A stretch of 64,000 bases of DNA, from positions 744,001 through 808,000 of the forward strand of contig CBFDEM010000002.1 of assembly GCA_965603825.1 (NCBI GenBank), read 5' to 3'. Each line of letters opens with the position of its first letter. Positions within the stretch are counted from its first letter, which is position 1. The position numbers and the translations under genes are program-made. Source of the DNA: Blepharisma stoltei ATCC 30299 (taxonomy: Eukaryota > Protista > Ciliophora). Positions 1 through 64,000 of the stretch are shown here, one piece after another. The notes below the pieces were generated by a model, which saw only the letters and a list, made by a program, of their open reading frames with translations, was not told the DNA's origin and searched no databases.

Positions 1-233
1 TTGAAATGTACCCGATTTCTCAATGTGATTGCAATGGAAAAAACGGGGATGACCAATGCAGCGTAACTTTTTGTTTGAATACCTGCAATGAGCCGAATGG
101 AGCTTGTAATTTGACACTAGGGGAATGTACCTGTAGCTCTGGATTTTATGGGCTAGACTGCTCTGTCCAGGCTATTCAAAGCTGGGGGATTGACTTGACG
201 ATTAGCTTCATAACTTTAACAATATTTTGATAA
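1..233 (+). CDS. 3' end of an EGF-like-domain surface protein (partial; hydrophobic, GPI-signal-like C-terminus)
   Basis: C..NG.C....GEC.C..GFYGLDCS EGF pattern; ends TGA(Trp)-TAA at 228-233. Confidence 0.7.
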
Positions 234-371
234 ATGTATCTGAAAATTAATTTAATTGAATTCTACAAAAAACTATTTTTTATTGTTTTGCTATCAATTA
301 AATTCTCTAATTAAAATTTGTATTAACTTAAATCAAATCATAAATTTCAGCTTTTCCTATTGTGATGATAT

Positions 372-860
372 TTAAGCTAAGTAAAAATCAACAAATTTTT
401 CACCTGCATTTGAATGGGTCGGGAGCAAATGCGTAACAATTTCTTTTAAATGGTCAAGTGTGGGTAGATATGTGCATGATCTAAAAACTATCCTTTTAGT
501 CTCTTCAACAAAAAAGTAAACACCATAAGGTTCATCATTATTCAATGGTATCAATTGTTTCAGTATTTTTTGGACATCAATATCGTCTGATAGTGCAAAT
601 TCAGTTTCCATGCTCAAAAAGCTTTCTTTTTCTAGCTTGATAATGGTCTGCAGAAGAGCTCGTATGACGCCTTGTTTTCATTCGCGAACTTGGTTGATGA
701 CAAAAATAGAAGTTTTCTCTGGGTACTCTTGAAGATTTATAGTTGCTGACAATAATCTTTCATAATTGGCTTTTATTTCAATCATATCTGTCTTATATGG
801 TTCGTCAGCTTCAAGAGAACTCATTTCACTTTTTAATAATTTTATTGATAAAAATCCCAA
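372..860 (-). CDS. Hypothetical protein (start uncertain)
   Basis: ORFs 678-860 and 372-617 are in one frame joined by TGA; no in-frame ATG found upstream before a TAA. Confidence 0.35.
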
Positions 861-1026
861 AACTCTGCAAATTTTTTAAAATTAATCAATTAATTATCAA
901 TTGGATTAGCAAATAAATGATTTTAATGTTTTTGTTATTTATGTATAAACAATAGGTAGTTAATTTCTTTCATTTTATTAATTGCAATAATTTTAATTTA
1001 CAATCTAAAACGAATATTAAACTATA

Positions 1027-2250
1027 ATGTGGCACTTCGAATACTTTACATTTATTTTTCTTTTCTTTATAGGAAGTCACTCAATTTCTCAGCGCATCAT
1101 GGGACCAACTAATCCAGCTCTGCTCTCTTCAAAAATCCCTAATCCAGGCTGCACATCTGATAACTGTGATTTAGATAAAAATTTTGACAATGAAGCTTCA
1201 TTGGAATCTGAAAATTCAAGTTATTTCAAATTTTTCGATGTTTTTCTGCAAGACGCACAAAATCCTTTAGAAAGAGATGAAAGCGAAATTCCGTCAAGTA
1301 TTGATGAACATGGGGATGATTATAATGATGGCGATCTTTTATTTGTACTAGCAACTACTTTCATTGATGGTGAGTCTGGCACAGGCAAAATATGAGTAAT
1401 CCCTACTGATGAAGAAGATAAAGAAAACAGTTATTCGCTAATAGTAGGTTTAGAGAGACCTACTGGGCTTTGTCTAGACGTAAACCATAATTTTTTGTAT
1501 GTAGTAGATAACGGTGATGATATAGAAGGGTATATTTATCAGTATGAAGTACTATGGAGTGACGATGATTATATGATCCTAGATAGAAATGTCTATGTAG
1601 TAATTTATCAAGGCAAAACTCCTTATGACTGCAAAATAGATCAGTATGGCAATATGTATTTTCTTAACTCAGAAACTGACGAAATCAGCATGATCAGCTA
1701 CCTTGACTTGTATTCAGGCTTCACCAATATGAACTACACCATCTATCAAGCTGACGAAAACAATAACAAAATAAACTCCCCTGTAGCCCTAGAAGTAATT
1801 GACTCTGAGTATATTTACTTTGTAAATAACGCTGATGGAGATACAGCAGGCACCTTAAACAAAGCTAAAACTACAACGGAAAGCGTCAATGAGGAAACTA
1901 TAGAATCATTAGTTTATAATAAATACCCAGCTTGGGGTGTCGCTTATACAGATGATAATAGAATTTTCTTTTCTCTGGATACTGGAGAAATTTGGTCAGT
2001 TGACACTCAGGATACCACAAAACTATATGAAAAAACAATAGAGCCGATGAATAATCCTAGAGGAATGTGCCATGGAGATGGAAAAGTGTATGTTGCTGAC
2101 CAAGAATTAGGAGAAATCGTAATGTTCAATACAAATGACGAAAAAGAAGACCCAAAGAGTTTTGTGAAAATCCAAGGAGTTTATATGACATTTTGTGTTA
2201 ATTCAGCGTATGGATTGATTGTGTCGCTTTTCATAATTAGTTTAATCTAA
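1027..2250 (+). CDS. Secreted/anchored NHL/SMP-30-like beta-propeller protein, 407 aa
   Basis: Two ORFs joined through TGA at 1393 (GKI-W-VIP); signal peptide, PTGLCLD/PRGMC-type blade repeats, hydrophobic C-terminus. Confidence 0.75.
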
Positions 2251-2327
2251 AATCCAATTAATTTACTATAAAAATTAGTATATGAATAAGTTTAAAACTA
2301 AAAATAGCTGAATTATAATATTTTCAA

Positions 2328-3923
2328 ATGAGAAGTAAAACTGCACCAAGCGACACCCACAATAATATTCGAAAACACCTCTCAAAAATCCGCGAAATCA
2401 GGTCTGAAATTGAAAAAGTCCCTGACGACTATACTCCTCATGTAACTGCTTGAAGGTCTTCAATTGATACTCTCCAAAGAGAGCTGGAGCTCCAATTATC
2501 TTATATCACAAGTTTACGAGCTACCACTGAAGACCCTGAAAAACAAAAAGAATTGAACTTCAGGGAGTCTTTATATGAAATAATCAAAGAGATGGGAGAA
2601 GAATTCAGAAATTTAGTACAAATTCTGAAACCCCTTGTCCATATCCCTAAAACTTGTGAATTTAAAAATTGGGATATGATTACTTTAGACTTGAGGACAG
2701 AATTAAGCAAAGCTGCAATAGCAGCTGAAAGAGAAGGCCCTGAAAAGACACTTGAGGTATTAAAAGAAGTTTATGCATATAGAGACCAATTGATTTCACA
2801 GATAATTTATTCTCTGCTGCATAAGAAAATTGTATTGTGGATGGATTTGGGGATTCAGCAAGAGGAGTATGTAAAAGGGGAAGTCCTTGTGGCGACTCAG
2901 AGTATTTTGAAGTATCAAGAAGAGAATGGACATATCCCGACCAAAATTGAGTATAAACATCCGAGGAATACGAGTGAAGAAGAAACTGGGTATGTCCCAA
3001 ATCTTTTGTCGTCAATTACAGCGTTTTCTGAAGAGTTTATGTCTATTTCAAGGATGCTAGAGAACAGCTTCAGCTTGCTATCAAAAAACAATAAAATAGG
3101 CACCGCCGTTATCAGTCTACGAGAAGAAATTGAATTCGTCAAAAAAGAAGCTGCGAAGTATGAAAAAGAGCTGCAAAGTGCTAGAAGCTTACTGAAAAGC
3201 CCAGACCGCAGAGAATGGGTCCAGATAAACAGGGAGCTTCAGCAAACCCATGAGCAGCTTGAAAACGCCAATATGAACATCCAAAGGCTAAATATGGAAA
3301 AAATAAACCTTGAAGCCAGCAATAACGAGCTGTCTCAAAACATGAGAGAAATGGAAAGCAGGCTTAAGAAGCTTAATGACTCTGTATTTCCACGGCTCGA
3401 CGAGCTTGAAAGACTTCAAGGCGAAATCATAGCTGAGCTTAAAAAAATCCGCCAAGATGCAGATTTGCTTCCAGAGATGTTCCGCAGTGAAGTAAAACTA
3501 AAAAAATTAATAAGGGACGAAAAGCTTCAAGCTGAAGAAAAAATGAAACAAGCTTATGAGGAGCTTTTTGTTATAAAATCAAATAGAGGCAAGCTAGAAA
3601 ACGAGCGAGACCGAAAAGAAAAAATCGCAATGCAAGCTATTGCAGCTAGAAATCTGCTTGACGAAAGGCTAAAAGAAATGCAGTCATCAATGGGTGGGGT
3701 AGAAAAAAACTTAAAAGAGTCCAAAGAGCTTAACGAGAAGCTGAAACATGAGCTAGACAGCTATAAAGAGCAGTTTAAAGAGCTGGAAGAGCATGTATAT
3801 GTAATGAATAATAGAATTAATGAGCTGGAAGACCAAAAGAAAAGCTTAATAGATCAGCTTAAAACCTTAGGCGCACAGTCAAAAGCTCATTATACATATA
3901 GGAGGCTGAAGGATGAAAGTTAA
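2328..3923 (+). CDS. Coiled-coil protein, 531 aa
   Basis: ATG at 2328 in frame with ORF 2553-3923 through one TGA; heptad-rich E/K/L C-terminal half. Confidence 0.8.
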
Positions 3924-3951
3924 TTTTAACACTGATTAGTTATAAGTCGGC

Positions 3952-5358
3952 TTATAAAGTTTCAGCTGTAGCTTCTAAGAAAATATCTGCATGCTTCTTT
4001 TCGAATATTAGTGAAGGCCTAAGCTGAATTACATTTTCTTTTGAAACTCCGACATGAACTCCTTTATTCAGCATACTCCTATAAAAATTCCAAGCCATCT
4101 CTCTATTTGGCATATCAAAACCAATATGCAGCCCAATCCCTCTGATATTGCTGATTTTCCCTTTTTTCCCTTGGATTTTCATCAGTTCTTTAAGAAGATA
4201 ATCTCCAACTTCTCCAGCTTGGCTAATTAACTCATCTTCTTTTACTATTTTGTACACCCCTTCCAACAATTGTAGACGAAGTGGGTCTCCACACCATGTA
4301 TTCATTATCTGGTATGGTTTTGCAGGCCTGAATTCTTTTTTACAAAAATACCCACTTACCTGTGCTTTTTTGGAAAAAGTCATAATGTCAGGCTGGATCC
4401 CAAAATTCTCATGGCACCATAATTTCCCTGAAGCTCCAAAGCCTACATTAGTTTCGTCCACAATAATAGCTGCTTTAAATTCTTTAGCAATATTTTGCAA
4501 TTGTTGATAATACCATTTGCTAGCAAAATAGTTCCCATCGTTCATAATTGGCTCAAATATAATCCCTGCTATAGGATTTGGGCTATTTTTAAATAAATTT
4601 CTGGTGTCTTCTAATGCTTGGGCTTCAATTCCTTTATTTTCTATGAAATTTTCTAATGGGTATTTTAGCTTTGGGAAAGGTGCTGTTGGCCAATTAAATG
4701 CAGGGAAATCTAATTTGGCATCAGCTGAGGCTGAAGATGCTGATAAAGTCCCTAGAAGTTTGCCATGTGAAGCACCAGTGTGGCTTAAAATAACGTAATT
4801 TGGCACCCCAGGAGCTTTGCCTTCCATTGTCGTTTTAAGCTGCTCTTCAGTCGGTTCTGAGCCATTTTGGTTTTTATAGTATCATAAAAATGCAGCTTTT
4901 AAAGCATTTTCGTTAGCTCCAGTTCCACAGCCACAAGAGTTGAAAAGCTCATTTAGATCTTCAGGTGCCAAAGGCATAAGGACATCTCTTAGCTTTTCTG
5001 GCCAGTCTTCAGGAGGGTTTAGTGCACAGGATGATCTGTGGATTATTGAATGACTCATATAGGTGGTTTTCAAGTATTCCACAAATTCTGGGTGGTTATA
5101 GCCTATTGGCAATGATGAAGATTGGGCATTGGCATCCAGTATTAAATTCCCATCAGCATCAGCTATAAAATTTCCTGCACTTTTTTCATAATCTGTAAAA
5201 AATCTGACTGTACGGAAATCCTGAGTTACAGTTTCTAAGTTATTTAAAAGGGCACGGCTTTCTAGGCCTGGTATATTTGTTTTTATAATTGGTTTAAGTG
5301 GCTCTATCGATGCAAGATTGGGGCTTGGCCGGAGTTTTTTTAGCAGGGAAGTTAACAT
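3952..5358 (-). CDS. ABAT: 4-aminobutyrate (GABA) aminotransferase, mitochondrial-type
   Basis: Class III aminotransferase motifs (PIGYNHP, IVDE, TFSKK, NTW.GDP, RPSLIF); TGA at 4882 falls where GABA-T has Trp after ENALK. Confidence 0.92.
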
Positions 5359-5735
5359 TTATAAATGATCAGATTTCCATATTGAATTCTGATCAAAAAG
5401 CAGACTGAAATAATGTGGAGGGATTTTGAATAGGCTTAATACTTTAGATATTTAAAAATTAGTGGCATCCGTTATATAAACGATTTATTTTAATTTAAGA
5501 ATTTAATTTATAAACTTCTTCTGATATGCACAACAAATTAACAAAGGCTTAATAAAGTCAGATGATTTACCCAAGATTAAGCATGCTTAATATCACTAAA
5601 GAAAAAGGAAAATTATAAACATTGCTAAAATCATACCTGTCTAAACAGAATTCCATATTTAAAATTAAAGACATAAATTTCCTTATATATTACAATCTGT
5701 TCATATATCGCTGAAAATAAAACTGAAAAATCGTA

Positions 5736-5939
5736 TTATATAGCTGAATAAGTTTCGTCTTTATACGGATTCATATATCTATCACAACAGGTGCAGCAAG
5801 CACAACATCTTTCTTTAACCGGATATCACCAACAAGCGCAGCACCTCTTTATTTGATTTTTTGTATATACAATTCCGTTGTAGGTATACCTACAACAAAC
5901 AGCAACTCCTTTACAAAATGCGCTGCAACAATCGCCCAT
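5736..5939 (-). CDS. Small Cys-rich protein, 67 aa (MGDCCSAFCKGVAVCCRYTYNGIVYTKNQIKRCCACWWYPVKERCCACCTCCDRYMNPYKDETYSAI)
   Basis: ATG-TAA ORF with one internal TGA, absent from the ORF track; 14 Cys, MG-x-CC start, GC-richer than flanks. Confidence 0.7.
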
Positions 5940-6087
5940 TTTATATCAATAATAAACAAAATCCCATATTCTGGCTCTATTTTACTATAATTTCATTTCA
6001 AAACTAAATGATATTTTATCTTCTTTATTTTTCTTATATTTCCTAGTTATATATTTTTATCTAAATGTCTGGTCGATAAAATAAATC

Positions 6088-6474
6088 ATGGGAATCTGGG
6101 ACTTCAAAACGTTCGAATGTGCACAAAATCCAGTCATGTGTCTTTGGGCTTGGTGCGTTCCATGCGGATCATGCTGCATGCAGGCTATAGATGCCAAGAT
6201 ATCAGACCCTGAGAATAAAAATGCGGCCTTGATCGCATGCTTATTTGATTGTTTCTTATGCTGCATTGGCGCTACTATAAATCGCATGAAGTTGAGGAAA
6301 CAAATGTCAATTGAAGACAGCGTGGCTATGGACTTCCTTTGTTCTTGCTGTTGCGGCTGCTGTTCCGTTACTCAAGAATGGATGACAACGATGAAGCGTT
6401 ATAAGAATAATCACAAGACGTTGATCTGGGCATTGGACGAAAAAAGCGGTGGAGAAGATAAGGAAAGAGCTTAG
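6088..6474 (+). CDS. PLAC8/cornifelin-family Cys-rich protein
   Basis: W...FEC, C....C.PC, R..LR....I.S...D....CC..C...QE pattern. Confidence 0.88.
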   Translation: MGIWDFKTFECAQNPVMCLWAWCVPCGSCCMQAIDAKISDPENKNAALIACLFDCFLCCIGATINRMKLRKQMSIEDSVAMDFLCSCCCGCCSVTQEWMTTMKRYKNNHKTLIWALDEKSGGEDKERA

Positions 6475-6743
6475 AAGAAAAATCATAAATAATATCAGAA
6501 TTTCTTTAAAAGTAAATTTTTAGGGAATCAGTAATTGAAGTTAGTAAGAAGTAAGAGGTTTTAAATATAAAAATTATTGGAGAAAAGATTTGGAAGGTGA
6601 AATTAATGGAAATAAGGAGGATTGATTAATAAAAACTGGAGTTTTACGGGATTTATATTTTGTTTGGAAGAAAAAATTTTAGCCTTAGATTTTTTTATTC
6701 AAATAATGTAATTATATTTGTTTTTTATTGCTTGCTAGATTCT

Positions 6744-9700
6744 TTAAAAGCATGCTCTACTATATTTATTGGGCACCTTCACTGTGACCATATTTCCTTT
6801 AGAAAGTGAAGAATTCGGTAAAGACGTGATTGCTGTATACATTTTTGCTATAGGCCCATACGACCAACTTTTCAGCACGAATTCTTTCTTATGTGTCGCA
6901 ATGCACAAATGAAACTGGTTATCAAATCCATGCACCTCCAATTTATCAATTTCTTCAACTTTTACCTTCGCAATGATTTCTCCTTCAACTAAAAACAGGA
7001 AATTCTTAGTCGTGAGTATCACAATTAAATCTTCTTCTTCGTCTAAATGCAAATAATATACCATCTTTTCTTTTTTGCTTAAATTCAAAGATCTTAGGAG
7101 CTCTTGAGCTTGGGAAAGTTCTTGGTTATAAGGCTCCAGCCGAAATCTGGCCCCAAAGTGCCTTGGGAATCGGCTTCTGCCAAAAGTTTGGACTTTTCCT
7201 TTGGTCACGAGAGTAGCAGCATGGGCGACACTTCCTGTCAAAGTGTTCCCGAATTTTAAGATTGCGGCAACTGGGGAGATGACGATTCCTACGACGCCAG
7301 AGCCAAGGCCTTTGAAAAATCCTCCAGTGCCACCTTCTTTAGCTCCATGATAAGGCTTGGTGAAAACTCCTGTGACTCCATTTTTTATATCGTTTACCCC
7401 ACCTTTGAAGCCTTCTAACATGTTTTTGCCAAGACTTTGGGATTCTCGAGGTTTGTAATTTTGGGCATTGGGATCTCCGCTGACTTCTTTGACGACTTTG
7501 TATAAAGACCCTGTAATTTTGGAAACTGAACCAAACCCACCAATAACCGCATTTCCTACAAGGGACTTGAAGCCTTTTCCAACACCTTGAGCAAAAGCTT
7601 TGGGGCCTTTAATAAATCCTTTAGCGGGCTCATTTATGAACTCAAAAACCCCTGACCCAAGTTTATCAATAAGCCCCATAGGGTTTCCTAATAAATCAGA
7701 AGACCCAATAATTTTGTAAAACTGAGTGATTGCTTGCCTGAGGTAATTTTTTAGGATTATTCACATCAAATTATTGATAGTTTGGAAGCTGTATTCAAGC
7801 ATTAGCTCTTTAAAAGCCAAAGGAGAGTCAGAAATAGTTATAAATGCACTGCCAACTGAATTAAGTATCCCAATTAACCCAAAAGCTTTTCCAGGATCGC
7901 CCAGTACAACTGCTTTATGACTTTTCACAAAACTCACATATATTTGTATAGCACAGAGCCTTATAAATTCAAAGCAGGCTTTTCTCTCTATTCCTGACGG
8001 ATGATAAGAAAGGACTGGGCATTCACAGCTTAATTTTGGGTACAATTTATTCATAAATTCCATCCCTTTAATTTCCCTAATTTCTTTGATTTTTATTTTA
8101 TTTTCTATTTTCTCTTGGATTTTTAGTAAAATAAAGATCATTTCTTCATTGATTTTAAGCTGCATGCTTTGGATAAGCAGTTCTAGCCATGTGATTTTTT
8201 CAAAGGTTTCTGTCATTTTTTTACGTTGTTTTGTGGAAGAAAATTTTTGGATTTTAAGCTGAATAAATGGTATATTGATCCCGTTTTCGTCTTTGTTTGT
8301 TTGGACTGGGGAAAAAATGACGGGGAAAAATCCATGATGGCTGCTCATATTGTCGATTTGAAGGTGGCCAAGCTTGAAGTTTAGCTTGGTGGTTTTTTCT
8401 GTTCTTTTAGGGGTGAATTCTTCGATTCGTTTTATTTTGAAATTCATCTGTTCTAGGGAAAGGTAAAATACTTCAGACGGTTTTTCGTCGATAATTGATA
8501 GCCCGACTCCAGTTAAGTTTGCAGTAAATTTAAAAGTTTTTTTTACTGAGTTTTCTTGAACGCTGTTTACTTCAGAGCTAATAAGTTGATCAGGTTCTAT
8601 TATATTTAACTGCCTAGTTATTCCTTCAATAACTAGATCAACCTTAAATTCCCCTAAATCCTTATCTTCTTTAACCTTTTCTAATGAATATTTTTTAGAA
8701 ATATCATTTATAGTCACAAGCACCTTTTTGTCCTCTTTTAAATGGTTATCATAAGCCCAAGGAATTTTTGTGTATGGAGGAATTACTATTGATAAATGTT
8801 TATATTTACGTTGACAAACCGAAGCGTTTTCTTTTGTGTTGTTATATATACAGAATTCAGGGTCTTTTGGAGTCACGAAATTTATATGGACTGTAGCCTC
8901 ATCTTCACTGACTATGACTACTCTGACAAAATGCATATAATTATTGTTTTTATTTGGAATCCACCATTTTTTGGCTTTTCCTTCCTCAAAGTCTGAATAT
9001 TTCCTGATGCTGAAAAATCTGATTTGGAAATCTTCTAAATTTTCTATGCTGAATGGTCCTGACCACAGTTCTCCAGTTTCCGATACTTGTACAGCCACAG
9101 ACTTTGTAGAGTCTTCAAGCTGATATGGAATTGATTTTCCATTTTCAATCAATAACGTCGACAAAGCAGACTCATTTTTGATATACTGCCTCAAATGGAT
9201 CCTAAATCCTAAATAATTCGACACAATAAATCTTGGGACCAATGAAATTACTCTTGTTTTTATCAAAGGTGCAGGAGCTTGAGAAATTGCTATGCCAAAC
9301 TGCAAGGATTTTGGAAGCTCCTCAGTGTTTTCCAGCTTAATACAACCAGCAATCCCAATAGTTTCTTCATTAAACTCATTACTTCAGCTGCCTCCGTTCG
9401 CAAGCTTTATTTTTGAATGTTTTTTTCTTGAGGAATAAAACCCACAGGAATGGTTTTTTATTAGCAGCCTCGAAAATTTTATATCATAATCTGTCTTATT
9501 AAGCACAATTTGGTTAAAAAATAGCTGAACTAGCTTGTTTTTAACCCCTCTAAAAAGCACAGGGACCACTTTATGCCGGTCATTTAAATCTAGACCTTCA
9601 CAAGACCTGAAATCCTTTATTGAAATTTCTGCATTTATTTTGCTTTTCGGGACTTCTATTAGGGGTATTGAGGAATTTTCACTAATTTCAGCCCATTCTG

Positions 9701-12700
9701 TGGTGTAAATTGTATTTTCATCAATTAATAAGTCATATTTAAACTGATGCTCTCTTGATGGGTTTAATGAATAAACTTTTGCTTCTTCGCCTGATGGGAT
9801 ATTAAATTTATTTTCATCAAAATTTGCATAAAGGACTATAGGGCATGGCATTAAATTTTGGACTATTAAAGGAGGGTTTATTTCGACAACTGTTAAGCTT
9901 CCTTCTGAATCTGTCGTATAAGAATAAATTTCTAATACAAAATTCGCCTTTTCTTCAGCTCGGAAATAGGTAGGGGTATCAATAAACGCTTTGGTGTAGC
10001 TTGTATTAACGTATGGACGTGTTTCAGAGAGCAGCCAGTCTATTGGGATAGGCCAAGACGATAATTCAGGAACAGTTTTTGATTGATCAGAATTATTTAA
10101 AGTGATAGGGAAATCTGTGTTATTTATAACCCTTAATGCACTTTCTATAATAATTTCATGCTTGTTTTCAGCTGCTTGGATTCTTATTAAGATAGTGACT
10201 TCTTTTTCTGAGTTGTGGAGGGTCACAGCTTGCATCCCGAATTTTTCAATTAATATTCCATGGGCTGTTGTAAGCCCAGCAACTGATATAGCGATTGAGG
10301 CAGGTGTTTGTATTGTATGGAGCATTGTGCCAGTTAAAGAGTTTCCTTTAAGCTGGGAGTATACTTGGTTAACGTATTTTTGGCTAAATGTGATACTTTC
10401 ATCATTTTTAATATTCCAGGCATCTGTATTTTTTGGTATATCAACCCATACCCAAATCTCTTTTCCCAGCAGATTTTTTACCTCATAAATATAGCCATTA
10501 TTATCATCTTCATTTCTTTCTATAATCTGTTCTTTATCCCATTCTTCAGCTTTCTCGTATATTCTTTTCTTAATGATGCAAAAAATGTCAATTAAACTTG
10601 ACGATAAATTTATATTCAAAATTTCATTGCTTATAAATTCAATTTCTACTGGGACGTTTATGCTGGCTTTTTTCATGCTTATTGCGAACCTTCATTCCTC
10701 AACTAGCGGCTCCCAAGACGCGATTTGGGTGTTGTAAAAGTTTATAAGGACTATTGTGGAAAATTCGAGTTTTAGGTCACTTTTTCGTTCTCCACAAGCC
10801 ATCATGTTGCTGAATTGGACATGTAATAAATTATGCCCGTTTTCTATAGTATCTTCAATCAAAAATAATTGCAATGAACTGCATACATAGGAAAAACTAT
10901 TATTCACAATTTCTCTGAATGGCTTGTCAGGGTCTTCAAGACTTCCTGAACTAGAAGAATCCCAATCAATTGCAAGTCAAGGGGTTACCCACTCAGTAAA
11001 GAACAGTACCTCTCTAAAACCAAAATAAATACACAAGCTCTCTATCTCAAAATCAGTGTGCAGCTGCGTCCCTTTTTCAGTTGATTTTTCAAGTCTAAAC
11101 TGTACTGACATTCTTGTAGGGGCAATTAAATCCCTAGTAATTCTATCAGGTTTCATCTGTGTTTTGTCAGCATACCCTAAAAGTACCCCAAGTTGCCTGA
11201 AGTCTACATTTGCTTCATCATCTCTCCATACATAAATTCTTTTTACCCTCCTTCACAAGATATCATAAGTGCTATAAATTTCTACACTTGATGAATAAAT
11301 AGAAGAAAAAGTCAAATAAATATTCGCAATTTTTGACCTAGAATTTGACATATTTTGAGGGAGCCATAGCTCGACGCTGGAAAAAAATAAAGTATAACGA
11401 GTATGAAAATGGGTAATTGTCTTATAAACTTCTTTATTTTTAGAACGGCGTAAAGAGTCATCAAAATGCTTTGTCATTAATTCAGAATTTTTCATAAGAA
11501 AATTGTATAAAAAAATTACATAGCTTGAGCTTAAAATTATCCTCACATCATTGATTCTGAAACCGACATCAAGTTTGTCTTCTTTTGGGATTATATGGAC
11601 CATTCCTTTTACTTGTGGAACTTCTTCAGCTTCTTCAGCGAATTCATCACAATCAAGAATATCGTATAAAGGATTTGAAATGACGTCTCTGAATTTTATG
11701 TTTGGTCTCATGTCTCTTAAACTCAGTTTTGATATATAAAAATTGGTGATCACGTCTCCTATTGGGTTAGTTTTTATATCATAATGGATACCGTTAATAA
11801 AAAATTGTGTAAAAATCTGCGAGTTCTCGATAATTCTGAAATTTATTTCTTTTATATCGGCTGAAGCTGCCATTTCTATGATGTTTTCCATATCTTTTAT
11901 GACGTCTTTGAAGGCTTGACGCTCAATTAAATCGTTTTCTTCTTCAGAATTGTCGTCTATTGGGCTTAGAGAATTATTATAGGATTTTTCAAAATTCATA
12001 AAATTGCCGAGAATTTGGTAAATTAAGCAGAGCTGTTTATCAGATATTTGCATTTCTAATTTTTCAAGCATAACTGACAATTTTATTCGAGGATCGTTAG
12101 TATTTGTGGACTTAGGAATTAAAATCACTATATCAATTGCTAATGGCTCAATAATGCCTTCAACTTCTCAGTTCTTATTTCCATTTATTTGGTCAGATAA
12201 AGTATTAGAGCTCATTCTTGAATTTTCTGATGAAATTTGATATTTATCATACTGCTGCTTATTAATTTCTGCATTCAAAGATACCACTTTAAAAGTCCCA
12301 AAATCAATATAAAGCGCTGGATGCTCAAAAGAATGAAAATCAATTGGAATTATTATTAATGGCGCTTTTATCATAATATCCATTTCTATTCTCTTTTTTG
12401 TGCCTGTCTGAATAGCATTTTGAAAAATTTTCTCCCCTTTTTCAATAAAATTCGCCACAATTTTCGACGCTTTTTCTTTGTATTTTGATATGTCAACTTT
12501 TTTAATAAAAATTTCTACAAAAACTTCAGTTAGCGTATAAAGGCTTTCAACGTTTATTCAGATTTTAGCTTCTTCTGCTTTTATTTTTAATGATTTTTCT
12601 GGATATGTGTCTATTTCTATTGAAACTGCTCCACCTTGTAGCACATAAGGGTAACAGACACTCTTAGCGATATTGTCGTGCAATAAATAATTATCAAATT

Positions 12701-14189
12701 TTACAAAAATAAACACAGATGTTGGCCTTATTCCAAGGTTTACCATAAAATCATCAATTTCTCCATATATAAGTGGCTGGTTATTATTTGAGATATGGGC
12801 TGAAATCCTCCTGATGCTGAACACTAAAATTATTTTTACCCAGCTTGGGCTTTCTTCTACTATTTTTTTATTTTTATTGTCATTTTTCAATTTTTTTTTC
12901 TGTTCTAAAATATATTTCAGCTCTTTTTCAGCTTCAATTTTTTTCGCTTTTTTCTTGGTATCAGGCTCATTTTTTGCTCCAAACCAGCCTTTTATTGTAG
13001 AAAACCCGAATGAGCTTTTATCATTTTCAAGCTCATTTATTTCTTTTCTTTTTTCCTCTTCTTGCTTTACCAACTCGCTTTCTTGTATAACCCTTTTCCT
13101 ATACTTTTTAATATTTTCTAATTTAATTCCTTTTTCCATATCACATAATATTTTTCTTAATTGTTCTGCATCTTTTTTATCAGTTTTTGTTTGGGAAAAA
13201 TTTTTTGACCTAAAAAGTGCATATGTTTCTTTATAGTTCCTTGATTCACTTTTTTTGAATTTTCTTTCTTCTATATGGCTGCGAATTCCATCAATAAAAG
13301 TGTCATAAAGAAGCATATAATCAATTAGTTTTAAGAAGTGAGTCATTTGATTTCCATATAGCCCAAGCTTTAAATCATCCTGATCTAGTGATAAAGAAAA
13401 CAACGGACTTTCATGATTTTCTGAGTCCAAGCCAAAAATTAGTTCTATTTTAGTATTTATCGGATCTATCAGAAACTTGTGAGGAATACTATACGAAAGC
13501 TCGTCTCTTGCGAATTTTTCCAATGATTTTTCTTGTTCTGAACAATTTAAAATTCCTGACTCAAAATCAAAAAATACTGACAAGCCTTTAACAGAAACCA
13601 ATTTAAATGACGCTTTACGGTCAGTCAAAAATGCAGGCTCCCAGTTTTGGTTACAAGAAATAGCTGTCAGTTCATTAAGAATAAACCCAAAGGCAAACGG
13701 TTCAAACGAACTGACAGAGTCTTCAAATCTTATATACAGATTTTTTATGCTAACTTGTATATTGATAATTATTGAGTACACTAGCTTGTCTATTCAGCCT
13801 TCATCAGTCTTAAGATAATTTTTATCAGGGTTCATTGCTTCAAAATTATCCAGTATCAGCTGTTTTGACCGCATAATATTTTGCAGTTCTAATGCTTCAT
13901 TTCAGTCACTAGAGGGACGAGGCTTAATTAAAGCAAAAACGTCTTCTATTTCTACTTGCACAGGACTGGATTTAAGAGAAGTCCAGGGAATTTTTACAAA
14001 TAGTTTTCCGAAAAATCCTGAGGTAATTTGAAATGGGAAACCAAGGTTTTTAAAAGCGTCTTGTTTGAGGGATAAGTTTTCAAGAAGGATCTGACCTGAG
14101 AATAAAGAAAGATTAAGCTGGTCTGAGTTTAGATTTTCAACTCAGTCCCCGAGAATTGTGTTAAGGACTCGTGCTAGTGCTGAGTTCAT
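6744..14189 (-). CDS. VPS13: VPS13-family lipid transfer protein, about 2481 aa
   Basis: Seven track ORFs share one frame with ATG 14189, joined by about 10 TGA codons; chorein-N start (LNTILGDWVENL...LSLFSGQILLENL), WEPLVEEW, SHR-BD-like region, C-terminal Gly-rich ATG_C/PH-like region. Confidence 0.93.
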
Positions 14190-14639
14190 ATTAGTTTTTA
14201 AATAACGCACAGTAAATAAAAAGGCTTAAATTTAATAATTTTTTTAGGATCTTGATAAGGTCATAAGTGGATAACCACTGACAATCGCCTTGTCTTGGAC
14301 AAAAAATGCCAGTCTCCTCGAAATCAATTGCACCGGTCCACCTGTTCCATCAGGCGCCCCTTATTCTGCTAACACCGCAATTTTAACTCTGAGGATCTTC
14401 AAGGATTTTCTTGAACTTTATAAGAATTTCTTAAAAAATAATGCGAAAACCTATAATTTTGTTAGTAAAATATAAAAAATAAATTATATTTAAAAATATG
14501 TTTATATTATTATATGTAATATTTAGCATGATTTTACTTTAGGCATAAATAAATAATAAAGCTCAATTAATAAAAAATTTATTTTTATGCTAATTCTCTC
14601 GATCTTTATTTTTAACATTTAATAATTCCACATACCACC

Positions 14640-16248
14640 ATGGAAGACTGGGCGCCTTTCTACCAATTAATTACAGAAAACCGTTCAAAAGATATCGAAT
14701 CCTCTTTACTTAATTACCACGAATCCCTCCAATACATTTCTGATGCCAATGGCTTCACCTTAATCCATTCCTGCGTTATCCACGAAAAGGAAGCAATTCT
14801 CGACTGCTTAATAAAACACGTACCTTTCCACATAGGAAAAATCTCTCCCAGACGCTAACAATGCCTTAATTTTAAACTGAATAAATAAGCCTAACCGAGA
14901 TGGCTACACTCCTTACCATCTTGCCATCACAAAAGGAAATTTAGTAACCTAAAACTAGACCATGGTTAAGTATTTAACCTTATCTGGCGCAGACATAGAC
15001 ATAAAAACCCCTCTAGGCCTTGGCCCAGTCCATTTGGCAGCCCAAGGCGATTTTGCAGACCTAGTTGCATATTTTGCGGAAATTGGCATATCACTGATGG
15101 ACACAGACTCAAAACAGGCGACTCCTTTACATTTGGCAGCTTATATGGGAGCTTATTATTCTTCAGCTGTTTTGGTATCATTAAATGTCCCTTTTGATTC
15201 AAAGAATAGAGATGGGCATACTCCATTGCATTTAGCAGTTTTATCTGACAATGCTAGAATAGTGAGACTTTTGTTACTAAAAGGTGCGTCTAGGAGCATA
15301 AAAGATGCAAAAGGAAGGACTCCTTTGCATATTTCGAAGGAAAGTGGACTTATTGATATTGTTGATATGCTGAAACCTGAAGGGGTTTTAGCAAAATGTG
15401 GGTATAAGCCACTGTTAAGTCCTTATAAATATTCGGTGAGGCCGTTTATTATTTTGTGCACTTTGCTGCTGACAGTGTCGGTTTTGGCAATAGTTTTTTG
15501 TTCACAGTGTAAGGAATAGGTAGATCATACACTTGCGTGCTATAGCTTTGCGGCGAGTGCAATTTTTGTATTAATAATGCTTGTGATAGTGTCAAATATT
15601 AACCCTGGATATTTGTTTAAGCTTAAAGGGGATAAACTTTCAGTAACTTTTACTTAGAGACTGTATCAAGATCACAATTATAATGAAATTTGTCCTGATT
15701 GTATAATATTAAGGCCGCCAAGATCTAGACATTGCCACTATTGTGAGAGATGTGTGTCAAAATTCGACCATCATTGCCAATGGGTAAATAATTGTATTGG
15801 CTCAAGGTAAATTTTATATAGAAATCTTGGCTGGTTTTATGGATTTATATGGTCGTTGTGAATTTCTGACTTTTTATTGCTGTATATATGCAGTCATGCT
15901 TTTGTGTTTGGAAGTAAACAGGGAGGTGAGATTGAAAAGTTGCCTTATTTTGAGTCAGATTTTATAGCGGGGCTACTTGGAGCTCTTGGACTTTTAGGAA
16001 TTTTTCCTATTAGTTATTTAGTTGTAATTCAAACAAAAAATTTTTGTATTAATAAAACTACAAGCGAGCAGTTTTCTAAAGGTGCCTCCAAAGATAAAAC
16101 AAATGAAAATAAAAATTGCTGGCTATCTAATTTCTATTTAATGTGTTGCAATGAAGGAGAAGGAAGCTATAAGCATGGAGCGAAATCTTTTTCAAGCACA
16201 AATTCCAAAGCAAGTGACTATCAAATGATGTTTGAAGAATCGACATAA
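14640..16248 (+). CDS. Ankyrin-repeat DHHC palmitoyltransferase (AKR1/ZDHHC17-like); introns 14820-14835, 14944-14958, 15509-15523, 15643-15657, 15807-15821
   Basis: Ankyrin TPLHLA repeats; spliced CPDC...[27 protein letters not shown]; removing five 15-16 nt GT-AG introns gives one frame. Confidence 0.92.
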
Positions 16249-16311
16249 ATTTATTAAATGCTAAAATTGTTTAATAACTAAAAAAACTTAGCCATTTATG
16301 AATACTTATAG

Positions 16312-18204
16312 TTAGGATCTTCTATTACGGGTCTGTAATTTCAATATAAAAAATGCAATCAGCCTGACACAAGTGCTTAAAACAATAAGTCCAACAATTC
16401 CTTGCCATTGCTGATCAGACCATCCTAAGTCTTCTAATGGGTCACATTCTGTATCACAATCTTTTTCCCAATCGGTATATTCATTAACAGTATATCCTTG
16501 AAAAACCCACTTAAAAGGCTAAATAAATCTTACAGTGATATAAGTAATCCATCTCCAACTGATAGGAATTGAGTTTATCTTTACATTTTCTCCTCCAAAT
16601 GCTTGCAAAGGAAATAAAACAATTGTACTAAAGGCATGAGCTGCTTCTACAGTCGAAAATAAAAACCCAGTGATATAGCCAAAGCCCATACCGCATTGTA
16701 GTGCCATGACATAAATGCAGTAAAATATCATAAATTTTGACCCATCATGGAGGTTTAACCCTAGGCTGAAATACACTATAACATTAGTAAGAATGGCAGC
16801 TACAAAGGTTCATGGCAAATCAATAATATTCTTAGATAAGAAATACGACCATGCTCCATAGAGCCCTTCATCATGTTCTTTTAAAAAGACTGCTCTTTCC
16901 ATATAATCTAAATAAATTTTACAGTTCATTATGACTGACCCATTTCCATTCATTATTGGCCAGATAGCAAGCATATAAAGGACTCCATTGATATTTTGTA
17001 TAGCTTTTTCTCCATTGCCTAAGTCATTGAAAATTAAAGCTATCAAAATTCCTATCAATAGAGACATCATAAGCCTTAGTTTTAGCGCAAATCTGTTCTT
17101 CGCTGAAGTCTTGACCGATCTTCTAAGTAGCTCAAAGAACTCAACCCAATAATTTGGATGATAACTTTCTATCTCATGCAGCTGAGTAAGTTCATATTTT
17201 GTCTCTGTGTCTTTCACATGGTTTTCTTTATAGCTTTCAACAAACAAGTCAAGCTTGCCTTGCTCCTCTTCAGTAATCTCGTGTCTATTTGTTATATGGA
17301 GTATTCTCATATAGTAATCGGCTGGATTTACTTGTTTTGGACATTTGTATCCGAGCTCTGCGAAATATTTTCTTGATTTATCGCATGGACCATGATAAAC
17401 TACGTTTCCTTCAGCAAGAAGCAGTAATTTATCAAATTTTTTAAAGACATTGGAACTTGGTTGGTGGATTGTGGAAATAATTGTTCTGCCTTTAGCGGCT
17501 TGCTTTAAAAGTAAATCGACTACAACTCCTGCATTATAACTGTCTAGACCCGAAGTCGGTTCGTCTAACATAATAATGCAAGGATCAGACATAAGCTCGA
17601 TTCCTATGCAAACCCTCTTTTTTTCTCCACCAGAAATTCCTTTGATCATTGTATTGCCAATCAGATTATCAGCAATTCTTGCAATGTTGAGGTCGTTCAG
17701 AATTTCCTCGACCTTTGCAAGTCTTTCATTATCTGTACCAGGGCGTCTTAGCTTAGCGTAAAACTCTAAGCAATCTCTTGGAGTCAAAACTGGGAGTAAA
17801 ACATCATCTTGGGTAACATAGGCTGCGTACTTACTTATATTGAATTCTTTGGCATCTTTACCATTCGCAAAAATAGACCCAGTCATTTCTGCTTTATTTC
17901 CGCTCCTTACTCTATTTGCCAAAATATTCAAAAGTGAAGTTTTGCCTGAGCCTGATGCACCCATAATAGCCAAAAACTCTCCAGGATTTGCATGTCCAGA
18001 AACACTTTTCAAGATATGCATTCTTTTACCCTCAGCAGACGCATAATAATTTACATCTTCCCACGAAAGCTGTACATAGCGATGAAGTTGATCATCAGCT
18101 TGCAAGTGAATTTTCTCATCTTTCCCATTAGTATGGCTCTCAGATGAGTAGTTTTCACTTGGGCTTTCTTCGCTTTCTTTTGGGGAAATTTTGTTAGCAA
18201 TCAT
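16312..18204 (-). CDS. ABCG (White-like) half transporter copy 1; introns 16519-16533, 16908-16922
   Basis: Walker A GASGSGKT, ISGGEKKR, LDEPTSGLD, TIHQPS, ABC2 TM domain; TGA at 16810 is TGG in copy 2. Confidence 0.92.
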
Positions 18205-18474
18205 TATATTTCATTTTAAGGGTTGTTGAGCTTTTGAGCTATTACGTCATAAATGTATAAACAGAAATTTTTTTAGTCTTATGCTTTTTTTTTTACAGGA
18301 ACTTAAGAGATTTTAATTTAATTTTATTATTTGTCTCCATTTATAAATTATTGACAATAAGATAAAATAATATGCGAAAGCGCATACTCGCTATTGTTTA
18401 TTTAAGAGAAAAACGCATGAATATTCAAATTAATTGTAAAGTTATTTTTAAAACTTTGAATTTAAAATTCATAT

Positions 18475-20367
18475 TTAAGATCTTTTATTCCGAGTTTGTA
18501 ATTTCAATATAAAATAAGCAATCAACCTGACACTAGTACTTAAGACAATAATTCCAATAATCCCTTGCCATTGTTGATCAGACCATCCTAAATCTCCTAA
18601 TGGATCACATTCTGTGTCACAATCTTTTTCCCAATCTGTGTATTCATTAACAGTAAATGCTTGAAAAACCCACTTAAAAGGCTAAATAAATGTTACAGTA
18701 ATATAAGTAATCCATCTCCAACTGATAGGAATTGAGTTTATTTTCACATTTTCTCCTCCAAATGCAGTTAATGGAAATAGAAGAACACTACTAAAGGCAT
18801 GAGCTGCTTCTACTGTGGTAAATAAGAACCCAGTTATATAGCCAAAACCCATCCCACATTGTAATGCCATAATATAAATACAATAAAAAATAATAAATTT
18901 TGACCCATCATGGAGATTTAACCCTAAGCTGAAATAAGCAATTACTCCAGTAAGGATCCCAGAAACCATGGTCCAAGGTATATCTATCATATTTTTAGAT
19001 AAAAAATATGACCAGTCCCCATATAAGCCTTCATCATGCTCTTTCAAAAAGACTGCTCTTTCCATATAATCTAAATAACTGTTACAATTCATAATAACTG
19101 ACCCATTCCCACTCATTACTGGCCATATAGAAAGCATATAAAGGACTCCATTGATATTTTGTATAGCTTTTTCACCATTGCCTAAGTCATTGAAAATTAA
19201 AGCTATCAAAATTCCTATCAAAAGAGCCATTAGAAGACGGAGTTTTAAGGAAAGCCGATTTTTGGCTGATGTCTTGGCTGATCTTTTGAGCAACTCAAAA
19301 AATTCGACCCAGCAGTTTGGACGATAAGTCCCTATTTCTTGTAGCTGAGAAAGCTCATATTTTGACTCGGCATCTTTTACGTAATTTTCCTTATAACTTT
19401 CAACAAACAAATCTAGCTTGTTTTGCTCCTCATCTGTAATTTCATGTCTATTTGTTATGTGGAGTATTCTCATATAGTAATCAGCTGGATTTACTTGTTT
19501 TGGACATTTATATCCAAGCTCTGCGAAATATTTTCTTGATTTGTCGCAGGGGCCATGATAAACTACGTTTCCTTCAGAAAGGAGCATTAGCTTATCAAAT
19601 TTTTTGAAAACATTGGAACTTGGCTGGTGGATTGTGGAAATAATTGTTCTGCCTTTAGCGGCTTGCTTTAATAGTAAATCGATAACAATTCCTGCATTAT
19701 AACTGTCTAGACCCGAAGTCGGTTCGTCTAGCATAATAATGCAAGGATCAGACATAAGCTCGATTCCTATGCAGACTCTCTTCTTTTCTCCACCAGAAAT
19801 CCCTTTGATTATTGCGTTACCTATCAAATTATCAGCAATTCCTGCAATATTGAGGTCGCTAAGAATTTTTTCTACCTTTGCATATCTTTCTTTATCTGTT
19901 CCAGGGCATCTTAGCTTAGCATAAAACATTAGGCAATCTCTTGGAGTCAATGCAGGCAGTAAAACATCGTCTTGGGTTACATAGGCTGCATACTTACTTA
20001 TATTGAATTCTCTTGCATCTTTACCATTTGCGGAGATTATTCCTGTCATTTCAGCTTTATTTCCACTTCTTACTCTATTTGCCAAGATGTTCAATAATGT
20101 AGTTTTTCCTGAGCCAGATGCACCCATAATAGCTAAAAACTCTCCAGGATTTGCATATCCAGAGACGCTTTTTAAGATATGCAGAGTTTTGCCTTTCGTG
20201 GTCGCATAATAATTAACATCATCCCATGAAAGCTGTACATAGCGATGAAGTTGGTCATCAGTTTGCAAGCAAATTTTCTCATATTTTTCACTATTTTGGC
20301 TCTCAGAAATGTAAAATTCTCTTGGGCTTCCTTCGCTTTCTTTGGGAGAAATAGTAATCTCTATCAT
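18475..20367 (-). CDS. ABCG half transporter copy 2; introns 18682-18696, 19071-19085
   Basis: Same motifs and same 1893-bp span as copy 1. Confidence 0.92.
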
Positions 20368-21956
20368 TATAAGCCATGCTTGGGAAGTGTTGAAATTAGT
20401 ATGTCATCAAAATATAAAAAAATATTTAGTTGTATATATTTTTAATCGAAAATTTATTGATTTTTATTTTATCATTGATATGACTTATTTACTAGAAAAT
20501 AATACTCCAGCATAATTGCAGCGTTTTGGAAAATGGTTTTTCATGCTGTCTGGATATTTATGAGATATTGAAATTTAACTTTAAAAAGCAAGGGTCACTG
20601 GGAAAGAAAAAGTTCCAGGCCGATTTATTACAGTAATTGCAGTATATTAATCAATCAGTAAATTTTCTCAAGAGCAAATTACATAGGAAGCTCTAATAAG
20701 TCGGCATATTTTATAAATTGAAAATGAATTATATATGCAGCTTCTTTCATAATTTAATCAGAATGTTAATCTAGATATATAAATTACTCTTAATTGAGCT
20801 TAATTGCATTACTTAAATAAAGATGAGACTGAGTTAGCAATTTCTGTTAAAGCTGCTATTATGCAATTTGTTTCATTTCTGTTTTTCATTTGTTTTTCAT
20901 TATTCAGCTCATATCTAGCCTTATTAATATCATACCCAATTTCATTCATAATGTTATAATCTGGGTTTACAGCTAAAAGTTTTCTTACTGCTTCGAATAT
21001 CTCTTCCTTTGCTGATTGAACTCTTCTATCGCAATCTTTACTCTCCAATATGTACTTGGATTCTTCTTCTGATAATTTCTTGGATTTTTGGTCGAGATTT
21101 CGTATTTCTCTTTCATTTCCATTGATACGTTTGTGATTTCTTTTTCTACTTTTATGGGCTTTTTCATATCATGAAAATGGGAAGTATAGTCGCAATTACA
21201 AACCTTGCATCTTGCATCCCTCATACAATCGCAACCAGTAAATATATTCGCGTTTGTATTTGTAGTATATTGTAGAGCACAATGTTCGTGACATAAGGTA
21301 TTGCACCTGGAACAAAGCGTATTATGGTAGGATGTTTCAACAGTTTCTGTCTGCCAAACTTTTCTTTTAATTGTATAGTTCATGTTCACTTTAGCTTCAG
21401 CATCCAATGATTCTCTCTCAATGCTTATTTCTGAAATTTTGTCTTGTATGGCTATTCAGTTTTTCAAGTTATTCTTTGCATAATTATAACCTTTTAATGC
21501 ATTATTAATTTCCTCTTTCATGATGCGGAAATCTCTTGTATCGACCTCACTATATTGTGAGAGATCTTTTATTAGCCCTTCAATTACATCCATTGACAAT
21601 TCCCATTTCAAATCCAACAATTTTTTTTCGGTTTTGGTCATTTGAGAAATATCTTCTAGCTTTACGTTGAAAGCACTATTATCCATCTTATAAGACTCTT
21701 TAATTATCAGTGGGATGCATGCTTTGTTAAATGTAGCAGTTTCAGCTGAATTTGTTAGTACAAGTGCGATATTTCCTCTTACTGATAGAGGTAGAGAATT
21801 TTTTAATCTTTCTAATGCATTTTTAACACTCACGTCAAGTTTAGCGGAGCTCCCATTTTGAACTATTATAATGGCATTTATTACTTTTGTCGTGCTAAAG
21901 GTATAGAGAATTTTCAAAATATTTATATTGTCTTGATCTGGCCCACTTGTATCACT

Positions 21957-24219
21957 TAATCCTGTCTAAAAATAATTAATTAACTATTCTTATAGTCCTT
22001 GATGGGGTCCCTTATTTTTGCAAGTAACCAGTAGCCAGTATTTAGTTTCAAGAGCCAGAAAATCTGACTCTTGAGAATCACCCTTATGGGCGAATTTTAA
22101 TAAGATGAAATATCTATCCTAGGTCTTCCTTCATGCTGCTGAGCCTTGCCCAATTCAGTCCGCCCTTGCCCTACGAACTTTGAAAAATTACACCAAGCAT
22201 AGCAATTTATTCCGGCTAGAGTCTGCTTCCCAATCGATTGGTCTCTTCCACTTAAGGTTCTTTGGCCGTTAAAGAGCTCTTAAAAATGTCAAGCCTGACT
22301 CCTAAAGAGGTTCACTAAAGTTACTCATAGAGATCTCCACCCAATGTGGCACCTATTCCGTAAGTGAGATCTCTCGAAGCAGTCCTTATTGCCAAGAGCT
22401 GGTCAATCCTTTGTAACTTGCTGAAGATATATTCCATTTTATGTACCGACCCCAAGGTCGGTTTTATGCCTAGGCTCTCCTCTGGGCCTGCCCAAAGTAC
22501 CTATCAAGCTTTGCTTGAATCAGCGGTTTTGGGTCGGTCTGCTCCTCAAGTTTCTCTACAGGTCTTTGTGCCAGCACCACTTCCTAGAACCTTAACCGCT
22601 CTGTCCGCCGGGAGGGCAATATCGCATCTTGCTTGACCATCTCCTCGAGAACTTCAAGGAACTCATATTTGTATAATGCGATATCCAATAGCCTAAAGCC
22701 CAGGAGTGGCGGGTGTATTTCATTTATATGCTCAGCGAGTTTCTGTCTCACGTCTCTGTACCGTGTGCACGCCTCGATTATATGGGCTTCGTCGTCAATT
22801 ACCCCACAAATGGTTGTTTGTCAGTCTCCGCATATGAATGTTAGCAGTTCAGGAGTTAAAGCCAACTCTGTACCTGTGTATTGCCCTAAGGATGTGTCAG
22901 CTCTCTGTATTTATGCGAATATATAACGGTCTTTTCATCTCCATATTGCCTTGCTGCAGATAGGCGCATAGCTTGGCTGCCTTCTTTTCCTCCGATATGA
23001 ACCCAAGTTGTTGGTATACTCTGTAGTCCTGATCTTGCTCTGGACCTCTGACCTCAATTGCTTGTCGTCGCTGCTCCTTTGATTGCAAAGGCAATCCTCA
23101 ATAGAATAGCCCCTTAGCTGATCCAAATACCTAATTTGCCAGTCAAGACTTTCTTCAACGTTAAGGAGCATTAGGGCTTTGGTAAGTCAGTTGTTGCTTC
23201 TTTGGCATCTCAGTCTAAAATTAAGGGTCCTTACTGCGATTCTCCCACATATGGATATCCATCTCAGCTCTATCAAAGCTGCCTCATTAGCTGTGCCATT
23301 TGGGGCTTCTAGGAGCCACCTGGCTATTCTTCTCTGGATCCTTTCCATGCGATCCCATTTGGACTTCGACATGCTTGGCATGTTTTCTGAGCCACATTCC
23401 TTTGCATAAACACTAACGGTAGTGAGGCAGGCTTTCAGGATAGTTGCCTTCCTTTCAATAGAAACATCTCTTAAGGAGGCAAGCATGTCAAACTGAGCCA
23501 TGCAGCTTGCCCTAGTCTTTGCAGTCGAGCTATTGAGTCCTCCAGTGCCATTCCTTCTTGTCTGGACGATGTAGCCGAGATATCTAAAGTTCTTACTTGT
23601 CTTAAGAGGCACTTCGTTAATAACCAGAGCCTGTCTCCTCGAAGAGTCAGGCATATGCATGGTTTCTGAATTGTTCGGGTTTATCGCCACTGAGAACTTC
23701 TCCGCTCATCCGTCACATATATCCAGCATTCTCTGTAGCTCCTGGCACGTCGGTGCTAATAAAGCAATGTCATGTGCGAATAATAGTTTCCTACCTTAGC
23801 CTGGTCAAGTGGCGTCTCCAACGTCACCCCAAACCCTGCGTCTTTAATGTCCTTGACAAGCTCGTTAGGAATAAAATTGAAGCATATCGGTGATGAACTA
23901 CCTCCCTGTCTGACACCCCTTACTTATCGAGATAGGCCGTGTATGCTCGCCATTGATGATGAATGCACTTGTTTCTGCGGTGTGCATGACCTTAAGCATA
24001 GCGACTGTCTCCAGGCTAATGCCCCTTGACAGCATAATATTTAGCAGGTCTGATCTTCTCACTGAGTCGAAGGCTTTCCTTAGGTCCAAGAAGGCGCAAT
24101 GTAGCTGCTTTCCATACTTCCTGTGTCAGTCTATTATGGTTTGGAGTTTGAAAAATCTACGGCCAGGTTGAAGGGTGTAAAACTTTCCAAATATTTCTTA
24201 GAATATCCCCATAATCCTG
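21957..24219 (-). mobile_element. Insert A: retroelement-derived, IES-like insertion bounded by TAATCCTG direct repeats (21957-21964, 24212-24219)
   Basis: Empty site present in the paralog at about 30886; ends shared with insert B; TTAATTAAT tail. Confidence 0.88.
22470..24156 (-). pseudogene. 5'-truncated, frameshifted non-LTR retrotransposon ORF (RT, thumb, degenerate CCHC zinc knuckle)
   Basis: FLDLRKAFDSV, KG-VRQG...SPICFN, LLFAHD (FADD variant, 23769-23780), W(TGA)AEKFSVAINP, FRYLG, ICG..DDEAHIIEAC..Y (about 22760-22812). Confidence 0.9.
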
Positions 24220-24709
24220 GAGTATCTATAAAAATATACTTGTAGTTGTCTTTCCTATTTAAAAATTCATAATATGAACAATTTTCAGTTTTACTCAAAT
24301 AGCTTTCTGTATTTCTTTCAGAATGATTAAATCCATTTTCTGTTACCAATTTGTAATTCTCTGTAGGTATAACTATTTTCTTATTCTCTAGAGTGCCATC
24401 TCTGAAGTAATTCGCTAAGTAATTGATGAAAGTTGATTTACCATGGCCTGTATGGCCAATCAAAACACAAACAAATGTTTTTTGTGTTTCTTGACACATT
24501 TTCGATTCTACATTTATCTTATGTGGACATTTTAATTGAATAAATGTGAATTGTAATTAATTTTTATAGAATCGTAAATTATGATTTTATATAGTGAAAT
24601 TTTTATTTTTAAATTTGTCTAGCAAAATATTAGGATTTTTACGCACATAAGCTTTATTTTTTATAGAAGATAAATAAAATTTCTTAAATACTGGAAAAAT
24701 CTAGCTAGA

Positions 24710-25653
24710 CTGAAGGGGTTTTAGCCAAATGTGGGCATAAGCCGCTGTTAAGTCCTTATAAATATTCGGTGAGGCTGTTTACTATTTTGTGCACTTCGCT
24801 GCTGACAGTGTCGATTTTGGCGATAGTTTTTTGTTCAGAGTGTAAGGAATAGTTAGATCATACACTTGCGTGCTATAGCTCTGCGGGGAGTGCTATTTTT
24901 ATATTAATAATGCTTTGGATAGTGTCAAATATTAACCCTGGATATTTGTTTAAGCTTAAAGGGGATAAACTTTCAGTCACTTTTATATTTAATTACAGCA
25001 AATAAATAATTAATAGCATTTTTACCATTAATAATTAGTAATTAGATGTATTTTCAATAATAGGTATACCTAGAACCTGTATCAAGATCACAATTATAAT
25101 GAAATTTGTCCTGATTATATAATATTAAGGCCGCCAAGATCTAGACATTACCACTATTGTGAGAGATGTGTGTCAAAATTCGACCATCATTGCCAATGGG
25201 TAAATAATTGTATTGGCTCAAGGTAAATTTTATATAGAAATCTTGGATGGTTTTATGGGTTTATATGGTCGTTGTGAATTTCTGACTTTTTATTGCTATA
25301 TATATGCAGTCATGCTTTTGTTTTTGGAAGTAAACAGGGAGATGAGATTGAAAAGTTACCTTATTTTGAGTCAAATTTTATAGCGGGGCTATTTGGGGCT
25401 CTTGGACTTTTAGGAATTTTTCCTATTAGTTATTTAGTGTTAACTCAAACAAAAAATTTTTGCGTTAATAAAACTACAAGCGAGCAGTTTTCTAACAGAT
25501 AAAACAAATAAAAATAAAAATTGCTGGTTATCAAATTTCTATTTAATGTGCTGCAATGAAGGAGAAGGAAGCTATAAGCATAGAGCAAAATCTTTTTCAA
25601 GTACAAATTCCAAAGCAAGTGTCTATCAAATGATGTTGGAAGAATCCACATAA
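24710..25653 (+). pseudogene. Duplicated 3' half of the DHHC palmitoyltransferase
   Basis: Near-copy of 15377-16248 without a 5' end; two Cys-to-Tyr changes in the DHHC-CRD, 3' indels and an 83-bp insert. Confidence 0.88.
24984..25068. other. 83-bp TA-bounded IES-like insertion inside a 15-nt intron
   Basis: Parent intron gtaactttTActtag versus gtcactttTA[tattt...ggta]TAcctag here; very AT-rich with TATA ends. Confidence 0.75.
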
Positions 25654-25715
25654 ATTTATTAAATGCTAAAATTGTTTAATAGCTTAAAAGCTTAGCTATT
25701 AATGAATACTTATAG

Positions 25716-27010
25716 TTAGGATCTTCTATTACGGGTCTGTAATTTCAATATAAAAAATGCAATCAGCCTGACACAAGTGCTTAAGACAATAATCCCAACA
25801 ATTCCTTGCCATTGTTGATCAGACCATCCTAAGTCTCCTATTAGGTCACAATCTGTATCACAATCTTTTTCCCAATCGGTATATTCATTGACAGTATATC
25901 CTTGAAAAACCCATTTAAAAGGCTAAATAAATGTTACAGTAATATAAGTAATCCATCTCCAACTGATAGGAATTGAGTTTATCTTTACATTTTCTCCTCC
26001 AAATGCTTGCAAAGGAAATAGAACAATTGTACTAAAGGCATGAGCTGCTTCTACAGTCGAAAATAAAAACCCAGTGATATAGCCAAAGCCCATGCCGCAT
26101 TGTAGTGCCATGACATAAATGCAGTTAGTAATCGGCTGGATTTATTTGTCTTGGACATTTATATCCGAACTCTGCGAAATATTTTCTTGATTTGTCGCAT
26201 AATAAACTACGTTTTCTTCAGAAAGGAGCAGTAATTTATCAAATTTTTAAAAGACATTGGAGCTTGGTATGGATTGTGGAAATAATTGTTTTAACTTTAG
26301 CGGCTTGCTTTAATAGTAAATCGATAACAATTCCTGCATTATAACTGTCTAGACCCGAAGTCGGTTCGTCTAGCATAATAATGCAAGGATCAGACATGAG
26401 TTCGATTCCTATTGAAACTCTCTTCTTTTTCTCCACCAAAAACTCCTTTGATTATTGCGTTACCTATCAGATTATCAGAAATCCCTGCAATGTTGAGGTC
26501 ATTAAGGATTTTTTCTACCTTTGCATGTCTTTCTTTATCTGTTCCAGGGCATCTTAGCTTAGCATAAAACATTAGGCAATCTCTTGGAGTCAATGCAGGC
26601 AGTAAAACATCATCTTGGGTTACATAGGCTGCGTACTTACTTGTATTAAATTCTTTGGCATCTTTACCATTTGCGGTGATTTTTCCTGTCATTTCTGCTT
26701 TATTTCCACGTTTTACTCGATTTCCCAAGATGTTCAATAATGTAGTTTTGCCTGAGCCAGATGCACCCATAATAGCCAAAAACTCTCCAGGATTTGCATA
26801 TCCAGAGATGCTTTTTAAGATATGCAGAGTTTTGCCTTTAGTGGACGCATAATAATTTACATCATCCCATGAAAGCTGTACATAGCGATGAAGTTGGTTA
26901 TCAGTTTGCAAGCAAATTTTCTCATATTTTTCACTATTTTGGCTCTCGGAAATGTAAAATTCTCTTGGGCTTTCTTCACTTTCTTTAGGAGAAATAGTAT
27001 TCTCTATCAT
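25716..27010 (-). pseudogene. Chimeric ABCG pseudogene (5' like copy 2, 3' like copy 1) with large internal deletion near 26125
   Basis: Deletion junction with agta microhomology; several small deletions and frameshifts. Confidence 0.88.
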
Positions 27011-27431
27011 TATAAGCCATGCTTGAGAAGTGTTGAAATTATTATGTCATCAAAATATAAAAAAAATATTTAGTTGTATATATTTTTAATCGGAAATCTA
27101 GTGATTTTTATTTTATCATTGATATGACTTATTTACTAGAAAAATAACACTCTCACATAATTACAGCGTTTTGGATATGGCTGTCTGACTATTTATAAGA
27201 GCTAGAATTTTAATTTTAAGATGACTGAGAAAGAAAAAGTTCTAAGTTCGATTCATTGCAGCACTTGCAGTATATTAATGAGTCAGAAAATTTCCGAAGA
27301 GCAAATTAAATAGGAAACTCTAATAAACCGGCATATTTAGTTCGAAAATGAACTATATATGCAGACTCTTTCATAATTTAATCAGAATGTTAACCAAGAC
27401 ATATAAACTACTTTTAATTGAGCTTAATTGA

Positions 27432-29318
27432 TTACTTAAATAATGATGAGATTGAGTGAGCAATTTCTGTTAAAGCCTTTATTATGCTATTTTTTTCAGT
27501 TCTGATTTTCATATCTTTCTCATTATCTAGCTCATGTTGGTTCTTTTTAATATCATATTCAATTTCATTCAAAATGTTATAATCTGGGTTGACAACTAAA
27601 AGTCTTTTTACTGATTCAGTTATCTTTTGCTGTGCTGATTTAACTTTATTATTGCAATCCTCACTCTCCAATATGCACTTGGATTCTTCTTTTGATTTTA
27701 TCTCGTAATTTTTGGTCGAAACCTCATATTTCTCTTTCATACCAGCTAATACGCTTGTGATTTCTTTTTCCACTCTTACAGGCTTCTTTTTATCGTGAAA
27801 ATGGACAGTATAGTCGCAACTACAAACATTGCATTTTACATCATCCATACAAGCGCAGCCAGTAAATATATTCGCGTTTGTGTTTATAGTATATTGCAGA
27901 CCGCACCGCTCGTGGCATAAGGTATTGCACCTGGAGCAAAGTGTATTGTGATAGGATGTTTCTACAGTTTCTGTCTGCCAAACTTTACTTTTAATTGTAT
28001 AGTTCTTGTTAATTTCAGCCGTAGCATCCAATAATTTTCTCTCAATGCTTATACCTGTAATTTTGTCTTGTAGCGCTATTCAGTTTTTCAAATTAATTTT
28101 TGCATCATTATAACCTTTCAATGCATTATTAATTTCATCTCTCATAGTGACGAAATCTTTTGTGCCGACTTCTTTATATTGTGAGAGATCTTTTATTAGC
28201 TCTTCAATTACTTCCATTGACAGTGCCCATTTTGATGTCAAAATTGCTTTTTTGGATAACCTCATTCCAGAGATATCTTCTAGCTTTACGTTGAAAGAAC
28301 TATTATCCATCATATAAGACTTTTGAATATCCAGTGGGATGCATTCTTCTTTAAATGTAACAGCTTCAGCTGAGTTTGTAAGTATAAGTCCAATATTTTG
28401 TCTTGCTGATAGAGGTAGAGAATTTCTTAATCTTACTAATGCATTTTCAACACTCAAGTCAAGCCTTGCGGAACTCCCATTTTGAACTATTATGATGGCA
28501 TTTATTTTAGTTGTCTTGCCCAAGAATTTGAGAATTTTCTGAATATTTATATTGTCTTGATCTGGCCCACTTGTATCACTTAATCCTGTCTAAAAATAAT
28601 TAATTAACTTTCTTACAGTCCTTGATTGAGGTTTCTTATTTTTACAGGAAGCCAGCACTACTGCAATGATAGATCTTCTGCAGGTACAATCTTATAAAGC
28701 TAGTTATTTGCCTAATTCAAAAATAATTTTCCTAATGATTTTGTATCTCTTTGAAAGAAAGAGATAAAATGGTTTTTCGACCTCTAATGATTGATGCTCA
28801 AGGCTCCTTAGAAGATAAATTATTGCACAATCTACGGCCAGGTCAAAAGGTCTAAAACTTTCCAAATATTTCTTAGAAAAGCTCCATAATCCTGGAGTAT
28901 CAATAAAAGTATAATTGCAGTTGTCTTTCGTATTACGAAATTCATAAGATGAGCAATCATCAGTCTGACTCAAATAGCTTTTTGCATTTCGTTCAGAATG
29001 AGTTTGTCCTTTTTGTGTTAATTTATAATACTCTGTAGGTATAACTACTTTCTTATTTTCTAAAGTGCCTCCTCCGAAGTAATTCGCTAAGTAATTGATG
29101 AAAGTTGATTTACCATGGCCCGTATGACCAACCAAAACACAAATAAATGATTTTGATTCTTTAGGCAGCTCTTTAGATTCTTCAAAAGTCTTTTTTGTTT
29201 CTTCGACGCATTTCTGATCATTTATAAAGCTTCCAGTTGGTGCATTAAACTCAGGATTGTCACTTTGCGTTTGATTTATCATCTCGTCTCTCTTTATTAA
29301 TTGCTCAGAACTCTCCAT
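27432..29318 (-). CDS. AIG1/septin-like GTPase copy B; an intact 526-aa ORF once the 306-bp insert is removed
   Basis: GHTGHGKST, DTPGL|SDTSG; all segments in frame after removing 306 bp; TGA at 28080 read as Trp. Confidence 0.8.
28581..28894 (-). mobile_element. Insert B: 306-bp retroelement-derived, IES-like insertion with TAATCCTG direct repeats (28581-28588, 28887-28894)
   Basis: Same site and similar ends (about 58 bp and 70 bp) as insert A; interior translates to RT-like CAIIYLLRSLEHQSLEVEKPFYLFL. Confidence 0.85.
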
Positions 29319-29669
29319 ATTTTTATAATAATGGTGGTTGTAAGTTAATTATTTGGACATTTTATTTAATAAATCGGGATTTCATTAATTTTGTAGAATC
29401 ATAAAAGGGATTTTTAAGTACATAGGCTTTATTGTTCTGAGAAGATAAATAAAATTTCTTAAAGACTGAAAAATCAAGCTAGATTGAATTTAAATAAAAT
29501 ATTGATAGAAGCGTAATTAATTATTCTTATATATTTAAAAAATATTAATTTAAAATTTATGTCTCTATAAGAATTGGGTAATTTCAATTCCTATTTCATA
29601 TAATAAAAGAGGAGTAAACATGCATATCTTTACTAAATTAAAAGAACAATTTATTTCTAATAAAGACGG

Positions 29670-30192
29670 TTAAGATCTTTTATTACGAGTCAGAAACTTC
29701 AATAAAATGAAAGTAAAAGCCGTACGCAGGTACTTAGCACGATAATTCCAACTGGTCCTTGCCATAACTCATCAGACCATCCCAAGTGTCCTAAAGAATC
29801 ACAGTTATCACAGTCTCTTTCCCAATCGTTGTATTCATTAACTGTAAACGCTTGAAAGACCCATTTAAAAGGCTAAATAATATTTACAGCAAGATAGGTA
29901 ATCCATCTCCACGCAAGCGGAATTGAGGTGACTTTTACATGCTGCCCTCCAAATGCAGTTATAGGGAAAAGAATGACAGTACTAAAAGCAAGAGCTGTTT
30001 CAACACTTGACATCATGTACCCAGTGATATAGTCAAAGGCCATACCACACTGCAGTGCCATAGCATAAATGCAGTAAAAAATCACATATTTAGATCCATC
30101 ATGGAGGTTGAGATCTAAGCTGAAATAAGCTATAACACTTGTAAGAAATCCAGAATTAAGATTCATGGCATTTCTGTAATGTCTTTTGCTAA
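29670..30192 (-). pseudogene. ABCG 3' fragment (copy 3/4 type) fused to a GTPase 3' flank
   Basis: Near-copy of 32980-33500; breaks at about 30193 into sequence matching the 20672 region. Confidence 0.85.
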
Positions 30193-30329
30193 GAGCAAAT
30201 TATATAGGAAGCTCTAATAAGTCGGCATATTTTATAATTTGAAAATGAATTATATATGCAGATTCTTTCATAATTTAATCAGAATGTTAATCTAGATATA
30301 TAAATTACTCTTAATTGAGCTTTATTGCA

Positions 30330-31341
30330 TTACTTCAATAATGATGAGACTGAGCTAGCAATTTCTGTTAAAGCTGATATTATGTTATTATGCAATTTGC
30401 TTCATTTCTTTTTTTTTTTCATTATTAGCTCAATTCTCGCCTTATTAATATCATAGTCTCTAATCTCTTGTGGAGGCTTCACTATATTGCGAGAGATCTT
30501 CTATTAGCTCTTCAATTACTTCCATTGACAATTCCCATTTGTAATTCAATATAATTTTTTTGAATCTGCTCATTTTAGAGAAATCTTCTAGTTTTACATT
30601 AAAAGCCACATTGTCCATCATATAAGACTTTTTAATACTCAACGGGATACAATTTTCATTAATTGAAGCACTTTCAGCTAAGTTTGTTAGTATAAGAGCG
30701 ATGTTTTCACTTATTGATAGAGGCAAAGAATTTTTCAATCTTTCATATGCATTTTTAAAACACAGGTCAAGTCTGTAGTTCCCATTTTGAACTATTATAA
30801 TAGCATTTATTTTTTTTGTCATATTCAAGAAATTGAGAATTTTCTGAATATTTCTATTGTCTTGATGTGGCCCGCTTGCACCACTTAATCCTAGAGTATC
30901 TATAAAAATATACTTGCAGTTGTCTTTCCTATTTAAAAATTCATAAGATGAACAATTTTCAGTTTGACTCAAATAGAGTTCTGGATTTCTTTCAGAATGA
31001 TTAAATCCATTTTCTGTTACTAATTTGTAATAATCTGTAGGTATGACTACTTTCCTATTCTCTAGAGTGCCATCTCTTAAGTAATTCGCTAAGTAATTGA
31101 TTAAAGTTGATTTACCATGGCCTATAGGACCAATCAAAACACAAACAAATGATTTTGATACTGCTTGAATCTTTTTCGACTCTTCAGGGGGCTTTTTCGA
31201 TTTTTCAGGTGGCTTTTTTGCTTCTTCGACGCATTTCTGATCATTTATAAAGCTTCCAGTTGGTGCATTAAACTCAGGATTGTCACTTTGCGTTTGATTT
31301 ATCATCTCGTCTCTCTTTATTAATTGCTCAGAACTCTCCAT
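30330..31341 (-). pseudogene. GTPase copy C: uninterrupted G domain (empty site) but Cys-rich/coiled region deleted near 30455
   Basis: GPIGHGKST, DTLGLSGASG with no insert; ORF stops TAG at 30460; residual C-terminal sequence 30330-30455. Confidence 0.8.
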
Positions 31342-31719
31342 ATTTTTATAATAATGGTGGTTGTAAGTTAATTATTTGGACATTTTATTTAATAAATAGG
31401 GATTTCATTAATTTTTGTAGAATCATAAAAGGGATTTTTAAGTACATAGGCTTTATTGTTCTGAGAAGATAAATAAAATTTCTTAAAGACTGAAAAATCA
31501 AGCTAGATTGAATTTAAATAAAATATTGATAGAAGCGTAATTAAATATAAGCATAAAAAAAAAGAAGCAACTTGTATATAAATATTTAAAATAATTTCTT
31601 GATATAATTATTGTTTGGCATCAGGGATATGAGAACTTATGTCTTTTTGTATATATACATTAAAATGGCATCAAGAACCAATACTAATTGCCAATTCTGT
31701 TGTCAGCTATTTTTGCTAA

Positions 31720-31965
31720 GTTTAAATTATTAGAATCTCTTCTATTTTTCCTAATCTTTCTTTAGCTATTCTATAGCATTTCAAGCTACATAGAGCATTA
31801 GGCCTTCTCTTTGGAGTAAAACTGTTAGCAAAATATTATTTTGAGTCACACAAGCTGCCTATTTGTTTAAATTGAACTTTTTTGCTCATTTCCATTATCT
31901 GTGATTGTGCCAGTCCATTCTGCACTTATTACCCTATTTACTAAAATATTTAAAAGCGAGGTCAT
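31720..31965 (-). pseudogene. Highly decayed ABCG NBD relic
   Basis: Recognisable nucleotide similarity to the TSLLNIL.NRV...AAYVTQDD.L..VLTP region of 41150-41375. Confidence 0.6.
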
Positions 31966-32979
31966 CACATAGTCGCTATACTCTATTAAATTGAATTAAT
32001 TATTGACTACAATTTGATTCTTAAATGTGCAAGAAAGCGCAATAAATAGGGCAATCTAGCTTCAAGAGTGTTTAATAGCAAAATATTTATTTAATCTTCT
32101 TAAAAACGTAGATTTTTAGCACCATTTGCTCAAGGTTGAACTAAGTGAACAGTTCTTATTTTCATGAGCTAATAAATCTATTAAATAATATGAGATTTTA
32201 TATATATGACACAAAATTGAAAGAATGCTCAAATCATAAAGAATGCGCTATTTTGATGTGCTTTGAGAAACATTTTCCTGCTAAAATAATATATTAGTGA
32301 GGATAAAAGGTCATTTTAATAAGTTTTCGCAGCACTTAATAGCATCTTTTCTCTAATAGAAAAAGAGATGAAATTCGTTTTTTATGTAGAGATAACTTAA
32401 TGGTGATTTAGTGATATAATGATTTAACTTTTATTAAGAGAAGCTCTTATTATTTTAGATGATTTTGAAAATTACATATGTGACGTGGTCAACCTTAAAT
32501 TTGAGTAAATATACACTATTTATTTTACAGACTTAACAGTATTATAGTTCATGAGCTTAAAGTTTTTTAGAGCTTATTTTAATGGTTTTTAGCTCTATGT
32601 TATTAGCTACGTTTAAGGCATATAGATTTATTATCTCTATAAATATTGAAACCTTTTTTATTGATTATAAACCATGTATTCTCTAATTCTAGAAATTCAG
32701 ATAAATTTTTGATTTTGGCTAAATTAAATTGGCATCAGACCTACTTAGATAGAATATTTTTAAAGGTCAATTTCGAGATTTTATCAATCTTTTATTTCAG
32801 CTTGAGAGGGGAAAGATAAATTAGCAAGACTAACAGCAGACTTACTCATATATTTAAAAAAATATTAATTTAAAATTTATGTCTCTATAAGAATTGGGTG
32901 CTATTTTATAAAATAAAAGAGGAGTAAACATACATATCTTTACTAAATTAGAAGACCAATTTATTTCTAATATTGATGG

Positions 32980-34869
32980 TTAAGATCTTTTATTACGAGT
33001 TAGAAACTTCAATAAAATGAAAGCAAGAAGCCGTACGCAGGTGCTTAACACAATAATTCCAACTGGTCCTTGCCATAACTCATCAGACCATCCCAAGTGT
33101 CCTAAAGAATCACAGTTATCACAGTCTCTCCCCCAATCATTGTATTCATTAACTGTAAACGCTTGAAAGACCCATTTAAAAGGCTAAATAATATTTACAG
33201 CAAGATAGGTAATCCATCTCCACGCAATCGGAATTGAGGTGACTTTTACATGCTGTCCTCCAAATGCAGTTATAGGGAAAAGAATGACAGTGCTAAACGC
33301 AAGAGCTGTTTCAACACTTGACATCATGTACCCAGTGATATAGCCAAAGGCCATACCACACTGCAGCGCCATAACATAAATGCAGTAAAATATCACATAT
33401 TTAGATCCATCATGGAGGTTGAGATCTAAACTGAAATAAGCTATAACACTGGTAAGAAATCCAGCAACGAAGGTTCATGGCAAATCAACAATGTTTTTCG
33501 ATAAGAAATAAGTCAATGTTCCATAGAGCCCTTCATCATGCTCTTTTAAAAAGACCGCTCTCTCCACATAATCTAAATAATTCTTACAGTTCATAATAAC
33601 TGCTTGATTTCCTTCCATTATTGCCCAAATAGTAATCATATATAAAGCCCCATTGGTGTTTTGCATGGCTTTTTGACCGTTGCCTATGTCATTAAAGATT
33701 AATGCTATCAGAGTTCCAAAAAGAATGGAGAATACTATATGGAGTTTTATTAAGGGTCTGTTTTTGGCTGCTAGCTTGCCTGATCTTTTGAGTAACTCCA
33801 AAAATTCAACCAAATAACTTGGACGATAGCCTTCTATTTCGTGCAGCTCGGTAAGCTCATATTTTGACTCAGTATCTTTTACATGATTTTCGTTATAGCT
33901 TCCAACAAACAAATCAAGTTTGTTTTGCTCCTCTTCTGTTTTTTCATGTCTGTTTGTTATATGGAGCATTCTCATATAGTAATCGGCTGGATTTACTTGT
34001 TTTGGGCATTTGTATCCGAGTTCTGCGAAATATTTTCTTGATATATCGCATGGGCCATGATAGACTACGTTTCCTTCAGCAAGAAGAAACAGTTTGTCGA
34101 ATTTTTTAAAAACATTGGAACTTGGTTGGTGGATTGTGGAAATAATTGTTCTGCCTTTAGCAGCTTGCTTTAACAGTAAATCGACTACAACTCCTGCATT
34201 ATAACTGTCTAGACCCGAAGTCGGTTCGTCTAACATAACAATGCAAGGATCAGACATAAGCTCGATTCCTATGCAAACCCTCTTTTTTTCTCCACCAGAA
34301 ATTCCTTTAATCATTGTATTGCCAATCAGATTATCAGCAATTCTTGCAATGTTGAGGTCATTCAGAATTTCTTCGACCTTAGCATGTCTTTCTTTATCTG
34401 TTCCAGGGCATCTTAGCTTGGAATAAAATTTTAGGCAATCTCTTGGAGTCAACACTGCGAGTAAAACGTCATCTTGGGTAACATAGGCTGCGTACTTACT
34501 TATATTGAATTCTTTGGTATCTTTACCATTAGCGAAAATAGTCCCAGTCATTTCTGCTTTATTTCCGCTTCTAGCTCGATTTGCCAAAATATTCAAAAGT
34601 GAAGTTTTGCCTGAGCCTGATGCACCCATAATAGCTAAGAATTCTCCAGGATTTGCATGTCCAGAGACGCCTTTTAATATATGCATTCTTTTACCCTCAA
34701 CAGATGCATAATAATTTACATCTTCCCATGAAAGCTGCACATAGCGATTAAGTTGATCATCAGCTTGTAAGTGAATTTTATCATCTTTCCCATTAGTATG
34801 GCGATTAGATGAGTAATAATCACTTAGGTTTTCTTCGCTTTCTTTTGGGGAAATTTGGTTCTCAAACAT
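32980..34869 (-). CDS. ABCG half transporter copy 3; introns 33184-33198, 33573-33587
   Basis: Complete motifs, TGA=Trp at 33475, ends TAA. Confidence 0.9.
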
Positions 34870-35713
34870 TATAAACCATATTGGAGGCTGTTACAAATAT
34901 GGACTCATTACGTAATTATTCAACTTGGAGAAAATTTTTTTTTATCCATTTACAAATATGAAGCATAAAGCGTTTGAAATTTTTAAATTCTTAGTGATTC
35001 TATCCGAGTCTTAATAGCGATAGTATCCCTATATTGAAATTCAAATTTAATTGAAGTGTTTTATCTAAAAAAATTTTTAATAAAAAAAATTTGATAAATA
35101 ATTCTTCTCAAATGATGATAGTTTGCCTTTTAAGGGCAATCTTCTAATTAATTATATATCAGCATCAATTGCTGAATTTTTAATTATAAAAAAGGTGAAT
35201 TTAATTTTCTATTTTATTCAGTTCTATTACATTGAAAAATCAAGCATAGCATTTGATCAGGAACAGATAGGTATTATAAAGGTTTAAACGAAATTTTTCA
35301 ACATTTAAAAATTTTATTTTCTTCCGTAGCCTGAAGAAATCAAAATAATAATCTTATACAATAAAATATTAAGAAAGCATTTATTATCTATACTAATATC
35401 AACAGCGATATGCTGCTAAAGGATTTGCCATGCTCGATATGGATTTAGTATAATTCTTCCCTGCATGATAAGTTTCGCAAGCTAAATTTGATCATAATTA
35501 TATAAAAAATGAAAGAATTTTATCATGAGTCCATATATATATAAATTATTAAAATTAAGTTAATTTGATAGTAAGCTCTGACAATCATTTGCATTTTTCA
35601 ATTCATAAAAATAATCATTTCCTAATTAATATTTAAAATCTGTTCTATAATAAAAAATAAAAAATTTTATTTATCTAGTCTGGCTCAGTTTAATTTATAT
35701 AAAATACGTTAAG

Positions 35714-36028
35714 TTAAGTACTTTTACTTCGGGTCTGTAATTTCAAAATAAAATACGAAATAAGCCTGGCACAAGCGCTGATCATCAGTATATCAATGAT
35801 GCCTTACCATAGCTCATCAGACCATCCCAAGTCTCCGATAGGATCGCATTCTGTCTCACAATCTTTTTCCCAATCCGTATATTCATTAGCAGAAAACGCT
35901 TGAAAAGTCCATTTAAAAGGCTAAATAATTTTTACAGTAATATACGTAACCCATCTCCAAGCCAGCGGAATTGAATTGATATTTACATTTTCTCCTCCAA
36001 ATGCAGTGAGAGGGAAGAGAACTACTGT
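35714..36028 (-). pseudogene. ABCG 3' fragment (copy 5 type)
   Basis: 35600-36028 nearly identical to 39140-39558. Confidence 0.85.
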
Positions 36029-36526
36029 AATAGGTTCGAACTAGAGCTTCTTATATGACATAAAATTGATATAAAGAATGCGCTATTTTGATGTTCTTTG
36101 AGACATATTTTCCTGTTGAAATAATATATGCTTTTGTGAGAATAGAAGGCCATTTTAGGAAGTTTTATCAGCACCAAATAATGCCTTTTCTCTAAAAGAA
36201 AAGATCAAATTCGTTTTTTGTTAAGGCAGCTTATTGGTGATTTAGTGGCATAATGATTTAATTTTATTAAAAGAAGCTTTTATTATTTTAAATGGTTTGA
36301 AATTACTTACCTAAATTTGAGATTTTATAAGAGGGGTTAAAATAATGATGCATAAATTAGCAGAAATAACTGTAGACTTACTCTTGTTATAATATAAATA
36401 AAATAATTAAAAACTTAAAATCTCTTTAAGCATTGGCTAATTTCAATTGAATTCATATATAATAATCAGGAGTAAATATGCATATCTCTATTAAATTAGA
36501 AGACTAATTTATTTTAATATTGATGG

Positions 36527-38418
36527 TTAAGATCTTTTATTGCGAGTCTGCAACTTCAATAAAAAGAAAGCAAGAAGCCGTACGCAGGTGCTTAAAACAA
36601 TAATTCCAGCTGGCCCTTGCCATAACTCATCAGACCATCCCAAGCGTCCTAAAGGATCACACTTTGTATCACAGTCTCTTTCCCAATCATTGTACTCATT
36701 AACTGTAAACGCTTGAAAGACCCATTTAAAAGGCTAAATAATATTTACAGTGATATAGGTAATCCATCTCCAAGCAATCGGAATTGAGGTGACTTTTACA
36801 TGCTGTCCTCCAAATGCAGTTATAGGGAAAAGAATGACAGTGCTAAACGCAAGAGCTGTTTCAACACTTGACATCATGTACCCAGTGATATAGCCAAAGG
36901 CCATACCACACTGCAGCGCCATAACATAAATACAGTAAAAAATCACAAATTTTGACTCATCATGGAGGTTGAGATCTAAGCTGAAATAAGCTATAACACT
37001 GGTAAGAAATCCAGCAACGAAGGTTCATGGCAAATCAACAATGTTTTTAGATAAGAAATAAGACCATGTTCCATAGAGCCCTTCATCATGCTCTTTTAAA
37101 AAAACCGCTCTCTCAACATAATCTAAATAAATTTTACAGTTCATAATAACTGCATGGTTTCCGCTCATTATTGCCCAAATAGAAATCATATATAAAACTC
37201 CATTGGTGTTTTGCATGGCTTTTTGTCCATTGCCTATGTCATTAAAGATTAATGCTATCAGAGTTCCAAAAAGGATGGCGAATACCAATTGGAGCTTTAT
37301 TAAAGGTCTGTTTTTGGCTGCTAACTTGCCTGATCTTTTAAGTAATTGCAAAAACTCAACCAAATAATTTGGACGGTAGCCTTCTATTTCGTGAAGCTCG
37401 GTAAGCTCACACTTTGTCTCAATATCTTTTACATGTTTTTCTTTATAGTTTTCAACTAACAGTCAAGTTTGCCTTGCTCCTCTTCAGTAATCTCGTGTCT
37501 ATTTGTTATATGGAGCATTCTCATATAGTAATCGGCTGGATTTACTTGTTTTGGGCATTTGTATCCGAGCTCTGCAAAATATTTTCTTGATTTATCACAT
37601 GGACCATGATAAACTACGTTTCCTTCAGCAAGAAGAAACAGTTTATCGAATTTTTTAAAGACATTGGAACTTGGCTGGTGGATTGTGGATATAATTGTTC
37701 TGCCTTTAGCAGCTTGCTTTAACAGTAAATCGACTACAACTCCTGCATTATAACTGTCTAGACCCGAAGTCGGTTCGTCTAACATAATAATGCAAGGATC
37801 AGACATAAGCTCGATTCCTATGCAAACCCTCTTTTTTTCTCCACCAGAAATTCCTTTAATCATTGCATTGCCTATCAGATTTTCAGCAATTCTTGCAATA
37901 TTAAGGTCATTCAGAATTTCTTCGACCTTAGCATGTCTTTCTTTATCTGTTCCAGGGCATCTTAGCTTGGCATAAAACATTAAGCAATCTCTTGGAGTCA
38001 AAACTGGGAGTAAAACATCGTCTTGGGTTACATAGGCCGCATACTTACTTATATTGAATTCTTTGGCATCTTTACCATTAGCGAAAATAGTCCCAGTCAT
38101 TTCTGCTTTATTTCCGCTTCTAGCTCGATTTGCCAAAATATTCAAAAGTGAAGTTTTGCCTGAGCCTGATGCACCCATAATAGCCAGAAACTCTCCAGGA
38201 TTTGCATGTCCAGAGACGCCTTTCAATATATGCATTCTTTTACCATCAACAGATGCATAATAGTTTACATCTTCCCACGAAAGCTGCACATGGCGATGAA
38301 GTTGGCCATCAGCTTGTAAGTGAATATTCTCATCTTTACCATTAGTATGGATATCAGAAGAGTAGTGTTCACTTCGGCTTTCTTCGCTTTCTTTTGGGGA
38401 AATTTGGTTATCAAACAT
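36527..38418 (-). pseudogene. ABCG copy 4 with a single 1-nt deletion near 37460 (recent pseudogene or assembly error); introns 36734-36748, 37123-37137
   Basis: Span 1892 versus 1893 bp; GAC TG TTA versus GAC TTG TTT in copy 1. Confidence 0.75.
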
Positions 38419-39243
38419 TATTTACCATATTTAAAGCTGTTACAAATATGGACTCAATTGGAGAAAATTTTTTACCCATTTTTAAATATGAAGCATAAGG
38501 AATTTAAGATTTTTCAATTCTTCGTGATATTGTCTGTGCCCTTAATAGCGATAATATCATTTTTTGGAAATTTAACTTCAATTGAAATGTTTTATCTAAA
38601 AAAAATTTATAAAAAAATAAAGTAATAAATAATTATTCTCAGATGATAATAATATGTTTTTTAAGGGCAATCTTTTCCATTAATTATATATCAGCATCAG
38701 TTGGTGAATTTTCAATTGCAAAAAAGATGAATTTAATTTCCTATTTAATTGAACTTTATTCCCTTTTTTAAAATCAAGGATAGTATTTGAGCAGGACAGA
38801 TATGTATTATATAGGTTTAAAAGTAATGAATTGATAGATAAAAATTTTAATTCTTTATGAAACCTTAAGAAATTCTAAATAATATTGGTAGATCATAAAA
38901 TATTGAGAAAGTGTTCGCTACCTATACTAATATCAGCAGCGAAATATTTCTAAGGATATGGCATGCTAAATATGTGTTTAATATAATTCTTCCCAGTATG
39001 ATAATTTGAGCAAGCCAAAATTTATTTATAATTATATAAAAAATGAAAGGATTTTATCATAAGTCCATATATATTTATTAAAATTAGATAATTATGCATA
39101 ATAAGCCTCCACAATCATTTGCATTTTTCAATGCATAAAAATTATCATTTCCTAATTAATATTTAAAATCTGTTCTATAATAAAAAATAAAAAATTTTAT
39201 TTATCTAGTCTGGCTCAGTTTAATTTATATAAAATACGTTAAG

Positions 39244-41638
39244 TTAAGTACTTTTACTTCGGGTCTGTAATTTCAAAATAAAATACGAAATAAGCCTAAC
39301 ACAAGCGCTGATCACCAGTATACCAATGATGCCTTGCCATAGCTCATCAGACCATCCCAAGTCTCCGATAGGATCGCATTCTGTTTCACAATCTTTTTCC
39401 CAATCCGTATACTCGTTAACAGTAAATGCTTGAAAAGTCCATTTAAAAGGCTAAATAATTTTTACAGTAATATACGTAACCCATCTCCAAGCCAGCGGAA
39501 TTGAATCGATTTTTACATTTTCTCCTCCAAATTCAGTGAGAGGGAAGAGAACTACTGTACTAAATGCATGAGCTGCTTCAACAGTAGAAAACATGAAGCC
39601 AGTTGCATAGCCAAAGCCCATACCCATTTGAAGTGATAAAACATATATAAAATCTGCATAAAAATTACAGAAAATCACGAATTTTGATCCGTCATAAAGG
39701 TTGAGATCCAAGCTGAAATATGATACAACTCCAGTGAGTATCCCAGCAATAAAAGTTCAAGGTATGTCAACAATATTCTTAGCTAAGAAATACGACCATG
39801 CCCCATATAGCCCTTCATCACTTTCTTTCAAAATAACAGCCCTCTCCATATGATCTAAATAACCATTACAGTTCAATACAACCGAGCTATTCCCACTCAT
39901 CACTGACCATATAGAAAGCATATAAAGAACCCCATTGATATTTTGTATAGCTTCTTGCCCATTTCCTAAGTCATTGAAAATAATAGCTAATAGGACTCCT
40001 ATCACTAAAGCCATTAAAAACCTAAGCCTTAGCGCATATCTGTTTTTCGCTGCTGTTTTGGCTGATCTTTTGAGTAATTCCAAAAACTCTACCCAGTAAC
40101 TTGGGTGGTAACTCTCTATTTCTTGTAGCTGAGAAAGCTCATATTTTGTCTCTGTTTCTTTGACGTAATTTTCTCTATAATTTTGTGTAAATAAGTCTAG
40201 CTTATTTTGCTCCTCTTCTGTAATTTCGTGCCTGTTTGTTATATGGAGCATTCTCATATAGTAATCGGCTGGATTTACTTGTCTTGGACATTTATATCCG
40301 AGCTCTGCAAAATATTTTCTTGATTTGTCGCATGGGCCATGGTAGACTACGTTTCCTTCAGAAAGAAGCATTAATTTATCGAATTTTTTGAAAACATTGG
40401 AACTTGGTTGGTGAATTGTGGAAATAATTGTTCTGCCTTTAGCTGCTTGTTTTAATAGTAGATCGACTACTATTCCTGCGTTATAACTGTCTAGGCCTGA
40501 AGTTGGCTCATCTAGCGTAATAATGCAAGGATCTGACATTAATTCAATTCCTATACTAACCCTTTTTTTTCTCCACCAGAGATTCCTTTGATTATTGTAT
40601 TACCAATAATATTCATTAAAACGGTGTCTTGAGTCAATATATCCTCATAATACCTTTGTTGTACACCTGCAATAGAACTATGAGATCTTGATAAGGAAAA
40701 CAGAGCTCGAAAAATCCGGGCTAATTTAGCGGCACAGAGAGGCTATCCTTTCTCTCACCCAGATCGTCTTTTATTAGGTGAGTTAAACTTGGGAGGCTCA
40801 GCAATACCTAGGACATCTCACTAGACCAATTAGACAGCTTCCTATTGTGATACCAGCATTTTGTCTTAGGCTTTGAGTTTCTGATTTGGCCTCAAAATGA
40901 GAAGGAATTTAAATTTCTAAGTCACCCTGAATAGACGTTTTTTATGTTGACCTTTCTAATTCCAGATAATAAGAGAAGATCTTTGTTAGAAGTAGCGACA
41001 AGTGCAGGACTGTGTGCAGAACTGGTTGAAAAGCGATCAGCGTTAATAGAAGCGTGGCCTACACTATAATTAATTAATGCTAATGCATTTCCAATTAAAT
41101 TGTCTGCTATTTTTGCTATGTTTAGATCGCTAAGAATCTCTTCTACTTTTGCTAATCTTTCTTTAGCATTTCCAGGACATCTCAAAGCTGCATAGAACAT
41201 TAAGCAGTCCCTTGGGGTTAGAACTGGTAATAAAATATCATCTTGAGTCACATAAGCTGCATATTTACTTATGCTGATCTCTTTTGTGTCTTTTCCATTA
41301 GCTGTAATCGTCCCAGTTCTTTCTGTCTGGCCTGCACTTGTTACCCTATTTGCCAAAATATTCAAAAGCGAGGTCTTCCCTGACCCAGATGAGCCCATAA
41401 TCGCTAAAAACTCCCCAGGATTTGCATGCCCAGACACGCTTTTCAAAATCTGTATAGTTTTCCCTTTAGTAGACGCATAATAATTTATATTTTCCCATGA
41501 TAGTTTCACATATCTGCCAATGTGATCTTCAGCTTTTAAAGGAGTTTTTAGGCTCTGCTCACTATTTTGACTATCAGAATTCACATATTCTCTTGGAGTC
41601 TCTTCACTATCTCTTGAATAAATTTTATTATCAATCAT
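39244..41638 (-). pseudogene. ABCG copy 5 interrupted by a 488-bp insert, with A8 instead of A9 at 40563-40570; introns 39451-39465, 39654-39668, 39855-39869
   Basis: NLIGNAL|IKGISGGE split by the insert; otherwise complete motifs. Confidence 0.8.
40593..41082 (+). mobile_element. Insert C: decayed non-LTR-like fragment with TAATTAATTAAT tail and diverged 21-bp target duplication
   Basis: Plus-frame RARKIRANLAAQRGYPFSHPDRLLLGELNLGGSAIP resembles the post-RT 'G.P...P...L......GGLG.P' motif; 40593-40613 versus 41081-41101 match 16/21. Confidence 0.7.
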
Positions 41639-42199
41639 TATAATGCCATTTTGAATAGTGGCTGGTCCTTTTATACATGTGAGTACGTCATAAGAAATTT
41701 GTTTACGTCATAGAATATTTTTGTCATATCTTTGGGGAAATAATAATTGATATAACTCTTATATAAGTGCTAGGCACTGGGGATCTTTAATTTATTGTGT
41801 TCTATGGGGTTGCTTATTACTAGCATTAAATTCTTATGGGTAAATAAGGTGTTTATAATGTTAAATTCCTATATAAGACTATGGGCTATACTAAGCGTGC
41901 CTTATATGGATTTTATGCTAGAAAAGACCTTTATAGTTATGTATTCATATATAGTGTTTTTGAAATTTTTAGTGCACATCAATTAGATTTTGACACTTAT
42001 AAAACAATCAATAATAAAAGCATAATAAATTTTAAATCTTATTCAGTCGCTTAATAAAGCCTTTTTAAGTATCTATAGCCTCTTATGAAAGTTTTTAAAA
42101 AAAGATGATACGATTAAGCATCATCTTAAAAATGGATTTTCTTTTGTCTTAAAATTCGAGACTGTTCTATTAAAATTTCAGTTTTTTAAATCATCCCAA

Positions 42200-43498
42200 A
42201 TGGCCCTCAGACCATTTCAAGCTTCTTATTACTCAAATTCCGGTTTCTTAAACCAGCCCAGAAACAACGCAAACCTCCCTCCTGCAGGCCTTATTATCTC
42301 AATCCCAGACGAAGGTGCCGAATCCTGCATAAAGCCCTCCCCTCCCCGTACCTCAACTCCCCCAAATATAAAAAAATTCCGAATAAGCTTCAATGAAGAG
42401 CCTGGTGCTAAACAAATTCACTATGGAATTGCTGATGATCCTCTCCCTCCAACAAATTTCACATATGGCAAAAAAACCCACAGCTCTGACCACGTCCATG
42501 ACGTAATTAAGCCAAATACTCTCCAAGGCCTCACAGAATTTGCTAATAAATTAAAAGAAGACAAATATGCTTCAAGCAAAAGAGAACCGTTAGGAAAATC
42601 TATGCTGAGAAATTATCAAATGCCAAGCGCTGTAAATGACCCTAATTTTAAATTTGGGGTAAAAACAGTTAACAGTGAAAGTGCTTATTCAGTGATTTTT
42701 CCAAATAATGAGAAAAATACTGAAAATGATGAGGTGAGGAGGCTATATTATAAGTCTCATGGGGTAACTGAAGCGGGGGAGCAGATAAAAAGGGATTATA
42801 GATGGCCAGTTGATAAATATGAGCATAGATTTGGCCTTCCTGACCCTAAGCAGCTTAATGGGGCTGCAATTTCATTGCAGCCTGAATGCTATGGGAGTTC
42901 TCACCCGAAAACTGTCATTGTACAGAAAGCCGTAGAAGATTTTAGGGCAACCACACATGAAGGACTTGGAAGACCTCGAAACTTAGGCCAAGGAAAGCCG
43001 AATCTGCCTGAAGACCATGCTTTTGGGGCTTCAATTCATAGAAGAAATGAATGGACTGCTAAACAATGTATACATGGGCAGCCTAATGAAAGAGAAGTAC
43101 AGCCTGATCCAGATTTAGGGAAAACTAATAGGTTTGGGTTTCGAAATATTGTAAAGGAAGGAGATGAAGACAGACAATTTGGCGTCCCTACAATCAGGAA
43201 TGATATACCTAAAAAAGCATTTAAATCAGTAGCAGACCCAAATAATTATGGAGACGAAGCTTCAGCTGTGCAGCTGCTTTACCCTGATTTTTGGCTTCGA
43301 TATGGGATCTCTCCAGATGAATTCAAAAGAGAAAGGCCTAAAGAAGAAATCAAAGACTTATTCGAATCTGCTGGTCTAGAAATAAAACGTGGGAAATTTG
43401 AAGCAGTCTCTTCAAAAGCAATCCAATTTTATAAATCTCTGTCTTTAGAATCCTTTATACACGCTTTAAGGTGGTATGAGTCTCAAGGACTATTTTAA
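42200..43498 (+). CDS. EFHB: EFHB/CFAP21-like ciliary microtubule inner protein
   Basis: Y.S.KREPLGKS, FG-repeat blocks, FGVPTIR.DIP...SVAD..NYGDE. Confidence 0.75.
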   Translation: MALRPFQASYYSNSGFLNQPRNNANLPPAGLIISIPDEGAESCIKPSPPRTSTPPNIKKFRISFNEEPGAKQIHYGIADDPLPPTNFTYGKKTHSSDHVHDVIKPNTLQGLTEFANKLKEDKYASSKREPLGKSMLRNYQMPSAVNDPNFKFGVKTVNSESAYSVIFPNNEKNTENDEVRRLYYKSHGVTEAGEQIKRDYRWPVDKYEHRFGLPDPKQLNGAAISLQPECYGSSHPKTVIVQKAVEDFRATTHEGLGRPRNLGQGKPNLPEDHAFGASIHRRNEWTAKQCIHGQPNEREVQPDPDLGKTNRFGFRNIVKEGDEDRQFGVPTIRNDIPKKAFKSVADPNNYGDEASAVQLLYPDFWLRYGISPDEFKRERPKEEIKDLFESAGLEIKRGKFEAVSSKAIQFYKSLSLESFIHALRWYESQGLF

Positions 43499-43522
43499 CT
43501 ATTATAAGTTTCTATTATAAAA

Positions 43523-44224
43523 ATGTCATATGATACTGCTATCACTATATTTTCGCCCGATGGACATCTATTTCAAGTAGAATACGCAATGGAAGCAGTC
43601 CGCAAAGGCCGCTGTGCAGTTGGTGTTCAAGGGGTAGACTGCATAGTCCTCGCAGTTGAAAGAAAAGCTGCAGCAAAACTTCAAGACACCAGGACAGTCA
43701 AAAAAATCCACATTCTTGATGAAGGAATTGCATTAGCGTTCGCAGGACTTACAGCAGACGCCAGAGTCCTATGTGACAAAGCCAGGGTAGAATGCCAAAG
43801 TTTCAGACTTACAATGGAAGACCCACCCTCAGCGGAATATATTGCAAGACATATAGCAAGGACACAACAAGAATACACCCAAAAAGGAGGAGTCAGGCCT
43901 TATGGAGTTTCCACTTTAGTCGTAGGATTTGGAAGGGCTGGAGAGCCTAAACTATTTATGACTGAGCCATCTGGAAGCTTTAGTGCTTGGAAAGCTCAAG
44001 CGATTGGGAAAAATTCGAAAAATGTGGTGGAATTTTTAGAGAAAAATTACCAGGAAAATTTGTCAATGGATTTAACGTTAAAATTAGCTATTAAAGGACT
44101 ACTGGAGGTGGTAGAAAGCGGAAGCAGGAATATTGAGGTAGCAGTAATGCAAAGGGCAGGGCTACAGATGTTGGAGGACGAAGTGGTGCAGAAATTGATA
44201 TCAGAAATTGAAGCTGAAGCTTAA
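43523..44224 (+). CDS. PSMA7: 20S proteasome subunit alpha-4 (alpha type-7)
   Basis: [26 protein letters not shown]; [13 protein letters not shown]. Confidence 0.96.
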
Positions 44225-44250
44225 TAAGTTAGGATTATTCGAAAATTTTA

Positions 44251-45282
44251 TTACAAGAATTTAGAATTCATGTAGTTGCTGATTATTTCATTTTGGAATT
44301 TTTTAGGGAGGATATCGCCTTTGTACTTCCAGACTCGCTTGCTGCGGAGTTTGCAGCCGACAAAATAAGAAGTATCTCATCGGTCCTTTTTTAGTTTTTC
44401 TAGTGATTTTGTATCATATAAATTTTTCATAGCTTCTTTTCTCATAGCTTTTTCTCTATTTATATGCTCACTTATAGGCAGCTGTTCTAGCTCATTTTCT
44501 AATGAAGACTCTTCATATTTATTTATCGCCTTCACAAGTATTTTTACCTCTTCATTCGGTTTTAGTCCTTTTGATGACGATTTTGGGACTTTTGGAGTCT
44601 CAAAATGATTAAATTCTAAGCAAGAAGAAATAATTTCATTTATATGGACAAGCTGAGGAGATGAACAATTTGTGTTAGGATTCGAAGCATTTGCTGCTGT
44701 TATATGTTTTGGGGATGACTTGCTTTCAGATATCATAAAATACCTTTGCTTTAGGTGTGAAGATGACCGATATTTATTCGGAGATTCTCGAGACCTAACT
44801 GGACTTATTGATCGTGAATCTGGTCAAGGCGACAACCCACCTGGCTGATGTGGGCTACATGTTAGTACAGAATCATTCATGTTCCTTATTTCATTTCTAT
44901 TCGCAATCGTAGATTGCGACCTATCAGTCAGCCCTCTATAAACTTTTTTTAAATATCTCGGCGATTTTAAATATTTACTCTGCGTAACAAACTCTTTTCA
45001 AATTTTTTCTCTTTTCTGCGACTGCGATTTTACTGTTTTTGACCGAATTTTAAATTTCTCCTTCGGAGAAATTTCTTTTAACGAACAATGTAATTTTGCT
45101 ATTAAATCTTCTCGTTCTTTGTCAAAGCTTTTTTGCATAAGATTCATTTCTTCGACAGCGCGATCGTAATTTCTAGGTGGGCAATGCAGCTTTCGTTGGC
45201 TGGCTCCTCTTAGTTCTAGTCTTTTTCTTAAACTGTTCATAATCTTTTCATGTGATTTTTCGTTTATCACTGGCAGATCCAT
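44251..45282 (-). CDS. Hypothetical protein, 343 aa
   Basis: Two track ORFs joined through TGA codons to TAA at 44251; S/P/R-rich. Confidence 0.7.
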
Positions 45283-45286
45283 AATA

Positions 45287-45640
45287 TTAATTATCTTTTG
45301 ATATTATATAAACTCCAATTATCATCAGCAAAGCTCCTAAACCCCATGTAAGAGACAGGTATTCTGAGTAGACCAGGTAGCCGAAAACAGCAGAACTCAT
45401 ATAATTGCAGGTAAAATTGATGACAGTCGCTTTTGAAGCGCCAAGGTCTTTTAAGCTCTGCATGAAAAATTTGATCATCAAAGAGTTTAATACCAGCATA
45501 ATGATTATGCAAGCTATTTTTAAGGACAATTCTTCATAGTATAAAAACTCGCCCCAGTAAAATGACTGAAACCCAAATTTCCCAAACGCTCCAGCTGTGG
45601 CTGCAAACACTCCTGCTAAGATGCTTGAAGTAATTTTCAT
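45287..45640 (-). CDS. TMEM42-like small DMT/EamA-superfamily membrane protein
   Basis: AGVFAATAGAFGK, four TM segments, G.L.YSE.LS..W..G. Confidence 0.8.
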   Translation of the reverse strand: MKITSSILAGVFAATAGAFGKFGFQSFYWGEFLYYEELSLKIACIIIMLVLNSLMIKFFMQSLKDLGASKATVINFTCNYMSSAVFGYLVYSEYLSLTWGLGALLMIIGVYIISKDN

Positions 45641-45742
45641 TTATAGCATAGATAAATTGTCATGAAAATATTTTTTCTATATAATAAAAAATCTGGTGTT
45701 GTAAATAATTTAATATTAGATATAGATATTCCAATGCGAAAA

Positions 45743-46558
45743 TTAAAAGCTGTCACTATCGTTTTCTTCTTCTGCTTCATATGCTTCTTCTTCGTTTTCT
45801 TCTTCGCTTTCTTCTTCGCTTTCTTCTTCATTTTCTTCTTCCTCTTCACTGCTTGAGTACGCAACCATTGTTTTTCTGCCTTTAAACCACACTTCTTTCA
45901 TTTTCTTTTCCTTTTTCACCCCTTCTATTTTCGGTATTTCAATTTCCTCAATTTTTCCATTAACTTTTGGCTTAGGGACATCTTCATCAGGTATTACTTT
46001 TATATCATCAAAATTTGGTATTGGCACTCCTGGTGCGACTTCTTTTCATTCTTCTTCCTCTTCATTTCCTTTAGCTTGAAACAAAAAATTCCCATCCCCA
46101 AGCGACACTTGGAAATGCATGACCCCTTCATCTAAATTTTCTTCATTAAAATCCATATCAGGCAAAAACTCTTTAACTCTAGTCCTTATTTTAGTAAAAG
46201 TGTCTTTTAATGAGTGCTTTAGAATGCAAAATCCACTAGGTGTTATCTCTTCTCCTGTAATTGAAATTGATTTTTGGACTGTAAAATCGACATTTGAAGT
46301 GTCAAGATAATTCTTATTTTCACGATTTGTAGATAATAATTCTGTTGCTGTCATTTCTTCAATGGTAGATTTAATTAAATTTTGGGGAATTTTGATTTCT
46401 GCTTTTGCGGGAACTAATTTATTTTGACGTGAACAGTGAATGTGGGTTCATCTCTTGCGGAGTTCGTCTTGAGACTTTCCAAGCTCTCTAGCGATTTTTT
46501 GGAAGTCAAATTTATATTTTATAACTAAATCTGATAGCCTTTTGTCTAGCGCCTCCAT
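45743..46558 (-). CDS. Protein with N-terminal Myb/SANT-like motif and acidic tail, 271 aa
   Basis: LDKRLSDLVIKYKFDFQKIARELGKSQDELRKRW(TGA); joins two track ORFs; poly-E C-terminus. Confidence 0.7.
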
Positions 46559-46572
46559 GAATTAATTTATAA

Positions 46573-48330
46573 TTATTTTTTAGGCTTTACCACAGTTTTT
46601 TTACGAGATTTTTTGTGGTTTTTAGATCTTTTAGGAGGGTCATAAAAAATTTCAGCTGATAAATCTACAGAAAACTCAACACCTTCGGTTGGCTGAGTTG
46701 CTGCGATTTCGTTTTCTGTTGTTTCTTCTTTGTCTTCTTCAAAATCATTTACAGGTTTAGCAAGATTATTAATTGGGTCTTTTTTAAGCCTGGTATCACC
46801 TTTCCCAAGAATTTTTTTTTCTGCTGAAATTATTCTTTCCCATTGAAGTCTAGATTTTTCAGCTTTTTCAACTAAACTTTTCATAGTGGCTTTATCAGTA
46901 TAAAGCTTCAGTATAGGTTTGGGAGGAAGCTTATCTTGTAAATAAATTTTTTTGCCTGTAATTCATTCTTCCATATCCCTTTCAATTACACTCGATAAAA
47001 ATTCTTTAGTTATTTTATCGACTTTTTGGTGATAGCTTTTGGACTCCGAAGCATACATAATTAAATGATTTCTTAAAAATTCCTTTATAAAATGATTCCT
47101 TACTAAAGGAGGCACCCATGACCTTGTCCCTCCATGAACTTGTATATATTTCGTATGCAGTTCTTTTTCAATTCTTTGCCACAATTTTTTAAGTGCTTTT
47201 AATTTTGCTTTTCTTATTATATAGGCATCTTTTCATATTTTTTGTACTAATTTTATTTTTCCTCTCCAATAAAATATTAAGCTGAAAATTTTTTTACTAA
47301 ACATCATCCTATCAATAATTTCACAGACCATTTTGGCTTCTCTATGGCCTTTGTTCTGGGTGCGATTTCTTATATAAGGAACAAGCAATCTCTTTATGGT
47401 TTCCATTGCTTTTTGTATTTTTTGGGTTTTCATGCGTCTAGAGATTCTTCCTATAGACTTAGAGACGGTTCGAAATAAAGAGTTTAGCCTTGTTTTATTT
47501 TTTTGTGTTTTTATTTTTTTTGAAAATCTGCACTGCAGAGATGTACAAATCCCTATTGATACTGCAATAACAAGCCAAGCCTTCCCTATTATATCATAGT
47601 CTTTTTTATACTTAAATTGCTCAAATCTTTTTTGTTTTTCTAAATATTTATTCTTAATTTCTTCATGTTTTTTCTCATCTAAAAATTTTTTGACTTTTCG
47701 TATCTGATATTCCCTTTCTTTTTTTTCTTTAAATTTATCTGATAAAAGATTTTTGAATTCTTCTGGGGTGAATTTTGAGAGGTTTTTGTTTTTTTTGATT
47801 AATTTGTTTATTTGGACTCTTCTAGACTCACTAAGATAGAGAGATTTTGGGTACAAGACGTCGGCTCTTTCTTCGTCAGTAGAAGTAAATCTTGGTGTAG
47901 GGGAAAATCTGAAAGATGGGCCAGATGTTGGAGTATTTGAAACATAGCTTCCTGGTCCCAATTTTTTTTCATGGCATAATCCTTCGCTGAGGACTCTTAA
48001 TTTTTGATTATTGTTCCCAACAGCTGGATTTTTAAGTTGAGCTTTCAGATTGTGCCATTCTGGGGTTTTTGTGCTTAGATAGTTAATAACGCTGTCAAGA
48101 TCTTTAAAGGTTTTTGGCTTGAAGTCTTTGGAGTTATTTTTTCGTGTATGCTTTTCTTTCCTTCTTAGAAGACTCATTTGGCGATGATGGAATAATGTAG
48201 GAGTTCTTGATTTCGGCCTAGCTATTTCAGGAGTATCTAGCCCAGTTTCGCTATCTCCAAAGCTTGTGTATATTTTTTCATCAAAGCTATAATCAATTCG
48301 GCTTAAATTGAATTTTCTATCTTCAAGCAT
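46573..48330 (-). CDS. Basic coiled-coil protein with GPGSY (STPG-like) motif, 585 aa
   Basis: Three in-frame ORFs joined by TGA at 47233 and 46963. Confidence 0.7.
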
Positions 48331-48462
48331 TTTTCATAATTAAATATTCATTTTTCTTATTATATTTCCAATACAAAAATTTACCATCTCTAGAAAATTA
48401 CAGTAAACTTAATTCTTAATTCTCAATACTCCAAAATGTTATCCAATCCAATAACATAAATA

Positions 48463-49824
48463 ATGGCAGTCTCAAGAGACAGGTTGATGGCTTATTCAAT
48501 AGTCTTTAACGTCCATCCCGAAGCATATTCCAGTCTTTCTATCTATATGAAGCCAAATGTCCATCAAATAGAAGCTGCAGGCTCCATAGGCCGTGGACAA
48601 TCTGATATCTACACCTCATTTATGGTAAGCAATCTTGACGAGCAGCGCAGAAGAATTGCAGAAGACCCAATTCCAATATATCGCACCTTATTTTCTCTAT
48701 TAGACTGTACAAGTGACGATGAAATTTTTGCACAAAGTCTTTTGGCGACAATTGATGGAATCATCCAAGATGACAGTCGACAAGTTTTAAGCCTAATTCA
48801 GCTGGCGACAGGCAGGGAGACCTTTAATGTTATCAATTTATTGGTGAGATTTGCAAGTACTTATAAAACAATTCCTATTATTGTAGGGGCTGCTAGTCAT
48901 ATTCTTTCCACAATACTAGGAGAACTTATATTAAGAAATCGTGAAAACCCTGGAGACTATGTAACTCAAGCTTCAAGACTGGTGGATTCTTTAATAAACC
49001 AAGGCATGGAAAGCACTTTACCTTTAGAAGAAGCCACTTATTGTTTTTTACCTCTTTTTAAGATTGATGCAGTTAGAAGAGAATTTTTAAGGACAGGCGG
49101 CTTAAGGACTATTCTTGTTCCTTTGCTTGACCAAAAATCAGGGATCCATCAGCCTATTTATGCAGCGATTTGTTGCTTATGGATGATCTCTTTTGATGAA
49201 GACTCTTATGAGTTTTTTATAAGAAGTGACTATAATTTAATTGGAAAAATCATAAAAGAGCTTAGAAGAACAGATAAAGAAAAAGTCATCAGAGTTGCCT
49301 TAGGCATTTTAAAAAATTTATCAGCTGGTGAAGGGACTGTAGAAATTATGATTGAAAATAAGCTAGTCGAAATAATAGATAATTTATCAAAAAGAATATT
49401 AAAAGATCCAGATGTTACAGAATTAGTCAAGGATCTTGGAGACATTTTAGTCAGCAATGTAAAGCTATTTTCATCGTTTGATAAATGGCTTAAAGAAGTA
49501 GAAAGAGGAGACTTAGTGCCTGGAGTAACCCACACTGAAGCTTTTTGGAAGGAAAATGCAAAACATTTGGAAAATGACAGTTTTGGGCCGGTGAAAAAAC
49601 TTGTCCAGCTGCTGAATTCAGAAAGTGTACAGACTGTAGCTTTGGCACTTGCAGATATTGGAGAGTTTGCGAGATTCCATCCATATGGAAAAACAGTTGC
49701 TAGCAAGTTAGGAGCAAAAATCAAGGCGATGGAGCTGATGCAAAATCCTAATAAAGATGTGAATGGAGCAGCTTTGCTTTGTATCCAGAAAATTATGATA
49801 CAGAATTGGCAAAGCATTTCGTAA
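48463..49824 (+). CDS. ATP6V1H: V-type ATPase V1 subunit H
   Basis: KEKVIRV, SSFDKW..EV..G.L...TH...FWKENA, LA..DIGEF.R..P.G, AL...QK.M. Confidence 0.93.
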   Translation: MAVSRDRLMAYSIVFNVHPEAYSSLSIYMKPNVHQIEAAGSIGRGQSDIYTSFMVSNLDEQRRRIAEDPIPIYRTLFSLLDCTSDDEIFAQSLLATIDGIIQDDSRQVLSLIQLATGRETFNVINLLVRFASTYKTIPIIVGAASHILSTILGELILRNRENPGDYVTQASRLVDSLINQGMESTLPLEEATYCFLPLFKIDAVRREFLRTGGLRTILVPLLDQKSGIHQPIYAAICCLWMISFDEDSYEFFIRSDYNLIGKIIKELRRTDKEKVIRVALGILKNLSAGEGTVEIMIENKLVEIIDNLSKRILKDPDVTELVKDLGDILVSNVKLFSSFDKWLKEVERGDLVPGVTHTEAFWKENAKHLENDSFGPVKKLVQLLNSESVQTVALALADIGEFARFHPYGKTVASKLGAKIKAMELMQNPNKDVNGAALLCIQKIMIQNWQSIS

Positions 49825-50212
49825 AAAAATAGATTAATAGACTTTAATTAAATAGAGAAATTGTTATCATTACTCTGTCCATTAGATAATATTTTGAAAT
49901 AAAATTTAAGACTTTTTAATAAAATTTTTATAAAATTTATTTCATCATTTACTCAAATTTCTTTTAATTAAAACTGTTTAATGATTTATTTTACAAATAA
50001 ATACTTATGGGGTGGCATTGCTTTGGCTTCAAAGCATTCAGTATCTCTAATCTCCTTCTCTATAAAAATGACGAATAATTGAATTTTAATTGCTTATAAA
50101 TTTAATAAATTTATTATAAACCGGATTTGGGTCTCTGATGAAAAATTTACATTTATAAGCCTAATAATACAGATAAATAAGGCTAGCTAAATCTAGTTAA
50201 AGGTATATAAAG

Positions 50213-51610
50213 TTATGTAGCATTAGAATCAAGTGTTGCAGTTGTATCACGCATTACTTTGCTAAGAGCCCGTTTAAACGATAGTCTCTCTCTATAATTA
50301 AAGTTCAGCATATCATACAAAAGTTCTCTCAGTCAAGGCAATCTCACATTGCTCAGTACTTTTTCTCTATTTATAGGATTTTCGTTAAACCTAGAAATGT
50401 CATCAAATGTTTCGCATTGATAAAGTACTAGCCCAAGTGAAAAAACGTCAGCTCGCTCAGGCCTATACTTGGCTTTCCCTTCTCCGTTTATATAAGCCTT
50501 CCTTAGTTCTGGAGCCATATAGCCTACAGTTCCTATCACATCATGCACTCCAGTTGCCGAATAAGTCCTTTCAATAGTTTCCCTGATTCCTGACACGTTA
50601 AAATCTGCAATTTTTCACTGTCCGTCCTTTGTAATTAAAATATTATCAGGCTTTATATCTTGATGGTAAATTTTATGGTTCACCAAGCTTTGAAAAGCCT
50701 CTAATAAGTCAAGAGCAATAGAACCTAATTCCTCTGGAGTAAATTTCGTATTTTGATCCTTTCTTGATTTTATTAGGTCAGAAAGACTGTGCTGGCAATA
50801 TTCCATGACAATATTTGAGCAGTATTTTATAACGTTGTTTTCTATTACCTCGTCACAAAAACATCCATAAAAATCTAGGAAAAATCGACTTGTTCCTGAG
50901 AGTTTATGTAAAATGCCTACTTCTTTTTGAAATTTTTTTAAACTTTTATACCCACCTTGCTCTTTATAAGTTTTTATGACTGCAGCAATTTGTTTTCCTT
51001 TCCACATGATTTTGCATTGATTAACATTAAGCTCACTTCTCACAAAAATAGGAGGACCCATGATGATTTGGCTTCTTTGAGTTATATAAACAGGCTGGTT
51101 TGGAACTGGCTCAGTAGGAACTGGGAAAAGTTCATTTAATTTTTTTAATTTTTCTTGAGTCTTTTCTTCAGCTATCTCCAATTGGTTAATAATTTTCAGA
51201 ATTTCTCTGCTTGTATCAGGGTCTTGAACAACCGTTTCTCCTTTGAATGCTTTAATTTTTTTGACATCATTTACGTCTTCAATCCATCTCAAAGCATATT
51301 CGATTATAACATTTTTGATTTCTCCAACTGGAATCTCTAGCTTCTGCAATTCCAATAAGTTTTGCAAATTAAGCAAAATTTGGTCTTTTTGATCACTGAT
51401 GCTATTTTTATATAATCCTGGCCTGACCTTAATTGAAATTAAACTTATTAGTTCATCTATGTTGATTCTGTATTTATAATGATAATCTTTTGCTTGTTTG
51501 GCCAATTGTATTCACTCTTCAAAGGTTTCTGCATTGTTAATGGCTTTACTAATTTTTGAGATTTCTCGTTCATACGTTTGTGATGATTGTTCAGCTAAAT
51601 AAGAATCCAT
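50213..51610 (-). CDS. Ser/Thr protein kinase, tandem copy 1, 465 aa
   Basis: VIK, HQDIKPDN, DFN, GT.GYMAPE, DVFSLG; three TGA codons. Confidence 0.85.
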
Positions 51611-51866
51611 TATAGAACTATCATATATATGAATTACAATATAAATAAAGAAGTTGATTTTTATTAGCACCTATTATTATACTCATTTGATTCATAGAAA
51701 CCAGAGAAGATAGATATAAAATATTTATTGCTTTCCTCAACTCGAAAAATTTGTAGAAACAAATGAATTATAAATGCTAAGCTAAAGCCGATTAATAAAA
51801 TCTCATAAAATTATATAGAAGGTGACAAATTTTTAAGGCATATTTAAAGAAAAGAATTAAATCAAG

Positions 51867-53561
51867 CTATTTCGCTTTATGATCGAGTGGCATCGTGGTA
51901 TCATGCGCTACTTTTTTAAGTGCCCTTCTAAACGATAGTCTGTCTTTATATTCAAAGCACAGCATATCATACAAAAGCTCTCTCAGCCAAGGCAATGTCA
52001 CATTCTGCAGCACTTTTTCTCGATTTTTAGAATCTTCATTAAATCTTGCAATATTATCAAATGTCGCCAATTGATAAAATATTAACCCAAGTGAAAAAAC
52101 GTCAGCTCGCTCAGGCCTATACTTGGCTTTTCCAATTCCATGTATCATAGCATACCTTAACTCTGGAGCCATATAGCTGGCAGTTCCTATTACATCATGT
52201 ACTCCAGTTGCCGCATAAGTGTTCTCAATAGTTTCCCTGATTCCTGACACATTAAAATCTGCAATTTTTAATTGTCCTTCCTTCGTAATTAAAATATTAT
52301 CAGGCTTTATATCTTGATGATAAATTTTATGGTTCACCAAGCTTAGAAAAGCCTCTAACAAGTCAAGAACAATAGAATTTAGTTCGGTTGGAGTAAAATT
52401 ATTATTTTGGCTTGCTCTTGATTTTATTAATTCAGTAAGACTGTACGGACAGTATTCCATAACGACATTTGAGCAGTATTTTATAACGTTGTTTTCTACT
52501 ATTTCGTCATAAAAAGAGCCATAGAATTCTAAGAAAAATCGACTTGTGCCTGAAAGTTTTTGTAAAATTTCTACTTCTTTTCGAAGTTTTTCAGCACTTT
52601 TATACCCATCTTGCTCTTTATAAGTTTTTATTACTGCATCAGTTTGTTTTCCTTTCCACATGATTCTGCATTGGTTAACATTTAACTCACTTCTAACAAA
52701 AATAGCAGGGCCCATGGCGATTTGGCTTCTTTGAGTTATAGGCCGGCTTTGCTCTTCAACAACTGGCTCAGCAAAAATTGGGAAAAGTTCATTTAATAGC
52801 TTAATTCTATCTTGAAGCTTTTCATCGGTTACTTCTAGCTGATTAACAATATCTAGAATTTTTTTGCTTGTATCAGGGTCTGGAATAACTGGTTCTCCTT
52901 TAAATGCTTTAAATTTTTTTATATCATTTATATCTTCAACCCATTTCAGCGCATAATCAATCACAATGTTATCAGCCTCTCCAGCTGGAACTCCCAACTT
53001 TTTTACAATTAACAAATTTTCCAAATTTTTTAAAATCTCATCTTTATTACTTGTCGAGCATTTTTCATAGAGTTTTACCTTTGCTCTTATAGATACTAAA
53101 TTTATGACATAGTTTATGTCAGTTCCGAACATGTCATGAAAAGCTTTCGCATGCTTAGCCCATTCTAAGATTTCTGGAAAAGTTTCAGACACATTGACTC
53201 CTTCGCTTATTTTTGCAATTGCCCGATCGTTGGCTTTAGGGCAAATTATGTTGCAACTCTGAGCCAGATAACCAAGATTGTCTAAAATATGAGAAGCCAA
53301 TTCTGGAGTAATTTTAGGGTCTTGCGGGTTTTCTGTGGTGACTGGAAGCTGAAGAATGGAATATGCATAGCAAGCGCTTCATAGTTTCCATAAATCAACA
53401 CCTTGGTTTAAAGCAACTTCTTGAGAAAAGCCATTGTACAAGGACACCAGGTCATTATATGAAAATCTATAGTTTTTTCGGATTAGCTCTTTTGCGGAAT
53501 CACCTTGGACGTCTCTGTAGGTATTCGCAATATCGACGATTGAGCTAAAGAGGTCGACCAT
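51867..53561 (-). CDS. Ser/Thr protein kinase, tandem copy 2, 564 aa
   Basis: Same motifs; extended to ATG 53561 via TGA at 53379. Confidence 0.88.
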
Positions 53562-54102
53562 ATAATTGTAGAGTGATTAAACATTAAGCTTAATTTGTGT
53601 ATAATCTGATATAATTTTGCTTATATGAGGGAAATACAGAATTATCGAAATAAATTTCATTAGGGTATTTTCTATAAAGTTGTTTTTATTTGGATTATTA
53701 AACTATTCGGAAGATTGTGGAAAAAAATATTTGGAATAGCAAAAAATTAAATGCTAAGCGTGCTGTTGTAATAATAAGAATGGTAATCATTATAAAAAAA
53801 TTTAATTATAGAGACTTGATAATAAGACTGAATTTAAAAGTAATTTTAAAGAAAAAGCTGATTATTAATAATAAATTTGATCGCAAATATAAAGCTGCTA
53901 TAGCAATCTAAAAATCAACCCTTCTCTGAGGTTTTTTTTCTTATTCTACCTTTTATAAAATTATGCACAACGAATATGGTCAGAATCTATATAAGTTTTT
54001 ATGACAATTTTACCTATTTTTATTATCATCTCTGGAGATGGAGTAGTTAAATTTTCAAATTATTAAGCTGATTATTTCATCATTGTTAATTTATTTGAAT
54101 TA

Positions 54103-55809
54103 TTAAGAGAGCGGCTCTGTTGAGTATCTTTTCATATGCTTCAAAATCCTCCTAAACGAAGGCCTTTTCTTATATTCAAAATCAAGCATCTCATATATAA
54201 GTTTTTGCAGCCAAGGCAGCTTTACATCTTTCCTCACTTTTTCCCTGTTATTTTTATCATCGTTAAATCTTGAAATGCTTTTAAATGTTGCACATAGATA
54301 AAATACAAGCCCAAGTGAAAAAACATCAGATCGCTCAGGCCTGTACTTTTCTACTGATTTACCATTTATCCAAGCTTTTTTTAGCTCTGGGGCCATAAAG
54401 CTTGTTGTTCCTAAAACATCATGCTCTTCAGTAGGCATACAAGTATTTTCTATTACTTCAACGACGCCAGATATATTGAAATCACCGATTTTTAATTGTC
54501 CATCTTTTGACACTAGTATATTGTCTGGCTTAATATCTCTATGGTAAATTCTTAAATTAACTAAACTTTTAAAAGCTTCGAGCAAGTCAAGGCAAATTTT
54601 GTAAAGCTCTTCTTCAGAAAATATTAGGCCTTTGCTTTTTCTTGCTTTAATTATATCAGCTAGAGAGTTTGGGCAATATTCCATTAAAACGCTATAGCAG
54701 AACTTTTCGGTATTATTTTCAATTACTTTATCAATAAAGCTGCCATAATAGTCTAGAAAAAATCAACCCCTGCCTGAGGTCATGCTTAATATTTCTACTT
54801 CTTTTTTGAATCTCTCACGGTATTTATTGGAATTTTTATCTTCTTTATAAGTTTTTATAGCTGCAATAATTTCTTGACCATACCAATTTAGTTTACATTC
54901 GTAAACACTTATATCATTATGCTTAAAAATCGCATTTCCCATTACTATTTGACTTCTATGAGTAATTAAAGCAGGACTAGGCTCATCCAGCTCTTTAATT
55001 TCCTCAACTGCCGGGACATATTGGTCTGGAAAAATTTCATCTAAATTTTTGATTTTTTCTTGATATTTTTCTTCACTTAATTCCAATTTTTTAATCACTC
55101 TCAGCATTTTTCTACTTGTATCTGGGTCTGGATTTACCTTCTCTCCTCGAAACTCTTTAAATTTTTTTAAATCATTTACATCATCAATCCATGCTAACGC
55201 ATAATCAACCACAATATTTTGTACATCGTCACCTGAAATTTCCAGGTTTTTTAATTCCAATAAATTTTCTAAATTTTTTAAAATTATATCTTTGTTGTCT
55301 GAGCTGGAATTTTTATAAAATTCTGTTTTTGATTTAATAGAAATTAAGTTTATGACATAGTCAATCCCAGTTCCTAGTTGTTTGCTAATATCTTTTGCAA
55401 GTCTAGCCCATTCTATCATTTCTTCAATAGATTCAGCATTATTTATAGCCTCACTGATTCTTGAAACAAGCCGTTCATTGGCTTTTGGGAACGGCTGATT
55501 ATATTGAGTAGCTAGATATAAAAGATGTTCAAAAGCCTGAGGCGCTAATTTTGAATTAAATGAAGGATTTTCAGAGTTTTCTTTGACAAAAGGAAGCGTA
55601 AGAATTGCATTTGCATAGCAAGCACGCCACAATTTTCACAAATCAACATTTGGGTTATTTTCAGAATCCTGGATGAGACCATTGTATAGATTTATCAGAT
55701 CGCTGTAGGAAGAACTGCTGTTTTTACGGATGAGCTCATTTGCAGAATCCCCTCGAACTTTTCCATAAGTTTTTGATATCTCGTCAATTGAGATTAAGAG
55801 GTCAACCAT
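54103..55809 (-). CDS. Ser/Thr protein kinase, tandem copy 3, 568 aa
   Basis: AIK, HRDIKPDN, DFN, FMAPE; MVDL start shared with copy 2. Confidence 0.88.
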
Positions 55810-56221
55810 AATAATTGTAGAGAGATTACAAATGAAGATAAATTTTGATATTTTTTTGGATTATATTGAAATGAATATTTTAATTAAATTAATTATTACT
55901 ATTTGGCTTGAATCATTAATTATATCTTTTATAAAGAATGCACTGAATAAATCAGATTTGGCATTTCTATTATTTAAAAATAGATATAATTCTCTAGGAG
56001 GTATACCAAATCTGAGGGAAAAACCTATATAAGTAGCAAAAAGTATTCAATGCATATAAAAATCTTTATAAATCAAAATATTTGGTCTCTTAATAGGAAA
56101 AATTGGATCTTCATTTATTTAATTAATTAAATTACTTTAACTACCACACCATTTAATGCATATCAGTCTGCCATCATTTCTTTGAAATTTGGAATTAGTT
56201 TATATTAAAAGTAATAATATA

Positions 56222-56797
56222 ATGTCATATGATTATCTAATCAAAGGGATGTTAATCGGAGACTCTCAAGTTGGAAAGTCAAATTTACTTCTGAGATATG
56301 CTGAGAATAATTTCAGAGAAGAGTACAATGCGACAATAGGCGTTGAATTTGGAACGAAAATTAAAAATATCAATGAACTAGCGATAAAATTTCAATTGTG
56401 GGATACATCTGGCCAAGAATCATTCAGATCGATTACTAGATCCTACTATAGAGCTGTTGCAGCAGCATTCATAGTTTACGACGTCACAAGTAGAGGGAGC
56501 TTTGAACATCTGACCAATTGGGTTTCTGAAGCAATGGCAAATGCTCCTAGAACTGTCGTAGCAGCCTTGGTTGGAAATAAAATTGATAGAGAAGAGGAAA
56601 GAAAAGTTTTATTTGAAGAAGGCCAAAAATTTGCAAATGATCACCAAATGATTTATTTGGAAACTTCAGCTAAAACTGGATGGAATGTTGACAATGTGTT
56701 TAATTTTGTTGCTGCAGAAATTTTGGCCAGGATCAGAAATGGGCAGATCGATGTAGAGGATGCAAGCAATGGGATTAAAATCTCAAGGCAAAAATAA
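56222..56797 (+). CDS. Rab2/4/14-like small GTPase
   Basis: GDSQVGKS, TIGVEFG, WDTSGQESFRSITRSYYR, GNKID, ETSAK. Confidence 0.9.
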   Translation: MSYDYLIKGMLIGDSQVGKSNLLLRYAENNFREEYNATIGVEFGTKIKNINELAIKFQLWDTSGQESFRSITRSYYRAVAAAFIVYDVTSRGSFEHLTNWVSEAMANAPRTVVAALVGNKIDREEERKVLFEEGQKFANDHQMIYLETSAKTGWNVDNVFNFVAAEILARIRNGQIDVEDASNGIKISRQK

Positions 56798-57081
56798 TAA
56801 ATACTAATAAAAGTTTGAAACATAGGGAAAATTAGAATGCTTCTAAATTCAAAAATAATTGTAAAATTAAGCAAATAAAGAATGATTTTCTATTTTCAGT
56901 TGGAGTTATAATGTTAAGCTAGGAAAATTATTCTAAAAATAGCTTTATGACTTAGCTTCCTTTTTGCCTCGAGCATAGTAATTTATTATATAAACTTATG
57001 AAATAGCCAAGTCTTATCCTTTCTCATCAATTCCATGAATATTTTTAAAGAAACTTAAACTAAATTTTATAATTTTATTTA

Positions 57082-57636
57082 TTAAAATCCCAAAACAGCA
57101 TGAAGCTGCCTTAATATCAATTTTAGTGCCAACTTTGAAATATAGCCGTTGAAGTCTCTTTCAATTGCTTGAATATCACTCATAGGTATCCCAGTCTCTT
57201 CCTCATCACTTCTTCTATAATGAGCTGACATAGAAATTCTTAAATTAGGCGCATGTGAAAAAATCCATATTAAAACCCTTTGATCATAATTTTCCAAAAC
57301 TTTTCTGCAGAATTTTTCATACTCTTTCCAATGAAATGATACTGTTTTCTTTATCAAAATGGAGGCTATAATTAAGAATTCCTCTAGGCTATTGATTTTC
57401 TGCTTGTTACAAGCCCGAAGTAATAAGTCTAGTAGCTTTATTTGGATAAAATCGAGATGGAAAGTATTTGAAACTTTAAAAAGCGTACTGTAAAATTCGT
57501 TATTATTCTCACGAAGATAGGCGGAATTAGAAATACAAACCCGATTTATAAGCTGAGGCTGCTTATAATTGGATTTATTAACGTATTTTAACTCGAATAG
57601 CTTCAAAGTGCTAACCTTTTTTGCCTTTTTCACCAT
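57082..57636 (-). CDS. Hypothetical protein (start uncertain)
   Basis: About 184-codon open frame, no recognisable motif. Confidence 0.45.
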   Translation of the reverse strand: MVKKAKKVSTLKLFELKYVNKSNYKQPQLINRVCISNSAYLRENNNEFYSTLFKVSNTFHLDFIQIKLLDLLLRACNKQKINSLEEFLIIASILIKKTVSFHWKEYEKFCRKVLENYDQRVLIWIFSHAPNLRISMSAHYRRSDEEETGIPMSDIQAIERDFNGYISKLALKLILRQLHAVLGF

Positions 57637-58708
57637 ATATCTAATATTTGACAATGATCAATGATGGCATTTTTATTGATTTTAATTTTAGGAATTTATA
57701 AAGCATTTTACAAAATTAAATAAGAAAAGGAATAGTTGTCAGAATAAAATAAAAAATTTTATAGCTATTTTTAAAATGATCAGAAGCCTAATAAACAATT
57801 AATTAGTAAAATAAAATGACTGGAAAATAAGGAATTTTTTATTATGGTTACAATAAAAAAGCTCAGATTCAAAGCTTAAAGAGCCAATAAGCTTAAATTG
57901 ATAAGAATAATGCTAGATCGTTATTTCAGAAACCCTAAAAGCTATCGGTGATATTATCTTGCAAAGTGTAACTGTTTTTCACACTAAGAAAAATTTTAAA
58001 TGTATAATTTCAGATTATTTTAATTTTAACGTTTAGCAATTTTTTTTTTAATTCTGATTTTATCAAATTATTATTTCATTTACGCTAACTTAATTAATTA
58101 TTGCCAAATCAAGGTACCAATAAAATAAGCTATTATATTTTATTTATCCCCATTCTCACATCACCCACCCAGGTTTTATTTCTTGTTTCCTTGCTTATCT
58201 TGCCCATCAAATATCAGATACCACTGACTTCGATAGACTGTTCTTCAAAGTCACCTTGATTTCCTCAGCTCTTCTTCAGGCTCTCAATAAAACCAACGTC
58301 AATCCACCTGGCACGGAAATGCCTAGTCTCACAAGCCCATCATGAGTCCCTCTTTAAAAATTTCATTGACTAAGACATAATCCAAACTGCTGCTTAAAGT
58401 GGACTCTTGCTTTGGATAAATTTGTGGATGAACCTGAAGCTTATGATTAAATTTGGAATTTCGTTTCTTGAGCAGAAAATTTGATTTTTAATATCAAAAA
58501 ATATGAAAAGCATAATAAAGCTTTCCCAGATATATCAGTTTCTATTAATCAAAATAGTGTTTAATTAATACGAAATAATTAAAAGAAATGATATATATAA
58601 AGGAAATAAATAAAGACGCTGAACAATAAACTTCTAATGATATTAACAAACTTAACTTTATTTTTAATTACTGTTCAAATTGAATTACCAGTAATATTTA
58701 TCCTTAAA

Positions 58709-59995
58709 ATGAGTAAATATACACTAAAAGACCTTCTGATTAAAAAATCAGGGAAATTCGAAACAAGCACTTCAGAATCAATTTTTAATGAATGAAGGTC
58801 ATGCGAGCTATTATCTGGATTTTTTAGCTTAATAGGACTTGCAGCCGCTACTTTTGATTATGAATTTAGTTACTCTTTTGACCGGACTCATGACAATTGC
58901 GCAGAAAAACTAGACCGAGTTGAATATTTCCGAGAAATGATTTGTGTTACCACTTTTGCTTCCTTCTTTTTCCTTGTTCAAAGAGATAGCAAAAAGGCTC
59001 TATTAGATAAATACTTAATGAAGCAGGAACCGGAATATAAAGTTACAATATGAAATTTTCCAGTAATTTTAAAAAGGAAAATTAAAAATACCTTTAGTTT
59101 TAGCAGAATTATTGAGCTTTTTCTGCTATTTATTTTTCCATATCCTTATGTGAATGCGCCGGTTTATATGCCATATCGACATAACTATGAAATTATAAAT
59201 ATCTGCTATAATCTTTCAGAACTTTTATATATTTTTATGATAGTGAGACTAATTTTTGTATATAGAGCTATTATCAATTATACTCCCTATCAAAATCATT
59301 TAGCAAGAACTTTCTGCTTAAATCATAACGCCAAATCAAATGTAAGATTTGTATTTAAATGCTTAGTAGCTCTACATCCTCTAGTAGTAATTTTATTTTT
59401 GCTATTGATTCCTTCTGTAATTATATGTGGCTGTTTAATGAGAATTGTGGAGAGGCCTTTAATTGATCTTTCTCATCAAGATTTTCATAACCCATTAAGT
59501 GGGATCTGGTGCATGTTTTCTTCAATGTCTAGTGTAGGTTTTGGGGATCTTTATCCTATTAGCTATTTAGGCAGAATTATGGCTGTTTTAGGCTACTGCC
59601 TCGGCACAATTTTTCTATCTCTTATCATATTAGTTATTCAAAAAAACTCAAATTTCACGACTAATGAGACAAAATCATTTTCTTCTATTTATAAAACTAA
59701 AGCAGCAGCGGAAACTATACAAGCTGGCCTGGTTTATTTTGGATTAAAAAATAAATATGGTAAAAATCATCAATTTACTAAGAAATCATATGGAATTTTA
59801 CGTGAAAAAATAATAAAAGTTAAAAAAAATAGAGAAAATATTTTCAAAATGGGTGGGGCTGGAGACGAATTTTTATCAGCGATAAAAGAAAAAGTGGAAA
59901 AACTAACAGACCATTTAGATAAAGTCGAAAAACTGTGTGAGAAAATTATTAATAATAGAAAATTTCAAAAATTCCTTGAAGAAGAAAGAAAATAA
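58709..59995 (+). CDS. SK-like (small-conductance Ca-activated family) potassium channel, 428 aa
   Basis: Extended to ATG 58709 through two TGA; IFPYP, S.SSVGFGDLYP pore, C-terminal coiled region. Confidence 0.87.
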
Positions 59996-60023
59996 TAATT
60001 ATATATTTAATTAAATTTCACTT

Positions 60024-61130
60024 TTAACCAAATATTAATAAAATCGCTGAAATTGCCAATATAATCGCTCCACTAGCACTAGAATTTAAACTGACATTTG
60101 TAGGGAATAGCCCAAGCTGGTTTACACAAGCATCAATAGCCTCAGATTCATATAAAGTCCAATATGTAGCTTGATCACTCATCGACGTCAAATACTCTTG
60201 CTCACTACTAGAAAGTGAGCTGCAATTAAATAACTCTGTAAAATTATCAGTATGTGAAAACCTCCCTGAACAGTCAGAGCTACTGTATTGAAGCTTAGGG
60301 AAAACTTGATCCCAAAAGCCAATTACATTTCCAAAGCTTCCGCAATATCCTGCACTATTATCAACTCCTCCACATTGACACCAATCTGTAGCTGCAGTTA
60401 CCCCATCTGAAGCATAAACATATTTACATTGTTCGCCTAAGTTACATTTAAACGGAGATGACAAGGCCTGAGTGCTATTATCTGTATATATCAAAATCCC
60501 ATCACATTTTCCATTTCTCTGAAAATCTGACTTACAAAACATTTTATCAGAAACCGATGAATTTATGTCTTTTGTAAAAAGCTTGGTACATGTAGAATTA
60601 TTGCAGCCGTATCCAATAGGGCATTCATTATTAACAGTACATGCATCGCCACTAGACAGAAGGCTTGCACAAGTCCTAGAGCTTGTAGAATTCGTACCAT
60701 TCCCAGACGTAAAATTTTTGCAAAAATAGCCAGGCTGACATTCTTCATCAGCTGTACAATTGGCACCATTTGCAAGTCCTTTGCAAATTCCACTGCTGCA
60801 GCTACCACTTACACAGTTAGAATCAGTGCAGCAGGATTTTCCTGTTAAAGTTGTGGAATTTGCTGAGCAGTCCCTTGTGGAGGTCACTTGAGCTGGTTTT
60901 GCTTCACAAGTGGCTGAGGTTCAGTTTCCAGTTGTGGAGGAAAATTGGTCGTTGTCAGAGCATGAGCTGTTTGAGGAGGAGCAGGGGGTTACCACGACTG
61001 TGTTATTATTGGAATAAACTGATATACATTGATTATTTGTACCTGTGCCGCAGGTGATTTTGCTGCAGGATTGATATTCTAAGCCAAAAGTGACTGTAGA
61101 AAGGATGAGGAAGGCTAGGCTTGATTTCAT
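60024..61130 (-). CDS. Cys-rich secreted, probably GPI-anchored surface protein, 368 aa
   Basis: Signal peptide ORF joined via TGA at 60921; repeated C-x5-C..G..C units; hydrophobic tail. Confidence 0.82.
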
Positions 61131-62483
61131 ATTTATTATAGATACTGGTTTGGAAACTTTGTTAATGGAAAAAAAGAGCCTGATCGGAAAGGGATGATTT
61201 TCAAAATGGAGAGGAAAAATTGGAAATTATTATTGATGGAAAAGGGTATTATATGATGTCTTGGAGGATGCAAAAGATATGAGAAAAGAAGAATTAATAG
61301 GTATAGGAATAGAAATTGAGGTAATTATAGTATAAAACTACTTTCATAAAAGTAGAATATTTTTTTACAATTAATAAACAAGACTCTCTTTTAAAACTTT
61401 AATTAGTTTCTGATGGCCGAGGAAAACCTTTTGCTGGTGTTGTTCTATCAATACGAACATGAAAAATTATTTTTCAACTAAAAGGATACTGAGCTTGAAA
61501 AATCGGATTTTTTTCTTAATGGTTTGGCTTAGACTCATAGTTTGTAAAAAATTAATATATCCTTGAGAACCAGATGAGAATATCGCCATTTATTTAAACA
61601 ATTTTTTAATTTATAATTAAAATTTTTATAGCTTTTATTGATACCATTATTAATTGTTCTATTTTTCGAAGCCAGCGTGGCTATGTAATGCCAATTGTAC
61701 CATTAAGAAGAACTTTAAACAATTTTATTCTTCTTAGTTTAGATTTTATTTTTCTACCAGAAAACTACCATTTTACTATTTTCCAAGAGCCATTATTTAT
61801 TTTTATTATATTTAATGTAAAAAATAAATTTTAAGCTCCTCGAGCAAATATAAATTCTTTTTATATGAGATATAAAACTGAGACAAAAATTAACTAATTT
61901 CCAAAAAAGAAATTTTTTGATTTTTGAAATTAGATATCCTAATTTCTTTTCTAATTTTTCCAATTTTTAAGCTTAATAAGCCTACTTAGGAAGAATTTAC
62001 AGTGTGAAGAAGGATTCTGCTACGGCATGAGTCTTTCTAGTGTTGAATCTATGAAGCATTGGAGTTGAAATGCAGATAAAGACATGATGAAAATGAGGAG
62101 TCAGGGAGACTTAGATGGATTTTTTTATATAACCGAAGTTAGAGATCCAGTGGATTCCAGGGAAAATATGATTTAGATAGCATATATGGATGCGAAAGTA
62201 GGTGATCCATTTAAAAAAAGATTTCTCCTAAATATAGATAAACTTGGAGATCTGATGGAGTTTTGTTGTTGCTGTGAGTTTTTGCTTGTGGAGGTGATTA
62301 GGCTTTTGCTTTGTGGAAAGATGTGAACAATTGATTAAAAAGAGAGAATTCCTGGTATGGCCGGCTGAAATATTTTTGCTCGCTCATATAAGGGGATTTA
62401 GCAATTTATTTGTTAAAAACTTCATTATAAGCTGATAAAAATCATTTGATTACGATATTTACTGCAATCAGGTTGATGTAAAA

Positions 62484-63386
62484 ATGGAAAAATCAATTCA
62501 TCAAGGAGACATAGGGCCCACAATATATAAATCTCGATCTCAATATGGCTTTAGGACCCACCCTACAAAATTTAATTCATGCCCCAATGGAAGTTTAGAA
62601 AACACTTCTAGTTATGCAATACCTTCCCTAAAAGGATCAAAAATTGGGAAGAAAGCCATCTTAAGTCATAGAACCTCAGTAAAAGTTTCAAAACCAATAG
62701 GAAATATTTCATATAATCTTAATAAAGGAAATTCCTCAACAGAGCCTTCTAAGCCAAAACGTGTCCCATATAGCATAATCCATATGAACGACTTCATAAG
62801 ATCCTACTCATCAAAAAGTGTCCTTGCATTAACCCGAAAAAGATCTAAATGCAACACAAGCATTCCTTTAGGAAAAACCCAAACCCAGCCTATTTACAAT
62901 TTTTCAAACCAATCTTTATTTGGCTTAAAAGATCATTTTATTCCTTTATTTTCATGCACAACTTTGCCAATGAACCCAAAAAATGAGTTTTCTAGGTCAA
63001 TTTCCCCAATTCCAAATTTGGATGGGAAAAATGGCTCAAAAGTTAACGAAATTAAGCTGGATTTTAAAGGATATGATGCAAAAAGTGATATAAAAGTAGA
63101 AGGAGAATTAAAGCAGGATTGCAGTATTGATAAATCTGATCCAGATTTAATCAGTGAGCAGAATATAGAAAAATATGCAGAAATTGATTTAAAATTCCCT
63201 AATAATGAAAAACTTAGAAGAGCTATTAAGGGAATTTCCTCAAAGAGGATAATTTCAAGACCAAAAACATCTTCAATGGACTTGCGGAGACCGAGTACTC
63301 GCCGAAGAAGTGTAGCTACTAATTATGGAGATGCTGAGAGTGACGAGCTTACAGGATGGGATAATCTTAATATTCGATTAATGTAA
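62484..63386 (+). CDS. Hypothetical low-complexity S/K/R-rich protein, 300 aa
   Basis: Long ATG-TAA ORF. Confidence 0.7.
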   Translation: MEKSIHQGDIGPTIYKSRSQYGFRTHPTKFNSCPNGSLENTSSYAIPSLKGSKIGKKAILSHRTSVKVSKPIGNISYNLNKGNSSTEPSKPKRVPYSIIHMNDFIRSYSSKSVLALTRKRSKCNTSIPLGKTQTQPIYNFSNQSLFGLKDHFIPLFSCTTLPMNPKNEFSRSISPIPNLDGKNGSKVNEIKLDFKGYDAKSDIKVEGELKQDCSIDKSDPDLISEQNIEKYAEIDLKFPNNEKLRRAIKGISSKRIISRPKTSSMDLRRPSTRRRSVATNYGDAESDELTGWDNLNIRLM

Positions 63387-64000
63387 GTTTGCAAGGTTTT
63401 ATAGATTATTTCGTTAGGAATATTGAGATTTATTTGTCTCCCCAGTATTTAACCTTTATTATGTAACTTGGCATGATAAATTTAGTCCTTATAGTAAATA
63501 TACCCTATTATCAGCTAATGCTTTTAAATCAATTTTTAATTGATAATATGGAATATTTTCTAAATAGTAGTGGGCTAGACTGTCTTGCAGCTATGCTATA
63601 AAGAATCTAGACATTAGAAAATTTTACATTATTTGCCACACTTTTCTTTCAGAAATATTTTTCCGCTTTGAAATTCTTATTCAATCATTACAAACTAAAT
63701 TTTCAGATTTTATTTTACTAAACAAGGAAATATTGAAGGGAGCTTTTCATTTGCAAAGTTCTATAGAGATGCTGGAGACATCAATGATACTGTAAACTTC
63801 TTAATTTTTCAAGGCTACCAAGTAGAAGGTATTATCGCAATCTTTAAAAGTGAAAATGATACATTAATTTATTCTGCGCTCTATGGAAAAATCAACAAAA
63901 ATGATTGTATTCGCTCCTCAGTTTGCCAGCTTATTTAAAAAAACCTATAAAATTATTCAAATACATGAAATCTTGTGCTCAACGTATGGAGGCTCATATA

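Follow-up and report, generated by a model that had tools for sequence, protein, structure and literature searches.

Remnants of LINE retrotransposons in the somatic (MAC) genome of Blepharisma stoltei have already been published (2023, PMC9942856); they carry RVT_1 matches, are akin to elements that combine APE with a reverse transcriptase (RT), are retained in somatic DNA and show little or no expression. Interruptions of genes have also been described for this ciliate, which reads UGA as Trp. Its IESs (PMC9942856) resemble the inserts treated below in lying within genes between direct repeats containing TA, and its introns are tiny, 97% being 15-16 nt long, with acceptor and branch A 4-5 nt apart, and longer ones being less efficiently spliced (PMC9942806 SI). 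Transposon-derived introns of the MITE-type introner class (Huff et al. 2016, cited in PMC9942856) arise by target-duplicating insertion into coding sequence.

The locus described here, in a window that comprises the whole 64,000-nt stretch of B. stoltei DNA analysed, bears on each of these systems. Its longer insert, A, is one more decayed member of the known somatic LINE remnants, sharing their RVT_1 content, APE-plus-RT kinship, somatic retention and little or no expression; it differs from the published copies in lying inside coding sequence, at the G3 motif of a GTPase, in being common to two paralogs and in existing beside a short form whose ends it shares. Splice-like GT and AG near the insert ends recall the introners as cited in PMC9942856, whereas here there is a single locus and no multi-copy family, host introns are 15-16 nt, the duplication itself plays no part in the candidate splice sites, and there is no evidence of splicing. 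The inserts show no sign of becoming an intron or an excised segment and therefore look like ordinary gene decay. The locus is a well-resolved case of known LINE persistence, set in a family shaped by tandem duplication and gene conversion.

The host genes encode P-loop GTPases (Pfam MMR_HSR1 at 28.9 and 30.2 bits, GTP_EFTU at 26.9 and 34.6 bits, each score exceeding the cut-off) with G1 (GHTGHGKS) and G3 (DTPG) motifs, and they form a tandemly repeated family in the somatic genome. In two members, A and B, an insert splits the gene after DTPGL between copies of an 8-bp target-site duplication, TAATCCTG. The insert sizes given by the first-pass annotation, 2255 bp for A (21965-24219) and 306 bp for B (28589-28894), were confirmed, the repeat lying at 21957, 24212, 28581 and 28887 (plus-strand letters), and so was the empty site that it had seen in paralog C. 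The interrupted and uninterrupted genes are laid out as follows, a slash marking the point of insertion.

24137..24499, minus strand: GTPase A N-terminal fragment, a stored gene model of 121 aa (P-loop to DTPGL plus 25 codons of insert), matched by MMR_HSR1/GTP_EFTU in Pfam
20988..21956, minus strand: GTPase A downstream half, its tail frameshifted relative to B; the stored model has 233 aa from an internal Met
28707..29318, minus strand: GTPase B N-terminal fragment, a stored gene model of 204 aa, 62 codons of insert included
27435..28580, minus strand: GTPase B downstream half, open as far as the ancestral stop; its stored model has 293 aa and an internal Met start at about 28313
30886..30893, minus strand: empty site of paralog C, TAATCCTA in single copy, reading DTLGL/SGASG

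Paralog C is itself degenerate and truncated; six further paralogs on the same contig carry an uninterrupted FIDTPGLSDTRG. A, B and C are gene-conversion mosaics, and their history is no clean duplication. The earlier proposal of one insertion predating the gene duplication thus holds for the single event and fails for the clean duplication: a single insertion event, with an age equal to the local A-B divergence, is supported because insertion site, 8-bp duplication and insert ends are common to the two genes. The parts of the two inserts are these.

21957..21964, minus strand: target-site duplication of insert A, downstream side in gene orientation (TAATCCTG on the plus strand)
21965..22033, minus strand: insert A 3' end common to B, about 69 nt, AT-rich, with terminus GTTAATTAATTATTTTTAGA, a putative LINE-type tail
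22034..24153, minus strand: insert A body, 2.1 kb, a decayed, 5'-truncated APE-type LINE copy
24154..24211, minus strand: insert A 5' segment common to B, 58 nt with 7 differences
24212..24219, minus strand: target-site duplication of insert A, upstream side, codons for P-G-L of DTPGL
28581..28588, minus strand: target-site duplication of insert B, downstream side
28589..28657, minus strand: insert B 3' end common to A
28658..28828, minus strand: insert B interior, 171 nt with 31% GC, without a second copy in the somatic genome
28829..28886, minus strand: insert B 5' segment common to A
28887..28894, minus strand: target-site duplication of insert B, upstream side

That the ends are shared, over about 58 nt at the 5' side and about 69 nt at the 3' side, is well founded, the similarity lying far beyond chance (88% over 72 nt, E 7e-18, and 85% over 67 nt, E 3.5e-12, respectively). 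Their divergence between A and B is 12-15%, against 12.4% at four-fold sites and 12.5% in the 3' non-coding flank. On average, then, the ends are no better conserved than neutral sites, save for 21 identical nucleotides at the 3' tip; this identity of the last 21 nt of insert B with A has marginal weight, and it belongs to a 68-nt identical block, the longest identical run between A and B, that crosses the 3' junction and reaches into the exon. Divergence at the neutral rate is the outcome that the first-pass annotation had itself set against its suggestion that the ends were kept for removal. The tail GTTAATTAATTATTTTTAGA resembles the AATAATTAATTTAATCC(TAATCC)n termini of another LINE family and the TAAT-rich termini of other copies; no second copy with exactly this tail occurs in the MAC genome, nor does any further copy of any part of insert B or of the shared ends. 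Other loci with these ends around different interiors, which the first-pass annotation had suggested seeking, are accordingly absent from the MAC genome. Between the ends, the two inserts show no relationship on either strand (local score 14; shuffles give 12.2 +/- 1.4), as had been noticed by eye; the absence of any significant local alignment rules out insert B as a simple deletion of A.

The RT-like character ascribed to the interior of A is borne out. It yields RVT_1 pieces in Pfam and 35.3 bits in the genome scan, it matches a profile of the genome's own APE+RT LINE family, in which APE lies upstream of RT, at E 1e-26, and it is a decayed, 5'-truncated LINE of that family. The body comprises RT from the DQIF region onward, the C-terminal region and the 3' UTR; neither the APE domain nor the first RT motifs are present. 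DNA relatives lie on four contigs (C17, C64, C56 and C50), the closest being the copies on C64 (87%) and C17 (81%), with which the 3' UTR aligns to a common end. In 573 codons there are 2 stops and 2 frameshifts, and FADD has become FAHD; the 2 stops fit best with 2-5% decay, although 6-7.5%, which would make the LINE as old as the A-B split, is also compatible (P 0.12-0.19). RT homology starts at frame-1 residue 21 (RFFKLQ, corresponding to DQIFxLE), directly after PGRR and within 5-10 nt of the end of A/B similarity; the C64 and C17 copies cease to be homologous to A, and to one another, at rcA 2195-2200, some 10 nt from the point of renewed A/B similarity (rcA 2187-2189); and GC content breaks at the same boundaries, from 45.7% in the body to 29-38% in the ends and 31% in the interior of B. 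The P-G-R triplet of the shared 5' segment, once read as an RT motif, does exist, but it stands outside the GxxGRS register and before the RT alignment, and the copy of this segment in insert A gives no RT signal.

The interior of B is of a different kind. No RT signal appears in Pfam at E<=10, against three RT profiles built from this genome (at most 2.3 bits, at the wrong profile positions, with 16 to 365 of 500 shuffles scoring equally well), or in tblastn against 35 LINE loci and a genome-wide protein search in six frames. The resemblance to RT claimed for its peptide is therefore not upheld, and with it goes the second RT family that B was thought to contain. Rfam and tRNA searches for an ncRNA or tRNA head were likewise negative, and the candidacy of the B form as a SINE-like non-autonomous partner was rejected on this result and on its single copy in the MAC genome, where no other copy of a short B-type insert reveals its nature.

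The earlier idea that the interior of one copy was exchanged later stands, the ends being common and the interiors unrelated, and the question becomes which form came first. The history that we favour, and that as a whole we hold with about as much belief as doubt, is one old insertion by target-primed reverse transcription (TPRT) in A and B, a LINE body nested later in A, and then disruption and decay of the genes. An old insertion, probably LINE-mediated, entered the codons of DTPG/L with an 8-bp target duplication, and duplication or gene conversion brought it into both paralogs at a time that corresponds to about 12-15% neutral divergence. B would be the keeper of the older, short form, and the LINE body of A a second, nested integration that may have been primed at an A5 run still seen in B (TGTAAAAATAAG), with AGATT as the microhomology that connected its truncated 5' end, and that would have displaced about 171 bp of the older insert. 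The body sits exactly in place of the 171-bp AT-rich interior of B. At the 5' junction the LINE copy L015 reads GATCAGATTTTCAAG where A has GTAGATTTTTCAAAC and B has GTAGATT, and at the 3' junction the LINE of A ends in CTTGC, adjoining an AAAAA run common to B. The direction of change, from short to LINE-bearing, is favoured, not proven, and the insert would in either gene leave an N-terminal fragment and a downstream ORF, the disruption probably being followed by ordinary decay.

Mammalian L1-type insertions with junction microhomology, target-site deletion or capture at breaks offer a mechanistic parallel. Like 5'-truncated insertions of that type, the LINE body of A has an intact 3' end next to a target A-run, a truncation inside RT, a few bases of 5' microhomology and, on the favoured history, loss of target DNA and no new duplication. 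Unlike them, its target would be an older retro-insert, its tail is TTAA/TAAT-rich and not poly(A), and the event is read from two paralogs and not observed. A dated two-state locus, short against LINE-bearing with the same ends, could show how old insertion sites in a ciliate come to capture LINE copies.

One long, possibly full-length LINE inserted once, with A and B as independent internal-deletion derivatives, is an unlikely alternative. In A the deletion would extend from nt 59 of the element to the RT DQIF region; B would have kept about 230 nt of an AT-rich 5' end together with roughly the last 80 nt, and nothing in between. No coincidence of breakpoints is required, because each boundary of similarity is simply the end of a deletion, and internal deletions are common in old LINE copies such as those on C17 and C64. 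The putative LINE-type tail fits as well, as do the roughly 12 nt in B that resemble the conserved end of the LINE 3' UTR: 9 of the 12 last bases of the LINE 3' UTR in A recur in B (CTGGCTTCCTGT against CTGGTTACTTGC), so that the LINE end could already have been present in the ancestor. Against this, the 5' part and interior of B match nothing in the MAC genome, APE+RT LINE copies included, and differ in composition from the LINE body (31-38% against 45.7% GC), while the AGATT and A5 microhomologies at the junctions are left without a reason. Full-length insertion is, moreover, the rarer outcome of TPRT.

Decidedly improbable is the reverse direction, in which the A form (58 nt, truncated LINE, tail) was ancestral and B lost the LINE body during repair, leaving a 171-bp filler. 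A is indeed coherent as a single TPRT product with its target duplication, the last LINE 3' UTR bases are common to B, and filler often lacks a detectable source, as the interior of B does. Nevertheless, the deletion would have to start at most 5-10 nt from the start of RT homology and end within about 15 nt of the point at which the LINE copies cease to match, which makes two coincidences in an insert of 2.2 kb, and a 171-bp filler without a genomic template is unusual.

Whether the inserts are spliced from RNA is a separate matter, raised by the coding sequence around them. Both halves of A and B are open and in frame around the insert, with no stop in about 390 codons (simulated P ~6e-4); gap events between A and B number 2 in 1168 coding nt and 5 in 265 non-coding nt; and overall omega between them is 0.54, the same level as in intact paralogs. 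Together with the identical run over the 3' junction, these observations speak against plain decay. A single observation, the open frames on both sides of the insert, is not accounted for by the decay reading. By segment, omega is 0.45 in the N core, 1.04 in the 90 codons that follow the insert, where 9 changes are synonymous and 32 non-synonymous, and 0.40 in the distal part, differences that are not significant and that gene conversion confounds.

Because the gene halves are open and in frame, splicing of the inserts as long GT-AG introns, with both GTPases still working, keeps a slim chance. The intron would span 246 nt in B (28590-28835) and about 2.2 kb in A (21966-24160, 2195 nt), adding 11-20 residues after DTPGL. 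Candidate donors in the shared 5' segment are GCC/GTAGATT and GGAAA/GTTTTA (slash at the splice point), the latter forming an alternative pair with GACAG/GATTA, and two frame-restoring GT-AG pairs are conserved in A and B (candidates of 246-273 nt in B and 2195-2222 nt in A). Such pairs carry little weight because the enumeration of joined frames that gave them yields plenty of in-frame pairs by chance; in the database searches the exons were used separately. Flanking ORFs free of stops and frameshifts, the omega of 0.54, the 68-nt identical block over the candidate acceptor, and G1 and G3 motifs that are intact in interrupted A and B, not in uninterrupted C, all favour splicing. On the other side, the length norm excludes a typical Blepharisma intron and the efficiency of splicing falls with length (PMC9942806 SI); the RNA-seq-guided stored models are unspliced and split, reading into the insert, stopping there and restarting at an internal Met; the 90 codons behind the insert, with their omega of 1.04, are contained in no protein of a large protein database; and in two probable RNA runs neither B nor the A N-terminal exon is covered by a contig (contigs only, 23900-29400). 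If splicing were true, it would bear on how a tiny-intron spliceosome deals with long inserts and on the origin of introns from retroelements, with a retrotransposon insertion caught becoming an intron and 11-20 extra residues in switch II.

Scarcely credible is the model of the first-pass annotation, an ancestral retroelement that received, by template switch or recombination, a second RT family in place of its interior at a homologous RT position while the ends were preserved for removal: the common ends, the different interiors and a B frame-2 peptide open for 62 codons with a faint YKIIRKII likeness to the RT motif YKILDKII fit it, but that likeness lies upstream of the position needed and is equalled in 16 of 500 shuffles, no frame of B gives a significant RT signal, PGR does not stand in the register of the RT alignment, the 5' breakpoint coincides with the start of RT homology and lies outside any shared RT sequence, and the model is already contradicted on the RT similarity of B and on the conservation of the ends.

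Nor is there removal from DNA or evidence for removal from RNA, and domestication as an IES or intron, to which that model led, finds no support, given the inserts' presence in MAC DNA contigs, the split gene models and the 15-16 nt intron norm. Likeness to Blepharisma IESs (PMC9942856) ends there, since MAC DNA contigs contain the insert at full depth; the IES candidacy was rejected on this presence, on that in the MAC assembly and on the lack of an excised form. No skipping joint across the inserts occurs in public-run DNA contigs, which cover the whole B insert and the 5' junction of A; contigs from two runs (X1 and X7) span 28580-29105 at flank-like depth. Excision would have been visible in these data, as one run does contain the excised form of an 83-bp TA..TA segment 4 kb away.

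The P-loop GTPase paralogs A and B (MMR_HSR1/GTP_EFTU matches above cut-off), which lie with paralog C on the minus strand, are each interrupted directly after the DTPGL codons, and copies of TAATCCTG are found at window positions 21957, 24212, 28581 and 28887. The two inserts are as follows.

21965-24219, minus strand: insert A, 2255 bp including one copy of TAATCCTG
28589-28894, minus strand: insert B, 306 bp including one copy of TAATCCTG

In paralog C the site is single-copy (30886-30893), and given that FIDTPGLSDTRG is uninterrupted in six further paralogs on the same contig (C2, whose positions 744001-808000 make up the window), the insert represents the derived state. The ends of the two inserts are alike, with 7 differences in the 58 nt that follow the repeat (gene orientation) and 10 differences plus 2 indels over the last ~69 nt; their E-values in a genome-wide comparison (41.46 Mb, 64 contigs) are 7e-18 and 3.5e-12. 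For the interiors, neither strand shows similarity (score 14 vs 12.2 +/- 1.4 in shuffles). With contigs from independent public DNA runs spanning the 5' junction of A and the entire B insert, these repeat positions and E-values establish as real the anatomy described in the first-pass annotation, namely the site, the repeats, the common ends and the unlike interiors.

The interior of insert A encodes a decayed reverse transcriptase (RT). RVT_1 matches it in consecutive pieces (35 bits in a genome scan), and a profile built from famI, the GC-richer LINE family of this genome, does so at E 1e-26. Members of famI carry an APE domain ~1 kb upstream of the RT; the copy in A is without APE and without the first RT motifs, has FAHD instead of FADD, and contains two frameshifts and two TAA/TAG stops in 573 codons. 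Its RT frame (window 22473-24194) holds 8 in-frame TGA codons beside 13 TGG, so the ORF of the element follows the UGA=Trp code of its host; TGA stands for Trp within the long ORFs of this genome. The nearest DNA relatives are fragments on contigs C64 (87%), C17 (81%), C56 and C50. The somatic (MAC) genome of Blepharisma stoltei ATCC 30299, which comprises 64 telomere-to-telomere contigs, is 66% AT and uses UGA=Trp (PMC9942806), is known to contain non-LTR retrotransposon remnants: 29 RVT_1 genes, of which some also encode APE, with negligible expression (PMC9942856). A LINE-derived insertion kept in the MAC and apparently disrupting a GTPase gene is an ordinary feature of an already known kind; here two paralogs inherited the insertion, and one of them has had it remodelled.

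The interior of insert B (171 nt, 31% GC) had been read as RT of another family than A's, one interior having been replaced at a homologous RT position. A Pfam search returned nothing at E<=10, and three RT profiles from this genome reached at most 2.3 bits, at profile positions unfit for such an exchange, with 16 to 365 of 500 shuffles scoring equally high. Likewise, tblastn against 35 LINE loci and DNA and protein searches of the rest of the MAC genome gave no match, and Rfam and tRNA searches no signal. The P-G-R shared by both inserts is out of register with the RT GxxGRS motif, which in famI sits 6-7 residues ahead of DQIF; in A, PGRR adjoins the residues aligned to QIF. Consequently, neither two different RT interiors nor an exchange at a homologous RT position is supported.

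RT homology in A begins at frame-1 residue 21, that is insert nt 62 in gene orientation, and A/B similarity stops at nt 66-72; the copies on C64 and C17 diverge from A, and mutually, at insert positions 2195-2200, and A/B similarity returns at 2187-2189. Given that the homology limits and the change in GC (body 45.7%, ends 29-38%) fall at the same places, the LINE body is, judged by its sequence, a discrete unit occupying the place of B's 171 nt. Across the 5' junction, the sequence is GTAGATTTTTCAAAC in A and GATCAGATTTTCAAG in a related LINE (locus L015), and B has GTAGATT then GTGC, a comparison that singles out AGATT as microhomology. At the 3' junction the LINE end CTTGC precedes an AAAAA run that is also present in B (TGTAAAAATAAG). 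In L1-type elements, target-primed reverse transcription (TPRT) starts at sites of this kind. The outer 3' end of the inserts, GTTAATTAATTATTTTTAGA, is similar to how other LINE copies in the genome end, with sequence rich in TAAT/TTAA, an example from an AT-rich multicopy LINE family being AATAATTAATTTAATCC(TAATCC)n.

Most likely, a TPRT-type insertion with an 8-bp duplication predates the last common ancestor of the A and B sequence around the site. In the favoured scheme, B would be the keeper of the older short form, and A would later have captured a 5'-truncated famI LINE copy inside that form, losing ~171 bp. Nested capture in A would account for both coincident boundaries and both microhomologies, and is consistent with a LINE body that is lightly damaged (best fit 2-5% decay). 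A single long LINE whose copies in A and B underwent different internal deletions, the interior of B being the element's AT-rich 5' part, is an unlikely alternative history that draws on the 9/12 nt at which B matches the LINE 3' UTR end and on an age of the LINE as great as the A-B split, which is not rejected (P 0.12-0.19). The same two observations also favour an ancestral A form from which B lost the LINE body and gained filler DNA, a course of events that seems more doubtful still. The MAC genome contains no further copies able to decide between nested capture, two deletions and loss in B.

The locus is moreover a patchwork. In the 5' flank, identity is 94-100% between B and C; the pair A and C reaches 93-94% over the N-terminal core as far as the insertion site and 95-97% over the 3' flank, and behind the site the closest pair is A and B. 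Together with an uneven A-B synonymous divergence (0.15 beside the insert, 0.23-0.33 elsewhere in the gene), these identities show that gene conversion has been active. Of the proposal that one insertion preceded the gene duplication, the single insertion stands, and its timing is open to revision, as one insertion may instead have been copied by conversion. Paralog C (window 30100-31420) is uninterrupted yet degenerate, with DTLG for DTPG, GPIGHGKS as its P-loop and a truncation ~145 codons behind the site, and its mixture of B-like and A-like tracts points to repeated conversion across the array. A DNA contig of public run X7 joins the P-loop regions of A and B (24482/29190), skipping 4707 nt, with a shorter side of 27 nt; this joint is probably an assembly-graph effect of a 45-nt identical block, and possibly a rare product of unequal recombination.

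Domestication of the insert as an IES or intron, as envisaged in the first-pass annotation, is not supported, given its retention in MAC DNA and the split gene models. The MAC DNA contigs hold no skipping joint at the insert, which is present at flank-like depth and hence not removed at the DNA level. In the same data, a segment of 83 bp bounded by TA, at a distance of 4 kb (window 24984-25066), does occur in an excised form: one X7 contig skips it exactly (joint 24983->25067), and it is kept in DNA run X1 and in the assembly; this segment looks like an IES partly excised from somatic DNA. Among the stored models, P0003 of paralog A (121 aa) and P0001 of paralog B (204 aa) run from the P-loop into the insert, and on its other side P0007 (233 aa) and P0006 (293 aa) begin anew from an internal Met that follows it after 90 codons; those 90 codons are in no protein of the database searched. 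Contigs of two probable RNA runs cover the neighbouring ABC-transporter gene, and within 23900-29400 none lies over GTPase B or the N-terminal exon of A. One exact contig of depth 2 from probable RNA run X9 falls within A's LINE body (window 23911-24079). Word shares of 0.26-0.34 in the RNA runs suggest more coverage in 21000-23900.

The insert ends had been thought to be conserved for removal, a view that neutral-like divergence would contradict, and their divergence is in the neutral range: A and B differ by 12-15% there, against 12.4% at four-fold sites and 12.5% in the 3' non-coding flank. The exception is an identical stretch of 68 nt, the longest between A and B in 2282 aligned nt, which spans the insert 3' junction (window 21918-21985 / 28542-28609) and exceeds the 45 identical nt of the P-loop region; of the 68 nt only 21 belong to the insert (P about 0.05), and the remainder codes for the conserved SDTSGPDQDNINI.

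Disruption of the GTPases does not explain why the reading frames on either side of the insert stay open. In favour of continued function, the halves of A and B have zero stops over ~390 codons (neutral simulation P about 6e-4) and 2 indel events/1168 nt vs 5/265 nt in the non-coding flank, and omega between A and B is 0.54 overall, similar to the 0.58-0.78 of intact paralogs. Two candidate in-frame GT-AG pairs are kept in both copies, GCC|GTAGATT...TTTTTAG|ACA, which would add 20 residues, and GGAAA|GTTTTA...GACAG|GATTA, which would add 11. Removal of the inserts as long GT-AG introns from still functional GTPases is nevertheless very improbable, as chance yields many in-frame GT-AG pairs, in paralog A the N-terminal extension is gone and the tail is frameshifted, and the stretch of 90 codons that follows the insert has omega 1.04 vs 0.2-0.4 in well-diverged intact paralogs. 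The difference of this stretch from the other segments is not statistically significant. Further, the candidate introns, of 246 or 2195 nt, are far outside the range of an organism in which 97% of introns are 15-16 nt long (PMC9942806).

Within an ABC-transporter paralog, window 40593-41101 is taken up by a third insert, also GC-rich and retro-like; it ends in TATAATTAATTAAT and at the nucleotide level resembles neither A's LINE nor the other LINE loci compared. Elsewhere in the genome, AATAATTAATTTAATCC and TAATCC-like repeats end the near-identical AT-rich LINE copies L021-L025 (e.g. G000:C30:284609-288370). By coincidence, the TAATCC unit matches bases one to six of the TAATCCTG duplication, but in opposite orientation relative to the RT. 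In a related AT-rich subgroup, one copy (L027, G000:C11:212-3976) passes straight into telomeric GGGTGTTA repeats.
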